From: Candidatus Uhrbacteria bacterium
Lineage (GTDB): Bacteria > Patescibacteriota > Patescibacteriia > UBA9934
DNA length: 64,000 nucleotides
Reading direction: 5' to 3'
Assembly (NCBI GenBank): GCA_018673485.1
Contig: JABHCP010000005.1
Coordinates: 64,102-128,101, forward strand
Shown here in pieces: positions 1 through 64,000 of the stretch. Within the stretch, counting starts at the first letter, position 1. Every line of letters starts with the position of its first letter. Made by a program: the position numbers and the translations under genes. The notes beneath the pieces are model-generated. The model did no database searches. It was not told the origin of the DNA and worked only from the letters and a program-made list of their open reading frames with translations.

Positions 1-138
1 GTGGCGCTTGAGAAAAAAGTCGAAGAAGTTGTCCATGTGATCCTCTGGTCTGTTGACCGGGGTGAAAGTCCACCAAAACCTAGAATCGAGTTCTAAACTT
101 TGGCGGACCCTGCGAGGTTCCATTGGTTCTCGCAGGAG

Positions 139-540
139 TTAGGGGTGACGGCGAGGATGGCCACGACCACCTCTACGCTGGTTGCCCATGTAGTAGTGGT
201 TGTGGACGGTCTGCCGACCATTTTGGCGGTTGCGACGTCGCGCCGGCTGACCAGTGGCCAGGCGGTACACGAATGGCACTCCATACCAGAGGGCGAGGAT
301 GGGGAGGGAGATGGGCAGCGAAGCTGCGATGGCGTTGACCATCACGGTGCGACGCACCAGAGTGCTGATAGCACCACCACTGACACCAAAGACCGAGAGG
401 CCAATGGCAATCAAGTAAATGGGTGAACACATCAGCACCGTCCAGATGGCCCAGCTTCCCCAAGCTGCGAAGGCCAGCGCCACGATCTCCATGAGGAGTT
501 GTGGAACCGATCCGACGAGCTGTCCAAGTTGAGCGATCAT
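139..540 (-). CDS. small polytopic membrane protein, 133 aa, in a high-GC island; C-terminal Arg/Gly/His-rich tail
   Basis: Long ORF in a 60+% GC segment; three or more hydrophobic helices; aaggagaatacgATG Shine-Dalgarno; conserved 40-nt upstream element shared with the 809..1018 gene. Confidence 0.5.
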   Translation of the reverse strand: MIAQLGQLVGSVPQLLMEIVALAFAAWGSWAIWTVLMCSPIYLIAIGLSVFGVSGGAISTLVRRTVMVNAIAASLPISLPILALWYGVPFVYRLATGQPARRRNRQNGRQTVHNHYYMGNQRRGGRGHPRRHP

Positions 541-647
541 CGTATTCTCCTTGTGAAAGATGTTGGCCCATCAGTACTCACAATCTAGTTATGCGTATTG
601 ATAGGCCGCGGGGATATTGTCTCCCCGCTAGTTGAAGTGCAACCTCT

Positions 648-812
648 CTAGAGGTTTGAGGGCGGTCCCTTGCTACCGTGACCGGTGGCGCCGTGCCAGC
701 ATTCGCCGGCAATGTCGCTCAAGGGGAGGTTTCCGCTGAGCCACCACAGGATCAGGATCCCTGCAGTAAGGGTGACCTCACCCAGTGTGCGCAGCTTTTT
801 CTTCAGATTCAT
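648..812 (-). CDS. small hydrophobic peptide (54 aa, MNLKKKLRTLGEV...), start overlaps the stop of the upstream gene (ATGA)
   Basis: ggaggcgaaATG Shine-Dalgarno; single TM helix; translationally coupled to 809..1018. The ORF track extends it to 920, but the internal ATG with the Shine-Dalgarno is preferred. Confidence 0.4.
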   Translation of the reverse strand: MNLKKKLRTLGEVTLTAGILILWWLSGNLPLSDIAGECWHGATGHGSKGPPSNL

Positions 813-1018
813 TTCGCCTCCGGGCGATAGTTGTCGAAGCTGCTGGAAGTCCCCAGCAGTGCCTCTATGAAGAGAACAAATGGCCACAGGCCAGTGCAGA
901 TCAGGAAGATCTGAAAGCACTCGTGCTTGAGCCTTTTCCCCAGGATGGGGTTGATCGAGATCAGTCCTACGAGTAGGCCAATCGCGATCGAAAACTGGTC
1001 GCTAATGAATTTGATCAA
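809..1018 (-). CDS. small membrane peptide, 69 aa, TTG start
   Basis: aaaggagacatcTTG Shine-Dalgarno; two hydrophobic helices; conserved upstream element. Confidence 0.5.
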   Translation of the reverse strand: MIKFISDQFSIAIGLLVGLISINPILGKRLKHECFQIFLICTGLWPFVLFIEALLGTSSSFDNYRPEAK

Positions 1019-1107
1019 GATGTCTCCTTTGAACCATCGATACTCACAAGCTAGTTATGCGTATTGATGGGCCGCCGGTCTAGTGAAGACCGGCGAGGGG
1101 AGGGGTG

Positions 1108-1371
1108 TTAGAACTTGTGATAGATCAGCAAGCCCCAGCGAAACCAGACGCCCATGATGAATAGGGCAATGCTCGAGAGCACCGTGGTGCTGTTGAGCGG
1201 GTCGGGTTGCACGTTCATCGCTGAGGCGATGAACGTGTCGTACGCGATGGCGCCAACGGCGCCTAGGAGGGCACCGGCGATGCCGGCGAGCATGAAGGTG
1301 AAGAAGAGCATCACCAACTTCCTGTCAGTCGAATCGGTCGCGACTTCCATGGGGGGTGTGGTGTTGTCCAT
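1108..1371 (-). CDS. small membrane protein, 87 aa
   Basis: High-GC ORF; two TM helices; TTGACT-17-TATGCT promoter upstream (minus strand) at about 1400-1440. Confidence 0.5.
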   Translation of the reverse strand: MDNTTPPMEVATDSTDRKLVMLFFTFMLAGIAGALLGAVGAIAYDTFIASAMNVQPDPLNSTTVLSSIALFIMGVWFRWGLLIYHKF

Positions 1372-1473
1372 TTCAGCTCCAGCTTCAGCATCAGCGGCCC
1401 TTCATCACGATAGACTTCGCAATAGGACTGCTAAGACTAGCATAGAATTAAGCTCTTGTCAAGTCAAGGAGCC

Positions 1474-1499
1474 AAAAAATCGACTAACTTTAGTCGATT
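1474..1499 (-). terminator. rho-independent terminator after the PilB-like gene (aatcgactaaagttagtcgatttttt on the minus strand)
   Basis: Inverted repeat followed by a T-run, directly downstream of the pilB stop. Confidence 0.6.
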
Positions 1500-1511
1500 A
1501 TATCAAGTCAC

Positions 1512-1550
1512 GGCAACCCCCTCCTGCTCCCCCTTGGGAAGGGGGAGGGT
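1512..1550. repeat. GC-rich hairpin element GGCAACCCCCTCCTGCTCCCCCTTGGGAAGGGGGAG, copy 1 of 3
   Basis: Near-identical copies at 51964..52002 and inverted at 35819..35851. Stem CTCCCCC/GGGGGAG with loop TTGGGAA. Confidence 0.7.
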
Positions 1551-1557
1551 TTTAGGC

Positions 1558-3381
1558 TCAGAATCCAGTTACTCGTGCGATCTCTTCGATTGATGTTTGA
1601 CCTTCCATGGCTTTCAAGAGTCCGTCTTGGGCCATGCTAATCATTCCTTGGGCTGTTGCAACTTCTCGCATTTTGTATTCAGAAACGTCGCCTTCAAGAA
1701 TAAATTTTTCAACGTTTTGATCTTTTACTAAGACTTCATAAATTCCGACTCTGCCCTTGTATCCAGTTTTATTACACACTTCGCACCCCGCTCCCTTGAA
1801 AAACTTCATCGCTTCAGTCTTTGGTTTTGGTTCGCCAGAATTTTCTGGAATGGCGTCGAGGAGTTCTTTCACTTTTGCTAGCACATCAGGTTCGATTGTA
1901 TCTTCTTGCTTGCAACTTTCACACACTCGGCGAACCAAGCGCTGACCCATGATGGCATTCAAAGATGGCGCCAACAGAAAAGGCTTCACGCCCATAGCTG
2001 TGAATCTTGGAATGGCTCCAGCTGCATCGTTGGTGTGAATGGTTGAAAGGAGTAGGTGGCCGGTGAGTGACGCTTGGATTGCAGTTTCAGCAGTTTCCAA
2101 GTCGCGGATCTCACCAACGAGCACAATGTCCGGATCTTGTCGAAGTATTGAACGCAGGCCTTTTGCAAATGTATACTCCTTTGAGTGATCGATTTGGCTT
2201 TGGTTAATTCCTTTAAGTTTGTATTCAACCGGATCTTCAAGTGTAATAATTTTAACACCAGGTTTGTTGAGTCGCTTTAAGATTGCGTAGAGCGTAGTGG
2301 TTTTACCAGATCCAGTTGGTCCAGTTGTAATTACCATTCCATGTGGTTTTTCGATTTCCTTTGCTAGGCGCTCAAACGCTGCTTTTCGGAATCCAAGTTG
2401 TTCAAATTCAAGCTCAATTGCATCAGGGTTCAAGATTCGCATTACAACAGACTCACCCCAAGCAGTCGGCAGGGTAGAGGTACGTACATCGATCTTTTTA
2501 TCTTTTTGATAAATCGTAAATCGTCCGTCTTGTGGTTTGTCGGTGATGTTTAATTTCAGTCCCGCGATCAATTTAATTCGATTGATGATTTTTTTCCATT
2601 GAGAAACATCAAGATTAGCAACATCTTGGAGGATTCCATCTACTCGCAGTCGAACAGCGATACCTTTTTCTTCAGCTTCAATATGAATATCAGATGATCC
2701 AAGTTTAACAGATGCGGCTACTACAACTGCGAGCACATCAGTAATGCTTGCTTGCTTTAGTATGCTGTCAATATCTTTAAAACTTTCCATTTGGCTTTGA
2801 TATTGTTCAAGTTCTTCCGCTTTAATTTGCACACCTTTCACAATAGTACGAATTTTTGGGAGCGTACGATAAAGTTTGACTGCATGATCAAAAGAATCCT
2901 CAGTGATTTTATATAAAACTGCATTTGTTTTAAAACGTTCACCAATACCAAACGCTATCTGTTTGATATCTTCGTTTTCAGGGTTCACGCTTGCGATTCT
3001 AAGCTCCGGGCCGGTGTAGAGAAAAGCAATTGTTTTATTCTCGATTGCTTTTTTTTCAGGAATGAGTCGTAGTGCATCTGGGCTAATTGCAAAACCTACC
3101 AAGTTTATATAAGGGATTCCTTGAACCTTTGCTAGACCCTCAGCTTCTTTTTCTTTAGATCCGATTTCGATTTTTGCCATTTTACGATCAAGCTTTTGAG
3201 CTGGTGACATTTCTTCCAATGTTTTCCCCTTTAGCTCTTCCTTGATGGGTTCCGGATCGCTCAGTACCTTCGGTGCTGTACTTGGCTTGCTAGGTGTTTT
3301 GTTTGAATCAGAAACAGGGTCCTTCGCCGGAGCGCTGGACTGTTTTAGCAAATCTTCAATTGATGGCAACCCACCCGTCAT
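1558..3381 (-). CDS. pilB: type IV pilus assembly / type II secretion ATPase (PilB/GspE family)
   Basis: Walker A GPTGSGKTT, Walker B and His-box region typical of GspE; the C-terminal CxxC pair of the family is present. Confidence 0.9.
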   Translation of the reverse strand: MTGGLPSIEDLLKQSSAPAKDPVSDSNKTPSKPSTAPKVLSDPEPIKEELKGKTLEEMSPAQKLDRKMAKIEIGSKEKEAEGLAKVQGIPYINLVGFAISPDALRLIPEKKAIENKTIAFLYTGPELRIASVNPENEDIKQIAFGIGERFKTNAVLYKITEDSFDHAVKLYRTLPKIRTIVKGVQIKAEELEQYQSQMESFKDIDSILKQASITDVLAVVVAASVKLGSSDIHIEAEEKGIAVRLRVDGILQDVANLDVSQWKKIINRIKLIAGLKLNITDKPQDGRFTIYQKDKKIDVRTSTLPTAWGESVVMRILNPDAIELEFEQLGFRKAAFERLAKEIEKPHGMVITTGPTGSGKTTTLYAILKRLNKPGVKIITLEDPVEYKLKGINQSQIDHSKEYTFAKGLRSILRQDPDIVLVGEIRDLETAETAIQASLTGHLLLSTIHTNDAAGAIPRFTAMGVKPFLLAPSLNAIMGQRLVRRVCESCKQEDTIEPDVLAKVKELLDAIPENSGEPKPKTEAMKFFKGAGCEVCNKTGYKGRVGIYEVLVKDQNVEKFILEGDVSEYKMREVATAQGMISMAQDGLLKAMEGQTSIEEIARVTGF

Positions 3382-3383
3382 AT

Positions 3384-4373
3384 TTATTTGAGAAGTTTTT
3401 TAAGAGCGTGTTCGATTGCGGGGAAGTGCTCGTACCTGCTTAAGTGATCTGAAAGTTTTGTCCATGCACTGTAATTGAAGGTTGTAATTGCCCCAGCGTA
3501 TACAAGAATGATCGCCGCAGTGATTAGAAGTGATAGGAACGTAACTATCGACATTAGAATATATGATCCAACTGCAAGTGCTACCTCAAAGGCGATACCT
3601 GCTAAGATTGCGAAGCAGATTAAAGCGGTGAATAGTATTCCTGACGTAATGAAATTTATTACAAAAAGTATAAGTGCTAACTCAAACGCTGCTAACCAGT
3701 GATCGCGCAGTAGACTTGTGACATTGTTCATCATTTTACCTAAGCTCATATCCTTTTTGACAAGCTGTATAAGGCAGAGCATTCCAAATATTTGGACGAT
3801 GAACGCGAGTGGTAATGCGATGGTATATATGCCAACGCTCCAAATGGCATCGAGGAATAAGACATCTGTAATTAGCATTCCAAGAGCTAGCGTTGTCAGC
3901 CCGATGATGATAGTGAAGAGAATTCTCATCATTGCATTCACGCTAAACAGTCTTAGGACATGAATGTGATGTAATTTTTTACGAATCATTTTCCAGGTGA
4001 TGTTCTTTGTTCCTTTTGAGATTATAAATAGAAGAATGTATTGCGCCACCAAAGCAAAGAGTGCGATTAATACTAATATCGTAATCGATACAAGGATGTA
4101 TGCAATAAGGTGTGGAGTCTCTAAGAGCGTTAGATTACGAGCGTAGCTAAGCACCCATGAAAAGAATGGGCTGATTTGTTGGAGTGCTGTTGCGTTAAGC
4201 TCTGCCGCGGGTTGCAAGTTTAAGAAGGAACGAATGAGCATGTTAAAAATCGCGCCCGTATGTACGAGTCCGGCAAGTGCGGCGAGTGCCCACCACTCTT
4301 TTTGCGCAAGCGTGATCTCGCAAGCCTTCTTAATAATTTTTATGTAAGTATTCATCGATTTAGCAAGATTCAT
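3384..4373 (-). CDS. polytopic integral membrane protein, 329 aa, immediately upstream of pilB and co-directional
   Basis: Eight to ten hydrophobic helices; no recognisable catalytic motif. Confidence 0.6.
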   Translation of the reverse strand: MNLAKSMNTYIKIIKKACEITLAQKEWWALAALAGLVHTGAIFNMLIRSFLNLQPAAELNATALQQISPFFSWVLSYARNLTLLETPHLIAYILVSITILVLIALFALVAQYILLFIISKGTKNITWKMIRKKLHHIHVLRLFSVNAMMRILFTIIIGLTTLALGMLITDVLFLDAIWSVGIYTIALPLAFIVQIFGMLCLIQLVKKDMSLGKMMNNVTSLLRDHWLAAFELALILFVINFITSGILFTALICFAILAGIAFEVALAVGSYILMSIVTFLSLLITAAIILVYAGAITTFNYSAWTKLSDHLSRYEHFPAIEHALKKLLK

Positions 4374-4520
4374 ATTCCTCCAATTTAAGTTGCTTTCATT
4401 ATATCAAACAATTGACATTTCGGTTAAAATGTTGTATGTTTATTCACTGTTAGTTTGTAAGTGATAGAGTTACAAGTGTTAAAGGTAGCCTTTTATTGTT
4501 AAAACTAAACGATAGAATGC

Positions 4521-4535
4521 CGCTTTTAACAAAAG
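4521..4535 (+). repeat. 15-nt direct repeat gcttttaacaaaaga, left flank of the high-GC cassette
   Basis: Identical 15-mer recurs at 5279..5293 on the other side of the 4604..5200 ORF. Confidence 0.6.
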
Positions 4536-4603
4536 ACAAAATGATAAACGAGGGTGTGCCTCGGAATCAGTGCGTCGGCGGTTCAACTGTAAAGGAGGTT
4601 GTC

Positions 4604-5200
4604 ATGGCGGGTAACTACCCTGTCACAGGCGACCAGTATCGCGACATCGATCGTCGCATGTCCGAGATCAAGCGCCAGCTCAACCAGGACGAAGGTAGTC
4701 CGTCGGATCCTGTAAGAATCCTTCTGGCACTGCAGGGCATCGTTGAAGGCAACTTCGACAACGTGCCCGTTGAGCGTCTGCCCATCATCGACTGCGACGC
4801 CATGCCCTTCATCCCTAACGGTTGGAGTGCAGTAGAGCACCGCAAGGGTGGTCAGATCGAGTTCGATCCGAGCAAGATCGTCCTTCACCTGGAGTCGGAG
4901 CAGCAGCGTAGCACGATCGTTGGCAATGAGCTTCGCAAGCGACTCGAGGGCCAGCCTGTGATGAACGCCAACGTTCTTGATCATCTGCTTGCTAACACCC
5001 GTCTCATCCCCGAGGACTGGAAGGCCGATGAGCAGGGGCGTATCCGCTGCATCTACTTCTGGGGCACCATCTACCGCGACTCCGGCGGCCGCCTGTACGT
5101 TCGTTACTTGTGCTGGAACGATGGTCAGTGGCGCTGGTACTGCAGCTGGCTCGACGATCCGTGGGACAGTCAGCGCCCGGCTGCCATTCTCGCGAGTTAG
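4604..5200 (+). CDS. hypothetical protein (198 aa) in a high-GC cassette; Trp/Cys-rich C-terminus
   Basis: aaaggaggttgtcATG Shine-Dalgarno; GC content far above neighbours; no recognised motif. Confidence 0.55.
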   Translation: MAGNYPVTGDQYRDIDRRMSEIKRQLNQDEGSPSDPVRILLALQGIVEGNFDNVPVERLPIIDCDAMPFIPNGWSAVEHRKGGQIEFDPSKIVLHLESEQQRSTIVGNELRKRLEGQPVMNANVLDHLLANTRLIPEDWKADEQGRIRCIYFWGTIYRDSGGRLYVRYLCWNDGQWRWYCSWLDDPWDSQRPAAILAS

Positions 5201-5249
5201 GCACTTAGGGCTTTGTGACTTGGTTCTTTGTTCTCTAGTTCGTACTTGA

Positions 5250-5325
5250 CCGGCGCAACGTTGTTGTGTCGGTCTCTGCTTTTAACAAAAGAAGCGCGTT
5301 TACGCTTCTTTATTTGTTGAGTGAT
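5250..5325. repeat. about 75-nt boundary module: GC-rich hairpin gaccggcgcaacgttgttgtgtcggtc followed by terminator hairpin aaagaagcgcg-ttta-cgcttcttt
   Basis: About 80% identical copy at 7070..7145. Both lie between a high-GC plus-strand ORF and a low-GC minus-strand gene. Confidence 0.7.
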
Positions 5326-6084
5326 TTACTTCAGTGGTTTGGACATTTTCCACAAGAAATCAAAATATTGTTTGTGGTACTTGGCGATTTCTTTACTACG
5401 AATCGTTGTGCCGATTGGTTGGCTTGTCCAAAGTACAAAGTCCACCTTATCATCGCGTATTTGCATACCCGCAACAGAGGCAAAGTCTGCTGGAAGGATA
5501 CGGACTTTTGTAAAAGGCATATCCTTAATTTGTTCTGCTCGTTTCATTGATCCTTTTGGAAAGATAAAACGTGCTGGTATCTCACGTTGTATGCGTCGCC
5601 TGTGAAAGTCTGCAAGTACAGTTGGAATAAATTCTTTGATGGTTTGTGCATCTTCTGCAAATCCTCCAATAACGTAAAATGTTCCTTTGGTACTAAGCGC
5701 ATCCTCAAATAATGTTTTTAAACCACGCTTGCCCTTGTAGTGAAATACCTCCTGATCTTCTTTGGAGAGCTTTCGCTTTGCCTCGAGCGCAGGGATTATC
5801 TTATTCAATTCTTTTTCTTGAGCCTCAAGCTCTTCTTGTTTTCTTTCAATTACTTTTTTGAGTCGCTTTGGAGTTACCGCTTCAAAGTATTTAGTGTTCG
5901 ACATGATTACATTTGAGACAAGCCCCTTTTTCGCTAGGGAACCAAGACAATCATAAACCTGACCTCGAGAGAGGTTGGTTTTGGAGATAATGTCCTTAGT
6001 CGTCACAGACCCAAGCTCAAGGAGGTTGAGATAGATCGTCGCCTCATTGCCTGTTAGCCCGATTTTCTTTAGAAGTTCTTTCAT
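5326..6084 (-). CDS. TrmB-family transcriptional regulator (N-terminal wHTH)
   Basis: N-terminus GLTGNEATIYLNLLELGSVTTKDIISKTNLSRGQVYDCL matches the TrmB HTH; low GC, native. Confidence 0.7.
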   Translation of the reverse strand: MKELLKKIGLTGNEATIYLNLLELGSVTTKDIISKTNLSRGQVYDCLGSLAKKGLVSNVIMSNTKYFEAVTPKRLKKVIERKQEELEAQEKELNKIIPALEAKRKLSKEDQEVFHYKGKRGLKTLFEDALSTKGTFYVIGGFAEDAQTIKEFIPTVLADFHRRRIQREIPARFIFPKGSMKRAEQIKDMPFTKVRILPADFASVAGMQIRDDKVDFVLWTSQPIGTTIRSKEIAKYHKQYFDFLWKMSKPLK

Positions 6085-6196
6085 ATATTGATTGTCATAC
6101 TACTCCAAGACGACAAGTTTGTCAATGATTCAAGGCTTTGATATCTTTCCAGGCTCGTCCCTTAACAACCGAGCAAAGAAGATGGGAGAGGAAAGC

Positions 6197-6865
6197 ATGT
6201 GTACTAAAAATCAAAATCCTTTCGAGCAGACGGTTGAGGAGCAGCTCGCTGCGCTTCGTCGTCAGAACAAACTTGGTAGTTGGGGCATAGAGGAGAGCGT
6301 ATTTGCACGTCTTGCCAAGACCGCTCCCGAGTGGCCAGAAGGGCGTGATGCTTATAGGAGTTTTCGTATTCGTTTTGGTGAGGGACGTGATGGTGTCATC
6401 AAGACCTTCGAGGCGCATGTCAATGCAGTTAAACATACTCATGACAATTTCTGGCGTTGGAATGGTTTGCTCTCTGGAGAGCATCCGTTCCTTGGAAAGC
6501 AAATAGACCGTCTGCGATTGCTGGCCGGCAATGGCAGTCATGCACCCATGATAGAGTGGATCATTATTCCCGACCTGTCGGCCAACCTGGGACATGGTTC
6601 AATCAACTCCGTACGTGGGGTAAAGTCTCTTGCAGATGCAGGACTTGTAGTGATTTGGCTTGTACCTGACCGGGTGCGTGCGATTGATTATAAAGAGTGG
6701 TGTGCATGGTTCCTTGCTGGCTATGAGGTGAATGAACCCAGAGATTATGTCCAATGGTGGACAAGTGTACCGTGCGTTCAATATAGCCCCCACACGGGGA
6801 CGGGTTTGCAAACTTGGTTGCGTTGCTATCCCAATCCAGGTTTTGCGGCGCCATCAGGCATATAG
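6197..6865 (+). CDS. hypothetical protein in a high-GC cassette, Trp-rich; possibly continued by frame 0 to 7016 through a frameshift
   Basis: ggagaggaaagcATG Shine-Dalgarno. The high-GC coding signal continues in another frame (6732..7016) up to the boundary module. Confidence 0.5.
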   Translation: MCTKNQNPFEQTVEEQLAALRRQNKLGSWGIEESVFARLAKTAPEWPEGRDAYRSFRIRFGEGRDGVIKTFEAHVNAVKHTHDNFWRWNGLLSGEHPFLGKQIDRLRLLAGNGSHAPMIEWIIIPDLSANLGHGSINSVRGVKSLADAGLVVIWLVPDRVRAIDYKEWCAWFLAGYEVNEPRDYVQWWTSVPCVQYSPHTGTGLQTWLRCYPNPGFAAPSGI

Positions 6866-7069
6866 TCTTTGGGGTCGCAACGTCCTTGAAGATCGCGATG
6901 AGTCGTGGAAGCACGTGGTGATCGTCAGCCGTGATCTGCGTGGTTACATGACAAGTCTAACAGCCCGCTTACGTAGTAATGTTTGTCCGTATTACCAAGT
7001 ACCCTCGTTTGAGTAGTATTGTCCGCGAGTGATATAATTGATAATACTTAAAACTTACCCGCTTTCTCA

Positions 7070-7145
7070 GACTGGCGTGACGTTGTTGCGTCGGTTTTTG
7101 TTTATATCAAAAGAAGCGCTTTCGCGCTTCTTTATTTGTTGAGTG
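7070..7145. repeat. about 75-nt boundary module, copy 2; also serves as the ftsH terminator
   Basis: See 5250..5325. Confidence 0.7.
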
Positions 7146-7147
7146 GG

Positions 7148-9043
7148 TTACTCCTTTGACTCTGTAGCTTTTGGTCCCATGAGCTCTTCGAATCTTTCTT
7201 TCTCGATAGTTTCTTTCTCCAGTAGTTCTGCAACTGTATTTTCTATCTTGTCTTGGTTTTCTTTAATCACCTTGTTTGCAGTTTCGAGTGCTTCGCTTAC
7301 TAGTCGTAGGATCTCTTCATCGATTAGTTGAGCGGTATTCTCGGAATAGTTGCGTCTGTCTTTGATTTCCTTTCCAAGGAACACTAGGTCTTCTCGTTCT
7401 CCGTATGTTCGTGGTCCCATTTTTTCACTCATTCCGTATTGAGTGATGAGGTTTTGTGCGAGTTTTGTTGCACGTTGCAAATCATTTGATGCACCAGTAG
7501 TAATGTCACCAAAAGTTGATTTCTCAACTGCGTACCCGGCAAGCATCATAGCGAGCTCATCGATAAATTCTGCACGGAAGTGCATCTTGCGGTCCTCACT
7601 TGGCAAACTCATTGTGTAACCAGCAGCTCGCCCGCGTGAGATTATTGATATCTTGTGCACGTCATCACAGTGCGGAAGCATGTGGCCAACAATCGCGTGT
7701 CCTGCCTCATGGTACGCAGTAATTTTCTTTTCTTTTTTAGAAAGGATGCTGCTCTTGCGCTCAGGTCCGAGCATAACTTTTTCAATAGCGTCCAAAATGT
7801 TCTTTTGTGCAATAATTTTTTTGTTGTGGCGTGCTGCGAGAATCGCACCTTCGTTCATGATGTTCATCAGGTCCGCTCCAGAGAATCCAACAGTACGTTC
7901 GGCAACGCGTTGAAGATCAACGCTTTCCTCGAGCGGTTTGCCTTTGGCATGAATTTCAAGAATCGCTTTTCTGTCTTTAAGTCCTGGGAAGTCAAGAGTG
8001 ATTCTTCGATCAAATCGTCCAGGTCTCAAAAGCGCTGGATCAAGTACGTCTGGTCGGTTGGTTGCGGCGATTACGATAATTCCGTTGTTTGGAGAGAACC
8101 CATCCATTTCTACCAAAATCTGGTTTAGTGTTTGCTCACGTTCATCATTTCCACCACCAAGCCCGGCGCCACGCTGACGTCCAACTGCATCAATCTCATC
8201 AATGAATACTATGCACGGTGATGCTTTCTTTGCTTTTGTAAATAAGTCACGCACACGTGATGCTCCAACTCCAACAAACATTTCTACAAACTCGGATCCG
8301 GAAATGTGGAAGAAGGGAACATTGGCTTCTCCTGCCACAGCTCTTGCGAGCAGTGTTTTACCAGTTCCTGGAGGACCCATCAGCAAAACTCCTTTTGGAA
8401 TTTTTGCTCCTACCTCTGCATACTTTTTTGGATGCTTTAGAAAGTCGACAACCTCAGTTAGTTCTTCTTTTGATTCTGCTTCTCCGGCCACGTCCTTAAA
8501 TGAAACACGATCTTTTTTACTAGTTACTTCTTTTGCTTTTGACTGACCAAATGTCATGGCCTTGTTGTTCGCTCCTTGCATTTGATTGATCAGGAACCAG
8601 AAGATTACCAAGAAACCAATTAGGAAAATCAGTGTTGGCAAAATTGATCGCAATAGTGAGATCCACATACTTGGCTCGACAACCTGAATGTTTACCGCTG
8701 AGAGTTCCTCACTAGTGATTCCGTAATTGGTAAGTAAATCAGAAAGTGATTCACCAGACTCTTTTTTTACTTCAAACTCAGTTTCATCAAGCGCGAAGAT
8801 CTTTAGTGTATTTTCCTCGATTTCAATGCGGTCGATTTCTTGATTGGTAATTTTCTCAACAAGAGTACTTGTACCGATTACTTCCGGTTCATCGCCGTTA
8901 AGGTTATATGATGAAAAAATGACTCCCAATGCTAATACGACAAGGAAGAAAATGATTAAGTTTTTTGATAGTGGCTTCATAGGTATTATAGTTATAGCGT
9001 CCTTTAGCGCCTGCATGATGCCAAAAAACAGGGGTTTTGGCAA
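7148..9043 (-). CDS. ftsH: ATP-dependent zinc metalloprotease FtsH
   Basis: N-terminal TM helices; AAA Walker [27 protein letters not shown] region; HEAGHAIVG zinc motif. Confidence 0.95.
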
Positions 9044-9120
9044 CCTTGATTAAAATGCACTTAATAAAGCAAGAGACACCCGGGGTGGGGTGTCGAGACG
9101 TGGGGCCGTTTGGTGGCTGG

Positions 9121-9396
9121 CTAGGTTGCCAGGTAGAGTTTGGCCCTATTTGCGTTGAGCTTGAAGCCACGGGAGAGAACGCCAAATACCTTGATGAGAA
9201 TCGCCGAGACGAGCAGGGTGCTTACCATGAAGCCGACAGTCGTGATTACCAGCGCTGGGTCGGCTTGTTGGATGACCATTGGGCTCATCAGTCCGATGAG
9301 GGCGAGTACGCCAATGACAACGCTTGTGCTGGTCGCGTAGACCGCGATGCTCACAAAGAGGCATAGGCCATCGATAATTTGGTTTGTGCGGTTCAA
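9121..9396 (-). CDS. small membrane protein (91 aa), TTG start, high-GC island
   Basis: aaaggagcgcaccTTG Shine-Dalgarno; two or three TM helices. Confidence 0.45.
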   Translation of the reverse strand: MNRTNQIIDGLCLFVSIAVYATSTSVVIGVLALIGLMSPMVIQQADPALVITTVGFMVSTLLVSAILIKVFGVLSRGFKLNANRAKLYLAT

Positions 9397-9883
9397 GGTG
9401 CGCTCCTTTGCAAATGTGAGGTATAGGCTGAATCCTTATTCAAATCATACCTCACTTTTGCAGACCAGGAAACTTAGCAGGAATGGGAGATTATGTCAAC
9501 CGTCTACGATGTATCTCATCTTTTTCAGCATTAGCCCTATTGGGGGTATTTCATCCCCCAAACCCCCTGACATACTTTCTTTGTTGGCTCAAAGAAAGTA
9601 TGCAAAGCCATGGCGGAGCCAGGTCCGGCTCCGCCGGAAAAAAGCCTTTTCAGAGTGTCCCACGGCCGCAAAGAATGATGCGGCCTGCAGTCAATGTTTT
9701 TTGGGTGACCATGAATGGACTGATTGCCAGTTCGGTCGGCAGGCTCCTTCTCAGACGGGGTGATTTGACAATGAATGAACGGGGGGCTAACTACTGAAAC
9801 ATTGCCGGGGGACTTGGATTGAAGAAATAAAAAGCAAAAGAACCGCCTTGGGGCGGTTCTTTTTAAGGTCTTGGATTCTGCGA

Positions 9884-11278
9884 TTACTCAGCCTTCGCTT
9901 CTTCTGTTTTTTCTACTTCAGCTTCAGCTGGTGCTTCAGTCTTTGCATCGTCGGCAGGAGCCTCTACTTCTGCCTCGGCTGGAGTTTCAGTCGCTTCAGA
10001 TGTTTCGGAAACCTCTTCCTTAACCTCCGCAACCTCTTGAGATCCCTCCTCCTTCGCTAAAGCTACGGCGGACAGGTCGGCTTCGCTCGGGATGACGGCT
10101 TCTGGAATACTATTATCCGCTACCGTCACCTTTTCTTCCTTTACAACCTCTTCTGCCTTTACCGCCTTCTTCTCTTCCAGTGCTCTTAGAGAAAGTCCTA
10201 GTCTGTGTTCTTTTGGTTCGATTGATACAATCTTGAACTTTAGCACCTCACCTGACTTTGCAACCTTTGAAGGGTGGTCAACAGGGGATTCTGAAAGTTC
10301 TGAAATGTGAGCTAGTCCATGAATGTCTTTATCAAGCTCCACAAAAAGTCCAAATGGGTTGCTCTTAAGTACTGTTCCTTCAACAACATCACCAATCTTG
10401 TACTTTGTTTCAACATCAGCCCATGGGTCAGTCTTTAGCTTCTTCATTGAAAGGAAGATCTTGCTTCCATCTATTCCAATAATTTCAGCCTTTGCAGTTT
10501 CACCTGCTTTTAGAAGATCTCGTGGGTGATCAATTCTTTGCCATGCAATTTCCGAGATGTGAACCAATCCTTCGAGTGCGCCACTTGCGTCTGATCCTGA
10601 TGGAATGAACTTTACGAAAGCTCCAAAGTCGGCAAGTGCTGTGATTTCACCCTCAACAACGTCTCCAACGTTGATCTGTGAAATAACATTCTTTTGCTCT
10701 GACTCCCAAATTGTCTTTTCTGAAACAATTAGCTTTTCATCATCTATGTTCATGTCTAGAATCTGTACTCGCATTTTCTTACCAACAAAGCTTTTAAGCT
10801 TGTCGAGAATCTTTCCTTTATCACCACCGCTAACACGTGGGTAGTTTTCAGGAGCGAGTTGTGAAACAGGAAGGAATCCAGTGACGTGTCCAAGCTGAAC
10901 GATAAGTCCACCTTTGTTTGCGTCGAGAACTTTAACCTCAACTGGTTCGTTCTTTTGGAATTGTTCCTGCATGTCTTCCCATGCTTTCTTGTTACCAGCA
11001 AAACGGAATGAAAGTTCCATTTCTCCATTTTCATTTTCAAGGTCAACTACAGTTGCCTCTACTTTGTCTCCACGCTTTATGTTTCCGTAAGTTCCACCCT
11101 CGGTGAAAAGCTCACGACCTCGTACAACACCAGTAGTTAGTCCATTGATATCCAAGCGCACCTCACGTCCTTTAATAGATAAAACGGTGGCCTCAATCAG
11201 CGCACCGAGCTCGGGGACGTTGAGATACTGATCATTTTCCAATAAAGCGGAAAGCTGTGAATTCTGTGTATCTGTCAT
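9884..11278 (-). CDS. rpsA: 30S ribosomal protein S1 (four S1 domains) with an acidic Glu/Ala/Lys-rich C-terminal tail
   Basis: Repeated S1 OB-fold motifs (G.V.G.V..I..FGAFV, GLVHISE / GLAHISEL). Confidence 0.9.
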   Translation of the reverse strand: MTDTQNSQLSALLENDQYLNVPELGALIEATVLSIKGREVRLDINGLTTGVVRGRELFTEGGTYGNIKRGDKVEATVVDLENENGEMELSFRFAGNKKAWEDMQEQFQKNEPVEVKVLDANKGGLIVQLGHVTGFLPVSQLAPENYPRVSGGDKGKILDKLKSFVGKKMRVQILDMNIDDEKLIVSEKTIWESEQKNVISQINVGDVVEGEITALADFGAFVKFIPSGSDASGALEGLVHISEIAWQRIDHPRDLLKAGETAKAEIIGIDGSKIFLSMKKLKTDPWADVETKYKIGDVVEGTVLKSNPFGLFVELDKDIHGLAHISELSESPVDHPSKVAKSGEVLKFKIVSIEPKEHRLGLSLRALEEKKAVKAEEVVKEEKVTVADNSIPEAVIPSEADLSAVALAKEEGSQEVAEVKEEVSETSEATETPAEAEVEAPADDAKTEAPAEAEVEKTEEAKAE

Positions 11279-11387
11279 ATATTGTGCCTGGCGCCGACAA
11301 TATATAGATATTGCGGGCAGCAGGTATTAATAATTAGTTATTTGTTGAACGTCGGAAGTGTAGCGTTTTGGCCAAATATTGTCAATA

Positions 11388-11448
11388 TGCTAAGGTTCAA
11401 CCAATCCTGATGCGCACCTTTGCGCACATGAACATGGAGGTCAGGATG
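11388..11448 (+). promoter_or_regulatory. conserved leader of HAD paralog 1: hairpin ATCCTGA...ggaggTCAGGATg that pairs the start codon region
   Basis: About 90% identical to 12433..12494; the inverted repeat includes the start codon. Confidence 0.55.
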
Positions 11449-12351
11449 TCCTTTAAGATCGTGGGCGTAAAGTCGCTTGCAGAGCTCGAGGAGCTTTTGT
11501 GCACGAAGGGTGAGGACGAGCAGATTCTGGCTGTCAACCTTACCCTTACCAGTATCCAGAAGTTCTTCGCGGCTTTTGTGGCGGCGGTAGTGGCCGCATT
11601 TGACTTCGATGGCACTGTAACGGCGCATAGTCAGTTTACAGCTCTTCGTAACAACACGAAGACCATGACACGGGCCATGGCAGAGGAGGATGAGGCAGAT
11701 GCAATGTCGTACTTCGGTGGCGGCATTCTCTCTGACTACGGCCACATCTCGTTCATCTTCCGTACAGTTCGGCGCATGCTGTCTGCACGGTTGGATCGCA
11801 ATGACTTCAGGGAAGCAGTTACGGAGATCAAGCCGCGTCCTGGGGCTATTGAGCTGATGCAGACGTTTTTGCCACGGATGGCTGGAGCGATCGCTATCAT
11901 TTCTTACGGACTGTGGGACGTGATTCGTATCTGGACAGACTTCTACGCTTACCATGTTGTGCGTAGCGATGCGATCCACGCTCTCAAGCTTGATTGGAAG
12001 CGTGACATGCTTGATGGGTGTCAGCTCACCACTGTTGTCAGCGATGGCAACAAGGGCCATCGATTCGCTGTGCACTGCGCGCTCAATGAAGTGGAACCTA
12101 AGACAGCGATCGTGATCGGCGATTCACCCATTACCGATTTGTCCATGCTCCGTATGGGAATTGGTGTTCTGCTGATCCCCAATACCGAGAAGGTGTTGAG
12201 GAATATCAAGAAGCAGGAGGCGGAGATGCGCGCTGACCACCGTGTTGGCCCCTTCCTTGCACCTGCGTTCATGCATGTGCAGGCGTTTTTCCTCTCGGAC
12301 GATCTGACCCCGCTTGCGAAGATTCGTTTGGGTGAGATCACGTGTGACTGA
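11446..12351 (+). CDS. HAD-superfamily hydrolase-like protein, paralog 1 (high GC)
   Basis: Motif I FDFDGTVT, motif IV-like VIGDSPITD; ggaggtcaggATG Shine-Dalgarno. Confidence 0.6.
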   Translation: MSFKIVGVKSLAELEELLCTKGEDEQILAVNLTLTSIQKFFAAFVAAVVAAFDFDGTVTAHSQFTALRNNTKTMTRAMAEEDEADAMSYFGGGILSDYGHISFIFRTVRRMLSARLDRNDFREAVTEIKPRPGAIELMQTFLPRMAGAIAIISYGLWDVIRIWTDFYAYHVVRSDAIHALKLDWKRDMLDGCQLTTVVSDGNKGHRFAVHCALNEVEPKTAIVIGDSPITDLSMLRMGIGVLLIPNTEKVLRNIKKQEAEMRADHRVGPFLAPAFMHVQAFFLSDDLTPLAKIRLGEITCD

Positions 12352-12432
12352 TCCGATCAGTCAATTTCTACCCCGTGCTAGCCTCTCAGGCCGGCGCGGG
12401 TCTTTCGCTTTTTTTTGGGAAATGAAAAGGCT

Positions 12433-12494
12433 ATGCTAAGGTTCAACCAATCCTGATGCGCATTGTCGCGCACATGAACACGGAGGTCAGGATG
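12433..12494 (+). promoter_or_regulatory. conserved leader of HAD paralog 2 (same hairpin)
   Basis: See 11388..11448. Confidence 0.55.
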
Positions 12495-13412
12495 TCCTTT
12501 GATATCGCTGAGGCACACAATTATCTTGCATTGATCAATCGGATTGGGGACATGAGGGAGGGTGAGGTTTTGCTGGTTGTTAACCGGCAGGTTACGACGC
12601 CTGAGATTGCGCTTGCGGGCATTCGTGATGCTGAACTGTGTGTCTCGGACTATGATGACACAATGACACTTAAGGGTCAGTATCTGATTATGGGCGAACA
12701 TTTGATGCGCGATGGTCGTGGTGATGAGGACCTTGCCGATGCGATGCGGGTCTTTCACGGTCAGCATGTGACTCCTTCGGATGTGATGAGACTCATTGGT
12801 CGTTCTATGGGGCGGTTGATCGAGTCGCGTCTTGGGATGGCTGAGTTTCAGCATGCCGTGCAGCATGCAAAGCCTCGGTCAGGAGTTCATGAGCTTATCC
12901 TAAGCTTTGAGGATCAATCCAAGGTTGACGATCCATTTGTAGTCGTTACCTCTGGAACGCGTGATTGGGTTCAAGCCTGGGAGACACACTATTTGTCATT
13001 ACCATCTACCCTTCGAGTGCATGGCTTGAAGCTCAAGTGGAGTAAGGCTGGCGCCCGTCAGCTGCTTGGCTGTGATATTGAGACCATGGTTTGCGTGCAG
13101 AACAAGGCGGTCAAGGTTGCTATGGAGGCTACGCGTTGCAACCTTTCGATAGGTCAGGTTATGACGGTTGGGGATTCGCCACTGATCGACCAGACCTTGT
13201 TGACAGCCGAGTTGATTCGAGGATCTGACGGGCAGGTGGTTCGCCCTGGTGTGCATGGTGTGCTGCTGATCGAGGATTGTCAGACAGCTCTAAACCATCC
13301 GCATGGAAAGCACCATATGCGTGCGGCATTCGATGCTGGCGTGCCTATGTTCTTGATCTCTCCGTCGCTCGTGCCCCTCGCGCAGATTCGGCGTGGTGAG
13401 ATCACCGCGTAA
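12492..13412 (+). CDS. HAD-superfamily hydrolase-like protein, paralog 2 (diverged from paralog 1)
   Basis: Motif I SDYDDTMT, motif IV TVGDSPLID; same C-terminal ...IRxGEIT; same 3' element cccgtgctagcctctcaggccggcgcggg after the stop. Confidence 0.6.
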   Translation: MSFDIAEAHNYLALINRIGDMREGEVLLVVNRQVTTPEIALAGIRDAELCVSDYDDTMTLKGQYLIMGEHLMRDGRGDEDLADAMRVFHGQHVTPSDVMRLIGRSMGRLIESRLGMAEFQHAVQHAKPRSGVHELILSFEDQSKVDDPFVVVTSGTRDWVQAWETHYLSLPSTLRVHGLKLKWSKAGARQLLGCDIETMVCVQNKAVKVAMEATRCNLSIGQVMTVGDSPLIDQTLLTAELIRGSDGQVVRPGVHGVLLIEDCQTALNHPHGKHHMRAAFDAGVPMFLISPSLVPLAQIRRGEITA

Positions 13413-13623
13413 GATCCAAGCCCTGCTTGGATTAAATATCGTTTCCCGTGCTAGCCTCTCAGGCCGGCGCGGGATTGTTGCTTATAAAACAGTAGGCAGT
13501 AGGCAGTATGCAGCTGCGCCCTTCCGTAGCTTTAGCGAAGGAGGGTAGGCGGTTTTGGTAGCTTGCTTTATCGACTGTCTACCGTCTACTGCATACTGCA
13601 TACTTTTGATATACTATTCACGT

Positions 13624-14301
13624 ATGAATCACCCACACAAATCTTATTTGGACGAGTATAAGATCTCGATTGATAAACTTGTTCCTTTGACCCCTCCTGA
13701 AATCAGAGAAGAAGCTTTGAAATATTACAAAGAGCTTTCGGAGAATAATGACTCAACTGCTAAGCAGATCCATCAGGCTTTGAGCTTGATTGGTCGTAAG
13801 GAATTTCCTTATCGTAAGGCTTATGATGAGTTGTGTGCAGGGGACGAAGAGCAACGCTTGCAGGTATTGGTTTACGATCGGATCGATGAGAGCGTTAAGA
13901 AGAAAGTTCACTCAGTGGTACAACACGGCGTGATGCTTGATGACTTTGTATCAAGTGATATGTTCGAGGCTTTGGAGCCAGAGGAAAGATTGCAGATCGA
14001 TCAGGCGATATTGCTCGCCGAGGATACGCTGGACCACCAGTGTGATGAACGCGCACATAAAAAACAACAGCAGTACGAGACTTTGGTTGAGAATTGGAAA
14101 CAGGAATCATCTCGTTTGCAGGGGTTGATTGATAACTTGCGAGCAATGGGAGATCAGGATCAAAAATGGAAAGGAGAGATCGATAGCGTGTGCGATCGTT
14201 TGGAAGAAGGATGGTCGATTGTAGAGCGCGATCCGTCTGAGGAAGAGGTTAAAAAAGAACTTGAGTATTGGAATACAGTTTTGCACGAGACAGAGGAGTA
14301 A
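13624..14301 (+). CDS. hypothetical acidic, coiled-coil-rich protein
   Basis: Long ORF with low-GC codon usage; flanked by heptad CAG repeats. Confidence 0.5.
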   Translation: MNHPHKSYLDEYKISIDKLVPLTPPEIREEALKYYKELSENNDSTAKQIHQALSLIGRKEFPYRKAYDELCAGDEEQRLQVLVYDRIDESVKKKVHSVVQHGVMLDDFVSSDMFEALEPEERLQIDQAILLAEDTLDHQCDERAHKKQQQYETLVENWKQESSRLQGLIDNLRAMGDQDQKWKGEIDSVCDRLEEGWSIVERDPSEEEVKKELEYWNTVLHETEE

Positions 14302-14331
14302 AGTACGCAGTTCACAGTGCTCAGTATGCAG
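14302..14331 (+). repeat. tandem heptamers agtacgcag-ttcacag-tgctcag-tatgcag between stop codon and terminator
   Basis: Same architecture after gyrA, trxA and fusA. Confidence 0.6.
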
Positions 14332-14362
14332 TTTTAAAACCGGCCTTACAGCCGGTTTTTAT
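14332..14362. terminator. bidirectional rho-independent terminator aaaaccggccttacagccggtttt between convergent genes
   Basis: Perfect stem flanked by A/T runs. Confidence 0.65.
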
Positions 14363-15553
14363 TTATAGCTCTCTTTGTAGAAAATCTTCTATCATATTTG
14401 TGTCGACGGTGAAAGATTCTGATCGTATCCCGTCTTTTTTTCTTACCCTACGACGTACTGTTAAAGGTCTTTTATTTATTTCCGATGTTTCGACGTCTGC
14501 TGCTTCAGGAATGCTGATTATACAATCTCCGTAATTGGTTTTTATGTGAATTTGTTTATTGCCAGAATATTCATGCACCTCCATTGGTATGTCTGGCATG
14601 CTTTGTACTAATAACGCATGCGTTTTTTCAAGTTGAACATTGCGCACGTCCTGCCTGCCTCGCTCTTCTCTTTCTCTTTGTATTCCTGCCGGTATTCCAT
14701 CCTTAAGTCTAAAAAATCCAGAAATATCTTTATGGTTAAATTCTGGAACATCTGGATAGAATTCTGCCATTGTATCAGCCAGTTGAGTTTTTCTATAAAA
14801 CGGATCAGCTTGAAGTTCCTCAACTGATTTACCGAGTATGTGGTGCTCTAGATAAAATAGCCAATATGAATTGCGTAATAAAAGACTTTGTTCATCAGCG
14901 TAGTCGCTATCTAAAGGGACAACGTAGTTAGTATCGAACATTCTAAGTACTGGCTTGCCGTCGATCATTTGGACAGATAGATTTCCAAGATGTGTTAAAT
15001 CTGGAATGGCATGTGAGAATTCTGGATCCTCAGGATCTTTCGCATCAACCATTGTTTTGGTGATTCTGATGAAATCACTAAGTTGTTCAAGAAGCTCTTC
15101 TTTTTTATCAGGCTCTAAATCATCAATTTTGAATTTATCGATTGTTTTAAAGTCTTTCATTCTTTCCTGTACAGAAATAATTGTTCCTGCTGGGTGTAAT
15201 TCCTCTTTTGGTGCAAGTCTAATGATTTTTTCTCTAGGAATTAAGTTGGGAAGTTCATTGTCATAAGACCTGTGAAGATGATCGCGCTCTCTTCTTAGAT
15301 AACTGGCAACTGTTTTTGTGAGTTCTGGGTCGCGGTGAGGGCCATATTCAGGAAAGATGAAATGTGACTTAAGTCGTTTGGCTACTAGATTATCACGCAC
15401 TTTTCCAGTTTTCCTGTCTGTGTAGTCAAAGACATGCCAAAATGCACCGCTCCCGCGATGTCGAAACTTTCTTTCCTGTCTTTCATCTGCGCCTTGCTCA
15501 GCAGGTTTTTCAGATGGTACGTCTGTTGTATTTCTTGAAAATGGATTCCACAT
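14363..15553 (-). CDS. hypothetical protein with a protein-kinase-like catalytic loop (DLTHLGN ... MFD)
   Basis: Resembles the HGDLHPGN / DFG arrangement of the APH/CotH-type kinase fold; weak. Confidence 0.5.
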   Translation of the reverse strand: MWNPFSRNTTDVPSEKPAEQGADERQERKFRHRGSGAFWHVFDYTDRKTGKVRDNLVAKRLKSHFIFPEYGPHRDPELTKTVASYLRRERDHLHRSYDNELPNLIPREKIIRLAPKEELHPAGTIISVQERMKDFKTIDKFKIDDLEPDKKEELLEQLSDFIRITKTMVDAKDPEDPEFSHAIPDLTHLGNLSVQMIDGKPVLRMFDTNYVVPLDSDYADEQSLLLRNSYWLFYLEHHILGKSVEELQADPFYRKTQLADTMAEFYPDVPEFNHKDISGFFRLKDGIPAGIQREREERGRQDVRNVQLEKTHALLVQSMPDIPMEVHEYSGNKQIHIKTNYGDCIISIPEAADVETSEINKRPLTVRRRVRKKDGIRSESFTVDTNMIEDFLQREL

Positions 15554-15641
15554 ATTGACGATATTTTACCATACTTGCCCTGTACTGTAGCCACTATACA
15601 TGCTACAATTAAGGCGCTAAATTTTGGTTTTTATAGATTTT

Positions 15642-16289
15642 ATGAATATAAGTTGGAACGGTTTTGGTAGCTTCACGATTACCGGGAAGCCGCTTGATGG
15701 AGAGGTAACATTAGCAACAGATCCATATCAGGGAACCTTGGGACTGCGTTTTCCACGTACCCTCAAGGCGTCTATCGCAGTACGGTCCCACGATGGCGAT
15801 TATGCAAATAATATAGATGCAATTGGACCCGAGGGCGACAATCGTATGTTTAAGATCACGCATGCCGGAGAATATGAGGTGCGTGGTATTTTTGTTAAAG
15901 GAATTACAGCACCAAAGAAAGATGAACCTAGTCATACTATCTACAAAATTACCCTCGAAGATGTTCGAATAGGATTTTTGGGTGGATTGGATCGGAAGCT
16001 TAAGGATGTCGAGCTTGAGGCCTTAGGTGAGATTGATGTTTTGATTGTTCCCGCAGGTGGAAAGAGCGTGATGGATTCAAGTATTGCCTCTGAGGTCGTT
16101 TCGCAGGTTGAGCCACGTCTTGTTATCCCATCATACATTGATGTTAAGGGAGCGAAGGAAAAATTTGCAGATGTAAAAGACTTTTGTAAAGAGATTGGAT
16201 GCGCTAGTGAGGAGGTTAATAAGGCTAAAATTTCAAAGAGTACTTTGCCACAAGAGGATATGAAGATGATGATACTTTCTCGAAGTTAA
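15642..16289 (+). CDS. metallo-beta-lactamase-fold hydrolase (UPF0173-like)
   Basis: Typical domain topology and size; HDGDYANN motif region. Confidence 0.6.
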   Translation: MNISWNGFGSFTITGKPLDGEVTLATDPYQGTLGLRFPRTLKASIAVRSHDGDYANNIDAIGPEGDNRMFKITHAGEYEVRGIFVKGITAPKKDEPSHTIYKITLEDVRIGFLGGLDRKLKDVELEALGEIDVLIVPAGGKSVMDSSIASEVVSQVEPRLVIPSYIDVKGAKEKFADVKDFCKEIGCASEEVNKAKISKSTLPQEDMKMMILSRS

Positions 16290-16291
16290 TT

Positions 16292-16684
16292 ATGAAGATG
16301 CATACCAAAGATAGAAAGAAAGAGCGTTTACTTGTTTTTTCAATTATCATTGGAATGGTTGTAGTCTTGGTGGTGTGGGGGTTCCAGCTTCACAATATGT
16401 TTACCAATACCGTTGCTAAAGAGGGAAGCGAATTATCGCAGGAGTATCAAGACACTATTGATGAGTTGGAGTTATTCACAGAAGAGTTTGATCAAAGATT
16501 CCCAGAGGTTACTCAAGATCTTGGTGGTATGCTTAATATGATCGAGCAAGAGCAGTTACAGCAAAAGCAGGCATTGCAAGAGGCGCAAGATGAAGTAATT
16601 GAAAGTGTGGCTTTGGAAGCAGCGCTTAAATTGCAGGAGCAGGCAGCGCAGGAGGTTCAAGATGCTATGGAGGACGAGGAGTAG
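16292..16684 (+). CDS. membrane-anchored coiled-coil protein
   Basis: N-terminal TM helix, Gln/Glu-rich C-terminus. Confidence 0.45.
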   Translation: MKMHTKDRKKERLLVFSIIIGMVVVLVVWGFQLHNMFTNTVAKEGSELSQEYQDTIDELELFTEEFDQRFPEVTQDLGGMLNMIEQEQLQQKQALQEAQDEVIESVALEAALKLQEQAAQEVQDAMEDEE

Positions 16685-16727
16685 AATAAAAAAATGAAGA
16701 ACTGGATTAGATAGTTACATAAAAATT

Positions 16728-19370
16728 ATGCCAAAGAAACAAAATAAGAAGTCAAAAGTAGAAAGCGAAAAGCCTCAGGAAGAAGAAATGATGACAAAGC
16801 TGATTCCGCAGGGGATTACAGATGAGATGAAGCGTTGCTACTTGGACTACGCGATGTCAGTTATTGTTTCGCGTGCTTTGCCAGATGTGCGTGACGGATT
16901 GAAGCCAGTACAGCGCAGAATTTTGTATGCGATGTGGACCATTGGTTTGCGATCAAATGCAAAGTTTAGAAAGTCAGCGAATGTAGTTGGAGAAGTGATG
17001 GCGAAGTATCACCCTCATGGAGACTCATCAATTTATGAAACAATGGTTCGAATGGCTCAGGATTTCTCATTTAGACATCCGCTAGTGAGAGGACAGGGAA
17101 ACTTTGGTTCAATGGACGGAGACTCAGCTGCCGCTATGCGTTACACCGAGGCAAAGCTCGAGACGATTGCTGAGGAGATGTTGCTCGACATTGAAAAAGA
17201 TACGGTTGATTTTAGACCTAACTACGATGGTTCAAACAAGGAGCCTAGTGTATTGCCGTCAAAGATGCCAAACCTTTTGATTAACGGAACGCTTGGAATT
17301 GCAGTGGGAATGGCGACCAACATCGCACCACATAACTTGCGTGAGGTTGGAAATGCAGTTTTAGAGTTAATTGATAATCCAAAGGCAACGCTTGATGATT
17401 TACTAAAGCATATTAAGGGTCCAGACTTTCCAACTGGCGCCATTGCGTATAGTTCAAAAGATATTAAAGCGGCTTATGCTACCGGAAAGGGAGGAGTGGT
17501 AGTTCGTGCAAAGGCCGAGGTAGTTGAGGCTAAGAAGGGCGCGCATAATATAATCGTGACAGAGGTGCCATACATGGTTAACAAGGCAACACTTTTAGAG
17601 AAGATTGCCAATGCAGTTCGTGAGAAAAAGATTGATGGTATTAGAGACCTTCGCGATGAATCCAATAAAGACGGAGTTCGTGTTGTTATTGAGCTTAAAA
17701 AAGATGCATATCCACGAAAGGTTCTTAATCGTTTGTACCAACTCACCCAATTGCAAACTGCGTTTCACTTTAACGTAGTGGCACTTGTTGATGGCGGAAC
17801 GCAGCCACGGACACTTGGACTCAAGGTAATGCTGGAAGAATTTTTAGCGCATCGTTTAGTGGTTGTGCGACGTCGTACTGAGTATGACTTGGCCCGCGCG
17901 CAAGAAAGAGCGCATATTTTGGAAGGATTAAGAATCGCTCTTACAAAAATCGATAAAGTAATTGCAACAATCAAGAAGTCAAAAGATAAGGATGTTGCGC
18001 GTACTAATTTGATGAAGTCATTCAAGATGAGCGAGCGCCAGGCGATTGCAATTTTGGAAATGCGACTACAAAGTTTGGCAAACCTTGAGAGATTAAAGAT
18101 TGAGCAAGAGTATAAGGAGAAGATGGTGATAATCAAGGCACTGGAAGCGATTTTGAAGTCAAAGAAGAAAATGATGAGCGTGATTCGAGAGGAGACAATG
18201 GCGGTCATGGAAAAGCATGGAGAAGATCGTCGCACTAAAATTGTCAAAACTGGAATTAAAGAATTCTCAATTGAAGATGTTATTCCAGATGAGCAGACAA
18301 TTGTGATGATGACCAAGGATGGTTACATCAAACGAATTTCACCTGATACTTTCAAACAGCAGACGCGTGGTGGTAAGGGTGTAGTTGGATTATCAACAAA
18401 GGAAGAAGACATGGTGGAGAGTATTTTCACAACCACTACTCACAAGGAGGTTATGTTCTTCACTTCAAGTGGTCGTGTATTTAAGTTGATGGTGCATGAG
18501 TTACCTGAGGCTTCACGAACAGCAAAGGGTCAAGCAATCGTAAACTTTTTGCAATTAGCTCCAGGTGAGTCAGTTACTGCAACGATGACTCCATCGGACT
18601 TGGAAGACGCGAAGTTTATTATCATGGTGACTTCAAAGGGAACTATTAAAAAGACTGAGCTGAGTGACTTTGAAAACGTACGCCGATCAGGATTAATCGC
18701 GATTAAGCTTAAAAATGGAGACGCGCTTGAGTGGGTTCGAATCTCATCTGGGAAAGATGACGTTGTTCTGGCAACTGCAAATGGAATGGCTATTAGATTC
18801 AATGAGAAAAATGTTAGATCTATGGGGCGTGTTGCATCAGGTGTGCGAGGATTGAAGTTAAAGATTGATGATCGCGTAGTTGGCATGGGCACTGTGCAAA
18901 ACGGTGACGAGAAGGATTTGCAACTTATGGTTGTCATGGAGAATGGTTATGGAAAACGAACTGCACTGCGAGAGTACAAGCAACAAGGTCGTGGAGGTAT
19001 GGGAATACGTACCGCAAAGATTACAAGTAAAACTGGAAAGCTGGTATCAGCTCGTGTTGTAAGGAAGAAGGATGGACGTGATTTGCTCGCCATTTCAGAA
19101 GGTGGACAGGTGATTAGAATGTCAGTAAATTCAATTTCTTCACTAAGTCGCGCAACGCAGGGAGTTCGAATAATGCGATTCAAAAAAGTCGACGACAAGG
19201 TTTCAAGTGTTACATTGATAGACGTTGATGAGGCCATGGAGGAAGTTGAGGAGGTGGTCGAGAAGGTTGCAAAGGAAATTCAGAAAGAGCCTGAGGCAAA
19301 AGAGAAGGCTAAAAAGCCAACTGCTAAAAAATCAGCTAAGAAAAAAGCTCCTGCAAAGAAAAAGAAGTAA
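16728..19370 (+). CDS. gyrA: DNA gyrase subunit A with a Lys-rich C-terminal tail
   Basis: [21 protein letters not shown] and [18 protein letters not shown] motifs; beta-pinwheel repeats in the C-terminal domain. Confidence 0.95.
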
Positions 19371-19375
19371 AACAA

Positions 19376-19398
19376 AGTACACAGTTCACAGATCACAT
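19376..19398 (+). repeat. heptamer CAG repeats (agtacacag-ttcacag-atcacat) after the gyrA stop
   Basis: Followed by terminator aaagaaccgctttcaagtggttcttttg. Confidence 0.5.
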
Positions 19399-19443
19399 AT
19401 CAAAGAACCGCTTTCAAGTGGTTCTTTTGATTTTTAGCACAGA

Positions 19444-19473
19444 TATTTTATTTTCGTGATTGGTCCGATCGGA
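19444..19473. promoter_or_regulatory. 30-nt near-perfect palindrome tcgtgattggTCCGATCGGAccaatcatga
   Basis: Palindrome centred on CGATCG; a second copy of the core is at 19548..19563 (atgTCCGATCGGAcat). Confidence 0.5.
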
Positions 19474-19747
19474 CCAATCATGAAAATTTTCATTGTTAAG
19501 TAAAGTCTTGAAATCGACTTAAAGGGCAGTTTTGAAAAATTCATGATATGTCCGATCGGACATAAAGTGGCAGGTAAAAAGTTGTGAAGAAAAAGGCGTT
19601 ATCAAAGAAAAAGAAACAAATTCAATTAAAAGCCGACTCGTAGGATTGTTTTTTTAGTATGTTTGATTTTATCGCTAAGGTTGATCTTCGCTTGACCTGT
19701 TTTTATTTTTAAGCTATTCTCACGGGCGCGATTCGGATGATCCAATC

Positions 19748-20248
19748 GTGTGTTCACATCAGAAACCAGAGGAGAGATTCTTGGCACTTATCGAAGTCGT
19801 TATCAAGACCCGCGTGGCTATCAGCTCCAAGCGAGCAGACTCCATCCGTCGTGGCCTACTCCACATCCTGTGCATGCGTACTGAGGGCCGTATTCGGCAA
19901 AGCCTCAGTGACATGCCTGATGAGCGGGTTCTGCGCGTGCGCTTCTTCAGACGCGACGCTATGCGCGTCACGGTCACTCAGACCGAACCTATCTTGGGGG
20001 ACCGCTGGCTGGTTACCAAGGACGGGCTGGTCGACGAGATCGATCGCTTCTTCCGTAGCGTGATCAACAGCGACCTGCACATGGTCTCTCAGTTCTCGGC
20101 GCAGTGGATCTTCAAGGGCGAAGGCGCATCTGACGACTCCGAGGAGGTCACTGAGCCGTCGATCGATACACCGATCTCCATTGGTGGTCGTCAGGCTTTC
20201 CGCAGGCGCATGGTCGGTGCATACAGCCGTCTGGGCAGTGAGGTTTAG
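19748..20248 (+). CDS. hypothetical protein, high-GC cassette
   Basis: Consistent high-GC coding frame; the true start may be the internal TTG near 19775 after aggagag. Confidence 0.45.
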   Translation: MCSHQKPEERFLALIEVVIKTRVAISSKRADSIRRGLLHILCMRTEGRIRQSLSDMPDERVLRVRFFRRDAMRVTVTQTEPILGDRWLVTKDGLVDEIDRFFRSVINSDLHMVSQFSAQWIFKGEGASDDSEEVTEPSIDTPISIGGRQAFRRRMVGAYSRLGSEV

Positions 20249-20251
20249 CCT

Positions 20252-20593
20252 ATGGTGGGGGAAGATACTCAAGTGCCCGTTTTCACTATCGAAGTTGCCG
20301 CTGCTAGAACAGGAGGCTCTGTAGAGCTACGCCTGGCTCTGATCGCGGTGATACGTGAAGAAGGTGGCTACCCAACTGATATCTGGACCAATGAGATGCT
20401 TTTGTCGCTTTTCTACAGGCGAAGGAAGGGGGTAAGACCTACTGCGGAGATTCGTCAGAACTACCGCCCAGGTGACATCTGGCTTGTAGGATTTGACGAT
20501 TCGACCCTGCTTGAGCTCATGCTCAAGCAGGTGTTGCAGGAGCGCCTCGACATTGGACCGACGTACATTTCCGTTAAGTGTGGGCGCAATTAG
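20252..20593 (+). CDS. hypothetical protein, high-GC cassette; start overlaps the previous stop
   Basis: Coding frame; terminator gccgacctccgggtcggcttt follows. Confidence 0.45.
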   Translation: MVGEDTQVPVFTIEVAAARTGGSVELRLALIAVIREEGGYPTDIWTNEMLLSLFYRRRKGVRPTAEIRQNYRPGDIWLVGFDDSTLLELMLKQVLQERLDIGPTYISVKCGRN

Positions 20594-20753
20594 CTCATAC
20601 ACTTACCGTTCTTGGCCGACCTCCGGGTCGGCTTTCGTGCATCTATTGACCTATTTGCTAATTTAAGCTACACTTCCGACATCAAAAAATTATTGATAAT
20701 GCGTCGCCAGCCGAAGCTTTATGCGAAGGTTGGGCGCGTTAATTACAGCAAAT

Positions 20754-21008
20754 ATGTCAGTACCAAAAAAGAGAAAATCTAGTTCAAGTGTTCGACGACG
20801 TCGATCACATCATGCGCTTAGCGCAACGAACGTACAGACGTGCCCGAATTGTAAGGCTCCAGCACTTTCGCACATCACGTGTAAGGAATGTGGACAGTAC
20901 AATGGACGTCAGGTTGTAGGTGGAATGGAAAAGGTAGAAAAGACTCTTGAAAAGAAGGTCGCCAAAAAGCCAGCCAAGCCCGCAGCAAGTAAAGAAGAAA
21001 AGAAGTAA
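20754..21008 (+). CDS. rpmF: 50S ribosomal protein L32 with a Lys-rich C-terminal extension
   Basis: MSVPKKRKSSSS..RRSHHAL plus CPNC..C.ECG zinc ribbon. Confidence 0.85.
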   Translation: MSVPKKRKSSSSVRRRRSHHALSATNVQTCPNCKAPALSHITCKECGQYNGRQVVGGMEKVEKTLEKKVAKKPAKPAASKEEKK

Positions 21009-21112
21009 GCAGAGGAAATCCTCTGCTTTTTCGATTAGCTTGAGTCTTCCTTGATCAATCGGTATACTGTGGAAGTAGAAAGCTCAAAGCATTTAAACTT
21101 ATATATTTTATT

Positions 21113-21646
21113 ATGTCCAACAGACATTTGGCACGAACCACGGTAATGCAGTGTTTATTCGAATGGGACTTTCAAGGGCAGGATTCAAAAAGGCTTGATG
21201 AGGTTATTGAATATATCAAGAATGAGTTTGCACCTGATTTTGATGATGAAGGATATATCGCAGGTCAGGCACATAACGTAATTAATAACGTTGATAAGGT
21301 CGACGCCTTGCTCGAAGAATTCGCGCCAGAATGGCCAGTCTCTGAAATGACAAATACAGATCGTAATATTTTACGTCTGGGAGTTTATGAGTTGATGTTC
21401 GATCAAGATATTCCTGCCAAGGTTGCAATCAACGAAGCAATTGAGCTTGGTAAGGCATTTGGAGGTGATGCATCTGGAAAGTTTGTAAACGGAGTGCTTG
21501 GCGCGATGTTTAGAGATATGGTTGCAAAAGGAAAGACAAAGAATGTCGACAAAGAAACGTCACCCGATCCAGTGTCAGGATCAAAGCCGAAGTCAGAACC
21601 CAGAATTCAGACTTCAGAACCCGATAAAGAAGAAAACGAAAATTAA
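21113..21646 (+). CDS. nusB: transcription antitermination factor NusB-like
   Basis: N-terminal ARxxVMQCLFEWDF motif. Confidence 0.75.
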   Translation: MSNRHLARTTVMQCLFEWDFQGQDSKRLDEVIEYIKNEFAPDFDDEGYIAGQAHNVINNVDKVDALLEEFAPEWPVSEMTNTDRNILRLGVYELMFDQDIPAKVAINEAIELGKAFGGDASGKFVNGVLGAMFRDMVAKGKTKNVDKETSPDPVSGSKPKSEPRIQTSEPDKEENEN

Positions 21647-21651
21647 TATTT

Positions 21652-22347
21652 ATGAGTGAAAAAGACATAGAAGGCTTTGCTAAGTCGATCGGTATCGAGT
21701 ACCTAGAGGATGGTCATCTTAAGCAGGCACTAGTGCACCGGTCATATTTAAATGAACATGCAGATTTTCCATTGGGTCACAATGAGCGACTTGAGTTTTT
21801 GGGTGACGCTGTGCTCGAGTTGGTTGTCACTGAATATTTATTTCAGAATTTTGATGAACCGGAGGGTGAGCTGACTAATTATCGCGCAGCTTTGGTTAAC
21901 GGACATAACCTAGCTAAGGTAGCGCGTACAATCGATATCGAAGATCAGCTTTACTTGTCTAAGGGTGAAGCACAGGACAAAAATGAAAAGTCACGGAACT
22001 ACATTTTGGCAAACTCAATGGAATCCATCATTGGTGCTATTTATTTAGACTTTGGATGGGATGAAGTGAAACGATTTATCACCGACGTTGTAATTTCCAC
22101 CTTGCCAGAGATTTTGGAGAAAAAACTCTATATTGATCCAAAGAGTAGGTTTCAGGAAGAGTCGCAAGCTCGCATGTCTATTACACCAAGTTACAAAGTC
22201 CTGGAGGAGTCAGGACCGGATCATAAAAAGCTATTTAGAATTGGGGCATATCTTGGAAAGGAGTTGGTAGCCGAGGGAGCAGGAACTTCAAAGCAAGAAG
22301 CTCAAATCGACGCCGCTGCCAATTCACTTGAGGCTAAGAAGTGGTGA
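21652..22347 (+). CDS. rnc: ribonuclease III
   Basis: Signature ERLEFLGDAVLELVVTEYLF; C-terminal dsRBD. Confidence 0.9.
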   Translation: MSEKDIEGFAKSIGIEYLEDGHLKQALVHRSYLNEHADFPLGHNERLEFLGDAVLELVVTEYLFQNFDEPEGELTNYRAALVNGHNLAKVARTIDIEDQLYLSKGEAQDKNEKSRNYILANSMESIIGAIYLDFGWDEVKRFITDVVISTLPEILEKKLYIDPKSRFQEESQARMSITPSYKVLEESGPDHKKLFRIGAYLGKELVAEGAGTSKQEAQIDAAANSLEAKKW

Positions 22348-22456
22348 AATGATCAATTAAGAAAAACACGCCTGTAGGTGTGTTTTTTTGTTTGAAACCA
22401 TTGACAAAATCGGTATTTTGTGCTATTTTATTATTATAATAATCTAATATAACTAT

Positions 22457-23167
22457 ATGTTTGAACTTCACCTAGGAGAAAATCTCCAAGTATCTTCCGA
22501 GAAATTCAAGGAAGGTTTTTTTGTTACAGGAAACCCAGGGCAGGGTAAAACAGTTTTCCTTGTTCAACTTGCTTTAGAACTTATCAAAAATGGTCAAAAG
22601 GGTTTATTAATAGACCCATATGGTGATCTAGCAAAGACCGTTGAAGATCATATTAAAACTGAGCAAGCAAAGAAAGGAGTTGAGTTTATTTCACTTGATA
22701 TCGAGGGCTATGATTTGGCTGCAAAATTGCAAGATAAATTTGTGATTGTGTCTGGAAAATATTTTGACGATGGTCATAGGATGACAGCGAAAAAGATTCA
22801 GAGATTTGTTACGAAATATTATAAGCAGGCAAAAGATGATCAATGGCTTATTATCGATGAAGCTTTGAGTTGTGTGAATGATGAAATCTTTGAGTTATAT
22901 CTAGCTAGCGCTTCAAAGAATATTCATTACGTATTTTCTGGTATAGATTTTCTTCAACTTTCCAAAAAGGAACGTGCTGAGTTCGCCAATGTAGTGCAGA
23001 ACTATGTTATCTACAAGACTAGGAATATGGATGCGGTACTATTGTCACGAGAACGCGGGGAGTTAGACCCAAAGAAAATAAAAGCAATAGAACAGTATCA
23101 TTTTCAGGCCTTGATTGATGGAGGAATGAAGTATACAAAGGGACTACATCCACTTGGAGAGATATAA
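22457..23167 (+). CDS. P-loop NTPase of unknown function (Walker A GNPGQGKT, Walker B LIIDEA)
   Basis: Motifs only. Confidence 0.55.
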   Translation: MFELHLGENLQVSSEKFKEGFFVTGNPGQGKTVFLVQLALELIKNGQKGLLIDPYGDLAKTVEDHIKTEQAKKGVEFISLDIEGYDLAAKLQDKFVIVSGKYFDDGHRMTAKKIQRFVTKYYKQAKDDQWLIIDEALSCVNDEIFELYLASASKNIHYVFSGIDFLQLSKKERAEFANVVQNYVIYKTRNMDAVLLSRERGELDPKKIKAIEQYHFQALIDGGMKYTKGLHPLGEI

Positions 23168-23208
23168 AATAGACAAACAAAAAATCGCAGGTAAAACCTA
23201 CGATTTTT

Positions 23209-23285
23209 TGGTACACCGGGTGGGATTCGAACCCACGACCCACTGATTAAGAGTCAGTTGCTCTAACCAACTGAGCTACCGGTGC
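23209..23285 (-). tRNA. tRNA-Lys (anticodon CTT), CCA encoded
   Basis: Cloverleaf by eye: acceptor GCACCGG / CCGGTGT, D-arm TAGCTCAGTTGGTTAGAGC, anticodon loop CUCUUAA, T-arm GTGGGTTCGAATCCCAC. Confidence 0.8.
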
Positions 23286-23286
23286 C

Positions 23287-23363
23287 TGGTACGGCGTGAG
23301 GGGTTCGAACCCCCGACCTCCTGGTCCGAAGCCAGGCGCTCTATCCAGCTGAGCTAACGCCGC
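23287..23363 (-). tRNA. tRNA-Arg (anticodon TCG), CCA encoded
   Basis: Acceptor GCGGCGT / ACGCCGT, anticodon loop CUUCGGA, T-arm GGGGGTTCGAACCCCTC. Confidence 0.8.
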
Positions 23364-23520
23364 ATTGTATGGATAGCGTTAGCGAAGCTGGATAGATTTC
23401 CAGCTGCCTGTCCGCCGTAGCTCTGGAAGAGCGAAGGTGGAAGCTAACGCCGCATTGTTTGGATAACGTTAGCTAAGGTGTAGCTAACGTCGCATTGCAG
23501 CGAAATAATACGCTATTTTA
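23364..23520. repeat. three partial copies of the tRNA-Arg 5' acceptor/D-arm segment (aatgcg[g/a]cgttagct) upstream of the tRNA, forming hairpins
   Basis: gctaacgccgcattgt[a/t]tggata[g/a]cgttagc repeated twice, plus gtagctaacgtcgcattgcagcg. Confidence 0.5.
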
Positions 23521-23610
23521 TAGAAAAGGTCAACCCGTATTAGTGCGTGCAGATCTCGTACCTTGACACATGACTGCTTTCGAGTTAATCTGCTATACTT
23601 ATCAAAAGTT

Positions 23611-23808
23611 ATGTCAATGATATTATTTGTAGGAATTGTTTTAACAGTAGTGCCGGCAACCCTAATACTTGGGTTTGCTCTTGTTATTTTCTTTTCTTTT
23701 GCACGCGATGACAGTGTCGCGCAAGCTGCAGTTAACTTGGCACTTATAATTTTGTTTATTGGCTTGATGCTTATCGGTGGTCACTTCTTGGGTGGATATA
23801 TGGGCTAG
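23611..23808 (+). CDS. small membrane protein (66 aa)
   Basis: Two TM helices; no Shine-Dalgarno; weak. Confidence 0.3.
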   Translation: MSMILFVGIVLTVVPATLILGFALVIFFSFARDDSVAQAAVNLALIILFIGLMLIGGHFLGGYMG

Positions 23809-23857
23809 ATTTGCTCTACTACCTACCACCTACTATCTATACTATAATAAGAGGCGT

Positions 23858-24910
23858 ATGAAACGCCTACTTATTTTTACTTTTTCGATTTTACTGATTG
23901 CCCCGAGTTTTGCTTTTGCTCAGGAGACTCAAGACGTAAGAGCGACGGTCACCAATATCGTTCAAGAGCAAACTATTGATGGTCAGCAGTTGATTATATT
24001 TGAAGCTATCGATCAAGATGGTGAGAGTTATCGTGTCGATACAGCACAGGGGTACACTAAGGGGTTTGAATATCGAATAGATGAAGGCTCAAAAGTAACA
24101 CTACAGGTTATAAATAATGTTGATGGAACGCAGACGGTATTTTTAGCTGACATTATTCGCACACAGTATTTATTTTGGATGATTGGGCTTTTCGCATTGA
24201 TTACGATTATTGTAGGTATGAAACGCGGAGCGTTAGCACTTGTTGGATTATCAATTACTTTAGCGGTTTTATTTTTGTGGATCATGCCGCGTATTATCGC
24301 GGGTGGCGATCCGGTTCTTACAGTGATCCTGGGTGGAGCATTTATCATGTTGGTGAATATGCACCTAGTTCATGGATTTAAGAAAAAAACTTTTGTAGCC
24401 TTTGGTGGTATTATCGTTGGTTTGGGATTAGTGGCAGGACTCGCTGCGCTTTTCTCTTATTTTACTCAGCTCACAGGTTTGGCACACGAGGACGCGAGTT
24501 TTCTTTTCTTCCAGATGCCCGAGGTGATTGTGCCAAAAGGTGTATTGCTCGCCGGTATGATCTTGGGTGCTTTGGGAGTGCTTGATGATATTGCTATAAC
24601 TCAGCAAGAGGCAGTCTCTGAATTGATTGAGGCAAACGATGAATTAGACAGAAAAGAATTATTTAAGCGTGCCATGCGAATTGGACGTCATCACATTGCG
24701 TCGATGGTAAACACACTTGTGCTTGCCTATGCTGGTGCAGCGCTACCACTGTTTTTATTGTTTTATATAACCGGTTCAGTTGATTGGACAGGGTTTATAA
24801 ATACGGAAGTTGTGGCAGAAGAGATAATACGAACAATCGCCGGTACAACAGGGCTCGTCCTGCTAGTTCCGATCTCAACTTGGTTTGCGGTTTTGGCTCA
24901 GAAAAGGTAA
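23858..24910 (+). CDS. YibE/F-like integral membrane protein with an N-terminal signal peptide and extracellular domain
   Basis: Signal peptide MKRLLIFTFSILLIAPSFAFA, several TM helices, GVLDDIAITQ motif. Confidence 0.55.
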   Translation: MKRLLIFTFSILLIAPSFAFAQETQDVRATVTNIVQEQTIDGQQLIIFEAIDQDGESYRVDTAQGYTKGFEYRIDEGSKVTLQVINNVDGTQTVFLADIIRTQYLFWMIGLFALITIIVGMKRGALALVGLSITLAVLFLWIMPRIIAGGDPVLTVILGGAFIMLVNMHLVHGFKKKTFVAFGGIIVGLGLVAGLAALFSYFTQLTGLAHEDASFLFFQMPEVIVPKGVLLAGMILGALGVLDDIAITQQEAVSELIEANDELDRKELFKRAMRIGRHHIASMVNTLVLAYAGAALPLFLLFYITGSVDWTGFINTEVVAEEIIRTIAGTTGLVLLVPISTWFAVLAQKR

Positions 24911-24922
24911 TATTTTCAAAGT

Positions 24923-26194
24923 ATGAAACAATCAAAATTATTTACAAAGACCTCTAAGCAGGTTCCAGCAGACGCGGACAGCGCGAATGCAAAATTTTTA
25001 GTTCAAGCCGGATTTGTCGATCAAGTCATGGCAGGAGTTTACACATATTTGCCGCTTGGTCTTCGAACTTTGCAGAAGATCCAAAATATTGTTCGTGAAG
25101 AGATGAATGATATTGGTGGGCAAGAAATCTACATGCCAGCACTTGCTCCAAAAGAGAATTGGCAAGCAACTGGTCGTTGGGACGATCTTGATGTTTTGTT
25201 TAAACTTGATGGTGCGGGGGATAAGGAGTACGCGCTTGGTGCAACTCATGAAGAGATCGTTACACCACTTGCCAAAAAGTTTGCGCGTTCGTATAAAGAT
25301 TTTCCATTCGCTGTTTATCAAATTCAGGATAAGTTTAGAAATGAGTTGCGTTGCAAGTCAGGAATCTTGAGAGGACGCGAGTTTAACATGAAGGATTTGT
25401 ACAGTTTCCATACATCAGTTGAAGATATGGAAGCGTATTATCAAAAGGCACTCGAGGCGTATAAGAATGTATTCGTAAGATGTGGAATTAATGCGCTTGT
25501 AACTGAAGCCTCCGGTGGATCATTTTCAAAATGGAGCCACGAGTTCCAGATGCCGACCGAAAGCGGGGAGGATACAATCTACGTGAATGAGGCAGGAGAC
25601 TATGCGTGGAATAATGAATTGTTCCCAGATATGAAAGATGGTGATGACGCGCCTGATAAATCTGGAAAGGTCAAAGAGATAAAAGCAATCGAGGTTGGAA
25701 ATATTTTCCCGCTAAAGACAAAGTACTCAGAGGCTTTTAAATACAACTATATTGATGAAAATGGAGAAGAGAAGCCTGTGATGATGGGCTGCTACGGAAT
25801 CGGACCCTCAAGAACTATGGGAGCGATAGTAGAAGCAAATCATGACGATAAAGGAATGATCTGGCCAAAGAGTGTGGCGCCATTTGCTGTTCATCTTGTT
25901 TCTCTTGGTTCAAAAGACGAGACCATTCAAGATCGAATTGATACAGTTTCTGAAGCAGTGTATACCGATCTTCAAAAGGCTGGCATCGAGGTATTGTGGA
26001 ACGATCGAACCGATCAATCATTCGGAGAAAAGTTCGCAGACGCTGACCTCATTGGCTTACCACTTCGATTGGTAGTATCAGAAAAAACACTCGCAGAGGA
26101 CTCAATCGAGTGGAAAGAGCGAGCGTCCACTGACATGCGACTAGTAAAAATCCAAAGCGCCGTTGAAGAGGTTGCGAGTTGGGTGAAGGAATAA
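24923..26194 (+). CDS. proS: prolyl-tRNA synthetase, short bacterial form lacking the editing insertion
   Basis: Class II motifs, anticodon-binding C-terminal domain; 423 aa. Confidence 0.9.
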   Translation: MKQSKLFTKTSKQVPADADSANAKFLVQAGFVDQVMAGVYTYLPLGLRTLQKIQNIVREEMNDIGGQEIYMPALAPKENWQATGRWDDLDVLFKLDGAGDKEYALGATHEEIVTPLAKKFARSYKDFPFAVYQIQDKFRNELRCKSGILRGREFNMKDLYSFHTSVEDMEAYYQKALEAYKNVFVRCGINALVTEASGGSFSKWSHEFQMPTESGEDTIYVNEAGDYAWNNELFPDMKDGDDAPDKSGKVKEIKAIEVGNIFPLKTKYSEAFKYNYIDENGEEKPVMMGCYGIGPSRTMGAIVEANHDDKGMIWPKSVAPFAVHLVSLGSKDETIQDRIDTVSEAVYTDLQKAGIEVLWNDRTDQSFGEKFADADLIGLPLRLVVSEKTLAEDSIEWKERASTDMRLVKIQSAVEEVASWVKE

Positions 26195-26268
26195 TTCTAC
26201 TACAGCAAAACGAAAATATTGATTATATTATAGCGATCAATTTCATAACAAACGATAATAAAAGTTTT

Positions 26269-26880
26269 ATGCCAGAGATTGAAGTGAGTGAAATGCATCC
26301 TTATGCAGAGATAGATTTCTCAGGGGTCGAGGGAGAGTTAGATAATGTACAAAGAGACGAAGAGAAAGGAGTTTATACTGGTGAGTTTTCTGTGGGTGAT
26401 AACGCGATAACTATTGAGTTTACTAAAACAGATAAGGGCTGGGATGTGGTGATGACCGACTCAAATCCTGTAAAGAAGCTTGGAGGAGGCAGGGTTTCTC
26501 GAGGGGCAAAAAACTTAAAACTTGAATTGAAGGAAGCGCGTGAGCATGTAGAATGGTGTTTATCTGAAATGGAGCGACTAAATCCAAATATTGAGCAACT
26601 CAAGCAAGCGTTCGGTGAGTTTGGAGAAGTAGAAGAGTTCAAGTCAGAAGATGAGGATGGTAAAGCTCCAGGTTATGTAAATACAAAATATGAGGGAGCT
26701 ATAAATATTGATGGTGAAGCATACACTGTTCGTGCATTCGTTGATCGCGCCGCAGGAACAGCGCAATATCCAAGTATTTCACCATGGACAGTTAGATTGT
26801 TCGGCACAGATCGATCAGTTTCAAGAGCAGAAGGACAATCAATTCAAGAGGCAATGTCTAAGTTAGTAAAGAGTAGTTAA
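26269..26880 (+). CDS. hypothetical protein
   Basis: ORF with native codon usage; no motif recognised. Confidence 0.4.
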   Translation: MPEIEVSEMHPYAEIDFSGVEGELDNVQRDEEKGVYTGEFSVGDNAITIEFTKTDKGWDVVMTDSNPVKKLGGGRVSRGAKNLKLELKEAREHVEWCLSEMERLNPNIEQLKQAFGEFGEVEEFKSEDEDGKAPGYVNTKYEGAINIDGEAYTVRAFVDRAAGTAQYPSISPWTVRLFGTDRSVSRAEGQSIQEAMSKLVKSS

Positions 26881-27171
26881 ATATAGATATATTTGCAGTT
26901 CGAAACAAAAGAACCAGTCCACAGGCTGGTTCTTGACAAATGCATAAAAACACTGTAGATTTATAAAGTTATGGAATATCTAACCCGAAATATGACTAAG
27001 TTCGTCATCCCTACATCTCTCGATTGTGGGCGGAACTTTTGTTTGCCGGGTTTAATATGCGTTTAATGAATTAGAATACTGATTTTACATTTTGAGCGTA
27101 AGAATAACCCGGTAACCGCCGGGTTATTCTAATTCACCGTCTGATCTAATCAGACATAGCAGGAGGCGAAT

Positions 27172-28344
27172 ATGCGCTCAACAAAAGCGTTCTACATCTT
27201 CACGTTTCTCACCAGACTGGGAATGGGATCGATTTGTTCGGTCTACGTTCTCTATCTCTTGGATTTGGGATTGAGCTACAGTCAAGTAACTCTTGTTAAC
27301 GCATTGTTCTTTGTCTTTTTGATCTTGTTCGAGCTTCCAACTGGCATGCTCGCTGACGGTCGCGGTCGAGGGTATTCCGTAATAGGAGGAGCGCTCTTTA
27401 CAGCCCTTTCGGGTGCCGCGTACTGGCTAGCTGACGGACTTTGGATGGCAATCGTTGCAGAAGCACTTTGTGCCGTAGGTTCAGCATTCTTTACTGGAGC
27501 CTTGACGGCCTGGATAGCTGATGCGCCTGATCGAAAGATCTCACTGCAAAAGGTTTATGCAAATAGAACAATCATGGATGGCGCTGGAATGACGATTGGT
27601 ACATTGTTTGGAGTGTACATTGCAACTTGGTCAGATCGAGCGGATGCGTTCCTGTTCTTCATGGCTTGGTACTTCGTTGCCATGATCTTTGCCGGGATCT
27701 TCATGAGAGGCAAAGAGCCTGAACATACCCTTAGTGAGTTCGAGGCACTCAAACATGCAACAGATCATCTGAAAGGATCGGTTTCAATGCGCTGGGCACT
27801 TGGTGTCGAGTTGGTTACCGGGTTTTTTGGTGCTTACAACTTGTTTTGGGCGCCACTTATGATCACGCAGTTCTCACAGGTGGAGCTTGGATGGATTTGG
27901 ATCCTCATGTACGCCGTGTGTATTATTGCGGGATTGATTGTTCGCAAGCAGAGCGAAGACGAAGAGTCTGCACGTAACCATCTTGCAACAAGGACCGTTA
28001 AAGCACTTGTTTTGGTAGCAGTAGCGATGGCATTTATTTGGACAACTGGAAGCGGATTTGTCTGGATTGCCATGATCGCAGTTCACGAGTTTGGTCGTGG
28101 CTTGGTCACACCATATCTTGAGACCTACGTTCAGCAGCGTGTTGATACATCGTACCGTGCAACCTACGGATCCTTACAGTCCTTCCTTGGACTATTTGGA
28201 CTTGTAGCTGTGCAACTTACGTTAACTGGAGTTTTCAAGTTTGTTGGATCTGATATATCCATAATTCCTTGGCTCTGGTTAGTGACAAGTTGTTTGATGC
28301 TTGTTGCTTGTGCTGCGCTCTACAAATTCAGACCGAAGATGTAA
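27172..28344 (+). CDS. major facilitator superfamily transporter (intermediate GC, about 50%)
   Basis: 12 TM helices; MLADGRGRG motif A-like loop. Confidence 0.75.
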   Translation: MRSTKAFYIFTFLTRLGMGSICSVYVLYLLDLGLSYSQVTLVNALFFVFLILFELPTGMLADGRGRGYSVIGGALFTALSGAAYWLADGLWMAIVAEALCAVGSAFFTGALTAWIADAPDRKISLQKVYANRTIMDGAGMTIGTLFGVYIATWSDRADAFLFFMAWYFVAMIFAGIFMRGKEPEHTLSEFEALKHATDHLKGSVSMRWALGVELVTGFFGAYNLFWAPLMITQFSQVELGWIWILMYAVCIIAGLIVRKQSEDEESARNHLATRTVKALVLVAVAMAFIWTTGSGFVWIAMIAVHEFGRGLVTPYLETYVQQRVDTSYRATYGSLQSFLGLFGLVAVQLTLTGVFKFVGSDISIIPWLWLVTSCLMLVACAALYKFRPKM

Positions 28345-28388
28345 CCGTAAACCCCGTTGATAAGTTCAGCGGGGTTTGAGCTATAAAG

Positions 28389-28430
28389 AATGTTTCACAT
28401 AAGCGACGATCGTCGCTTATGTGAAACATT
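28389..28430. repeat. 42-nt perfect palindrome aatgtttcacataagCGACGATCGTCGcttatgtgaaacatt between two terminators
   Basis: Related copy at 46164..46201 with compensatory changes in the middle arm. Confidence 0.7.
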
Positions 28431-28509
28431 TAGAGATTGAAAAACCGACCCACGTGGGGCCGATTCTTTTTATATTTATTTTAACTCTACCCCTCGACGG
28501 GCTCGGGAC

Positions 28510-28875
28510 CTACGCCGTAGGCTCGGCTGGAGTGTCAACTGGCGCATCGTTAACTGGCGCTGGTTCTGTGGCTGGCGCGGGAGTTGAGCTTGCCATACTT
28601 GCTTTCAGATCGTCTTTCAATCGTTTTCCTGCTTTGAATTTTGGAACCTTTACTGCAGGAACGTCGATCATTTCATTTGGCTTGCGGGGGTTTACACCTT
28701 TACGCGCATGTCGAACGCGAGATGAGAATGTTCCGAAACCAGCGATTGTTACCTCTTCATCACGTTTTAGTGCCTCGATTACAACTTCTTGAAATGTTGC
28801 AATGAAATCTTCTGCGTTCTTTTTTGGAAGGTCTAGCCGTTCTGAAATTTTAAGAGCAAGTGTAGCTTTGTTCAT
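28510..28875 (-). CDS. hup: HU/IHF-family DNA-binding protein with a Pro/Ala-rich C-terminal extension
   Basis: N-terminal MNKATLALKISE...; beta-arm RNPRT-like GVNPRKPNE. Confidence 0.85.
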   Translation of the reverse strand: MNKATLALKISERLDLPKKNAEDFIATFQEVVIEALKRDEEVTIAGFGTFSSRVRHARKGVNPRKPNEMIDVPAVKVPKFKAGKRLKDDLKASMASSTPAPATEPAPVNDAPVDTPAEPTA

Positions 28876-28942
28876 AGTTGATCTTTATAACTTGATTACG
28901 TTGGATATGATACCAAGATTGGCGATTTTCAGCAACCCCTTG

Positions 28943-30508
28943 TTAGCGAGCGTATTCAGTCGCTCGTGTTTCACGAATAACTGTTACGCGCACCTCACCT
29001 GGATATGTGAGTTCTGATTCAATCTTTTTAGCAATGTCTCGTGCTAAATTCTCAGATGAAAATTCATCGATTTTGTCAGGCCGTACGAAAACTCGAACTT
29101 CACGTCCTGCCTGAATCGCGTAAGCTTTTTCAACTCCTTCAAATTCGCTGGCAGTTTGTTCTAGGTTTTGTAATCGTTGAATGTACTCCTCAAGAGTATT
29201 GCGTCGCGCTCCAGGTCGTGCACCACTGATCGCATCCGCTGCCTTAACAATGACACCTTCGATAGTCTTTGGCTTATCTTCATGATGAGCAATTGACTGG
29301 TAGCAAAGCTCTTCTGGGAATCCAAACTTTTTCATGATGTTGTAGCCAATCTCTGGGTGCGCACCCTGCATGTCGTGGTCAACTGCTTTTCCAATATCAT
29401 GGAACAGTCCACCCTTTTTGCAATCAAATACATTAGCTCCAAGCTCTTCGGCAAGCATTCCAGAAACTCGCGCTACCTCGATTGAGTGTTGCAGCACATT
29501 CTGACCATAACTTGTTCTGAATTTAAGTCGTCCCAAGATAGAGATCAGCTTAGGGTCAATTGATGAAACTGGAATTCCAAGTTCATATAATGCGTCCTCT
29601 CCAGACTTTTTCATTTCCTTTGCCAACCCTTTCTTCGCTTCCATTACAGCGTCCTCAATTCGTGCTGGTTGAATTCGACCGTCCTTAATAAGTGCGGTAA
29701 GTGCGCGGTTGGCAACCTGACGACGAACAGGGGAGAACCCACTAATCATAATTGCCTCCGGAGTATCATCAATGATGAGTTCGCAACCAGTGAGGCGCTC
29801 AAGAGTTTTGATGTTACGCCCTTCTTTACCAATGATCCGTCCTTTCATCTCATCTGAAGGAAGCGAAACCATTGTCGTAGTAGCGTCAGAAACGTGGCTA
29901 GCAGCAAAACGCTGTACAGCCAAAGAGATTATTGAGTTTGCACGCTTTTCGATTTCTTCTTCACTGACTTGTTCAAGCTTGTGCATTCGGTTAAGAAGCG
30001 TTTCTTTCTCCGCTTCTTCAACTGCACTGAGCAATTCCTCACGAGCTTGGTCATGAGTAAGTCCAGCAATTTTTTGCAACTTATCAATTTGTTCTTGCTT
30101 TACCTCATTGACCTTAATCTTGAGCTCTTCAAGTTGCTTTTGTTCCTTTTCAAGCTTGTTTTTTCGATCCTCAACTGCGAGCAGTTGCTGGTCAAACTTA
30201 TTTTCACGATGTTGCAATCGTGATTGCTGAGATTGAATCTCGCGCCTTCGCGCCTCGGCATCTTTTTTACCTTCTTCAAGTGTGGCGATTGCTTTTTCTT
30301 TTGCCTGGAGCAGGATCTCTTTTTCTTGTGATTTTGCCTTGTTTAGGATTTTTTCAGCTCGGGCCTCAACGGACTTTGCCTTGCCTTTCATGACAATTTT
30401 TCGGACAAAGTATCCAATCAAGATTCCAAGTAAAAAGACTCCCAACCCAATAGCAATCACCATTTCTAGTGTTGTCATAGAGTATTTAGGAGTTGGAAAT
30501 GAAAACAA
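28943..30508 (-). CDS. rny: ribonuclease Y (N-terminal TM, KH domain, HD domain)
   Basis: Coiled-coil, KH GKEGRNIK, HD motif HDIGK; the start may be the internal ATG at 30478. Confidence 0.85.
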   Translation of the reverse strand: MFSFPTPKYSMTTLEMVIAIGLGVFLLGILIGYFVRKIVMKGKAKSVEARAEKILNKAKSQEKEILLQAKEKAIATLEEGKKDAEARRREIQSQQSRLQHRENKFDQQLLAVEDRKNKLEKEQKQLEELKIKVNEVKQEQIDKLQKIAGLTHDQAREELLSAVEEAEKETLLNRMHKLEQVSEEEIEKRANSIISLAVQRFAASHVSDATTTMVSLPSDEMKGRIIGKEGRNIKTLERLTGCELIIDDTPEAIMISGFSPVRRQVANRALTALIKDGRIQPARIEDAVMEAKKGLAKEMKKSGEDALYELGIPVSSIDPKLISILGRLKFRTSYGQNVLQHSIEVARVSGMLAEELGANVFDCKKGGLFHDIGKAVDHDMQGAHPEIGYNIMKKFGFPEELCYQSIAHHEDKPKTIEGVIVKAADAISGARPGARRNTLEEYIQRLQNLEQTASEFEGVEKAYAIQAGREVRVFVRPDKIDEFSSENLARDIAKKIESELTYPGEVRVTVIRETRATEYAR

Positions 30509-30670
30509 GCAGGAGCTATTCCTGATGGTCTATTCTTCGATTGTTCACGGATGTTAGCTGAAAACCTTTTGTAAAGATTTTTGCGCTAGATGTGTATTTT
30601 GAAGTCATAGATACTGCCGGTTTTGCCTGATTTTCTTCCAAACTCAGTTAATTTTTACATGCTTAGATTA

Positions 30671-31396
30671 TCATGCTTGCCCCTTTTCGTCAATCACATC
30701 AATTTCAAGCTTTTTTACCAAGTTCTGCCAAGTTTCAGAATTAATCTGATCCATCTCGAGTGCATCGGAAACGTTGAAGTCGCCGATCTTTGATCTCCGT
30801 AGTGCGCGGCAGTAGCCTGTAGTGTTGAGTTTTTGAGCTAAGTCGCGCGCGAGTGCTCGAATGTAGGTGCCACTTGAGCATTGAATGCGGACTTCAAGGA
30901 TTAGCTGACCATTTTCTTTTTCAATGTCACTGATAAGTCTAAAATCCTCTATTCGAACTGGTCTTGGCTTGCGTTCGATTTCCTCACCCTTGCGAGCCAT
31001 TTTATATAATCGTTGACCACCGACTTTAATAGCGGAATGCATTGGGGGGATTTGTTTTATATCACCGATAAGTTCTTTCATTACCGTATCGATCTGTTCG
31101 TGTGTGATCTCTGGCATATTAGTATCGACCACTACTTCAGTTTCTGTGTCCAGGCTGTCAGTTGTAGCACCCAGTACAAACTCTGCAATGTATTCTTTTC
31201 CGAGCCCCATGAAGGAGTCGATTTGTTTTGTTGCGTCGCGGCCAATTGCAACTATCAAAAGACCAGTAGCAAATGGGTCAAGCGTTCCTGCGTGACCAAT
31301 TTTTTTGATTTGCGTAATGTTGCGTAATTTTGCAACAACGTCAAAGCTAGTCCACTCCTGTGGTTTATTGATTAGAAGAAATCCTGAGTTTGTCAT
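30671..31396 (-). CDS. truB: tRNA pseudouridine(55) synthase TruB
   Basis: GHAGTLDPFATGLLIVAIG catalytic motif. The N-terminal extension in the ORF track is rejected (see noticed_but_rejected). Confidence 0.85.
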   Translation of the reverse strand: MTNSGFLLINKPQEWTSFDVVAKLRNITQIKKIGHAGTLDPFATGLLIVAIGRDATKQIDSFMGLGKEYIAEFVLGATTDSLDTETEVVVDTNMPEITHEQIDTVMKELIGDIKQIPPMHSAIKVGGQRLYKMARKGEEIERKPRPVRIEDFRLISDIEKENGQLILEVRIQCSSGTYIRALARDLAQKLNTTGYCRALRRSKIGDFNVSDALEMDQINSETWQNLVKKLEIDVIDEKGQA

Positions 31397-31433
31397 ATAA
31401 TCGGAGTATAGATCGAAATAAAAGAATTTACTA

Positions 31434-31540
31434 CCCATCCAGAGGAGCCTAAAGGCGACGAAGGACCCCGTGCGTAATGATCGAACGTTGATCAATCTAC
31501 GGGATTCCTCACTCGCTTTGCTCGTTTCGGAATGGGGGAG
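31434..31540 (+). ncRNA. about 105-nt structured element, copy 1, ending at the Shine-Dalgarno of the pilin-like gene
   Basis: cccatccagaggagcctaaaggcgacgaagga...acgggattcctc...cggaatggg. P1 CCCAUCC/GGAAUGGG, P2 GAGGA/UCCUC, internal hairpin GCCUAAAGGC. Second copy at 34726..34830. Confidence 0.45.
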
Positions 31541-31544
31541 GCAT

Positions 31545-32036
31545 ATGAACAAACCACGAGGTTACACGATCATCGAAGTTATTGCAGCGGTTTTTGTTGT
31601 CGCGATGATTTTATTGATCGGCATCATTGTCGCGAATCCGAAAGACTCACTCGAAGGTGCATATCGCGAGCAGCAGCTCGATGGTGTGCGTGATTATATG
31701 GAAGTCATGTTAGGGCTTGAAATATCCGACCCCGATTTGTTTTATGAGATTGCACTGCAGGTGGAAGGTGAGAAGAAGATGATCGGAATGGGGCAGGGGT
31801 GCGATGGTTCTTTTGGGGATCAGTGCGAGGATGCTGAGCTATCAGATACTTGCTTGGATATTCAAAATTATTTACCCGAAGGGTTTTTGGAGGAATTACC
31901 TGTTGATTTATCAAATACAACATTTTCACGCGTCCGGACAGGATATTACATGTTATATGAGGATGATGTGCTCGAAGTCGGAGTCTGCGACCCCTCTGGT
32001 GCTGAAAGTGTAAGATTGATGAGTTTGATTCGATGA
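31545..32036 (+). CDS. type IV pilin / pseudopilin-like protein with an N-terminal prepilin motif
   Basis: MNKPRG-YTIIEVIAAVFVV matches the G/(F,Y)TLIE class III signal; gggggaggcatATG Shine-Dalgarno. Confidence 0.65.
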   Translation: MNKPRGYTIIEVIAAVFVVAMILLIGIIVANPKDSLEGAYREQQLDGVRDYMEVMLGLEISDPDLFYEIALQVEGEKKMIGMGQGCDGSFGDQCEDAELSDTCLDIQNYLPEGFLEELPVDLSNTTFSRVRTGYYMLYEDDVLEVGVCDPSGAESVRLMSLIR

Positions 32037-32068
32037 TTAAAAATCGAGGTCTGATCTCGTTTTTTTGT

Positions 32069-32100
32069 TTCACATTTGTCCCGATCGGGACAAATGTGAA
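32069..32100. promoter_or_regulatory. 32-nt perfect palindrome ttcacatttgTCCCGATCGGGAcaaatgtgaa upstream of the infB promoter (TTGACA-17-TATCCT)
   Basis: Same CCGATCGG core as 19444 and 19548. Confidence 0.5.
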
Positions 32101-32177
32101 AAATATGACTGGGCTCTGGAGTCTGTCGTCTGACCTCTGAAATTGACATTTTTCCCTAATTTTCGTATCCTTGCGCC

Positions 32178-34205
32178 ATGAATATCTCAGAATTAGCACG
32201 AAGATTACGAATCTCCACCGACGAGCTTAGAACCAAATTGCCTGAGCTCGGTTTTGATATTGGAGCCAAGGCCATCAAGATCCCAGATCGAGAGGCTGGA
32301 AGGATCCAATACGCATGGCGTCAGTATCAGAAACGTAAGTTTTTGGCAGGTAAACGTGATGAGCAACGCGCAAGAGCTGAGCGAAAACAAATGGTTGTAG
32401 AAGGAACTGCGCAGAAGATTTTTCTGCCAAACGCTATTACTGTGCGAGAGTTTGCAGATAAGGTGGAGATGCCGATTGCAAAGGTAATGCAAGAACTAAT
32501 GCGTGCAGGAATTTTGGCATCATTAAACGAACGAATTGACTTTGACAGTGCAGCAATTATCTCAGCTGATCTCGGATTCATTGCTGAGCAGGAAGATGCA
32601 GAGGCAAAAGCAGCTGATGAAGAGGGAATGGAAAAACTTGAAGGAATACTTGCCGATCAAGAAGGTGCACAGCCGCGACCGCCAGTTATTGTTGTTATGG
32701 GTCACGTTGACCACGGTAAGACAAAGTTGCTCGACGCTATTCGAGACACAAATGTAATTGATACCGAGCATGGTGGAATCACTCAGCACATCGGTGCTTA
32801 CCAAGTGGTGCGCAATGATCGTGAACTTACTTTTATTGATACTCCAGGACACGAAGCTTTTACAGTGATGCGTTCTCGTGGAGCAAAAGTTGCCGACATC
32901 GCAATCATTGTTGTGGCAGCTGACGACGGAGTGAAGCCACAGACTCGTGAGGTAATCGATATCGTGAAGGCTTCAAAGATGCCGTTTATTGTAGCGATCA
33001 ACAAAATAGATAAAGAGAATGCGAATATAGACATGGTAAAGAGCCAGCTCTCAGAGTTTGGGCTTATTCCAGAGGACTACGGTGGTGACACGGTGATGGT
33101 TCCAATCTCTGCAAAGCAAGGACAGAACATTGATCAGATTTTGGATATGTTGATCCTTGTAGCTGACATGGAAAAGGATAAGATCGTTGCTAATGCTGAC
33201 CGTAGAGGCATCGGAACAATTATTGAATCAAGAGTTGATAAGGCTCGTGGTCCAGTTGCGACAGTTCTAGTTCAGTCTGGAACATTAAAGTTAGGCAATG
33301 CAGTTGGTGTACGTGGTGCAGGTTACGGAAAAGTTCGTGCAATGCAGACTTGGGATGGTAAGGATATTAAAGAAGCAAAGCCATCAACTCCAGTTAGAAT
33401 TTTAGGATTTAAAGCAGCGCCTTCCATTGGAGACGTAATGGAAGTTCCAGAAGATCCAAAGTCACTTGAAAAGCTAAAGTCACAACCAACGCGTAAAGCA
33501 GGAGCAGATGAGATGCGAGTTCATACGTCGCAAGCCGAAGTTGGGACAGATGACGAGAATGATGGAGACAAGAAGGTAATGCTAAACATTATTATTCGCT
33601 CAGACGTACTCGGATCACTCGAAGCTGTACTTGGAATGATCGAGAAGATTGACAACCCTCATGTTGGAGTTAAGGTGATTTCCAAGGGACTTGGAAACGT
33701 AACTGATGCCGATATTATTAGTGCGGAAGCTGCAAAGGCGTGGGTGTTTGCATTCAATGTTAAACCACCGAGCGCTGTAGCAATGCTTGCACGTGAGAAG
33801 GATGTAAAGTTAAGCGAGTACACTGTTATTTACAAACTATTTGAAGATTTGGTAGAGCGCCTTCGTATTCTTATTCCTGCCGAGCAAATTTACACAGAGC
33901 TCGGAGCGGTCGAGATTCTTGCAACATTCCAAAAAATAGCAAAGGGAATGATTATTGGAGGAAAGGTAACCAAGGGTATTATTGCAGTCGGCGCCACAGC
34001 TCGTGTTGTGCGAGAAGAGGAAGTAATTGCCGAGGGAAAGATTAATAGCTTGCAGATGGGTAAGATGGATGTGAAGGATGTAGAGAAGGGTAACGAATGT
34101 GGAATTGAGTTTACTGGAAAAGCAAAGATCGAACCCGGTGACATACTCGAGATTTACCGCGAAGAAGAAAAGGCTCGAACACTCGAGGTCGAAGGATCTA
34201 AATAA
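32178..34205 (+). CDS. infB: translation initiation factor IF-2
   Basis: G-domain [21 protein letters not shown]. Confidence 0.95.
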
Positions 34206-34353
34206 GAGATTTATCAAAACCGCGCCTTATGCGCGGTTTTGTGTTTCAAGGTTGAACCTCTAGAGGCTCAACCTTGAACGAGAAAGTGTCTATTTATTGT
34301 CAATCTCATGCTATGTGGTAAAATACCTCTCGTCGATTCATAAATATAAAACT

Positions 34354-34665
34354 ATGGAGTTAACAACAGACAGCTTTGATGAAAAAGTTTTGCAAGCAGA
34401 TGGTCTTGTATTGGTAGATTTTTGGGCAGAGTGGTGTGGGCCTTGTAAGATGATGAGCCCGATCGTTGATGAGCTTGCCAGTGAGCTTGATGGAGTGGTG
34501 GTAGGAAAGGTGAATGTTGATAACGAACCAGATCTAGCGCGACAATTTAATATTCTTTCAATTCCAACATTTATAATTTTCAAATCAGGACAGGTCGTTG
34601 AGCAGTTCTCAGGATCAATGAATAAAGAGATGCTAAAGGAGAGAATTGGAAAGCACATGGAGTAG
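34354..34665 (+). CDS. trxA: thioredoxin
   Basis: WAEWCGPCK active site. Confidence 0.9.
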   Translation: MELTTDSFDEKVLQADGLVLVDFWAEWCGPCKMMSPIVDELASELDGVVVGKVNVDNEPDLARQFNILSIPTFIIFKSGQVVEQFSGSMNKEMLKERIGKHME

Positions 34666-34696
34666 CAGTACGCAGTGCTCAGTTCACAGTATGAAG
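34666..34696 (+). repeat. heptamer CAG repeats (cagtacgcag-tgctcag-ttcacag-tatgaag) after the trxA stop, before the terminator
   Basis: Same heptamers as at 14302, in a different order. Confidence 0.55.
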
Positions 34697-34725
34697 GAGT
34701 CGGCCAAAGTCGGCTCTTTTTTGTG

Positions 34726-34830
34726 CCCATCCAGAGGAGCCTAAAGGCGACGAAGGATCTCGTACATTGCCGATCGAACGTCGACGTAAACAACGGGATT
34801 CCTCGCAGAGCTCGGAATGGGTGGCGAGGG
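34726..34830 (+). ncRNA. about 105-nt structured element, copy 2, in the trxB leader
   Basis: See 31434..31540. The first 32 nt are identical; the stems are conserved and the loops vary. Confidence 0.45.
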
Positions 34831-34882
34831 GAGTGGATAAATCGAGCAAGGTAAGATCTTCTTGTGATAAAATAACTCACGT

Positions 34883-35806
34883 ATGGAAAAACGTCGATTG
34901 ATTATTGTTGGATCCGGTCCGGCCGGGTATACAGCTGCTATTTACGCTGCACGAGCTGATCTGCAGCCGCTTTTATTTACTGGCATTCAACCAGGTGGGC
35001 AACTCACAACGACAACTGACGTTGAGAATTGGCCCGGCGAGGTTGAGGGTATTATGGGCACGCAGCTCATGGAGAATCTTAAGGCACAGGCTTTGCGGTT
35101 TGGAACTGAGGTGGTGGACGCCACTGTTGCTGATATCGATTTGAGTGTTAGACCGTTTAAGATGAAAACTGAGCAGGGTGAGTATGAAGCTGATGCGGTG
35201 ATTGTTGCCACAGGTGCTTCTGCAAAGTGGTTGGGAGTTCCTGGCGAGGATAATCTAAAGGGTAAAGGAGTTTCAGCGTGCGCGACATGTGATGGTTTCT
35301 TTTTCCGTGATAAAAAAATAGTCATGGTCGGTGGAGGTGACTCTGCAATGGAAGAAGCAATTTTCTTAACTCGATTTGCTGAGACTGTGACCGTGCTAGT
35401 ACGACGTGATGAGTTGCGAGCTTCAAAGATCATGCAAAAGCGAGCAATGGATAATTCAAAGATTAAGTTTTTGTGGAATACGGAAACCAAGGAATTAATC
35501 GGAACTGATAAGTTGGAATCGGTTAAGGTTTTGAATAATAAAACTCAAGAGGAGACAGACGTTCCGGCTGATGGATTTTTTGTGGCCATTGGTCACAAGC
35601 CTAATACAGATTTTCTTAACGGTCAGATCGAATTGGATGAGAATGGTTATATTAAAAATATCCCAGGAACTTCAAAGACAAGCCTGGAAGGTGTATTTGC
35701 CTGTGGTGACGTGATTGATCCGTGGTACCGTCAAGCAATAACCTCAGCGGGTACAGGCTGTATTGCGGCACTCGACGCTGAGCGGTGGTTAATTAATCAG
35801 GAATAG
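34883..35806 (+). CDS. trxB: thioredoxin-disulfide reductase
   Basis: GSGPAGYTAAIYAARA FAD motif; CATCDGFF redox-active disulfide. Confidence 0.9.
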   Translation: MEKRRLIIVGSGPAGYTAAIYAARADLQPLLFTGIQPGGQLTTTTDVENWPGEVEGIMGTQLMENLKAQALRFGTEVVDATVADIDLSVRPFKMKTEQGEYEADAVIVATGASAKWLGVPGEDNLKGKGVSACATCDGFFFRDKKIVMVGGGDSAMEEAIFLTRFAETVTVLVRRDELRASKIMQKRAMDNSKIKFLWNTETKELIGTDKLESVKVLNNKTQEETDVPADGFFVAIGHKPNTDFLNGQIELDENGYIKNIPGTSKTSLEGVFACGDVIDPWYRQAITSAGTGCIAALDAERWLINQE

Positions 35807-35818
35807 CTTAATTAACGT

Positions 35819-35851
35819 CCCTCTTCCCAAGGGGGACAACAGGGGGTTGCC
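35819..35851. repeat. GC-rich hairpin element, inverted copy (ccctcttcccaagggggacaacagggggttgcc)
   Basis: Reverse complement of the element at 1512 and 51964. Followed by palindrome attcgatcgaat and a nested GC hairpin that ends in the gdh Shine-Dalgarno. Confidence 0.65.
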
Positions 35852-35956
35852 AGGATTCGATCGAATTCGATCAAACGGCAACCACCCCCAGCCCCTCCTT
35901 GCCCTTTCGACAAGCTCAGGGCACCCTGAGGAATCGAAGGGTGGGAAGGAGGGGAG

Positions 35957-37195
35957 ATGAATTACCACTTTAAACTTCTTGCTATGAATACAGCATTCGA
36001 CAACGCTTTGAATCAAATCAATCGAGCAGCAGAGCTTGCGAATATTGATGCGCAGGTTTTGGCAAAGCTTTTGGTTCCAATGAACGAGGTGAAGATCGAT
36101 ATCCCGGTAACTATGGATGATGGATCCGAGAAGACCTTTGAAGGTTTCCGCGTGCAACACAACAATTGGCGTGGGCCGTTTAAGGGTGGAATTCGTTATC
36201 ATCAACAGGTTGATATTCATGAGGTGAAAGCACTTGCTACTTGGATGACATTTAAGTGTGCAGTGGCTGGAATCCCAATGGGAGGCGGAAAGGGCGGAGT
36301 ACTTGTAAATCCAAAAGAACTTTCAGTTACTGAGTTGGAAAAGTTGACTCGCGGATGGGCACGTGGAATGAAGGACGTTATTGGTCCCGAGATTGATGTT
36401 CCAGCACCTGACGTTAACACATCACCACGTGAGATGGCGTGGATCGCAGATGAGTTTGGCCACCCTGCAGTTGTGACTGGAAAGCCAATTGAAGCTGGAG
36501 GAAGCGCTGGGCGAGGAGCAGCAACTGCAACTGGTGGATATTATGTTCTTGATACTTTGATTGATAGATTGCACTTGGAGCCAGAAATGCGCAGTGCAGT
36601 GATTCAAGGATTTGGGAACGCTGGGAGAATCATGGCGACGTTATTGCATCGACATGGATGGAAGATCATTGCAGTTTCTGATTCACGAGGTGGAATTTAC
36701 AATCCGCTCGGATTAGATGTTGAGGCACTCGAGGCGCACAAGGATGCAACGCGAACGGTGCAGGATTTTGAAGGCGCTGAGAATATTTCAAATGAAGAAT
36801 TACTTGAGCTTGAGTGCGGGCTATTAGTTCCAGCGGCACTTGAGAATCAGATCACAAAAGAAAATGCGGCAAGTATTAAAGCACGCGTGATATTAGAACT
36901 CGCCAACGGGCCAACGACTCCTGAGGCTGATGATATTTTACGTGAGCGTGGTATTGAGGTGATTCCTGATATCCTGGCAAACTCTGGAGGAGTAACCGTT
37001 AGTTATTACGAGTGGGATCAGAACATGAAGGGTGAGGTTTGGACCGAGGAGCAGGTTGATGACAAATTAAGAAAAGCAATGACAGAAGCTGCGGACGCTG
37101 TTTGGGAACAAAAAGAAAAATACAATACAGACTTCCGCCGCGCAGCATTCGTCCTCGCACTAGAACGTCTACAAGAATCAGCACCCAAAGAATAA
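35957..37195 (+). CDS. gdhA: Glu/Leu/Phe/Val-family dehydrogenase (glutamate dehydrogenase)
   Basis: FKGGIRYH, GGGKGG motifs; Rossmann GFGNAG. Confidence 0.9.
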   Translation: MNYHFKLLAMNTAFDNALNQINRAAELANIDAQVLAKLLVPMNEVKIDIPVTMDDGSEKTFEGFRVQHNNWRGPFKGGIRYHQQVDIHEVKALATWMTFKCAVAGIPMGGGKGGVLVNPKELSVTELEKLTRGWARGMKDVIGPEIDVPAPDVNTSPREMAWIADEFGHPAVVTGKPIEAGGSAGRGAATATGGYYVLDTLIDRLHLEPEMRSAVIQGFGNAGRIMATLLHRHGWKIIAVSDSRGGIYNPLGLDVEALEAHKDATRTVQDFEGAENISNEELLELECGLLVPAALENQITKENAASIKARVILELANGPTTPEADDILRERGIEVIPDILANSGGVTVSYYEWDQNMKGEVWTEEQVDDKLRKAMTEAADAVWEQKEKYNTDFRRAAFVLALERLQESAPKE

Positions 37196-37350
37196 TGATT
37201 CTATCGATTCGATTCCCCCTACTTTTTAAGGAGGGGATAGGGGTGGTTATTAAATAGTTTCATTTAAAAAAGCAACAATCCCGGACATTCAAGTCCGGGA
37301 CACGACTGACACCGCGAGGGTCAGTTTTTGATATTGTAGGTCGCGCGCTA

Positions 37351-37452
37351 GTTGCACACATAGACGTAGGTCACCAGACCAAGCCCCACGCACGCGAGGC
37401 TGATCGGGACGATGTTCGTGGTCACCCAGAGGCAAATGCGGTAGATCATGAG
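37351..37452 (-). CDS. possible 33-aa hydrophobic micropeptide (MIYRICLWVTTNIVPISLACVGLGLVTYVYVCN)
   Basis: ggag Shine-Dalgarno 7 nt upstream; own terminator downstream on the minus strand; speculative. Confidence 0.25.
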
Positions 37453-37581
37453 TAGCTCCAGGTAGGAGATTGGGAGGGGATACATTCACCTTGCCGTATA
37501 CAGGCGAGTTTGTCAAAAGCAAAAAACCACACCCGAGAGCGCAGTTCTTGCGCCTGTCCGATTCGATCGGACGGGGTGTGG

Positions 37582-37830
37582 TTAGGGGGTGCGGCCTCCC
37601 TTGAGGTTCATCCGTAGGAACACGATGAGAGCACATGCGGTGAGCAGGCCTGGGAAGAAGGCGGCCCAGCCGCAGGCCTCGGCGTAGCTCCCGGAGGTGT
37701 CCACCAGGTGCATCTGAGTGGTCAGACCACCGAGCATCTGCAACGGGACCTTGATGAAGAACAGGCAGAGCATGGCAACCACGAAGCCACCAACGAGGTC
37801 TACCAAGTGCTGAGTAATATCATGTGTCAT
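37582..37830 (-). CDS. small membrane protein (82 aa), high-GC cassette
   Basis: ggagggcttcATG Shine-Dalgarno; two TM helices. The terminator includes palindrome gtccgattcgatcggac (37577..37593). Confidence 0.45.
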   Translation of the reverse strand: MTHDITQHLVDLVGGFVVAMLCLFFIKVPLQMLGGLTTQMHLVDTSGSYAEACGWAAFFPGLLTACALIVFLRMNLKGGRTP

Positions 37831-37959
37831 GAAGCCCTCCAGGCTTTCAGGGTACCAAGCAAGCTATCATGATTTTTACCTTTTGTCAACCCCTAAAGGC
37901 ACGCAAAAAACAATCGATCGCACTCAGTTGAGCGCGATCGAGATGTGACATAGGTGTAC

Positions 37960-38346
37960 CTAGCCCTGGGGACATACGCGGAACTCTTCCGCGTCACCCA
38001 GGGTAAGGTGGCGTGAGTCGAGGCCGTTCTGGAGCCAAAGGCGAGCCTGGTGCCCGCAATGCACCGTGGTGCCAATGAAGCAGCCGTAGCCTGCGCTGCA
38101 TCCTAGCGACATAGCGGCATTGTAGATTCTGCCACTTGAGATCTCGTAGTACGAGGTCTCGTCGTTGAGGTAGACTGCTAGGCGGTTCGGCTCGCTATCA
38201 TTGTACTCGATGCCGGCCTTGCAGTTCTGCTTGCCCCACAAGCAGTTGGCGGTGCTGGTGTCGAGGACCAAGCGGGTCGTCTCGTCCATCGGCTTGTTAC
38301 AACCGACGAGCATGAGAAGGGCCATGGTCAGGAGTCGAAAGGTCAT
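37960..38346 (-). CDS. cysteine-rich secreted lipoprotein (lipobox LVGC), high GC
   Basis: Signal peptide MTFRLLTMALLMLVGC; 10+ cysteines in the mature part. Confidence 0.5.
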   Translation of the reverse strand: MTFRLLTMALLMLVGCNKPMDETTRLVLDTSTANCLWGKQNCKAGIEYNDSEPNRLAVYLNDETSYYEISSGRIYNAAMSLGCSAGYGCFIGTTVHCGHQARLWLQNGLDSRHLTLGDAEEFRVCPQG

Positions 38347-38489
38347 GTGGGCTCCGAAGAGAGGGGGTTGAAGAGAGGGCGTTGGGGTCGATGGTCGACA
38401 GCGAAGAATAGCAGATTTCATTGATTTTGTCAACGATTGTGGTGTAAAACCTTCCCAAATATCTGCATTTTCGATAAACTTAATCCATT

Positions 38490-41486
38490 ATGAACTACGA
38501 CCACAACAAGATTGAAAAGAAATGGCAAAAGCGCTGGATGGATTCTGGTGTTTTTGAAGCCAAGGATGACTCAGATAAGCCAAGAGAGTATCTGTTAATT
38601 GAGTTTCCATATCCATCAGGTGCGGGATTGCATATTGGTCATCCTCGTAGCTATACGGCACTCGACGTTATTGCTCGTAAAAAAAGAATGGAAGGTAAGA
38701 ACGTTTTGTATCCAATCGGTTGGGATGCGTTTGGTTTGCCAACGGAGAACTTTGCTATCAAGCATGGTCGCAAGCCTCAGGAGGTTACAAAAGAAAATAC
38801 AGATACATTCCGTCGTCAGCTTCAATCTTTGGGATTTAGTTTCGACTGGTCGCGCGAGATAAATACAACGGACCCAGAGTATTACAAGTGGACGCAGTGG
38901 ATTTTCATGCAAATGTTTAAGCACGGCTTGGCATATAAGGATAAGGTTGCCATTAACTGGTGTATAAATTGTAAGATCGGTCTTGCAAATGAGGAAGTTG
39001 TGGGTGGCGCTTGCGAGCGTTGTGGTGGGGAAGTTGAAAAGCGAAGTAAGGAACAGTGGATGTTGCGCATTACCCAGTACGCCGACAGGTTGATAGATGA
39101 TCTAAAATCTTTGGATTACATCGAACCTGTGAAGACTCAGCAAAAAAATTGGATAGGACGATCTGAGGGTGCGAGTATCAAGTTCTCTTTGCCTGATGTT
39201 GTTGAGGAGGAATATGGGCCAGAGCATGCTCAGAATTTTTTGGAAGTTTTCACTACCCGTCCAGACACTGTGTTTGGCGCAACGTACATGGTTATCGCCC
39301 CCGAGCATGACATGATAGAAAAGTATGCAGACCAGATCGAGAACATAAAAGAAATTCGTGACTATATAAGACAAGCTGGCAAGAAGTCGGACTTTGAACG
39401 TGCTGACGCTGGAAAGGAAAAAACAGGAGTCGAGCTTAAGGGCATGCAAGCACTCAATCCACTTACAGACGAAAGAATTTCAATTTGGGTTGCAGACTAC
39501 GTAATGGCAGGTTATGGAACTGGAGCAATTATGGCAGTGCCAGCCCACGATGAGCGTGATTTTGAATTCGCGACAAAGTTTGGAATAAAGATTGTTGATG
39601 TTGTCGAGCCGCAAGAAAAAGTAGAGGGGTGTTTTGCGGGCGAGGGAACTGCAGTTAATTCTGATTTCCTCAACGGATTATCGACAGTCGAGGCCAAGAA
39701 AAAGATTACAGACTGGTTAGAGAGTTACGGTATTGGGTCGGCAAAGGTTCAGTACAAATTACGTGACTGGGTTTTTTCACGTCAGCGTTATTGGGGGGAG
39801 CCTATTCCGATGGTTCATTGTGAAAATTGTAAAACTAAAAGTAAGTATGGCGACGGTTGGTTGCCACTTCCAGAGAGTGAGTTGCCGCTTACGTTACCCG
39901 AGGTAGATAAGTACGAGCCAACAGACACTGGTGAGAGTCCACTTTCTAAAATCGAAGACTGGGTAAACACTGAATGTCCTGAGTGTGGCGGTCCGGCAAA
40001 GCGAGAGACTGACGTTATGCCAAACTGGGCAGGGTCGAGTTGGTACTTTATGCGCTACGCAGCACCAAAGAGCGATGAGATGTTTGGCGTGAATAATTGG
40101 AAACGTACAGAGATTCAACCTGATGAACTTGATCACAGATTGTTCGACTTGTTCGAGCACATGCAGAGTTTGCTTGGTGAGCACGATGTTTCTATTTGGG
40201 CCTCAGGTTCACTGATGATCAATGGGATTAATAAGGAGCTGTGGCGCCACATGCACGATCTTGATTTGTTTGTGCTTGGGAGCGACTTTGATAAAGCGTT
40301 GAAGATTTTACGCGATGATGGATTTGTAGTGCACGAAGAAGATAGAGGTTGGAATCGGATTGAGAAGGATGGTTGCCAGGTGGAGCTAGTTCCTGCATAT
40401 CATTTGAGTGGAGATGTCTATACACACCTGCGTGATAAGAGTTTGCCACCAGAGATCAGGCAACAGACTTTGCATAAGCAAGACATGGAACTTTCAGATC
40501 GAGGATTCCTTTGGGGGACATCGTTTAAGACCTTGTCACCAAAGTCTATGTTAGAGCACTACGAATTCTTGCACGAGACATTCCCAGACACCAGGGAGGG
40601 CAAAGAAGACGATGAGAAGATTAAGTTTTTGCAAGATTACTTAAAGAGCCCACTTAATTATTGGGCACCGGTTACTTGGTATAACGGCGGAATGGAACAC
40701 ACTACTTTACATCTTTTGTATTCCCGATTTTGGAATAAGTTCTTGTTCGACATTGGTGCAGCGCCAACAAATGAGCCATATGAAAAACGAACATCTCATG
40801 GTTTGATATTGGCAGAAGACGGTCACAAGATGTCCAAGTCCAAAGGCAACGTTGTAAATCCTGATGAGATCGTAGAGAAGTTCGGGGCTGATGCATTGAG
40901 AATTTATGAAATGTTCATGGGACCGTTTGAAGAGCCTGTGCCATGGAATATGAATGGTTTGGTTGGAGCAAAGCGATTCCTGGATAAGATTGTTGGACTT
41001 TCGGGTGTATTTGTTGATGCAGAGCCAGACGATGTCACACGTGAGCTTCATAAAACAATCAAGAAAGTAACTGAGGATATTGAAAACATGCGGTTCAATA
41101 CCGCTGTGGCACAGATGATGATCTTTGTGAACAAATGCAAAGAGTCGGGAGCGGTCACAAAGGAATCGTTTGAAAAGTTCTTGCGAATACTTTGTCCATT
41201 TGCACCACACTTAGCTAATGAGTTAGCTGATCAGTTGGGGTATGACGGAATGTTGGAGGCAGGGGAGTGGCCTAAATATGACGCTGAGTTGGTAGTTGAT
41301 GAAGTTGTTAATATCGCAGTGCAGATTAATGGAAAATTGCGCGGTGAAGTTCAGGCCGCACCTGACGCATCGCAAGATGAGGTAGAGAGGCTCGCACGAG
41401 CTGACACAAATGCTGCTAAGTATCTAGAAGGTGATATCAAGAAAGTAATTTACGTTCCAGGCAGGTTGATAAACTTTGTTGTTTAG
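38490..41486 (+). CDS. leuS: leucyl-tRNA synthetase carrying an extra insertion of about 180 aa before the HLLYSRFW region
   Basis: HIGHPRSYT and KMSKSKGN motifs; CP1 editing domain present. The insert (nt about 40075..40680) has a GS-x15-DLDLFV nucleotidyltransferase-like motif. Confidence 0.95.
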   Translation: MNYDHNKIEKKWQKRWMDSGVFEAKDDSDKPREYLLIEFPYPSGAGLHIGHPRSYTALDVIARKKRMEGKNVLYPIGWDAFGLPTENFAIKHGRKPQEVTKENTDTFRRQLQSLGFSFDWSREINTTDPEYYKWTQWIFMQMFKHGLAYKDKVAINWCINCKIGLANEEVVGGACERCGGEVEKRSKEQWMLRITQYADRLIDDLKSLDYIEPVKTQQKNWIGRSEGASIKFSLPDVVEEEYGPEHAQNFLEVFTTRPDTVFGATYMVIAPEHDMIEKYADQIENIKEIRDYIRQAGKKSDFERADAGKEKTGVELKGMQALNPLTDERISIWVADYVMAGYGTGAIMAVPAHDERDFEFATKFGIKIVDVVEPQEKVEGCFAGEGTAVNSDFLNGLSTVEAKKKITDWLESYGIGSAKVQYKLRDWVFSRQRYWGEPIPMVHCENCKTKSKYGDGWLPLPESELPLTLPEVDKYEPTDTGESPLSKIEDWVNTECPECGGPAKRETDVMPNWAGSSWYFMRYAAPKSDEMFGVNNWKRTEIQPDELDHRLFDLFEHMQSLLGEHDVSIWASGSLMINGINKELWRHMHDLDLFVLGSDFDKALKILRDDGFVVHEEDRGWNRIEKDGCQVELVPAYHLSGDVYTHLRDKSLPPEIRQQTLHKQDMELSDRGFLWGTSFKTLSPKSMLEHYEFLHETFPDTREGKEDDEKIKFLQDYLKSPLNYWAPVTWYNGGMEHTTLHLLYSRFWNKFLFDIGAAPTNEPYEKRTSHGLILAEDGHKMSKSKGNVVNPDEIVEKFGADALRIYEMFMGPFEEPVPWNMNGLVGAKRFLDKIVGLSGVFVDAEPDDVTRELHKTIKKVTEDIENMRFNTAVAQMMIFVNKCKESGAVTKESFEKFLRILCPFAPHLANELADQLGYDGMLEAGEWPKYDAELVVDEVVNIAVQINGKLRGEVQAAPDASQDEVERLARADTNAAKYLEGDIKKVIYVPGRLINFVV

Positions 41487-41526
41487 AGTCTAATTTTGGC
41501 CAATAATCGCGCTTTTTGTCTTGACA

Positions 41527-41560
41527 AAAGCGCGATTTTATGTTATATTTATATCCACCT
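41527..41560 (+). promoter_or_regulatory. sigma70-like promoter TTGACA-17-TATATT overlapping the leuS terminator hairpin
   Basis: aatcgcgctttttgtcTTGACAaaagcgcgattttatgtTATATT. Confidence 0.5.
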
Positions 41561-41583
41561 TCAAAACCGGACCGGAGGAATTC

Positions 41584-41892
41584 ATGTCCATTCGTACTCT
41601 CACCACGCGCTTCATCTCAGGCGTCCATACGGCTCTTCTTGTTGGGCTGGCACTAGTGGCAGTGGTCTGCTTGCTGTTGTCGTTTAGCTCCGCCGTTGAC
41701 GTCGTGGGCGTTCAAGACATCACCTGGGACAAGTATGGAGCGATGTACTCTGCCTTTGCCGTAGTGATATGCTTTATCGCGACGATCGTGCTCGAGGGGG
41801 CGTCCTGGGCCATCGGTTTGTCGATCAAGCCCTCGCTCATCGCGCTGATCAAGGGGGCTGTGCGTAACACGACCCACAACGTGGGTCGCTGA
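41584..41892 (+). CDS. small membrane protein (102 aa), high-GC cassette
   Basis: ccggaggaattcATG Shine-Dalgarno; three TM helices; terminator ccgccctggttcaccccagggcggtttgttgtt at 41925..41957. Confidence 0.45.
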   Translation: MSIRTLTTRFISGVHTALLVGLALVAVVCLLLSFSSAVDVVGVQDITWDKYGAMYSAFAVVICFIATIVLEGASWAIGLSIKPSLIALIKGAVRNTTHNVGR

Positions 41893-42003
41893 CGCTCTTG
41901 CAGGCTCCACCTCGTTTCGCTTTGCCGCCCTGGTTCACCCCAGGGCGGTTTGTTGTTGAGCATTTCCAGTAATAAATGCGGTTGTTTGTTATAATGCTTT
42001 CAC

Positions 42004-43227
42004 ATGGCAAATCACCACAAGCAATCCCACACCCTAATGCATCATAAATTTGATGTTCGACATCTTGGTGCGTTACCGGAGTTGGCGAGTAGTAGACTTT
42101 TGGGGTTAGCGTCGGAGGTTATTATTGGAGTATTTTTTCCAATTTTTTTGTATGAGTTTTTTGGGCTTAGTTTGCAGTGGACACTATTCTGGTTTGCAGC
42201 GAGCTATCTAACGCGCATACCTCTTTTGATTCTTGGGGCAAAGATTTTTTCGCGCACCGGACTTGTGAAGAGTATGTTTATTGGATCTGCATTTTGGATT
42301 GGTTTTTATGCGATCGCATATGTATTGAATGTCGCGCCAGAGTTTCACACTTGGACATTTTTAGGACTCTTGATCGCATCGCTATCCTTGCATAATGCGT
42401 TTTATTGGGCGCCCTTTCATGTGGACTTTGCAAAGTTCACTTCAAAAAAGCGTAGAGGAAAGCAACTTGGAACATTGTATGCATTGCAAAGATTGATAGG
42501 GGTGGCAGGGCCGATAGTCGGTGGATTTCTAATTGCAACTTTTTCATATGGCGCTGCTTTCGCAGTTGGCATCGGTTGTATTTTAGCGTCATTAGTTCCG
42601 CTGTCATTTCTACCAAGAACGAACGTTCAATACGAGTATGGTTTCTTCGAGACTTTCAAGATGATGTTTGCGAAAAAATATCGGTACTTAACATTGTCGA
42701 TGATCGCCTATGGTGCAGATAGTGCAATCGGATATATCATCTGGCCTATCTTTTTATTCATAGTATTTGATGGTGCATATTTAAGTATTGGAATATTCGC
42801 TTCACTTTTAGTTGTAGTGAATGTAATTTTGCAATTGATCGTTGGTAAGCAGATAGATCATCATCATAAGCGTAAGATGATAAAATTTGGCGTTGACCTT
42901 TATGCTCTGGGATGGTTCTTTAAAGCCTTTGTGAGTTCTGTCGGTGGAGTATTTGCCGCTTCTACGTTCCATACGTTCGGATCGATTATGATGAGAACTC
43001 CGGTGGACGTGATGGTTTATGAAAAGGCGGCTGACTCGGGACACTACATTGATGAATTTACTGTGATACGAGAAATCGCACTATCGATGGGCCGATCTGG
43101 CGCGATAGCTGTATTGGCAATAGTGACAATCTTTGCACCAATTTGGACAGCGTTTATTTTTGCAGCAGTTATAGCTTTTGGAATTTCAACACTGACTAAA
43201 TTTACATTAGAAGAAGTCCACATCTAG
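42004..43227 (+). CDS. MFS-type transporter
   Basis: 12 predicted TM helices, low GC. Confidence 0.65.
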   Translation: MANHHKQSHTLMHHKFDVRHLGALPELASSRLLGLASEVIIGVFFPIFLYEFFGLSLQWTLFWFAASYLTRIPLLILGAKIFSRTGLVKSMFIGSAFWIGFYAIAYVLNVAPEFHTWTFLGLLIASLSLHNAFYWAPFHVDFAKFTSKKRRGKQLGTLYALQRLIGVAGPIVGGFLIATFSYGAAFAVGIGCILASLVPLSFLPRTNVQYEYGFFETFKMMFAKKYRYLTLSMIAYGADSAIGYIIWPIFLFIVFDGAYLSIGIFASLLVVVNVILQLIVGKQIDHHHKRKMIKFGVDLYALGWFFKAFVSSVGGVFAASTFHTFGSIMMRTPVDVMVYEKAADSGHYIDEFTVIREIALSMGRSGAIAVLAIVTIFAPIWTAFIFAAVIAFGISTLTKFTLEEVHI

Positions 43228-43313
43228 CATTGACATTGGGCTAGGTGCGTGCTGAAATGGAATAAGAAACTCCCTAATGATTGTTTATAACGATCACTGG
43301 GGAGTTTTTATTT

Positions 43314-44771
43314 ATGAAGATCACACCATCAAACATAACACGTGCACTTTGCATCGGATTCATTTTAGGGGTCTTGGTTTTGTCATGGGGCTTGAGTTTG
43401 GACAGGGAAGTGCAGTGGATTTGGTTGCTGACATTCATATTGATTATTTTAGGCGTGGCGTGGCGTGTGAGAGAAGTGGGAGTGGCACTGGTGTTGATTG
43501 CGATTTGCGGATGCGCATTCGGTAGCGTTAAATACATGCAAAGCTTTCCAACTGAGCTATCTGTCGCGAATTTTGCAGGACTAGAAATAGTCGTCGAAGG
43601 TGAAGTTAAGGATGTTGAAATTCGAAATGGTTGGCAGCGGATAGTTTTATCAGATTTGGTAATTGATGGTCAGTTAGTGAAAGACAATGCGCAGATTATT
43701 ACATTGCCGTATCCCGAGTTTGTGTATGGCGATTTTGTGCGGGCTCGATGCGAGCTTAAGGCCCCGGGAATGATTGAAGATTTTGCATATGACAGATATC
43801 TAGCTTCTAAAGATATTTATGCAACTTGTTTTACGTATAATGTTTTGTTTGAAAGTGGTGGGAAGGGTGGTTTAAAGTCGGCACTATTGGGTGCTAGGCA
43901 GGTATTTATCGATCGGCTGGATCGCGTGTTCGGTGAGCCGCATGGTTCATTGCTTGTTGGGCTGTTATTGGGTGAACAACGGTTTTCAGAAATTTGGCAA
44001 GAGCGATTTTTGCAAACTGGCACAACTCATATTGTTGCCGCATCTGGCTATAATATTTCCGTTGTGCTTTGGATTGCGATGGGATTCTTTGCATCGATCG
44101 GTGTAAAGAGACAGCGCGCGTTTGCATTTTTAGTTGCAGCAATCGCCGGTTACATTTTGCTCGCCGGAGCTGACGCTGCAGTATTCCGCGCTGGAGTAAT
44201 GGGGATCGTGTTGGTTATTGCGCGTCAGACAGGGAGGAGGACAAGTATGGTTAACATCTTGCTTCTGACAGCCTCGATCATGCTACTGATTAATCCCAGA
44301 TTACTTCGCGATGATGTTGGATTTCAGCTTTCTATGATGTCGACTATCGGACTCATATATTTATCGCCATCGATCGAGAAAGCGGTGAGATGGTTGCCAA
44401 AACAGTTGGTAATTCAGGAATCAGTTGTTGCAACGTGCGCGGCTACATTTATGAGTTTGCCGATTATACTTTTACAGTTTGGAGAGTTTTCACTGATAAG
44501 TTTGTTTGCGAATGTGTTTGTTCTGCCGTGGATTCCTTTAGCGATGGCGGGTGGATCTATTGCAACGTTGGTTGGATTCATTAGCGTCAAAGTCGCCGCG
44601 ATTATTTCAGGTCCCGCATGGCTCGCATTGTCTGTGATGCTTTGGATCGTTGAAGTATTTGCGAGCTTAGATTTATTCATGCGTGCGATTCATTGGCTTG
44701 TGGTTGGTTTGGTTCTTTTGGTATGGCTGATTATTAATTATAAAATATGGTTTTCAAAAATAAGCACGTAG
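43314..44771 (+). CDS. comEC: ComEC/Rec2 DNA-internalisation channel (DUF4131 plus competence domain)
   Basis: TGTTHIVAASGYNIS competence-domain motif; many TM helices. Confidence 0.85.
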   Translation: MKITPSNITRALCIGFILGVLVLSWGLSLDREVQWIWLLTFILIILGVAWRVREVGVALVLIAICGCAFGSVKYMQSFPTELSVANFAGLEIVVEGEVKDVEIRNGWQRIVLSDLVIDGQLVKDNAQIITLPYPEFVYGDFVRARCELKAPGMIEDFAYDRYLASKDIYATCFTYNVLFESGGKGGLKSALLGARQVFIDRLDRVFGEPHGSLLVGLLLGEQRFSEIWQERFLQTGTTHIVAASGYNISVVLWIAMGFFASIGVKRQRAFAFLVAAIAGYILLAGADAAVFRAGVMGIVLVIARQTGRRTSMVNILLLTASIMLLINPRLLRDDVGFQLSMMSTIGLIYLSPSIEKAVRWLPKQLVIQESVVATCAATFMSLPIILLQFGEFSLISLFANVFVLPWIPLAMAGGSIATLVGFISVKVAAIISGPAWLALSVMLWIVEVFASLDLFMRAIHWLVVGLVLLVWLIINYKIWFSKIST

Positions 44772-45595
44772 TGAGCATTGCGATTTTTACAGCGCTTTTG
44801 ATTTTTGTTGTTTCGATTCAAGCGTTTCGATATCAGTCATGGTGGAACGATAATGTTTCGATTTGGGTTTTCGATGTAGGGCAAGGGGATGCGATTTTTA
44901 TTGACGCCGATCAGAATATACTAATTGATGGCGGGCCCAGCGACGTGATAATTGAAAAGCTGTCGATGGTTTTGCCGTTTTGGGATCGTTCGATTGATTA
45001 TATCGTGAATACGCATCCGCACGCAGATCACCTTACGGGTCTGATTGATGTTTTGAATAGATATTTGATCGGCGAAGTATGGGTTAGCGGGCAGAATTAT
45101 GAAACAAGTTTTCATGATGCATTTAGCACTTCGAGTGAAGATCTGAGTTCTATTATTGTCGCCGGACATTCAGTTGAATTAAGCCATGATGTGGTAGCTA
45201 CAGTATTGTGGCCAATGTCGAGCCTCGATGGAGTCAGACTTGATGATCCCAACGATGGCTCCATAGTTATGTTGGTTGAATGTTTTGAAACTCGAATGTT
45301 ACTCACTGGTGATATTGGCACCAATCAAGAGCTTGCAATTATGGAGCGAGCGGGGGACATTAATATTTTGAAAGTCGGACATCAGGGAGGCTCAACATCT
45401 TCGCACATCGATTTTTTAAATACCATTGACCCCGAGGTTGCGATCATAGCGGTCGGAGAAAATGATTATGGTCACCCACATGCCGAGGTCATTGATCGAT
45501 TAAATCAAGTCGACGCTGAAATATATCGAACCGACTTGCACGGCGACGTTCGAATCATTTGTTCACCGGAGGGATATGAAATTAAATTATATTAA
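44747..45595 (+). CDS. ComEC C-terminal metallo-beta-lactamase domain encoded as a separate ORF
   Basis: VFDVGQGDAIFID ... HPHADHLTGL; overlaps the comEC stop by 25 nt. Confidence 0.8.
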   Translation: MVFKNKHVVSIAIFTALLIFVVSIQAFRYQSWWNDNVSIWVFDVGQGDAIFIDADQNILIDGGPSDVIIEKLSMVLPFWDRSIDYIVNTHPHADHLTGLIDVLNRYLIGEVWVSGQNYETSFHDAFSTSSEDLSSIIVAGHSVELSHDVVATVLWPMSSLDGVRLDDPNDGSIVMLVECFETRMLLTGDIGTNQELAIMERAGDINILKVGHQGGSTSSHIDFLNTIDPEVAIIAVGENDYGHPHAEVIDRLNQVDAEIYRTDLHGDVRIICSPEGYEIKLY

Positions 45596-45606
45596 ATTTA
45601 CATGAT

Positions 45607-46164
45607 ATGAAGTTTCATGAATTAGACGATCGTTTAATTAGTGAAGAAGCTAGGCCTCTTCGGCCACACTCTAGAACGTCAAAAATATTAGTCGATATAG
45701 GAAAGGCTATTGAGGATGCTCATTTTGGTTTATCTAGACCTGGATTGGTTGTCAGGTTTGGTTTAGAGGGTGCACGTGAATTTTTGAATAGAAAAGAAAT
45801 GAGACTAAGAAGGCAGGAATTAAAGAGGCTAGAGCAAAGAAAAATGATACAGAGGAAAAAAATAGAAGGTGAGTACTGGACTTCATTTTCTAAGTCAGGT
45901 TTTGAAGAGTATATAGCGCAGCTTTCGATAAATGCAGATAAGTTGCCGGTTGGTCAGCTTTGTTTAGTTTCATTTGATATTCCTGAAAATCAGAAACGTT
46001 TACGAAATAAAGTAAGGCGAATATTGAAAAGGTTGGGTTTTCGACAGATACATAGAAGCGTATGGTGTTGTTCAAGCAATGTTAGTAATTACGTGGCAAA
46101 ATTATTTTCTTCAAAATTTAAGGCAGATAATTGGTTTAAGATTTATCTGGCATCAGAGTTATAG
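45607..46164 (+). CDS. hypothetical protein with a Cas2/VapD-like C-terminal segment (LCLVSFDIPENQKRLRNKVRRILKRLGFRQIHRSVW); possibly PaaX-like
   Basis: Pattern resembles Cas2 LVxYDI...RR.KV.K.L...G.RVQ.SV.; no cas1 or CRISPR array nearby. Confidence 0.35.
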   Translation: MKFHELDDRLISEEARPLRPHSRTSKILVDIGKAIEDAHFGLSRPGLVVRFGLEGAREFLNRKEMRLRRQELKRLEQRKMIQRKKIEGEYWTSFSKSGFEEYIAQLSINADKLPVGQLCLVSFDIPENQKRLRNKVRRILKRLGFRQIHRSVWCCSSNVSNYVAKLFSSKFKADNWFKIYLASEL

Positions 46165-46201
46165 GTTTCACTAACTCGACGATCGTCGAGTTAGTGAAAC
46201 C
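46164..46201. repeat. 38-nt perfect palindrome ggtttcactaactCGACGATCGTCGagttagtgaaacc directly after the stop codon
   Basis: Related to 28389..28430. Confidence 0.7.
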
Positions 46202-46272
46202 TTGTGTGCTTGATTGTTTTGTGTATTATTGCTATATTTCGGGCGAAAATAATGTGAAATTAAATATATTTT

Positions 46273-46740
46273 ATGTCAGATGTACAAAAGACATTGGTGT
46301 TGGTTAAGCCTGATGCATTGCAGCGTGAGTTGGTAGGTAAAGTAGTAAGTCGATTTGAGCAGAAGGGTCTTAAGATCGTTGCTATGAAGCTTGCTCATTT
46401 GGATGAGGCGACGCTTACCGAGCACTATGGCCATCTTAAAGAAAAGCCATTTTTTGGAGATTTGGTGAAGTTTATGATGCAGACTCCGGTTGTTGCCATG
46501 ATTCTTGAGGGAATTGAAGCGATCGAGGAAGTTCGAAAAATTGTGGGGTCAACAAACCCTCGTGAGGCGGATGCTGGAACGATTCGTGCAGACCTTTCAA
46601 TGAACGTTCCATCAAATATGGTTCATGCGTCAGACTCTGCAGAAGCATCAGAGATTGAAGTCGCTCGATTCTTTAATGAAAATGAGATTTTTGCTTACGA
46701 AAAGTTAACAGATAAGTTCCATTTTGGAGAGGGAATCTAA
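46273..46740 (+). CDS. ndk: nucleoside diphosphate kinase
   Basis: LVKPDALQR, NMVHASDS (active-site His). Confidence 0.9.
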   Translation: MSDVQKTLVLVKPDALQRELVGKVVSRFEQKGLKIVAMKLAHLDEATLTEHYGHLKEKPFFGDLVKFMMQTPVVAMILEGIEAIEEVRKIVGSTNPREADAGTIRADLSMNVPSNMVHASDSAEASEIEVARFFNENEIFAYEKLTDKFHFGEGI

Positions 46741-47152
46741 ATTGTGGAAAAACTATGGATAACGGGTGGACAAGTCCGCCCGTTTTTCTTTGCAAAAGTA
46801 GCTAATTCTGGGATACTATATATAGCTTCATGGCGGTAGAACGTAATTAGCCAATTACAACAAGAAAGGGTCCACCGATTCGAAAGAATTATCTACGAGA
46901 TTACGTAGTCTAGCTGTTCGCACAAGAAGCGGTGCGCGCATGCGGGGATCCAGCGGTTCTCTTGCGACTTAGGAACGTTCAACTAGGCTTCGGCTTACTT
47001 GTCCGCCACCTGAAATCGCGTAGCCCACATGTGGCAGAGGACTAATTCGTACTACCGTCCGGAGCTGCAAAAAATATCCATCTTTGATGGGTCTTTTTTG
47101 ATGTTGAATTTTGTGTCGATTTGTGCGACCCTGTAAGTATCAATTCGATAAA

Positions 47153-47761
47153 ATGACTATGAAAAAAATATCTTATTTGATTGGAGGATTCGTTGTGATA
47201 GCGCTTGCTTTTTTTGTATGGAGCAGTGTGAGCAAGGACGCTATTAATGTTGAGGATATTGTTTGGCTAGAGTATCAGAGTGAAAATTTTGATATAGCCT
47301 TTGAGTATCCTGAAATTGCTTCTGTTTCTGAGGTGGGATCAGGTGAGTTTTCTGATTTGAGCGATTCTGAGTTTGAGTATCTTGGAAGTATTGATGTAAG
47401 TGCTGGTGAAGAATACTTACAAACAACTAAGACTGGAGATTTTAGTTTATCAATCAGTATTTTTACGAATCCAGGATTTTTAGAACCGCAGGAGTGGGCA
47501 CAGGGGTATCGAACGCATGAAGTCAATGGGGTTGGCCTTAGTGGACTGCTTACAGAATTTCAGATTAGTGATTACGTAGGATACGCGGGTAAATGGGGAT
47601 GTTGCGCGACTTATCGAAAGGTTGTCCTGGTCCCAATTAATGATCAGATGTATGTAATTACATATGGATCAGGCGGGGGGATATATGAAATTCTAGATGA
47701 AGAATTAGATGATATGTATTTTATCCCGCGTATTTTTGATACACTTTTATTTAAACAGTAG
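47153..47761 (+). CDS. hypothetical exported protein (N-terminal TM or signal sequence)
   Basis: MTMKKISYLIGGFVVIALAFFVW. Confidence 0.45.
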   Translation: MTMKKISYLIGGFVVIALAFFVWSSVSKDAINVEDIVWLEYQSENFDIAFEYPEIASVSEVGSGEFSDLSDSEFEYLGSIDVSAGEEYLQTTKTGDFSLSISIFTNPGFLEPQEWAQGYRTHEVNGVGLSGLLTEFQISDYVGYAGKWGCCATYRKVVLVPINDQMYVITYGSGGGIYEILDEELDDMYFIPRIFDTLLFKQ

Positions 47762-47765
47762 AGTT

Positions 47766-49067
47766 ATGAAAAAAATCTTTATTACCGGTGGAAAGCCACT
47801 TAGTGGGGAAGTACAAATTGTGGGTGCTAAAAATGGTGCATCAAAAATGATTCTCGCTTCTTTGCTTACCGACGAGGAAGTCATTTTGCACAACGTGCCG
47901 TTGCAGCAAGAAACAGATATTGCGCGTGAGATGATTCACACCTTTGGTGGTGAAAGTTCCGTGAGTGATCATTCACTTTCAATCAAGGTTCCTGAGATTA
48001 CTCAAACATCGGCTATAGAAATGTCACGGCGTAATAGGCTGTCGATTTTAACAGTTGCACCTTTGTTGCACCGCGCTGGTGAGGCTTATGTTCCAAAGCC
48101 AGAGGGTGATCAGATCGGACCGCGACCAGTGAATTTTCACCTAGACGCTTTGGAGAAGATGGGTGCTGTAATCGAGGATTCGCCAGAGGCTCATGTGGTG
48201 AAAGCTCCAAACGGACTTAAGGGTGCAAAGATCGAACTCCCATATCCTTCAGTCGGAGCTACTGAGACTGTTTTGTTCGCCGCAGTACTTGCAGAGGGGA
48301 GAACCGTAATTAAGAATTCTGCGATCGAACCAGAAATCATTTCGCTTATCATGATGTTGCAGAAGATGGGCGCAATTATCCAGCGAGGAGTTGGACGTTA
48401 CATTGAAGTGATTGGAGTTGAGAAGTTAAACGGATGCACTCATCGGGTTTTGCCCGACAGGCTTGAGGCCGCATCTTACGCATGCATTGCACTTGCAACA
48501 CGTGGAGAAATTTATTGTCGTGGCGCTGGGCATTCGAGCATGATCACATTCCTTAATGCAGTTCGCAGAATCGGTGGTGAGTATGTGGTTGATCAGGATG
48601 GAATTTTGTTTAAGGGATCGGATAAATATAAGGGGATTGAACTTGAAACAGATACACATCCCGGATTTGCAACAGATTGGCAGCAGCCGTTTGTTGTAGC
48701 GCTTACTCAGGCAGAGGGTACATCGGTTGTGCACGAAACTGTCTATCAAGAAAGATTTGGATATACTGAGTCATTGAACGAGATGGGTGCAGATATTACT
48801 CTTTCAGAAAAATGTTTAGGTGAGATGCCATGTCGATTTGCTGGGGAGAACTATAAGCACTCAGCTGTTATTAAAGGGCCGACTCCGTTGAAGGCTTCAA
48901 AGATGACAGTGCCGGATATTCGAGCTGGGCTTGCTTATGTGGCGGCAGCGCTTGCTGCTGAAGGGACGTCAGAGATTGATGGAGTAGGTCACCTGGAGCG
49001 TGGATACGAAAATTTGTACGGAAAACTTAAATCAATTGGAGCGGATCTTGAGATCCGGGAGGAATAA
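47766..49067 (+). CDS. murA: UDP-N-acetylglucosamine 1-carboxyvinyltransferase
   Basis: N-terminal KIFITGGKPLSGEVQIVGAKN; EPT fold length. Confidence 0.9.
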   Translation: MKKIFITGGKPLSGEVQIVGAKNGASKMILASLLTDEEVILHNVPLQQETDIAREMIHTFGGESSVSDHSLSIKVPEITQTSAIEMSRRNRLSILTVAPLLHRAGEAYVPKPEGDQIGPRPVNFHLDALEKMGAVIEDSPEAHVVKAPNGLKGAKIELPYPSVGATETVLFAAVLAEGRTVIKNSAIEPEIISLIMMLQKMGAIIQRGVGRYIEVIGVEKLNGCTHRVLPDRLEAASYACIALATRGEIYCRGAGHSSMITFLNAVRRIGGEYVVDQDGILFKGSDKYKGIELETDTHPGFATDWQQPFVVALTQAEGTSVVHETVYQERFGYTESLNEMGADITLSEKCLGEMPCRFAGENYKHSAVIKGPTPLKASKMTVPDIRAGLAYVAAALAAEGTSEIDGVGHLERGYENLYGKLKSIGADLEIREE

Positions 49068-49069
49068 TT

Positions 49070-49744
49070 ATGATCTTATCTTTAATAGCCCAGCAACCAA
49101 TGTTGCTCGTTGTTTGGCTGGCAGCAATTTTGATCTCGTTAACTGTGCATGAGTTTTCTCACGCATGGATGGCGAATATGAAGGGGGATAAAACAGCGGA
49201 GCTTGCTGGAAGGCTAACCTTGAACCCTTTAGCGCACATCGACTGGATGGGAATGCTTTTGCTCGTTACGTTTGGATTTGGTTGGGCAAAGCCAGTGCCA
49301 TTCAACCCTTACAATTTGAAGGACCCAAAAATCGATGCTTTGTGGATTGCCCTTGCCGGACCGATTTCCAATTTGGTAATGGCGACCTTGGCCGCGACCG
49401 TGCTGCGTGGTTTGCTTACCGCCGGGATGTTCGCGCAAGTTGATATGCTTTTTGCGTTTTTGGTATTGCTCATCATTATCAATTTGTTCCTGATGTTCTT
49501 TAACTTGATCCCAATTTATCCGTTAGATGGCTCAAAGATTCTTGATGCAATACTTATAAAGCCAGAGCATCAAAAAATAAAAATCCAGATCATGACATAT
49601 GGTCCACGCGTACTATTTGGACTAGTAATTTTATCAATAGTAACTTCATTCAACATTTTCTTTTTCGTAAGCGCCCCATCGTACGGAGTTTGTTCTGCTT
49701 TGGTCGGACAAAATTGTCAGTACTTACTAGCGTTGATTTTTTAA
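49070..49744 (+). CDS. site-2 protease-family (M50) membrane metalloprotease
   Basis: HEFSHAWMA (HExxH) and NLIPIYPLDG motifs. Confidence 0.75.
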   Translation: MILSLIAQQPMLLVVWLAAILISLTVHEFSHAWMANMKGDKTAELAGRLTLNPLAHIDWMGMLLLVTFGFGWAKPVPFNPYNLKDPKIDALWIALAGPISNLVMATLAATVLRGLLTAGMFAQVDMLFAFLVLLIIINLFLMFFNLIPIYPLDGSKILDAILIKPEHQKIKIQIMTYGPRVLFGLVILSIVTSFNIFFFVSAPSYGVCSALVGQNCQYLLALIF

Positions 49745-50140
49745 AAAGTAATACCCACCGGACACGAGGTCCGGTGGGTGAAGTTTTGCGGTGCCTTTCG
49801 GCGCCGCGTGTACCATCTGGGCATGATCTCGATCAGGCCGATCCATTCAGACTTCCACATCACGACTTTGCTGTGTGGCTTTTTTTGTTTTGCCTACGGT
49901 TTATCCGATTCACAGTTATTACGCTCAGTTTCGGTCAACGCCTGCCTCTGACTTTAGCGGGCTGTCGAAGTTCGTGCTCAGTAAGGTGATACGGCTTTCT
50001 CGGGCGGGGTTGGGCTAGTTCCCAGTGCGGTCGCTTTCGCAATGCAACGCGTTCGCGCTGACGCCCCAAAGGGCGATTTCCATGTAGTTGCTCATGGCTC
50101 GATTAGTATAAATCGAAATGTATAAAGATTCAATAAAAGC

Positions 50141-50196
50141 AGAACGACCCCACAGCGCTTAGTAGCGGTGCGGGGTCGGAGTCGTAGAGATGTTCG
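50141..50196 (-). terminator. terminator module agcagaacgaccccac with hairpin ccccacagcgcttagtagcggtgcgggg
   Basis: Second copy of the module at 51404..51445, after the next minus-strand gene. Confidence 0.6.
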
Positions 50197-51342
50197 CTAG
50201 AACATCATGGCGTTGCCCGTGAGAGGGATGCCATCGATGAGGTCGCCGTAGAAGGTGTCGCTGCCAGCGGCGTAGTAGCTCCACTCCAGATCGGTGACGT
50301 TGAACTGGGTCGAATCATCGCTGGCAGCACTTGCTCCTGTGGAGTCGAAGTACAGCGAGTAAGTGTACGTAATGCCAGCATTGACGATCTCGCCGAGGTT
50401 TCCGATCACGGCGTAGTCCAGGATGTCACTAGGTGCCGAGGAGCACTCGGTGCCGTCGGCGGTGTGGAAGCTCCAGTCGAGGTCGGCGTCGAGCTCCAAG
50501 CTGGTGCCGTACATGTTCAGGTTGTAGACCGCAAACCAGGCGGGGTCGGCGAGCATGGCACAGGTGTTCCAGCCAGTACCGGCGTTGTCCGTGGAGTTGA
50601 ACTCGAAGGTGAAGCCATCGAGCGGGTCAATGTCGCCACCGGAGTCGGCGCTGAGGTTGAACCGCAGTACTTCTTGCATACCGGGGATGCTCGTGCCCGA
50701 GGGGCTGTAGGAACTCAGAGCGATCGTCGGCTCGGTGATGTGCCAAACCATCTCGGTACCCTCGACGTAGTCGGTCATGGCGCGGTGGTTGTAGCTGTTT
50801 CCGCTGTAGATGCCCGTGGCCACGGCTCCTGCGTCGGACCAGTTGAGCTGCATGGTCATGCCGGGTGTGGCGACGGTCTCGGCGGTGGCGACCACGTAGA
50901 CTGCCATGATCGCGCGGCTACGTGCACAGCGCGGGATGTACATGTCCTCGTTGATGAAGGTAGCGGTGCCTCCCGAGGAGAGCGCCGCACTTGACGTGAC
51001 CAGCGATCCGCTGGTGTCCCTGTATTCCACGGTCACCGCATAGACGGTCTGGTGATCACCGTCGTTCTCGAGCACGAAGTCCATGAGTCCCAGTCGCTCG
51101 CCACTCGAGCAGAATTGGAAGATGCTCACGACCTGTCTGTCACCTGCGAGGATGATGTTCTCGCTCATGGCCGGGTGGCCAGAGACGCGCATACGCGACC
51201 GACGTGGCGGCGGCGCTGCAGTCGGCGCGGACTTCTCGTTCGCGACTGACTCATCAGCGTAGTGGTTGAACATCGGCTCGATCGGGCTGCACGCGACAGC
51301 CAGGATCAGGACCAGGAAGGAGAGAAGGGTCAGGTGTCGCAT
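50197..51342 (-). CDS. secreted lipoprotein (lipobox LAVAC), Ser/Thr/Gly-rich, high-GC cassette
   Basis: Signal peptide MRHLTLLSFLVLILAVAC; no catalytic motif recognised. Confidence 0.55.
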   Translation of the reverse strand: MRHLTLLSFLVLILAVACSPIEPMFNHYADESVANEKSAPTAAPPPRRSRMRVSGHPAMSENIILAGDRQVVSIFQFCSSGERLGLMDFVLENDGDHQTVYAVTVEYRDTSGSLVTSSAALSSGGTATFINEDMYIPRCARSRAIMAVYVVATAETVATPGMTMQLNWSDAGAVATGIYSGNSYNHRAMTDYVEGTEMVWHITEPTIALSSYSPSGTSIPGMQEVLRFNLSADSGGDIDPLDGFTFEFNSTDNAGTGWNTCAMLADPAWFAVYNLNMYGTSLELDADLDWSFHTADGTECSSAPSDILDYAVIGNLGEIVNAGITYTYSLYFDSTGASAASDDSTQFNVTDLEWSYYAAGSDTFYGDLIDGIPLTGNAMMF

Positions 51343-51472
51343 GACGTTCCTTAGTCAAGCTCGGCATTGAGCGCGCTAAAAATAGCGCTTTTTTTGCTTT
51401 TTGTCAATGCTAGAAGCAGAACGACCCCACGCCGTGTGTGGCGGGAGGTCGAGGGGAGTGGTGATCGAGTTT

Positions 51473-51841
51473 CTAGCCCAGCGGCAACTGTTCGGGCGGG
51501 CCTTCGGATTCGTAGTCGTTGACGAAGTCATCCTGCGGCAGTGTGGGCGGGCCTTCACTCGGGATGCACTGTTCCATGAGCTTGGGGCGGTGTTTCTCGA
51601 ACGCTGTGATGACGAGCTTGATGTGGTTCGTGAAGTTCTGATCTGACATGTAGTTGGACATGAACCAGCCCCACATCTCATCGATAATCTCATCGGTGAT
51701 GTACCAAGATTCAACCATCATGGCGAAATCTTTGGCTGCATGCTCGCAGCTATATTTCTTTCCTTTATACTTGAGTTGAGCTTTGCGTCTGCTCAGGTAG
51801 ACATCGACGAGTAGTCTGATTAACCAGTTGATGAGTTTCAT
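51473..51841 (-). CDS. hypothetical protein; 5' half AT-rich, 3' half GC-rich
   Basis: ORF with a composition shift in the middle; weak. Confidence 0.35.
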   Translation of the reverse strand: MKLINWLIRLLVDVYLSRRKAQLKYKGKKYSCEHAAKDFAMMVESWYITDEIIDEMWGWFMSNYMSDQNFTNHIKLVITAFEKHRPKLMEQCIPSEGPPTLPQDDFVNDYESEGPPEQLPLG

Positions 51842-51963
51842 GTGTACCTCAGGGTTGGGGGGAAGAGCAGTTTTGCGAACAGAGCAATGTAGCCTAATTT
51901 TAGCATAAAGTCAAGGGAATGCTAGCGGTACTCGTAGGGTCGATAGGATAGCCGAAAAGTGCC

Positions 51964-52002
51964 GGCAACCCCCTCCAGCTCCCCCTTGGGAAGGGGGAGA
52001 GT
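51964..52002. repeat. GC-rich hairpin element, copy 3 (ggcaaccccctccagctcccccttgggaagggggag), upstream of rpsL
   Basis: See 1512..1550. Confidence 0.7.
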
Positions 52003-52082
52003 CGTGTTCACAGTTAAGACATTGACCTATTTTAGGGCCCGTGGTACTCTACCGCCGTATTTTCATGAAATCTTAGACCATT

Positions 52083-52502
52083 ATGCCAACAATCAATCAA
52101 TTGATTCGAAAGGGACGAAAGCAGGTAAAGACCAAGTCAAAAGCACCTGCAATGCAGTTCACTACAGATACACTTCACCGAAAGCGCACAGAGTTGCGTC
52201 GTGGAGCTCCATTTAAGCGTGGAGTATGTGTTCGTGTATATACAACTACTCCAAAGAAACCGAACTCAGCTTTGCGAAAAGTTGCACGTGTTCGACTTTC
52301 AAACGGGTCTGAAGTTATCGCTTATATTCCAGGAGAAGGTCACAACTTGCAGGAGCACTCTATTGTAATGATTCGTGGAGGAAAGATTAAAGATCTTCCA
52401 GGTGTGCGTTACACAATTGTGCGTGGACGATATGATACAACTGGAATCGAAGGACGAACAAAGTCTCGTTCTCGTTACGGAACGAAGAAGCCTAAGAAAT
52501 AG
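52083..52502 (+). CDS. rpsL: 30S ribosomal protein S12
   Basis: [12 protein letters not shown]...[16 protein letters not shown]. Confidence 0.95.
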
Positions 52503-52628
52503 ATCTGAGGTGTAGGTCAGATAGGACCTATAAGACTAGTAGGACCAGTGATAAAAGTAAAAAATTATTCATCGCTCTAGTACTGCCACTACGCGGCAGG
52601 AAATTACAGAGCAAACTAACATAAAAAT

Positions 52629-53099
52629 ATGCGTGGAAAGCAAGCCCCAAAGCGAAATTTGTTGCCGGACTATAAGTACGGCAATGTTTTAGTTACAAAA
52701 CTTATTAACTACGTGATGCTTGATGGTAAGAAAATTGCTGCCGAGAAGATCGTATACCGAGCACTTGAGATCGCGGCTGAGAAGTCAAAGAAGGAAGCAA
52801 TGGATGTGTTTGATGAGGCAATGAAGAACATTATGCCGTCAGTTGAGGTTCGATCACGTCGTGTTGGAGGAGCAAACTATCAGATTCCAATGCCAGTTCG
52901 TGCAGAGCGACGAGTTGCTCTTGCATACCGATGGATTTTGGAAGCTGCTCGAGCAAAAAAGGGAAAGCCAATGGCAGAAAAGTTGGCTGGAGAATTATTG
53001 GCTGCTGCAGAGGGTGAGGGTGAAGCAGTAAAGAAGAAGCTTGACGTTCAACGAATGGCAGAGGCAAACAAGGCGTTTGCTCACTTTGCTCGAAGATAA
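52629..53099 (+). CDS. rpsG: 30S ribosomal protein S7
   Basis: Typical S7 sequence. Confidence 0.95.
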   Translation: MRGKQAPKRNLLPDYKYGNVLVTKLINYVMLDGKKIAAEKIVYRALEIAAEKSKKEAMDVFDEAMKNIMPSVEVRSRRVGGANYQIPMPVRAERRVALAYRWILEAARAKKGKPMAEKLAGELLAAAEGEGEAVKKKLDVQRMAEANKAFAHFARR

Positions 53100-53122
53100 T
53101 CTTTTCAAATTAAACATTTTTT

Positions 53123-55225
<2,103 letters not shown>

Positions 55226-55230
55226 AAATA

Positions 55231-55263
55231 GTACGCAGTTCGCAGTGCTCAGTACACAGACAG
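55231..55263 (+). repeat. heptamer CAG repeats (gtacgcag-ttcgcag-tgctcag-tacacag-acag) after the fusA stop
   Basis: See 14302. Confidence 0.55.
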
Positions 55264-55429
55264 AATAAAAGAACTCGTCGAGTGATCGGCGGGTTTTTTG
55301 TATACGCACTTGTTATCCCCGACCCCGAGCGGGGATCCATCAGCTATCGATCTTGATCTTGGTTTTATTACGTGCTAATCTCACTTTCCGTTCCATGTGG
55401 TGCAAACCACGCAACTCAAGGAGGCTTTC

Positions 55430-55837
55430 ATGCCTATCGTCAAGGTTTATGGTGTTCCTAACAGCATCGATGAGAATGTGTTGGAGATATTTGTAGCAGG
55501 GGTCCGAAATGTTCTTCCGCTCGTGACTCAGCTTGGCATTACGAGCGAGAACGTTACTGTCTTTCTGGTCCCCGATATGCTTCAGAAGGGGCTTGGTGAG
55601 GAGGTTTGCGTCGAGGTGGTTGGTCTCTTCGACAAGCCTGAAAGGAGTGACGCGGTGCGTCAGCGAGTCGCGATTCATCTGGCTTATACCGTACACACTC
55701 ATCTTGCTTCTCATCTGCCACAGCTCGAGCTCATAGAGGTGCTTGTGCCCAAGTTTGATCAGGCCGAGAGCGGCTTTGGTCGCTGGCACAAGGCTGATGG
55801 CTTCTCCCGTGAAAAAGACGACGGTTTTCCGCGGTAA
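55430..55837 (+). CDS. tautomerase-superfamily-like protein (Met-Pro N-terminus), high-GC cassette inserted between fusA and tuf
   Basis: aaggaggctttcATG Shine-Dalgarno; MPIVKVYGVP resembles the 4-OT/MIF N-terminus with catalytic Pro1; tentative. Confidence 0.4.
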   Translation: MPIVKVYGVPNSIDENVLEIFVAGVRNVLPLVTQLGITSENVTVFLVPDMLQKGLGEEVCVEVVGLFDKPERSDAVRQRVAIHLAYTVHTHLASHLPQLELIEVLVPKFDQAESGFGRWHKADGFSREKDDGFPR

Positions 55838-56156
55838 GGATAGACCTAGTTCTAAAAGATCTTTCAGCGCTCCGCTCTCATGCGGGCGCTTTTGCTTCTA
55901 TGAAAATATTTTTCATTAAGGTCGCGATCGGCCCTTTAGTGAAAAATATTCATGCTTCAAATGTGTAACGATCGCGTCAAATGTGAAGCATGAAGAAAAA
56001 AAGTTTTCCACACTTTGTTTTTGATTTTTGAGTTAACTTTATACAATGAATAGTGCTGACTGGGTCAATGTAGTGGGAAAACCCTTGCTGGGGTTTATTG
56101 TCAAACAGGCCAACGTGGCAGTGGTAGGGTTCAACCCAGCGATCTAGGAGGTCGTT

Positions 56157-56405
56157 ATGACGAGAGCCAGACTCACTGCCCGTAATCGAGAAGTAACCTG
56201 TGGTGCTGGCGGCTTAGTACCACCGGGGGTTCGCATACCTCCACCAGTTCACTGTCCCGATCGACCCACGGTTCGGAATACAGGAGAACGAAGCAATCGC
56301 GAAAAGCCGAATGCCTGGGAGGAGATCTGGGGTGCACGTGACATGATCGCTCTCGCTGAGCTGTCTTCCGTGTTCGCTAGTGGTACACCTCCACCGATTG
56401 CCTGA
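56157..56405 (+). CDS. hypothetical Pro/Arg-rich protein, high GC
   Basis: ctaggaggtcgttATG Shine-Dalgarno. Confidence 0.35.
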   Translation: MTRARLTARNREVTCGAGGLVPPGVRIPPPVHCPDRPTVRNTGERSNREKPNAWEEIWGARDMIALAELSSVFASGTPPPIA

Positions 56406-56518
56406 CCTGGTTCTTGCGTCCTTCTTGGGAGATCCCTCGGAGGACGTTAGCTTATCCAAAAGTTTTTTCAGCTAGCGTGCTCTTGATTTTTTATCTAAGT
56501 GATATAATATTGGCTTAT

Positions 56519-56902
56519 ATGGAAAAGCATCAATTAGATCGTATAATGCGCATCGCGCAAAAAACTCAATCACCGGTAATTGTACTGGATGAAAATCAGG
56601 AGGAAGTCGTTATTTTGCCACTCACTGCCTATGAAGAGCTCATAGATGGTTATAGCGAAGATGAGATGGAATTACCTGCCGAGTTCTTTACCGACGAAGA
56701 TTTTCAGGAAATTTTGGAAGACTCTGGAACCGAAGAGTTGTTAAGTGAGCCGGTTTTGGAATCGTCAGAAATGGCATTTGAGGGATCGGAAGGGGAGACT
56801 GAGGATCTAGGTGGTGCAAATAAGGGCTTTGAAGTTGAAAAAGAGCTTGAAGAAGGGCATGATTTGTCTGAAGAACAGTTCTACTTGGAACCTGTAGAAT
56901 AG
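56519..56902 (+). CDS. acidic protein with a Phd/YefM-like N-terminal segment
   Basis: SPVIVLDENQEEVVILPLTAYEEL resembles the antitoxin N-terminus; Glu/Asp-rich tail; TTGATT..TATAAT promoter; no toxin partner. Confidence 0.45.
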   Translation: MEKHQLDRIMRIAQKTQSPVIVLDENQEEVVILPLTAYEELIDGYSEDEMELPAEFFTDEDFQEILEDSGTEELLSEPVLESSEMAFEGSEGETEDLGGANKGFEVEKELEEGHDLSEEQFYLEPVE

Positions 56903-57067
56903 CGCTGAAATTCGCCAAGAATTTGGGAATAAACCTATTCACAGGCAATGCACAGTCTGGGGCTTGCATAATTCCGCCAACTTTGTTATCATCTCGGCGT
57001 TTGATGGGTATGTTTATTTGCCCAAAAATGAGCCAAAAATTAATATATTACTCTTAGTTTAAATAAT

Positions 57068-58243
57068 ATGGCAGAACAGTTTGACCGTTCTAAACCAAAC
57101 GTTAACGTTGGAACAATCGGGCACGTTGACCATGGTAAGACTACGCTAACAGCAGCGTTGTCAAGTCTTTTTTCACCAGCAGATCAGAAGAAAGCTTTTG
57201 ATCAGATCGATAAGGCTCCAGAGGAGCGAGAGCGTGGAATTACAATTTCTACATCTCACGTAGAGTATGAGTCAGAGGCTCGTCACTTTGCACACGTTGA
57301 CTGTCCAGGACACGCTGACTACGTAAAGAACATGATTACGGGTGCAGCGCAGATGGATGGTGCTATTTTAGTTGTATCAGCTGCTGATGGACCTATGCCA
57401 CAGACCCGAGAGCACATTTTGCTAGCGCGTCAGGTTGGAGTACCAGCAATGGTTGTTTACATGAACAAGACTGACATGGTTGATGATCCAGAGCTAGTTG
57501 ATCTTGTTGAAGAAGAGATTCGAGATCTATTGAAGCAGTATGAATTCCCTGGAGATGAAACTCCAATTATTCGTGGATCAGCTCTTAAGGCAATTGAAGG
57601 TGACGAGGAAGCTGTTAACTCAATCAAGGAGCTTGTAAAGGTTCTTGATGAGTACATTCCAGAGCCAACTCGTGATACTGACAAGCCTTTCCTAATGCCT
57701 ATTGAGGATGTTTTCTCAATTGAAGGACGTGGAACGGTTGTAACTGGACGAATTGACCGTGGAATTTTGAACTTAAACGATGAAGTTGAAATCATCGGAT
57801 TGGGTGAAACTCGAAAGACAGTTATCACTGGAATCGAGATGTTTAACAAGATGCTTGATAAAGGAATGGCCGGAGATAACGCTGGAATTCTATTGCGTGG
57901 AATCAAAAAGGAAGAAGTTGAGCGCGGAATGGTGCTTGCAGCTATTGGATCAGTAAAACCTCATACTAAGTTTGAAGCTAAAGTATATGCTTTGACTAAG
58001 GAAGAAGGTGGACGACACAAGCCATTTTTCAAGGGATACAAGCCACAGTTCTATATTCGAACAACAGATGTAACAGGAGAGGTATCTGAGTTAACTGGAG
58101 CAGAAATGGTAATGCCTGGTGACACTACAAACCTTACTGTTGAGCTTGGTAAAGCAGTAGCGATTGAGGAGCAAATGCGTTTCGCTATCCGAGAGGGTGG
58201 ACGAACCGTTGGAGCTGGAACAGTAACAAAGATTATTGAGTAA
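57068..58243 (+). CDS. tuf: elongation factor Tu
   Basis: [25 protein letters not shown]. Confidence 0.95.
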
Positions 58244-58307
58244 TATGCATTGCGAGGAAAGGCCTGAATTGGCCTTTCCTCGCTTGGCTTAATCACACGT
58301 ACCTTGT

Positions 58308-58637
58308 ATGGCAAACGCAGAGAAAAAAGAACAGAAGACACGAATTCGAATAAAGATTCGTGCTTATGATCACAAGTTGATCGACACAGCGGCAGAGACA
58401 ATCATCAAGACTGTCAAAAGAAGTGGAGCAGATGCAATTGGTCCAGTACCACTTCCAACTGAGCGGCGTCGATATACAGTGAACCGATCAACATTCGTTC
58501 ACAAGAAATCTCGTGATCAGTATGAAATGCGTATTCACAAACGTCTCATTGACATAGTTAATTCTGGAGAGACAACAATCGACTCACTCACATCATTGAA
58601 CCTACCGTCAGGAGTGGATGTCGAGATAAAAATGTAA
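58308..58637 (+). CDS. rpsJ: 30S ribosomal protein S10
   Basis: IRIKIRAYDHKLID. Confidence 0.9.
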   Translation: MANAEKKEQKTRIRIKIRAYDHKLIDTAAETIIKTVKRSGADAIGPVPLPTERRRYTVNRSTFVHKKSRDQYEMRIHKRLIDIVNSGETTIDSLTSLNLPSGVDVEIKM

Positions 58638-58943
58638 TTAATTAGGCTTGATCTGTGAGCCTGCAAGAGTATAGAGAGAAATTCTTGTAGGCTTATAGGA
58701 AAGCGCAACGATCATTTTGAATCTGAACCGGGAAGAAAGATCTATATGAAAACCTTCCTGACGATTTAGACAAAGTGCGAAAGGACCCCGCCTCATAAAA
58801 ATCAAGATCCCCTAAAGTTTAACTATACTTAAGGGCTAGAAGCCTTTTAATGCATGTAATAGCGCGTTGAAAGACTTCTGGTTTTTATGTAACTCAAGCA
58901 CTAGCTTGTAGAAAACCTCTAAAGATCAAGTTTAATGAAATGT

Positions 58944-59564
58944 ATGAAAGCCATCATCGGAAAAAAAATCGAGATGACACAGGTATTTAAGGACGATGGA
59001 ACAGTCGTACCTGTTACACTCGTGCAAGCAGGACCTTGCATTGTTATTGAGGTTCGTGAGTACCAAGACAGAAAAGCAGTTGTCGTTGGTTTCGGAAACA
59101 GAAATAAGATTGCTAAGCCTCAGCAAAAGCAGTGGGGTGATTTGGGATCTTTTTCACATGTTTGTGAGCTTGGAATACCAGAAGGTGAAGAGTTGAAAAG
59201 AGGAGATGAAATCAACCTTTCGGTATTTGAACAAGGAGATACAGTGGATGCAGTTGGAATCTCTAAAGGAAAAGGATTTCAAGGTGTTGTAAAACGACAT
59301 AGATTCAAAGGAGGCCCAGCATCTCATGGACATAAAGATCAGTTGCGTATGCCAGGATCTATTGGAGCAGGTGGTCCACAACATGTTTTTAAAGGAAAGA
59401 AGATGCCAGGTCGAATGGGAGGAGAGCGCGTAACAGTTAAGAATCTTGAAATAGTACAGGTTAATGAGAAAGATGGCGTTCTGGCAATTAAAGGTGCTAT
59501 TCCAGGTTCTCGTGGAAGTATTATTCAAATTATTGGAACTCAAGGAAGTATATGGCAAAAGTAG
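58944..59564 (+). CDS. rplC: 50S ribosomal protein L3
   Basis: MKAIIGKKIEMTQVF; an alternative ATG lies at 58935. Confidence 0.9.
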   Translation: MKAIIGKKIEMTQVFKDDGTVVPVTLVQAGPCIVIEVREYQDRKAVVVGFGNRNKIAKPQQKQWGDLGSFSHVCELGIPEGEELKRGDEINLSVFEQGDTVDAVGISKGKGFQGVVKRHRFKGGPASHGHKDQLRMPGSIGAGGPQHVFKGKKMPGRMGGERVTVKNLEIVQVNEKDGVLAIKGAIPGSRGSIIQIIGTQGSIWQK

Positions 59565-60178
59565 ACGTATATAAAATCGATGGATCCAAGACAGAAACTT
59601 TCGAGTTGCCTGATCACTTGTTTAAAGTGAAGGCATCAAACGATATAGTTGCTGAAGCTTTGCGAGCCCAGGAAGCAAATTCACGGATCACATACGCTGA
59701 CACCAAAGATCGAAGTGAAGTTCGTGGTGGTGGAAGAAAGCCGTGGAAGCAGAAGGGAACTGGACGAGCACGACACGGATCTAGCCGATCTCCAATTTGG
59801 ATTGGTGGTGGAGTTACCTTTGGACCAACTAAATTCCGAAACTTTACGCTAAAGATCAATAAGAAAGCACGGAAGAAAGCTTTGGCTGTGGTTCTATCAG
59901 ATAAGGTTTCATCAGGCTTATTGATTGTTGTAGAGGGTCTGTCAGATGTTAATGCAACAAGTGTAGCTGCTAAGATGCGAAAGGCATTACCTGGATCAGA
60001 TTCATCAGCTGTAATAGTTTGCGCAGGGGACGAAAAGGTTGCTGTTCGAGCATCTCGAAATCTGCCAAAAACAGGATCAATTGCAGCTCATAGCTTGAAT
60101 GTACGAGATCTTCTCAAGTATGAATATGTTATTGCATCAAAGGCAGCGGTTCAGAAAATGATTGAAGTATACGCATAA
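59552..60178 (+). CDS. rplD: 50S ribosomal protein L4
   Basis: Sequence typical of L4. Confidence 0.9.
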   Translation: MAKVDVYKIDGSKTETFELPDHLFKVKASNDIVAEALRAQEANSRITYADTKDRSEVRGGGRKPWKQKGTGRARHGSSRSPIWIGGGVTFGPTKFRNFTLKINKKARKKALAVVLSDKVSSGLLIVVEGLSDVNATSVAAKMRKALPGSDSSAVIVCAGDEKVAVRASRNLPKTGSIAAHSLNVRDLLKYEYVIASKAAVQKMIEVYA

Positions 60179-60179
60179 T

Positions 60180-60611
60180 ATGGCACTTCTAAAAAAGAAA
60201 AAGCAGGAAATCAAAGAGGAGGTCGCAGCAAAAGCTGAGGCTGAGCCTAAGGTTGAGAAAAAAACTATTGCAAAACCAGCTGCAAAAAAAGCTGTTGCTA
60301 AAAAGAAGAGTAAGCGTGGGATCTCAAAGAAAGCATTGACTATATTTGTGCGACCACTTGTTACTGAGAAAACTGCGGCATTGTCTGACAAGAATGTAAT
60401 GGTATTTGAAGTAGCTCGTGGATCAAATAGAGTTGAAATTAAAAATGCATTTAACGAACTTTACGGAGTTGTGCCAACAAAGGTAAATGTGCTAAATATG
60501 CGTGGAAAGCGTGTACTATTTGGCCGAGTGATTGGAAAGCGAAAGGATTGGAGGAAGGCCATGATTACACTTCCAAAGGGCGTTAATGTAGATATTTTTG
60601 AAGGAATTTAA
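60180..60611 (+). CDS. rplW: 50S ribosomal protein L23 with a Lys/Ala-rich N-terminal extension
   Basis: C-terminal L23 core. Confidence 0.85.
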   Translation: MALLKKKKQEIKEEVAAKAEAEPKVEKKTIAKPAAKKAVAKKKSKRGISKKALTIFVRPLVTEKTAALSDKNVMVFEVARGSNRVEIKNAFNELYGVVPTKVNVLNMRGKRVLFGRVIGKRKDWRKAMITLPKGVNVDIFEGI

Positions 60612-60614
60612 AGT

Positions 60615-61451
60615 ATGGGAATTAGAGTACACAAACCAACAACCCCAGGAAGGCGCAAGTCAAGCGTTCAGACTTTTGATGATGTAACTTGCACAACGCC
60701 GTACAAGAAGCTTATTAAGAGCAAGAAGCAGATGGCTGGGCGTACCAAGGGAAAGATCACTGTTCGTCACCGTGGAGGTGGAGCAAAGCGTAATGTGCGT
60801 ATTATTGACTGGAAGTTCGACAAGTTCGAGATTCCTGCAGTTGTGCAAACCATTGAGTATGATCCAAACCGTGGAGCGCGTATTGCTCTTGTTGCTTATG
60901 AAGATGGTGAAAAGCGATATATTTTGGCTCCAAAGGGATTGGACAAAGGAATGAAGATCGTATCTTCAAAGAGTAAAGGTGAGCCACAAATTGGTAATCG
61001 ATTTACATTGGATAACATTCCTCTTGGAGTAGAAATTTACAACATTGAATTGCAGCCAGGAAAAGGAGGGCAACTTGTTAGAGGTGCTGGAACTGGTGCG
61101 ACATTAATGGCTGTAGAAGGAAACTACGCAACATTGCGAATGCCATCAAGTGAGGTTCGAATGGTGCTCAAAGAGTGCATGGCGTCCATTGGAAACGTTT
61201 CAAACCCAGATTGGCGCCTTATTCGATGGGGAAAAGCTGGACGAACAAGACATCGCAGTGTGCGACCAACTGTCCGTGGTAAGGCTATGAACCCGTGCGA
61301 CCACCCTCATGGTGGAGGAGAGGCGCGAAACTCAATCGGTCTAACTCATCCAAAGACACCTACTGGAAAGCATGCTCTTGGTGTGAAGACTCGTCGACAA
61401 AATGTATCAGATAAACTCATTCTTTCACGACGTAAGCGTAAGAAAAGATAG
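60615..61451 (+). CDS. rplB: 50S ribosomal protein L2
   Basis: GGG..R and HPHGGGEA motifs. Confidence 0.95.
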   Translation: MGIRVHKPTTPGRRKSSVQTFDDVTCTTPYKKLIKSKKQMAGRTKGKITVRHRGGGAKRNVRIIDWKFDKFEIPAVVQTIEYDPNRGARIALVAYEDGEKRYILAPKGLDKGMKIVSSKSKGEPQIGNRFTLDNIPLGVEIYNIELQPGKGGQLVRGAGTGATLMAVEGNYATLRMPSSEVRMVLKECMASIGNVSNPDWRLIRWGKAGRTRHRSVRPTVRGKAMNPCDHPHGGGEARNSIGLTHPKTPTGKHALGVKTRRQNVSDKLILSRRKRKKR

Positions 61452-61454
61452 CAT

Positions 61455-61730
61455 ATGGCAAGAAGTTTAAAAAAAGGTCCATTCGTTGCTCAATCTTTGT
61501 TAAAAAAGGTTCAAGCAAACAAGGGAAGTTTAAAACCAATCAAAACTTGGTCTCGATCTTCAGCTATCACACCAGAAATGGTTGGAATGGTGATGTCAGT
61601 TCATGACGGAAAGCGTTTTATCGACGTGAATATTGTAGAGAACATGGTTGGTCATAAGTTGGGTGAATTCGCTCCAACTCGAAAGTTTGTCCGACATGGT
61701 GGTAAGGCAGTAGATGCTGCAAAGAAATAA
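61455..61730 (+). CDS. rpsS: 30S ribosomal protein S19
   Basis: [10 protein letters not shown]. Confidence 0.95.
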
Positions 61731-61740
61731 GGCTTAAAAT

Positions 61741-62100
61741 ATGCAAGTTCAAGCAACAGCAAAATATATTCACATGTCACCGCGTAAGGTGCGACTCGTA
61801 GCTGATTTGGTGCGTGGCCTTGGAATTGATCAAGCCCAAAAGCAGTTGCAGTTTAGTCAGAAGTTAGCAGCACAGCCAGTATTAAAGGTGCTAAATTCTG
61901 CAATTGCAAACGCGAAAAATAACAATTCAATCAATGTTGAGTCGTATAAGGTTGCGAGTATTACAGTAGATGAGGGACCAACTATCAAACGATTTAGACC
62001 AAGAGCGCACGGAAAGTCAGCCCCTATTAGAAAGCGCACATCACACATTACAGTGAAGATTGGTCCGACGCAGATAAAGACTAAAGTACAAGAAAAGTAA
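61741..62100 (+). CDS. rplV: 50S ribosomal protein L22
   Basis: Sequence typical of L22. Confidence 0.9.
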   Translation: MQVQATAKYIHMSPRKVRLVADLVRGLGIDQAQKQLQFSQKLAAQPVLKVLNSAIANAKNNNSINVESYKVASITVDEGPTIKRFRPRAHGKSAPIRKRTSHITVKIGPTQIKTKVQEK

Positions 62101-62104
62101 TCAT

Positions 62105-62794
62105 ATGGGACGTAAGATACATCCAAAATTGTTTCGACTTGCAACCATTTACACTTGGGATTCAAAGTGGTTTGGAAGCAAGAAAAACTACATCTCTCAA
62201 TTAAGTGATGATGTTCGCATTCGAGATTTCCTAAGAAAGGAGCTCAGAGATGCGGGATCAGACTTGATTGAAATTGATAGAAATGCGAACAAGGTTACTA
62301 TCACGATTCACGCTGCAAAGCCTGGAGTTATTATTGGACGATCAGGAGCAGGAATCGAAGATTTGCGATCAAAAATGATGAAGCAGTTTTACCGTGGAAG
62401 AAAGGTTAATATAGTTATCAATGTTCAAGAGATTTCTCAGCCATCACTAAGCGCTAATGTTGTAGCAACTCAAATTGCACAGGATATTGAAAAGCGTTTA
62501 CCATTCCGTCGTTCAATGAAGATGGCAATGGAGCGTGTTATGAAAGCTGGAGCTAAGGGAGTGAAGATTCAGGTTGGTGGACGACTCAACGGTGCTGATA
62601 TTGCGCGTAAGGAGCGAGTTCATCAGGGAAGTATCCCTTTGCATAACCTGCGAGCAGATATAAGCTACTCGCGTGTACAGTCAAATACAATTTACGGTGC
62701 TATTGGTGTTAAGGTTTGGATTTACCGTGGAGAAGTGTTCGATGATGCTAAAAAGTCAGCTCCTGTGACTGCGCGTGATAATAGACGAGCGTAA
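62105..62794 (+). CDS. rpsC: 30S ribosomal protein S3
   Basis: KH domain GRSGAGIE. Confidence 0.95.
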   Translation: MGRKIHPKLFRLATIYTWDSKWFGSKKNYISQLSDDVRIRDFLRKELRDAGSDLIEIDRNANKVTITIHAAKPGVIIGRSGAGIEDLRSKMMKQFYRGRKVNIVINVQEISQPSLSANVVATQIAQDIEKRLPFRRSMKMAMERVMKAGAKGVKIQVGGRLNGADIARKERVHQGSIPLHNLRADISYSRVQSNTIYGAIGVKVWIYRGEVFDDAKKSAPVTARDNRRA

Positions 62795-62806
62795 TAGAAA
62801 GATTGT

Positions 62807-63220
62807 ATGTTAGTTCCAAAAAAGATGAAATTTAGAAAGTGGCATAAGCGACGCACAAAGGGCGACCGAGTGGCTACTCAGAAAACAAGTGTTGATTTTG
62901 GCGCTTATGGCTTGAAAGCTATGACAGAGTCTTGGGTGACATCTCGTCAGATTGAGGCTGCACGTCGTGCAATGACTCGTTATGTAAAGCGTGGTGGTAA
63001 GATTTGGATTCGTATTTTCCCAGATCACCCAATTACTTCTCATGGATCAGAAGCCCCGATGGGTAAAGGAAAGGGAGGAGTAGATTATTACATGACACCA
63101 GTTCGAGCAGGTACAGTTATGTTTGAAATGGACGGAGTGGACGAGGATATTGCGCGTGAGGCATTGCGACTCGCTGCTCACAAGCTTCCAATGAAGACCA
63201 AAGTTGTAACCCGAAAATAA
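62807..63220 (+). CDS. rplP: 50S ribosomal protein L16
   Basis: [11 protein letters not shown]. Confidence 0.95.
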
Positions 63221-63221
63221 T

Positions 63222-63410
63222 ATGGAATTTAAGGAATTAGAAAAAAAGACAGAAAAAGAGCTACAAAAGCTCTTGTCTCAAGAGCGCGCAACTCTATACG
63301 ATCTACGCACAAAGGTAGCTGTGAATCAGCTTAAGGATGTGCGTGAAATTCGCGAAGTTAGAGTTAGCATTGCACGGATTCTTACTCAATTGCAGAAAGT
63401 GACAAAATAA
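63222..63410 (+). CDS. rpmC: 50S ribosomal protein L29
   Basis: Sequence typical of L29. Confidence 0.85.
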   Translation: MEFKELEKKTEKELQKLLSQERATLYDLRTKVAVNQLKDVREIREVRVSIARILTQLQKVTK

Positions 63411-63415
63411 ATAGT

Positions 63416-63664
63416 ATGGAAAAGAAAGAAAACAAACGTCGTCAACTTACAGGAGTTGTTGTCTCGAACAAAATGGAGAAGACAGCAGTTGTTAAAGTTG
63501 ATCGAACTGTTGTGCACTCAAAGTACTTAAAGCGATTCACCAAGAGTAAGAAGTACAAAGCGCACGATCCAGAGAATAAGGCTGTGGTTGGAGATAAGGT
63601 TATAATTGAGGAGTGCCGACCGCTTTCAAAAGATAAGTCATGGAGAATTATTGAGGCTAAGTAG
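63416..63664 (+). CDS. rpsQ: 30S ribosomal protein S17
   Basis: Sequence typical of S17. Confidence 0.9.
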
Positions 63665-63666
63665 AT

Positions 63667-64000
63667 ATGTTGCAACATTTATCAAAAATGAACGTGGCTG
63701 ACAACACAGGTGCTAAAAAGCTGATGGTTATTCGCGTACTCGGTGGATACCAGAAGCGTTATGCGCGAATCGGTGACGTTGTTACAGCTGTAATCAAAGA
63801 GGCTGTTCCGCATAGTAATGTCAAAAAAAGTGACATTGTTCATGTTGTAATTGTACGAACAAGAAAGGAAATTCGGCGTGCGGATGGTTCATATATTCGC
63901 TTTGATGAAAACGCTGGAGTCATTATCGATAAGGAAAATAAAGAGCCAAAGGGAACTCGAATTTTTGGACCAGTACCACGTGAATTGCGTGATCTTGGGT
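63667..64000 (+). CDS. rplN: 50S ribosomal protein L14 (3' end truncated by the window edge)
   Basis: [18 protein letters not shown]. Confidence 0.9.

Follow-up and report, generated by a model that had tools for sequence, protein, structure and literature searches.

The question raised by this locus is what kind of element occurs twice, at 31434-31540 and at 34726-34830, on the plus strand of a 64-kb window (the whole stretch of DNA that was analysed) from a Candidatus Uhrbacteria bacterium. The two look-alike copies, each of about 105 nt, begin with an identical 32-nt block, CCCATCCAGAGGAGCCTAAAGGCGACGAAGGA, which occurs exactly twice per 64 kb, also when three mismatches are allowed, while the expectation from 100 shuffles is zero. 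Both copies furthermore contain the segments GATCGAACGT and ACGGGATTCCTC, a GCCTAAAGGC hairpin and the inner-stem sequences GAGGA/TCCTC. A sequence-only reading had described these shared parts at the same coordinates, which we can confirm, and had offered three explanations: a novel cis-regulatory RNA, a family of small RNA genes, or a MITE-like element. The last of these comes close to our own result, whereas the two RNA-based explanations did not find support. We consider it quite probable that the elements are dispersed hairpin doublets of the SRM type that are paired with an SsnA-type nuclease and act at the level of DNA, and that they are not ligand-sensing RNAs.

Each element combines two short DNA hairpin repeats into a doublet, in which they stand inverted around a spacer. 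The general form of the unit is a CCC leader, a short palindrome (ATCC..GGAT or ATTCC..GGAAT) and a directly following C, and this architecture is directly visible in the window. Copy 1 (31434..31540, plus strand) lies between the -10 box and the ATG of a pilin-like gene. Its 5' unit, CCC-ATCC-[AGAGGAGCCTAAAGGCGACGAA]-GGAC-C (31434..31467, plus strand), has one A.C mismatch as outer stem pair and an inner GCC-TAAA-GGC hairpin, and its 3' unit, CCC-ATTCC-[GAAACGAGCAAAGCGAGTGA]-GGAAT-C (31503..31536, minus strand), has a perfect 5-bp stem. Copy 2 (34726..34830, plus strand) is located downstream of the trxA terminator and upstream of the putative trxB promoter and consists of a 5' unit with perfect stem, CCC-ATCC-[...]-GGAT-C (34726..34759, plus strand), and a 3' unit that reads CCC-ATTCC-[GAGCTCTGCGA]-GGAAT-C (34797..34821, minus strand). 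The pair CCCATCC/GGAATGGG, formerly interpreted as a closing stem, is indeed present in the sequence, but it is a by-product of the two inverted hairpin units and not a helix that closes the element.

This distinction is drawn from the comparison of 11 doublets. The local stems are perfect in about 20 of the 22 units and exist in five variants with compensatory changes, and the C directly after the palindrome is found in 20 of 22 units as well. In contrast, the 4-bp core of the outer long-range stem is perfectly paired in only two of the 11 doublets, and no covariation of the long-range stems was found among them. The orthologue of copy 2 in a related lineage (L126) illustrates this: ATCC/GGAT is changed to ACCC/GGGT and 25 of 25 bases of the loop block are kept, but the spacer has diverged and the inner long helix is lost. 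An RNAalifold comparison of the two window copies, which had been suggested as a check, gave no informative covariation with n=2 sequences only. Three doublets are documented on about 66 kb of this contig and four on a related 83-kb contig (FLOH01000511.1), all of them intergenic; since three copies are documented, the term multicopy is a thin one in this genome. A scan of the genome contigs with CCAGAGGAGCCNNNNGGCGACGAAGGA gave no matches. A separate SRM-like unit, GTC-ATCCC...GGGAT-C, is located on the minus strand at 10042..10096, in frame within the gene of an S1-domain protein (9884-11278, minus strand), where it falls into the acidic C-terminal tail.

Folding calculations give a mixed picture. 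Compared with shuffled sequences, RNA folding yields z = -3.9 for copy 1 and z = -1.6 for copy 2, and ssDNA folding of the whole copies yields z = -1.75 and 0.05, respectively. For the single units of the window copies, nearest-neighbour ssDNA folding does not predict stable hairpins (z of about 0 against shuffles; in the 5' unit, 22 nt lie within a stem of 4 bp), and the unit hairpins of these copies are therefore without thermodynamic support. RNA-level structure is possible for copy 1, since its RNA fold is clearly better than that of the shuffles. No Rfam covariance model overlaps either copy, neither at the gathering score nor at E ≤ 10, in agreement with the earlier statement that no known riboswitch class could be recognised. 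A deduction of the functional strand from counts of G:U versus A:C pairs was dropped, because the doublet is quasi-symmetric and DNA hairpins tolerate G:T too.

The position of the copies upstream of two plus-strand genes, together with the good fold of copy 1 and its contact with a Shine-Dalgarno sequence, might suggest a riboswitch or leader RNA that controls the pilin-like gene and trxB. The prepilin-type gene (Pfam N_methyl match) starts with an ATG at 31545. Its -10 box, TATAAT (31396..31401, plus strand), was read directly from the sequence and overlaps the start codon of truB on the opposite strand; the box is also conserved in relatives, with about 19 nt between it and the ATG. Since this box is located upstream of copy 1, the element is within the present 5' UTR of the pilin-like gene. 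As already noted in the sequence-only reading, the 3' edge of copy 1 is the Shine-Dalgarno-like run GGGGGAGG (31534..31541, plus strand), which ends 3-4 nt before the ATG and would serve as ribosome-binding site. No such GGGGGAGG run is present upstream of the pilin-like gene in the relatives.

The situation at copy 2 is different. As had been described, it begins right after the intrinsic terminator of trxA and upstream of trxB. The terminator, GAGTCGGC-CAAA-GTCGGCTC followed by T6 (34697..34722, plus strand), was read by eye, a simple terminator scan having failed to list it; its hairpin is conserved in L124 and L126, and copy 2 starts only 4 nt past the T-run. From copy 2 to the trxB ATG (34883) there are 52 nt, and these contain an extended -10 box, TGATAAAAT (34865..34873, plus strand), 9 nt before the ATG, with the conserved form TGTGMTAAAAT shared by the window, L124 and L126. 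A putative trxB promoter would thus follow copy 2 and yield a trxB mRNA with almost no leader, and since the conserved promoter element lies downstream of the copy, copy 2 should be placed outside of the trxB leader. For trxB, the position of the element and the short distance to the preceding terminator speak against a leader function.

The same neighbourhood bears on the idea that the copies are small RNA genes. In favour of this idea, the 5' block shows conservation and the element reads differently on its two strands. However, the scan detected nothing resembling a promoter at the two copies or in front of them, copy 2 is preceded by a terminator but not followed by one, and the spacer is poorly conserved, so that we regard a small RNA family as highly improbable.

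Further evidence for the nature of the elements comes from close relatives within Candidatus Uhrbacteria with conserved gene order (loci L124-L127). A look-up of the exact TrxB sequence returned the same strain only, always with the element, and diverged homologues were therefore used in the search for empty sites. Copy 1 is absent from the spacer between truB and the pilin-like gene in all four related loci (L124, L125, L126 and L127), where this spacer measures 24-41 nt. Copy 2 is absent in two of three related lineages (L124/L125 and L127) and present as an orthologous copy in L126. This presence/absence polymorphism is seen directly, and because related loci with the same gene order have empty sites, both elements are, as judged by this comparison, insertions into intergenic DNA. 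As part of the probable explanation given above, copy 2 would already have been in place when the L126 lineage branched off, whereas copy 1 would be younger. L126 carries an extra doublet after gdh, a site where the window has no full doublet; a weak and tentative match at 37196..37246 (plus strand) might be a decayed remnant, and it shares with the L126 doublet a common junction, in which GGGTGG is followed by TTATTAAATAG. The elements have inverted ends, but neither a target-site duplication nor a cleavage signature was found at either site, the flanks being too diverged for base-exact junctions.

For a leader RNA, these observations are difficult to accommodate. The orthologous leaders of L124-L127 lack copy 1, and L126 alone has an orthologous copy 2. 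Related copies elsewhere are situated 2-24 nt past stop codons and are thus not leaders, and in L071 the interior of the element is inverted. Together with the missing covariation of the long-range stems and the negative Rfam search, this makes control of the pilin-like gene and trxB by a cis-regulatory RNA very improbable.

A candidate partner for the repeats is encoded directly beside the window. A gene for a single-domain GIY-YIG protein of 97 amino acids with the accession MBT3230994.1 (L129 2128-2421) is located between tsaD and tsaE, 1.9-2.3 kb to the left of the first base of the window. Since L129 4394-9180 and window positions 1-4787 are 100% identical, this gene and its flanks are on the same molecule as both copies; in addition, the NCBI protein accession numbers of the GIY-YIG protein and TrxB are 41 apart in both assemblies. 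A tblastn search revealed no GIY-YIG gene inside the 64-kb window itself. The identity of the gene's flanks with the repeats is evident: its 5' flank is a forward unit (L129 2084-2121) that begins with the identical 32-nt block (L129 2084-2115), then continues with TCCCGT, and its 3' flank is an inverted unit, CCC-ATCCC..GGGAT-C (L129, about 2424-2470). In this copy, the open reading frame thus sits in the loop between two units.

SsnA is a site-specific ssDNA nuclease without activity on dsDNA and RNA, and the genes that encode it are bordered by multicopy hairpin repeats called NTS or Ssn-related motifs, SRM (Chenal et al. 2025, Nat Commun, PMC11893778). Pfam detects only PF01541 (GIY-YIG, E = 6e-17) in the 97-aa protein. 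Its homology to SsnA is directly apparent from the alignment with an ORF of N. gonorrhoeae, with 47.8% identity over 90 residues (BLASTP 3e-29) and, as the single match among the chromosome-sized records of this species, a tblastn E-value of 4e-19, which is below the threshold of E < 1e-10 applied for homologues in the cited study (PMC11893778). Eight canonical NTS repeats surround the N. gonorrhoeae ORF (L218); all eight agree with the published SRM pattern, and several are arranged in inverted +/- pairs with a distance of about 80 nt. On these grounds, we classify the 97-aa protein as an SsnA homologue. NCBIfam returned no family for the protein, and the nearest PDB chain is a distant one (UPF0213 protein BH0048, 1zg2, E = 2e-6). 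Around 80 homologous genes from many phyla, 418 leader-plus-hairpin units were found in 243 kb, compared to 49 in shuffles, and the stems of these hairpins covary. Variant units adjoin GIY-YIG ORFs in L022, L105 and L106.

The likeness to the Neisseria system extends over several levels. The Uhrbacteria protein is a single GIY-YIG domain of about 95 amino acids that is 48% identical to the Neisseria homologue, and the order repeat-ssnA-repeat, with a hairpin repeat on both sides of the gene, is the same. The repeats share an oriented leader, a palindrome with AT at its beginning and at its end, and a C as the next base, and additional intergenic copies without an ORF exist here, too. There are also clear differences. 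The leader is CCC instead of the canonical GTC, the stem has 4-5 bp, and the loop of 11-22 nt with its own small hairpin is much longer than the pattern allows. Few copies are documented here, and the host belongs to the CPR/Patescibacteria, a group that goes unmentioned in the cited study. The degenerate SRM pattern HGTCWYN(0-2)YYVSBRHN(0-5)WNVSBRGN(0-2)RNCYNB (PMC11893778) accordingly has no match in the window copies, none in the ssnA flanks and none in the flanks of the 80 homologous genes (0/80); the same pattern finds the eight NTS repeats in L218. We interpret this as an Ssn/SRM pairing of a CPR bacterium, the motif of which is a variant that escapes the published pattern.

It could be argued that the elements are ordinary MITEs, mobilised by a DDE-type transposase encoded elsewhere, and that the GIY-YIG gene simply landed inside one of them or is a homing endonuclease that targets the repeat. 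MITEs such as Correia, ERIC and RUP can donate promoters or ribosome-binding sites, and their transcripts form RNA hairpins. The Uhrbacteria elements resemble them in their size of about 100 bp, in their terminal inverted repeats and in their insertion polymorphism, and the position of the ssnA ORF in the loop between two units would agree with a gene that landed there. However, neither site shows a visible target-site duplication, as far as the diverged flanks allow it to be seen, and a parent element with a DDE transposase is missing. Moreover, the layout of a gene plus flanking hairpins recurs with co-varying hairpins in many phyla and in Neisseria, and in a relative with 85% identity (L057) ssnA is likewise located between tsaD and tsaE, so that it behaves as a resident single-copy gene. 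An ordinary MITE is for these reasons rather improbable.

For the SRM doublets, the characterised enzymes of Neisseria and Wolbachia allow some predictions. By homology, the nuclease would recognise the unit only in single-stranded DNA, by means of the hairpin, the leader of 3 nt and the C that follows the palindrome, and we infer that it would cut one strand a few nucleotides upstream. The doublets without an ORF would have entered the intergenic DNA of this lineage on separate occasions. As target sites of the nuclease, they may modulate the recombination of incoming or replicating ssDNA; alternatively, they might simply be selfish repeats of the REPIN type. As a side effect, copy 1 would supply a Shine-Dalgarno sequence within the 5' UTR of the pilin-like gene.

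It is conceivable that individual copies of such a DNA element have secondarily been recruited for a function as RNA. Copy 1 might then form a structured 5' UTR which provides the ribosome-binding site of the pilin-like gene and perhaps also masks it, and copies past stop codons might act as 3' stabilisers of the mRNA. Copy 1 lies between a conserved -10 box and the ATG, where GGGGGAGG has taken the place of a 19-nt leader without Shine-Dalgarno sequence, and tsaE in L129 and the following gene in L068 likewise have a G-rich 3' end in front of them; the RNA z-score of copy 1 fits this idea as well. Nevertheless, the effect seems incidental to one insertion and copy 2 has no comparable relation to a gene, so that we consider co-option unlikely.

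The doublets invite comparison with two further systems. Neisserial dRS3/NIME arrays are inverted pairs of hairpin repeats that enclose a spacer of about 50-100 nt. The inverted pairs around a spacer, and the +/- NTS pairs about 80 nt apart in L218, are reminiscent of such arrays, but the sequences are unlike each other, and Neisseria has hundreds of clustered copies whereas the doublets in Uhrbacteria are isolated. REP/REPIN sequences are inverted doublets of short palindromes associated with RAYT (TnpA_REP), for which recognition of ssDNA hairpins has been proposed (PMC3116915, PMC3337134). Both systems have inverted palindrome doublets, non-autonomous intergenic copies and a gene that is present once, is inherited vertically and has these repeats on its flanks. 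In contrast to RAYT, which is an HUH/Y1 (IS200/IS605-like) transposase, the enzyme here is a GIY-YIG nuclease; the Uhrbacteria repeats are devoid of GTAG/CGTC tags, and Ssn is not known to carry out transposition. That the SRM doublets are actively mobile in a REPIN-like manner, with the resident SsnA moving or copying them by way of ssDNA hairpins, is a tentative possibility to which we give less than even weight.

The element is consequently not worth pursuing as a new riboswitch class, and a false lead is avoided. The Ssn/SRM pairing appears to be extended to Patescibacteria, and the published pattern misses a large clade of repeats, namely GTCATTGCGAGGAG...GACGAAGCAATC-type hairpins with a CCC or GTC leader, which adjoin hundreds of homologous genes in many phyla. 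Insertions that can be dated and compensatory changes that preserve the stems bear on the mobility of the repeats and on selection in Ssn systems, and the new pair of nuclease and site might serve for ssDNA tools. If the doublets were indeed mobile, the filled and empty sites would be the first comparative evidence of an Ssn system that spreads its own repeats. Such replicators in streamlined CPR genomes would also rewire neighbouring genes, for instance by providing a pilin gene with a ribosome-binding site, in a lineage dependent on the uptake of DNA.

Both copies of the roughly 105-nt element that the sequence-only reading had placed at 31434-31540 (+), before a prepilin-type (pilin-like) gene, and at 34726-34830 (+), between trxA and trxB, were confirmed in the sequence, as were their shared 32-nt 5' end CCCATCCAGAGGAGCCTAAAGGCGACGAAGGA and the neighbouring genes for TruB (minus strand), a prepilin-type protein, thioredoxin and thioredoxin reductase. 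With three mismatches tolerated, CCCATCCAGAGGAGCCTAAAGGCGACGAAGGA occurs exactly twice in the 64-kb window, where chance would give none, and the copies further share GATCGAACGT, ACGGGATTCCTC and GGAATGGG. An Rfam search with both copies gave no family at the gathering score and none at E <= 10. Modelled as RNA, copy 1 gives a good fold (z = -3.9) and copy 2 only a marginal one (z = -1.6); as single-stranded DNA, the whole doublets give z = -1.75 (copy 1) and 0.05 (copy 2), and for the isolated window units (z about 0) stability is not predicted.

Each element is a doublet, with a 5' unit of the form CCC-ATCC-[AGAGGAGCCTAAAGGCGACGAA]-GGAT-C and, inverted relative to it, a 3' unit that reads CCC-ATTCC-[loop]-GGAAT-C on the other strand. 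Across the 11 doublets examined, about 20 of the 22 units have a perfect local stem, and the stems fall into five complementary variants (ATCC/GGAT, ACCC/GGGT, ACTC/GAGT, ATTCC/GGAAT and ATCCC/GGGAT), and a C directly follows the palindrome in 20/22; for the 5' unit of copy 1 our script chose a distal GGAT, the local partner GGAC having one mismatch. The "closing stem" proposed earlier between the units did not hold up, its 4-bp core being perfect in only 2/11 doublets. Between the window and the orthologous copy in L126, a related locus, the 5' loop block is identical (25/25 bases) and the stem has changed from ATCC/GGAT to ACCC/GGGT, while the spacer is heavily changed and the long inner helix is lost. 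This retention of loop block and paired stem beside a diverged spacer argues that selection, or gene conversion, works on single units and not on the overall RNA fold.

Orthologous loci fetched via diverged TrxB homologues (L124/L125, 87% identity; L126, 89%; L127, 75%) all share the order RNase Y - truB - pilin - ... - infB - trxA - trxB - gdh. In all four, the truB-pilin spacer is just 24-41 nt long and holds a conserved CATATAAT, with the ATG about 19 nt further on. These short, copy-free spacers indicate that copy 1 was inserted in the window lineage alone, at a site between -10 box and ATG, and that it brought along the GGGGGAGG run now preceding the pilin-like start codon. A target-site duplication was looked for at the copies and none was found. 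In the trxA-trxB spacer, the element is absent from L124/L125 and L127, and L126 has the orthologous copy. L126 carries an extra doublet after gdh, where the window has only a 51-nt stretch with the 3' junction in common. About 0.6 kb of additional trxA-trxB DNA (L126 9297-9800 compared with window 34666-34882) lies directly upstream of the orthologous doublet in L126 and is absent from the window; it comprises a called DUF5320 gene (9297-9497) and, following that gene, a stretch readable as another open reading frame.

In the window (34865-34885), L124 and L126, the trxB ATG is preceded, at a distance of 9 nt, by an extended -10 box, TGTGMTAAAAT, which makes it most likely that trxB is transcribed from a promoter of its own, on the downstream side of copy 2. 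No Shine-Dalgarno sequence accompanies this box, nor the TATAAT located about 19 nt before the ATG of the pilin-like gene in the relatives (window 31396-31401), and together these features suggest that mRNAs of this lineage have very short leaders or none.

Scanning metagenomes for GAGGAGCCNNNNGGCGACGAAGG gave 119 loci, which were sorted into a close subfamily starting CCCATCCAGAGGAGCC (L023, L029, L050, L057, L068, L071, L072, L093 and L109), a very widespread cousin GTCATCCTGAGGAGCC....GGCGACGAAGGATC, often with its own reverse complement coming after it, and chance matches in GC-rich coding DNA. Related copies are placed 2-24 nt past the stop codon of the upstream gene, sometimes with a terminator next, and the L071 copy has its interior flipped with respect to the arms. 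The interpretation as an RNA leader is thus unsupported, since orthologous loci lack copy 1, copy 2 is patchy and related copies follow stop codons; of the three readings offered, "MITE-like" came closest. At the RNA level, copy 1 may incidentally affect pilin translation.

Between the two arms of the L072 and L057 elements lies an ORF starting MHDDYHFVYIMTN, which encodes a 97-aa GIY-YIG protein (P0121; Pfam E = 6e-17). The window belongs to a Candidatus Uhrbacteria bacterium (Patescibacteria), judging from the organism name on a 100%-identical TrxB; the exact GIY-YIG protein is filed under the same name, and its gene always lies between tsaD and tsaE (13 contigs), as in the 85%-identical relative L057, where it has the same place before tsaE. 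Since positions 4394-9180 of L129, a locus with this gene, equal window 1-4787 at 100% identity, the gene and its two flanking units lie 1.9-2.3 kb left of window base 1, on the strand of copies 1 and 2. Consistent with linkage, the NCBI accession of the GIY-YIG protein precedes that of TrxB by 41 in both assemblies. Variant units adjoin GIY-YIG ORFs in L022, L105 and L106. On other CPR contigs, a variant unit CCCTGAGGAGCC....GGCGACGAAGGG is found directly beside tRNA genes and also GIY-YIG ORFs (L022 about 330-400 rc, L106 about 5140-5250 rc).

Other repeats also occur in the window. An SRM-like unit (Ssn-related motif; GTC-ATCCC...GGGAT-C) at 10042-10096 (-) lies in frame within ORF 9884-11278, where it codes for part of the acidic C-terminal tail (translated ..AVIPSEADLSAVALAKEEGSQ..) of an S1-domain protein, and its loop part GTCCGCCGNAGCTTTAGCGAAGGAG recurs in the post-gdh doublet of L126, inside the 5' unit. 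Near-perfect intergenic palindromes GTTTCAC(n)..CGATCG..(n)GTGAAAC (28392-28440, 46165-46213, 55954-56002 and 32066-32104), one of them after the pilin-like gene, may act as terminators in both directions or as protein-binding sites. A 30-nt dispersed repeat AGTACGCAGTTCACAGTGCTCAGTATGCAG is present at 14302-14331, 34667-34696 (one base past the trxA stop codon, just upstream of the trxA terminator) and 55230-55259. C-rich/G-rich hairpins CCCCCTCC..CCCCCTTGGGAAGGGGGAG at 1505-1550 and 51957-52002, with a similar hairpin at 37212-37240, form another small dispersed palindrome family of this genome. Local direct repeats of 40-83 nt (82-91% identity, 0.5-1.8 kb apart; 5248-5330/7070-7152, 11386-11461/12432-12507, 12372-12410/13445-13483 and 563-619/1029-1085) point to tandem duplication of genes or of intergenic segments.

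SsnA, of CDD family cd10448, is a GIY-YIG protein of 94 aa with a single domain; it binds the NTS hairpin of Neisseria, CGTCATTCCCGCGMAVGCGGGAATCYRG, exclusively as single-stranded DNA, cleaves a few nucleotides upstream of it and is inactive on dsDNA and RNA. The cut depends on the three bases that precede the palindrome, and for binding the C that follows it matters most (Chenal et al. 2025, PMC11893778). Ssn-related motifs, 20-50 nt long, border homologous genes in various phyla, the system restricts transformation of N. meningitidis by NTS-bearing DNA, and the authors see in NTS-ssnA-NTS a likeness to an insertion sequence as well as to REP/RAYT systems (PMC11893778). P0121 matched a single place (47.8% identity, E = 4e-19; BLASTP 3e-29) in two N. 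gonorrhoeae records of chromosome size (2.17 Mb) that the plasmid collection lists as plasmids. Around the matching ORF are eight NTS repeats that fit the published SRM pattern; those upstream form +/- pairs with a spacing of about 80 nt. In this locus (NZ_CP119142.1 1880219-1883488), the ssnA frame contains stops just upstream of the conserved VYILAS start region.

The Uhrbacteria system resembles Ssn/SRM in its SsnA-homologous protein, in the repeat on both sides of the gene and in the unit grammar of leader, AT...AT palindrome and trailing C. The published degenerate pattern had no match in the window copies or in the flanks of the Uhrbacteria ssnA homologue, and none in the sequences flanking 80 homologous genes, which came from named genomes across many phyla. 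The flanks of those 80 genes instead carry GTCATTGCGAGGAG...GACGAAGCAATC-type hairpins, with 418 units in 243 kb around the homologous genes compared with 49 in shuffles, and their stems covary. Layout and homology, together with the unmatched pattern, thus reveal Ssn/repeat pairs forming a clade outside the reach of the published search sequence, though the system is of the same kind. Only three doublets are documented for this genome. From homology we infer the nuclease activity, mode of spread and biological role of the Uhrbacteria system, and the elements are of the Ssn/SRM kind, with a variant motif, in a CPR bacterium.
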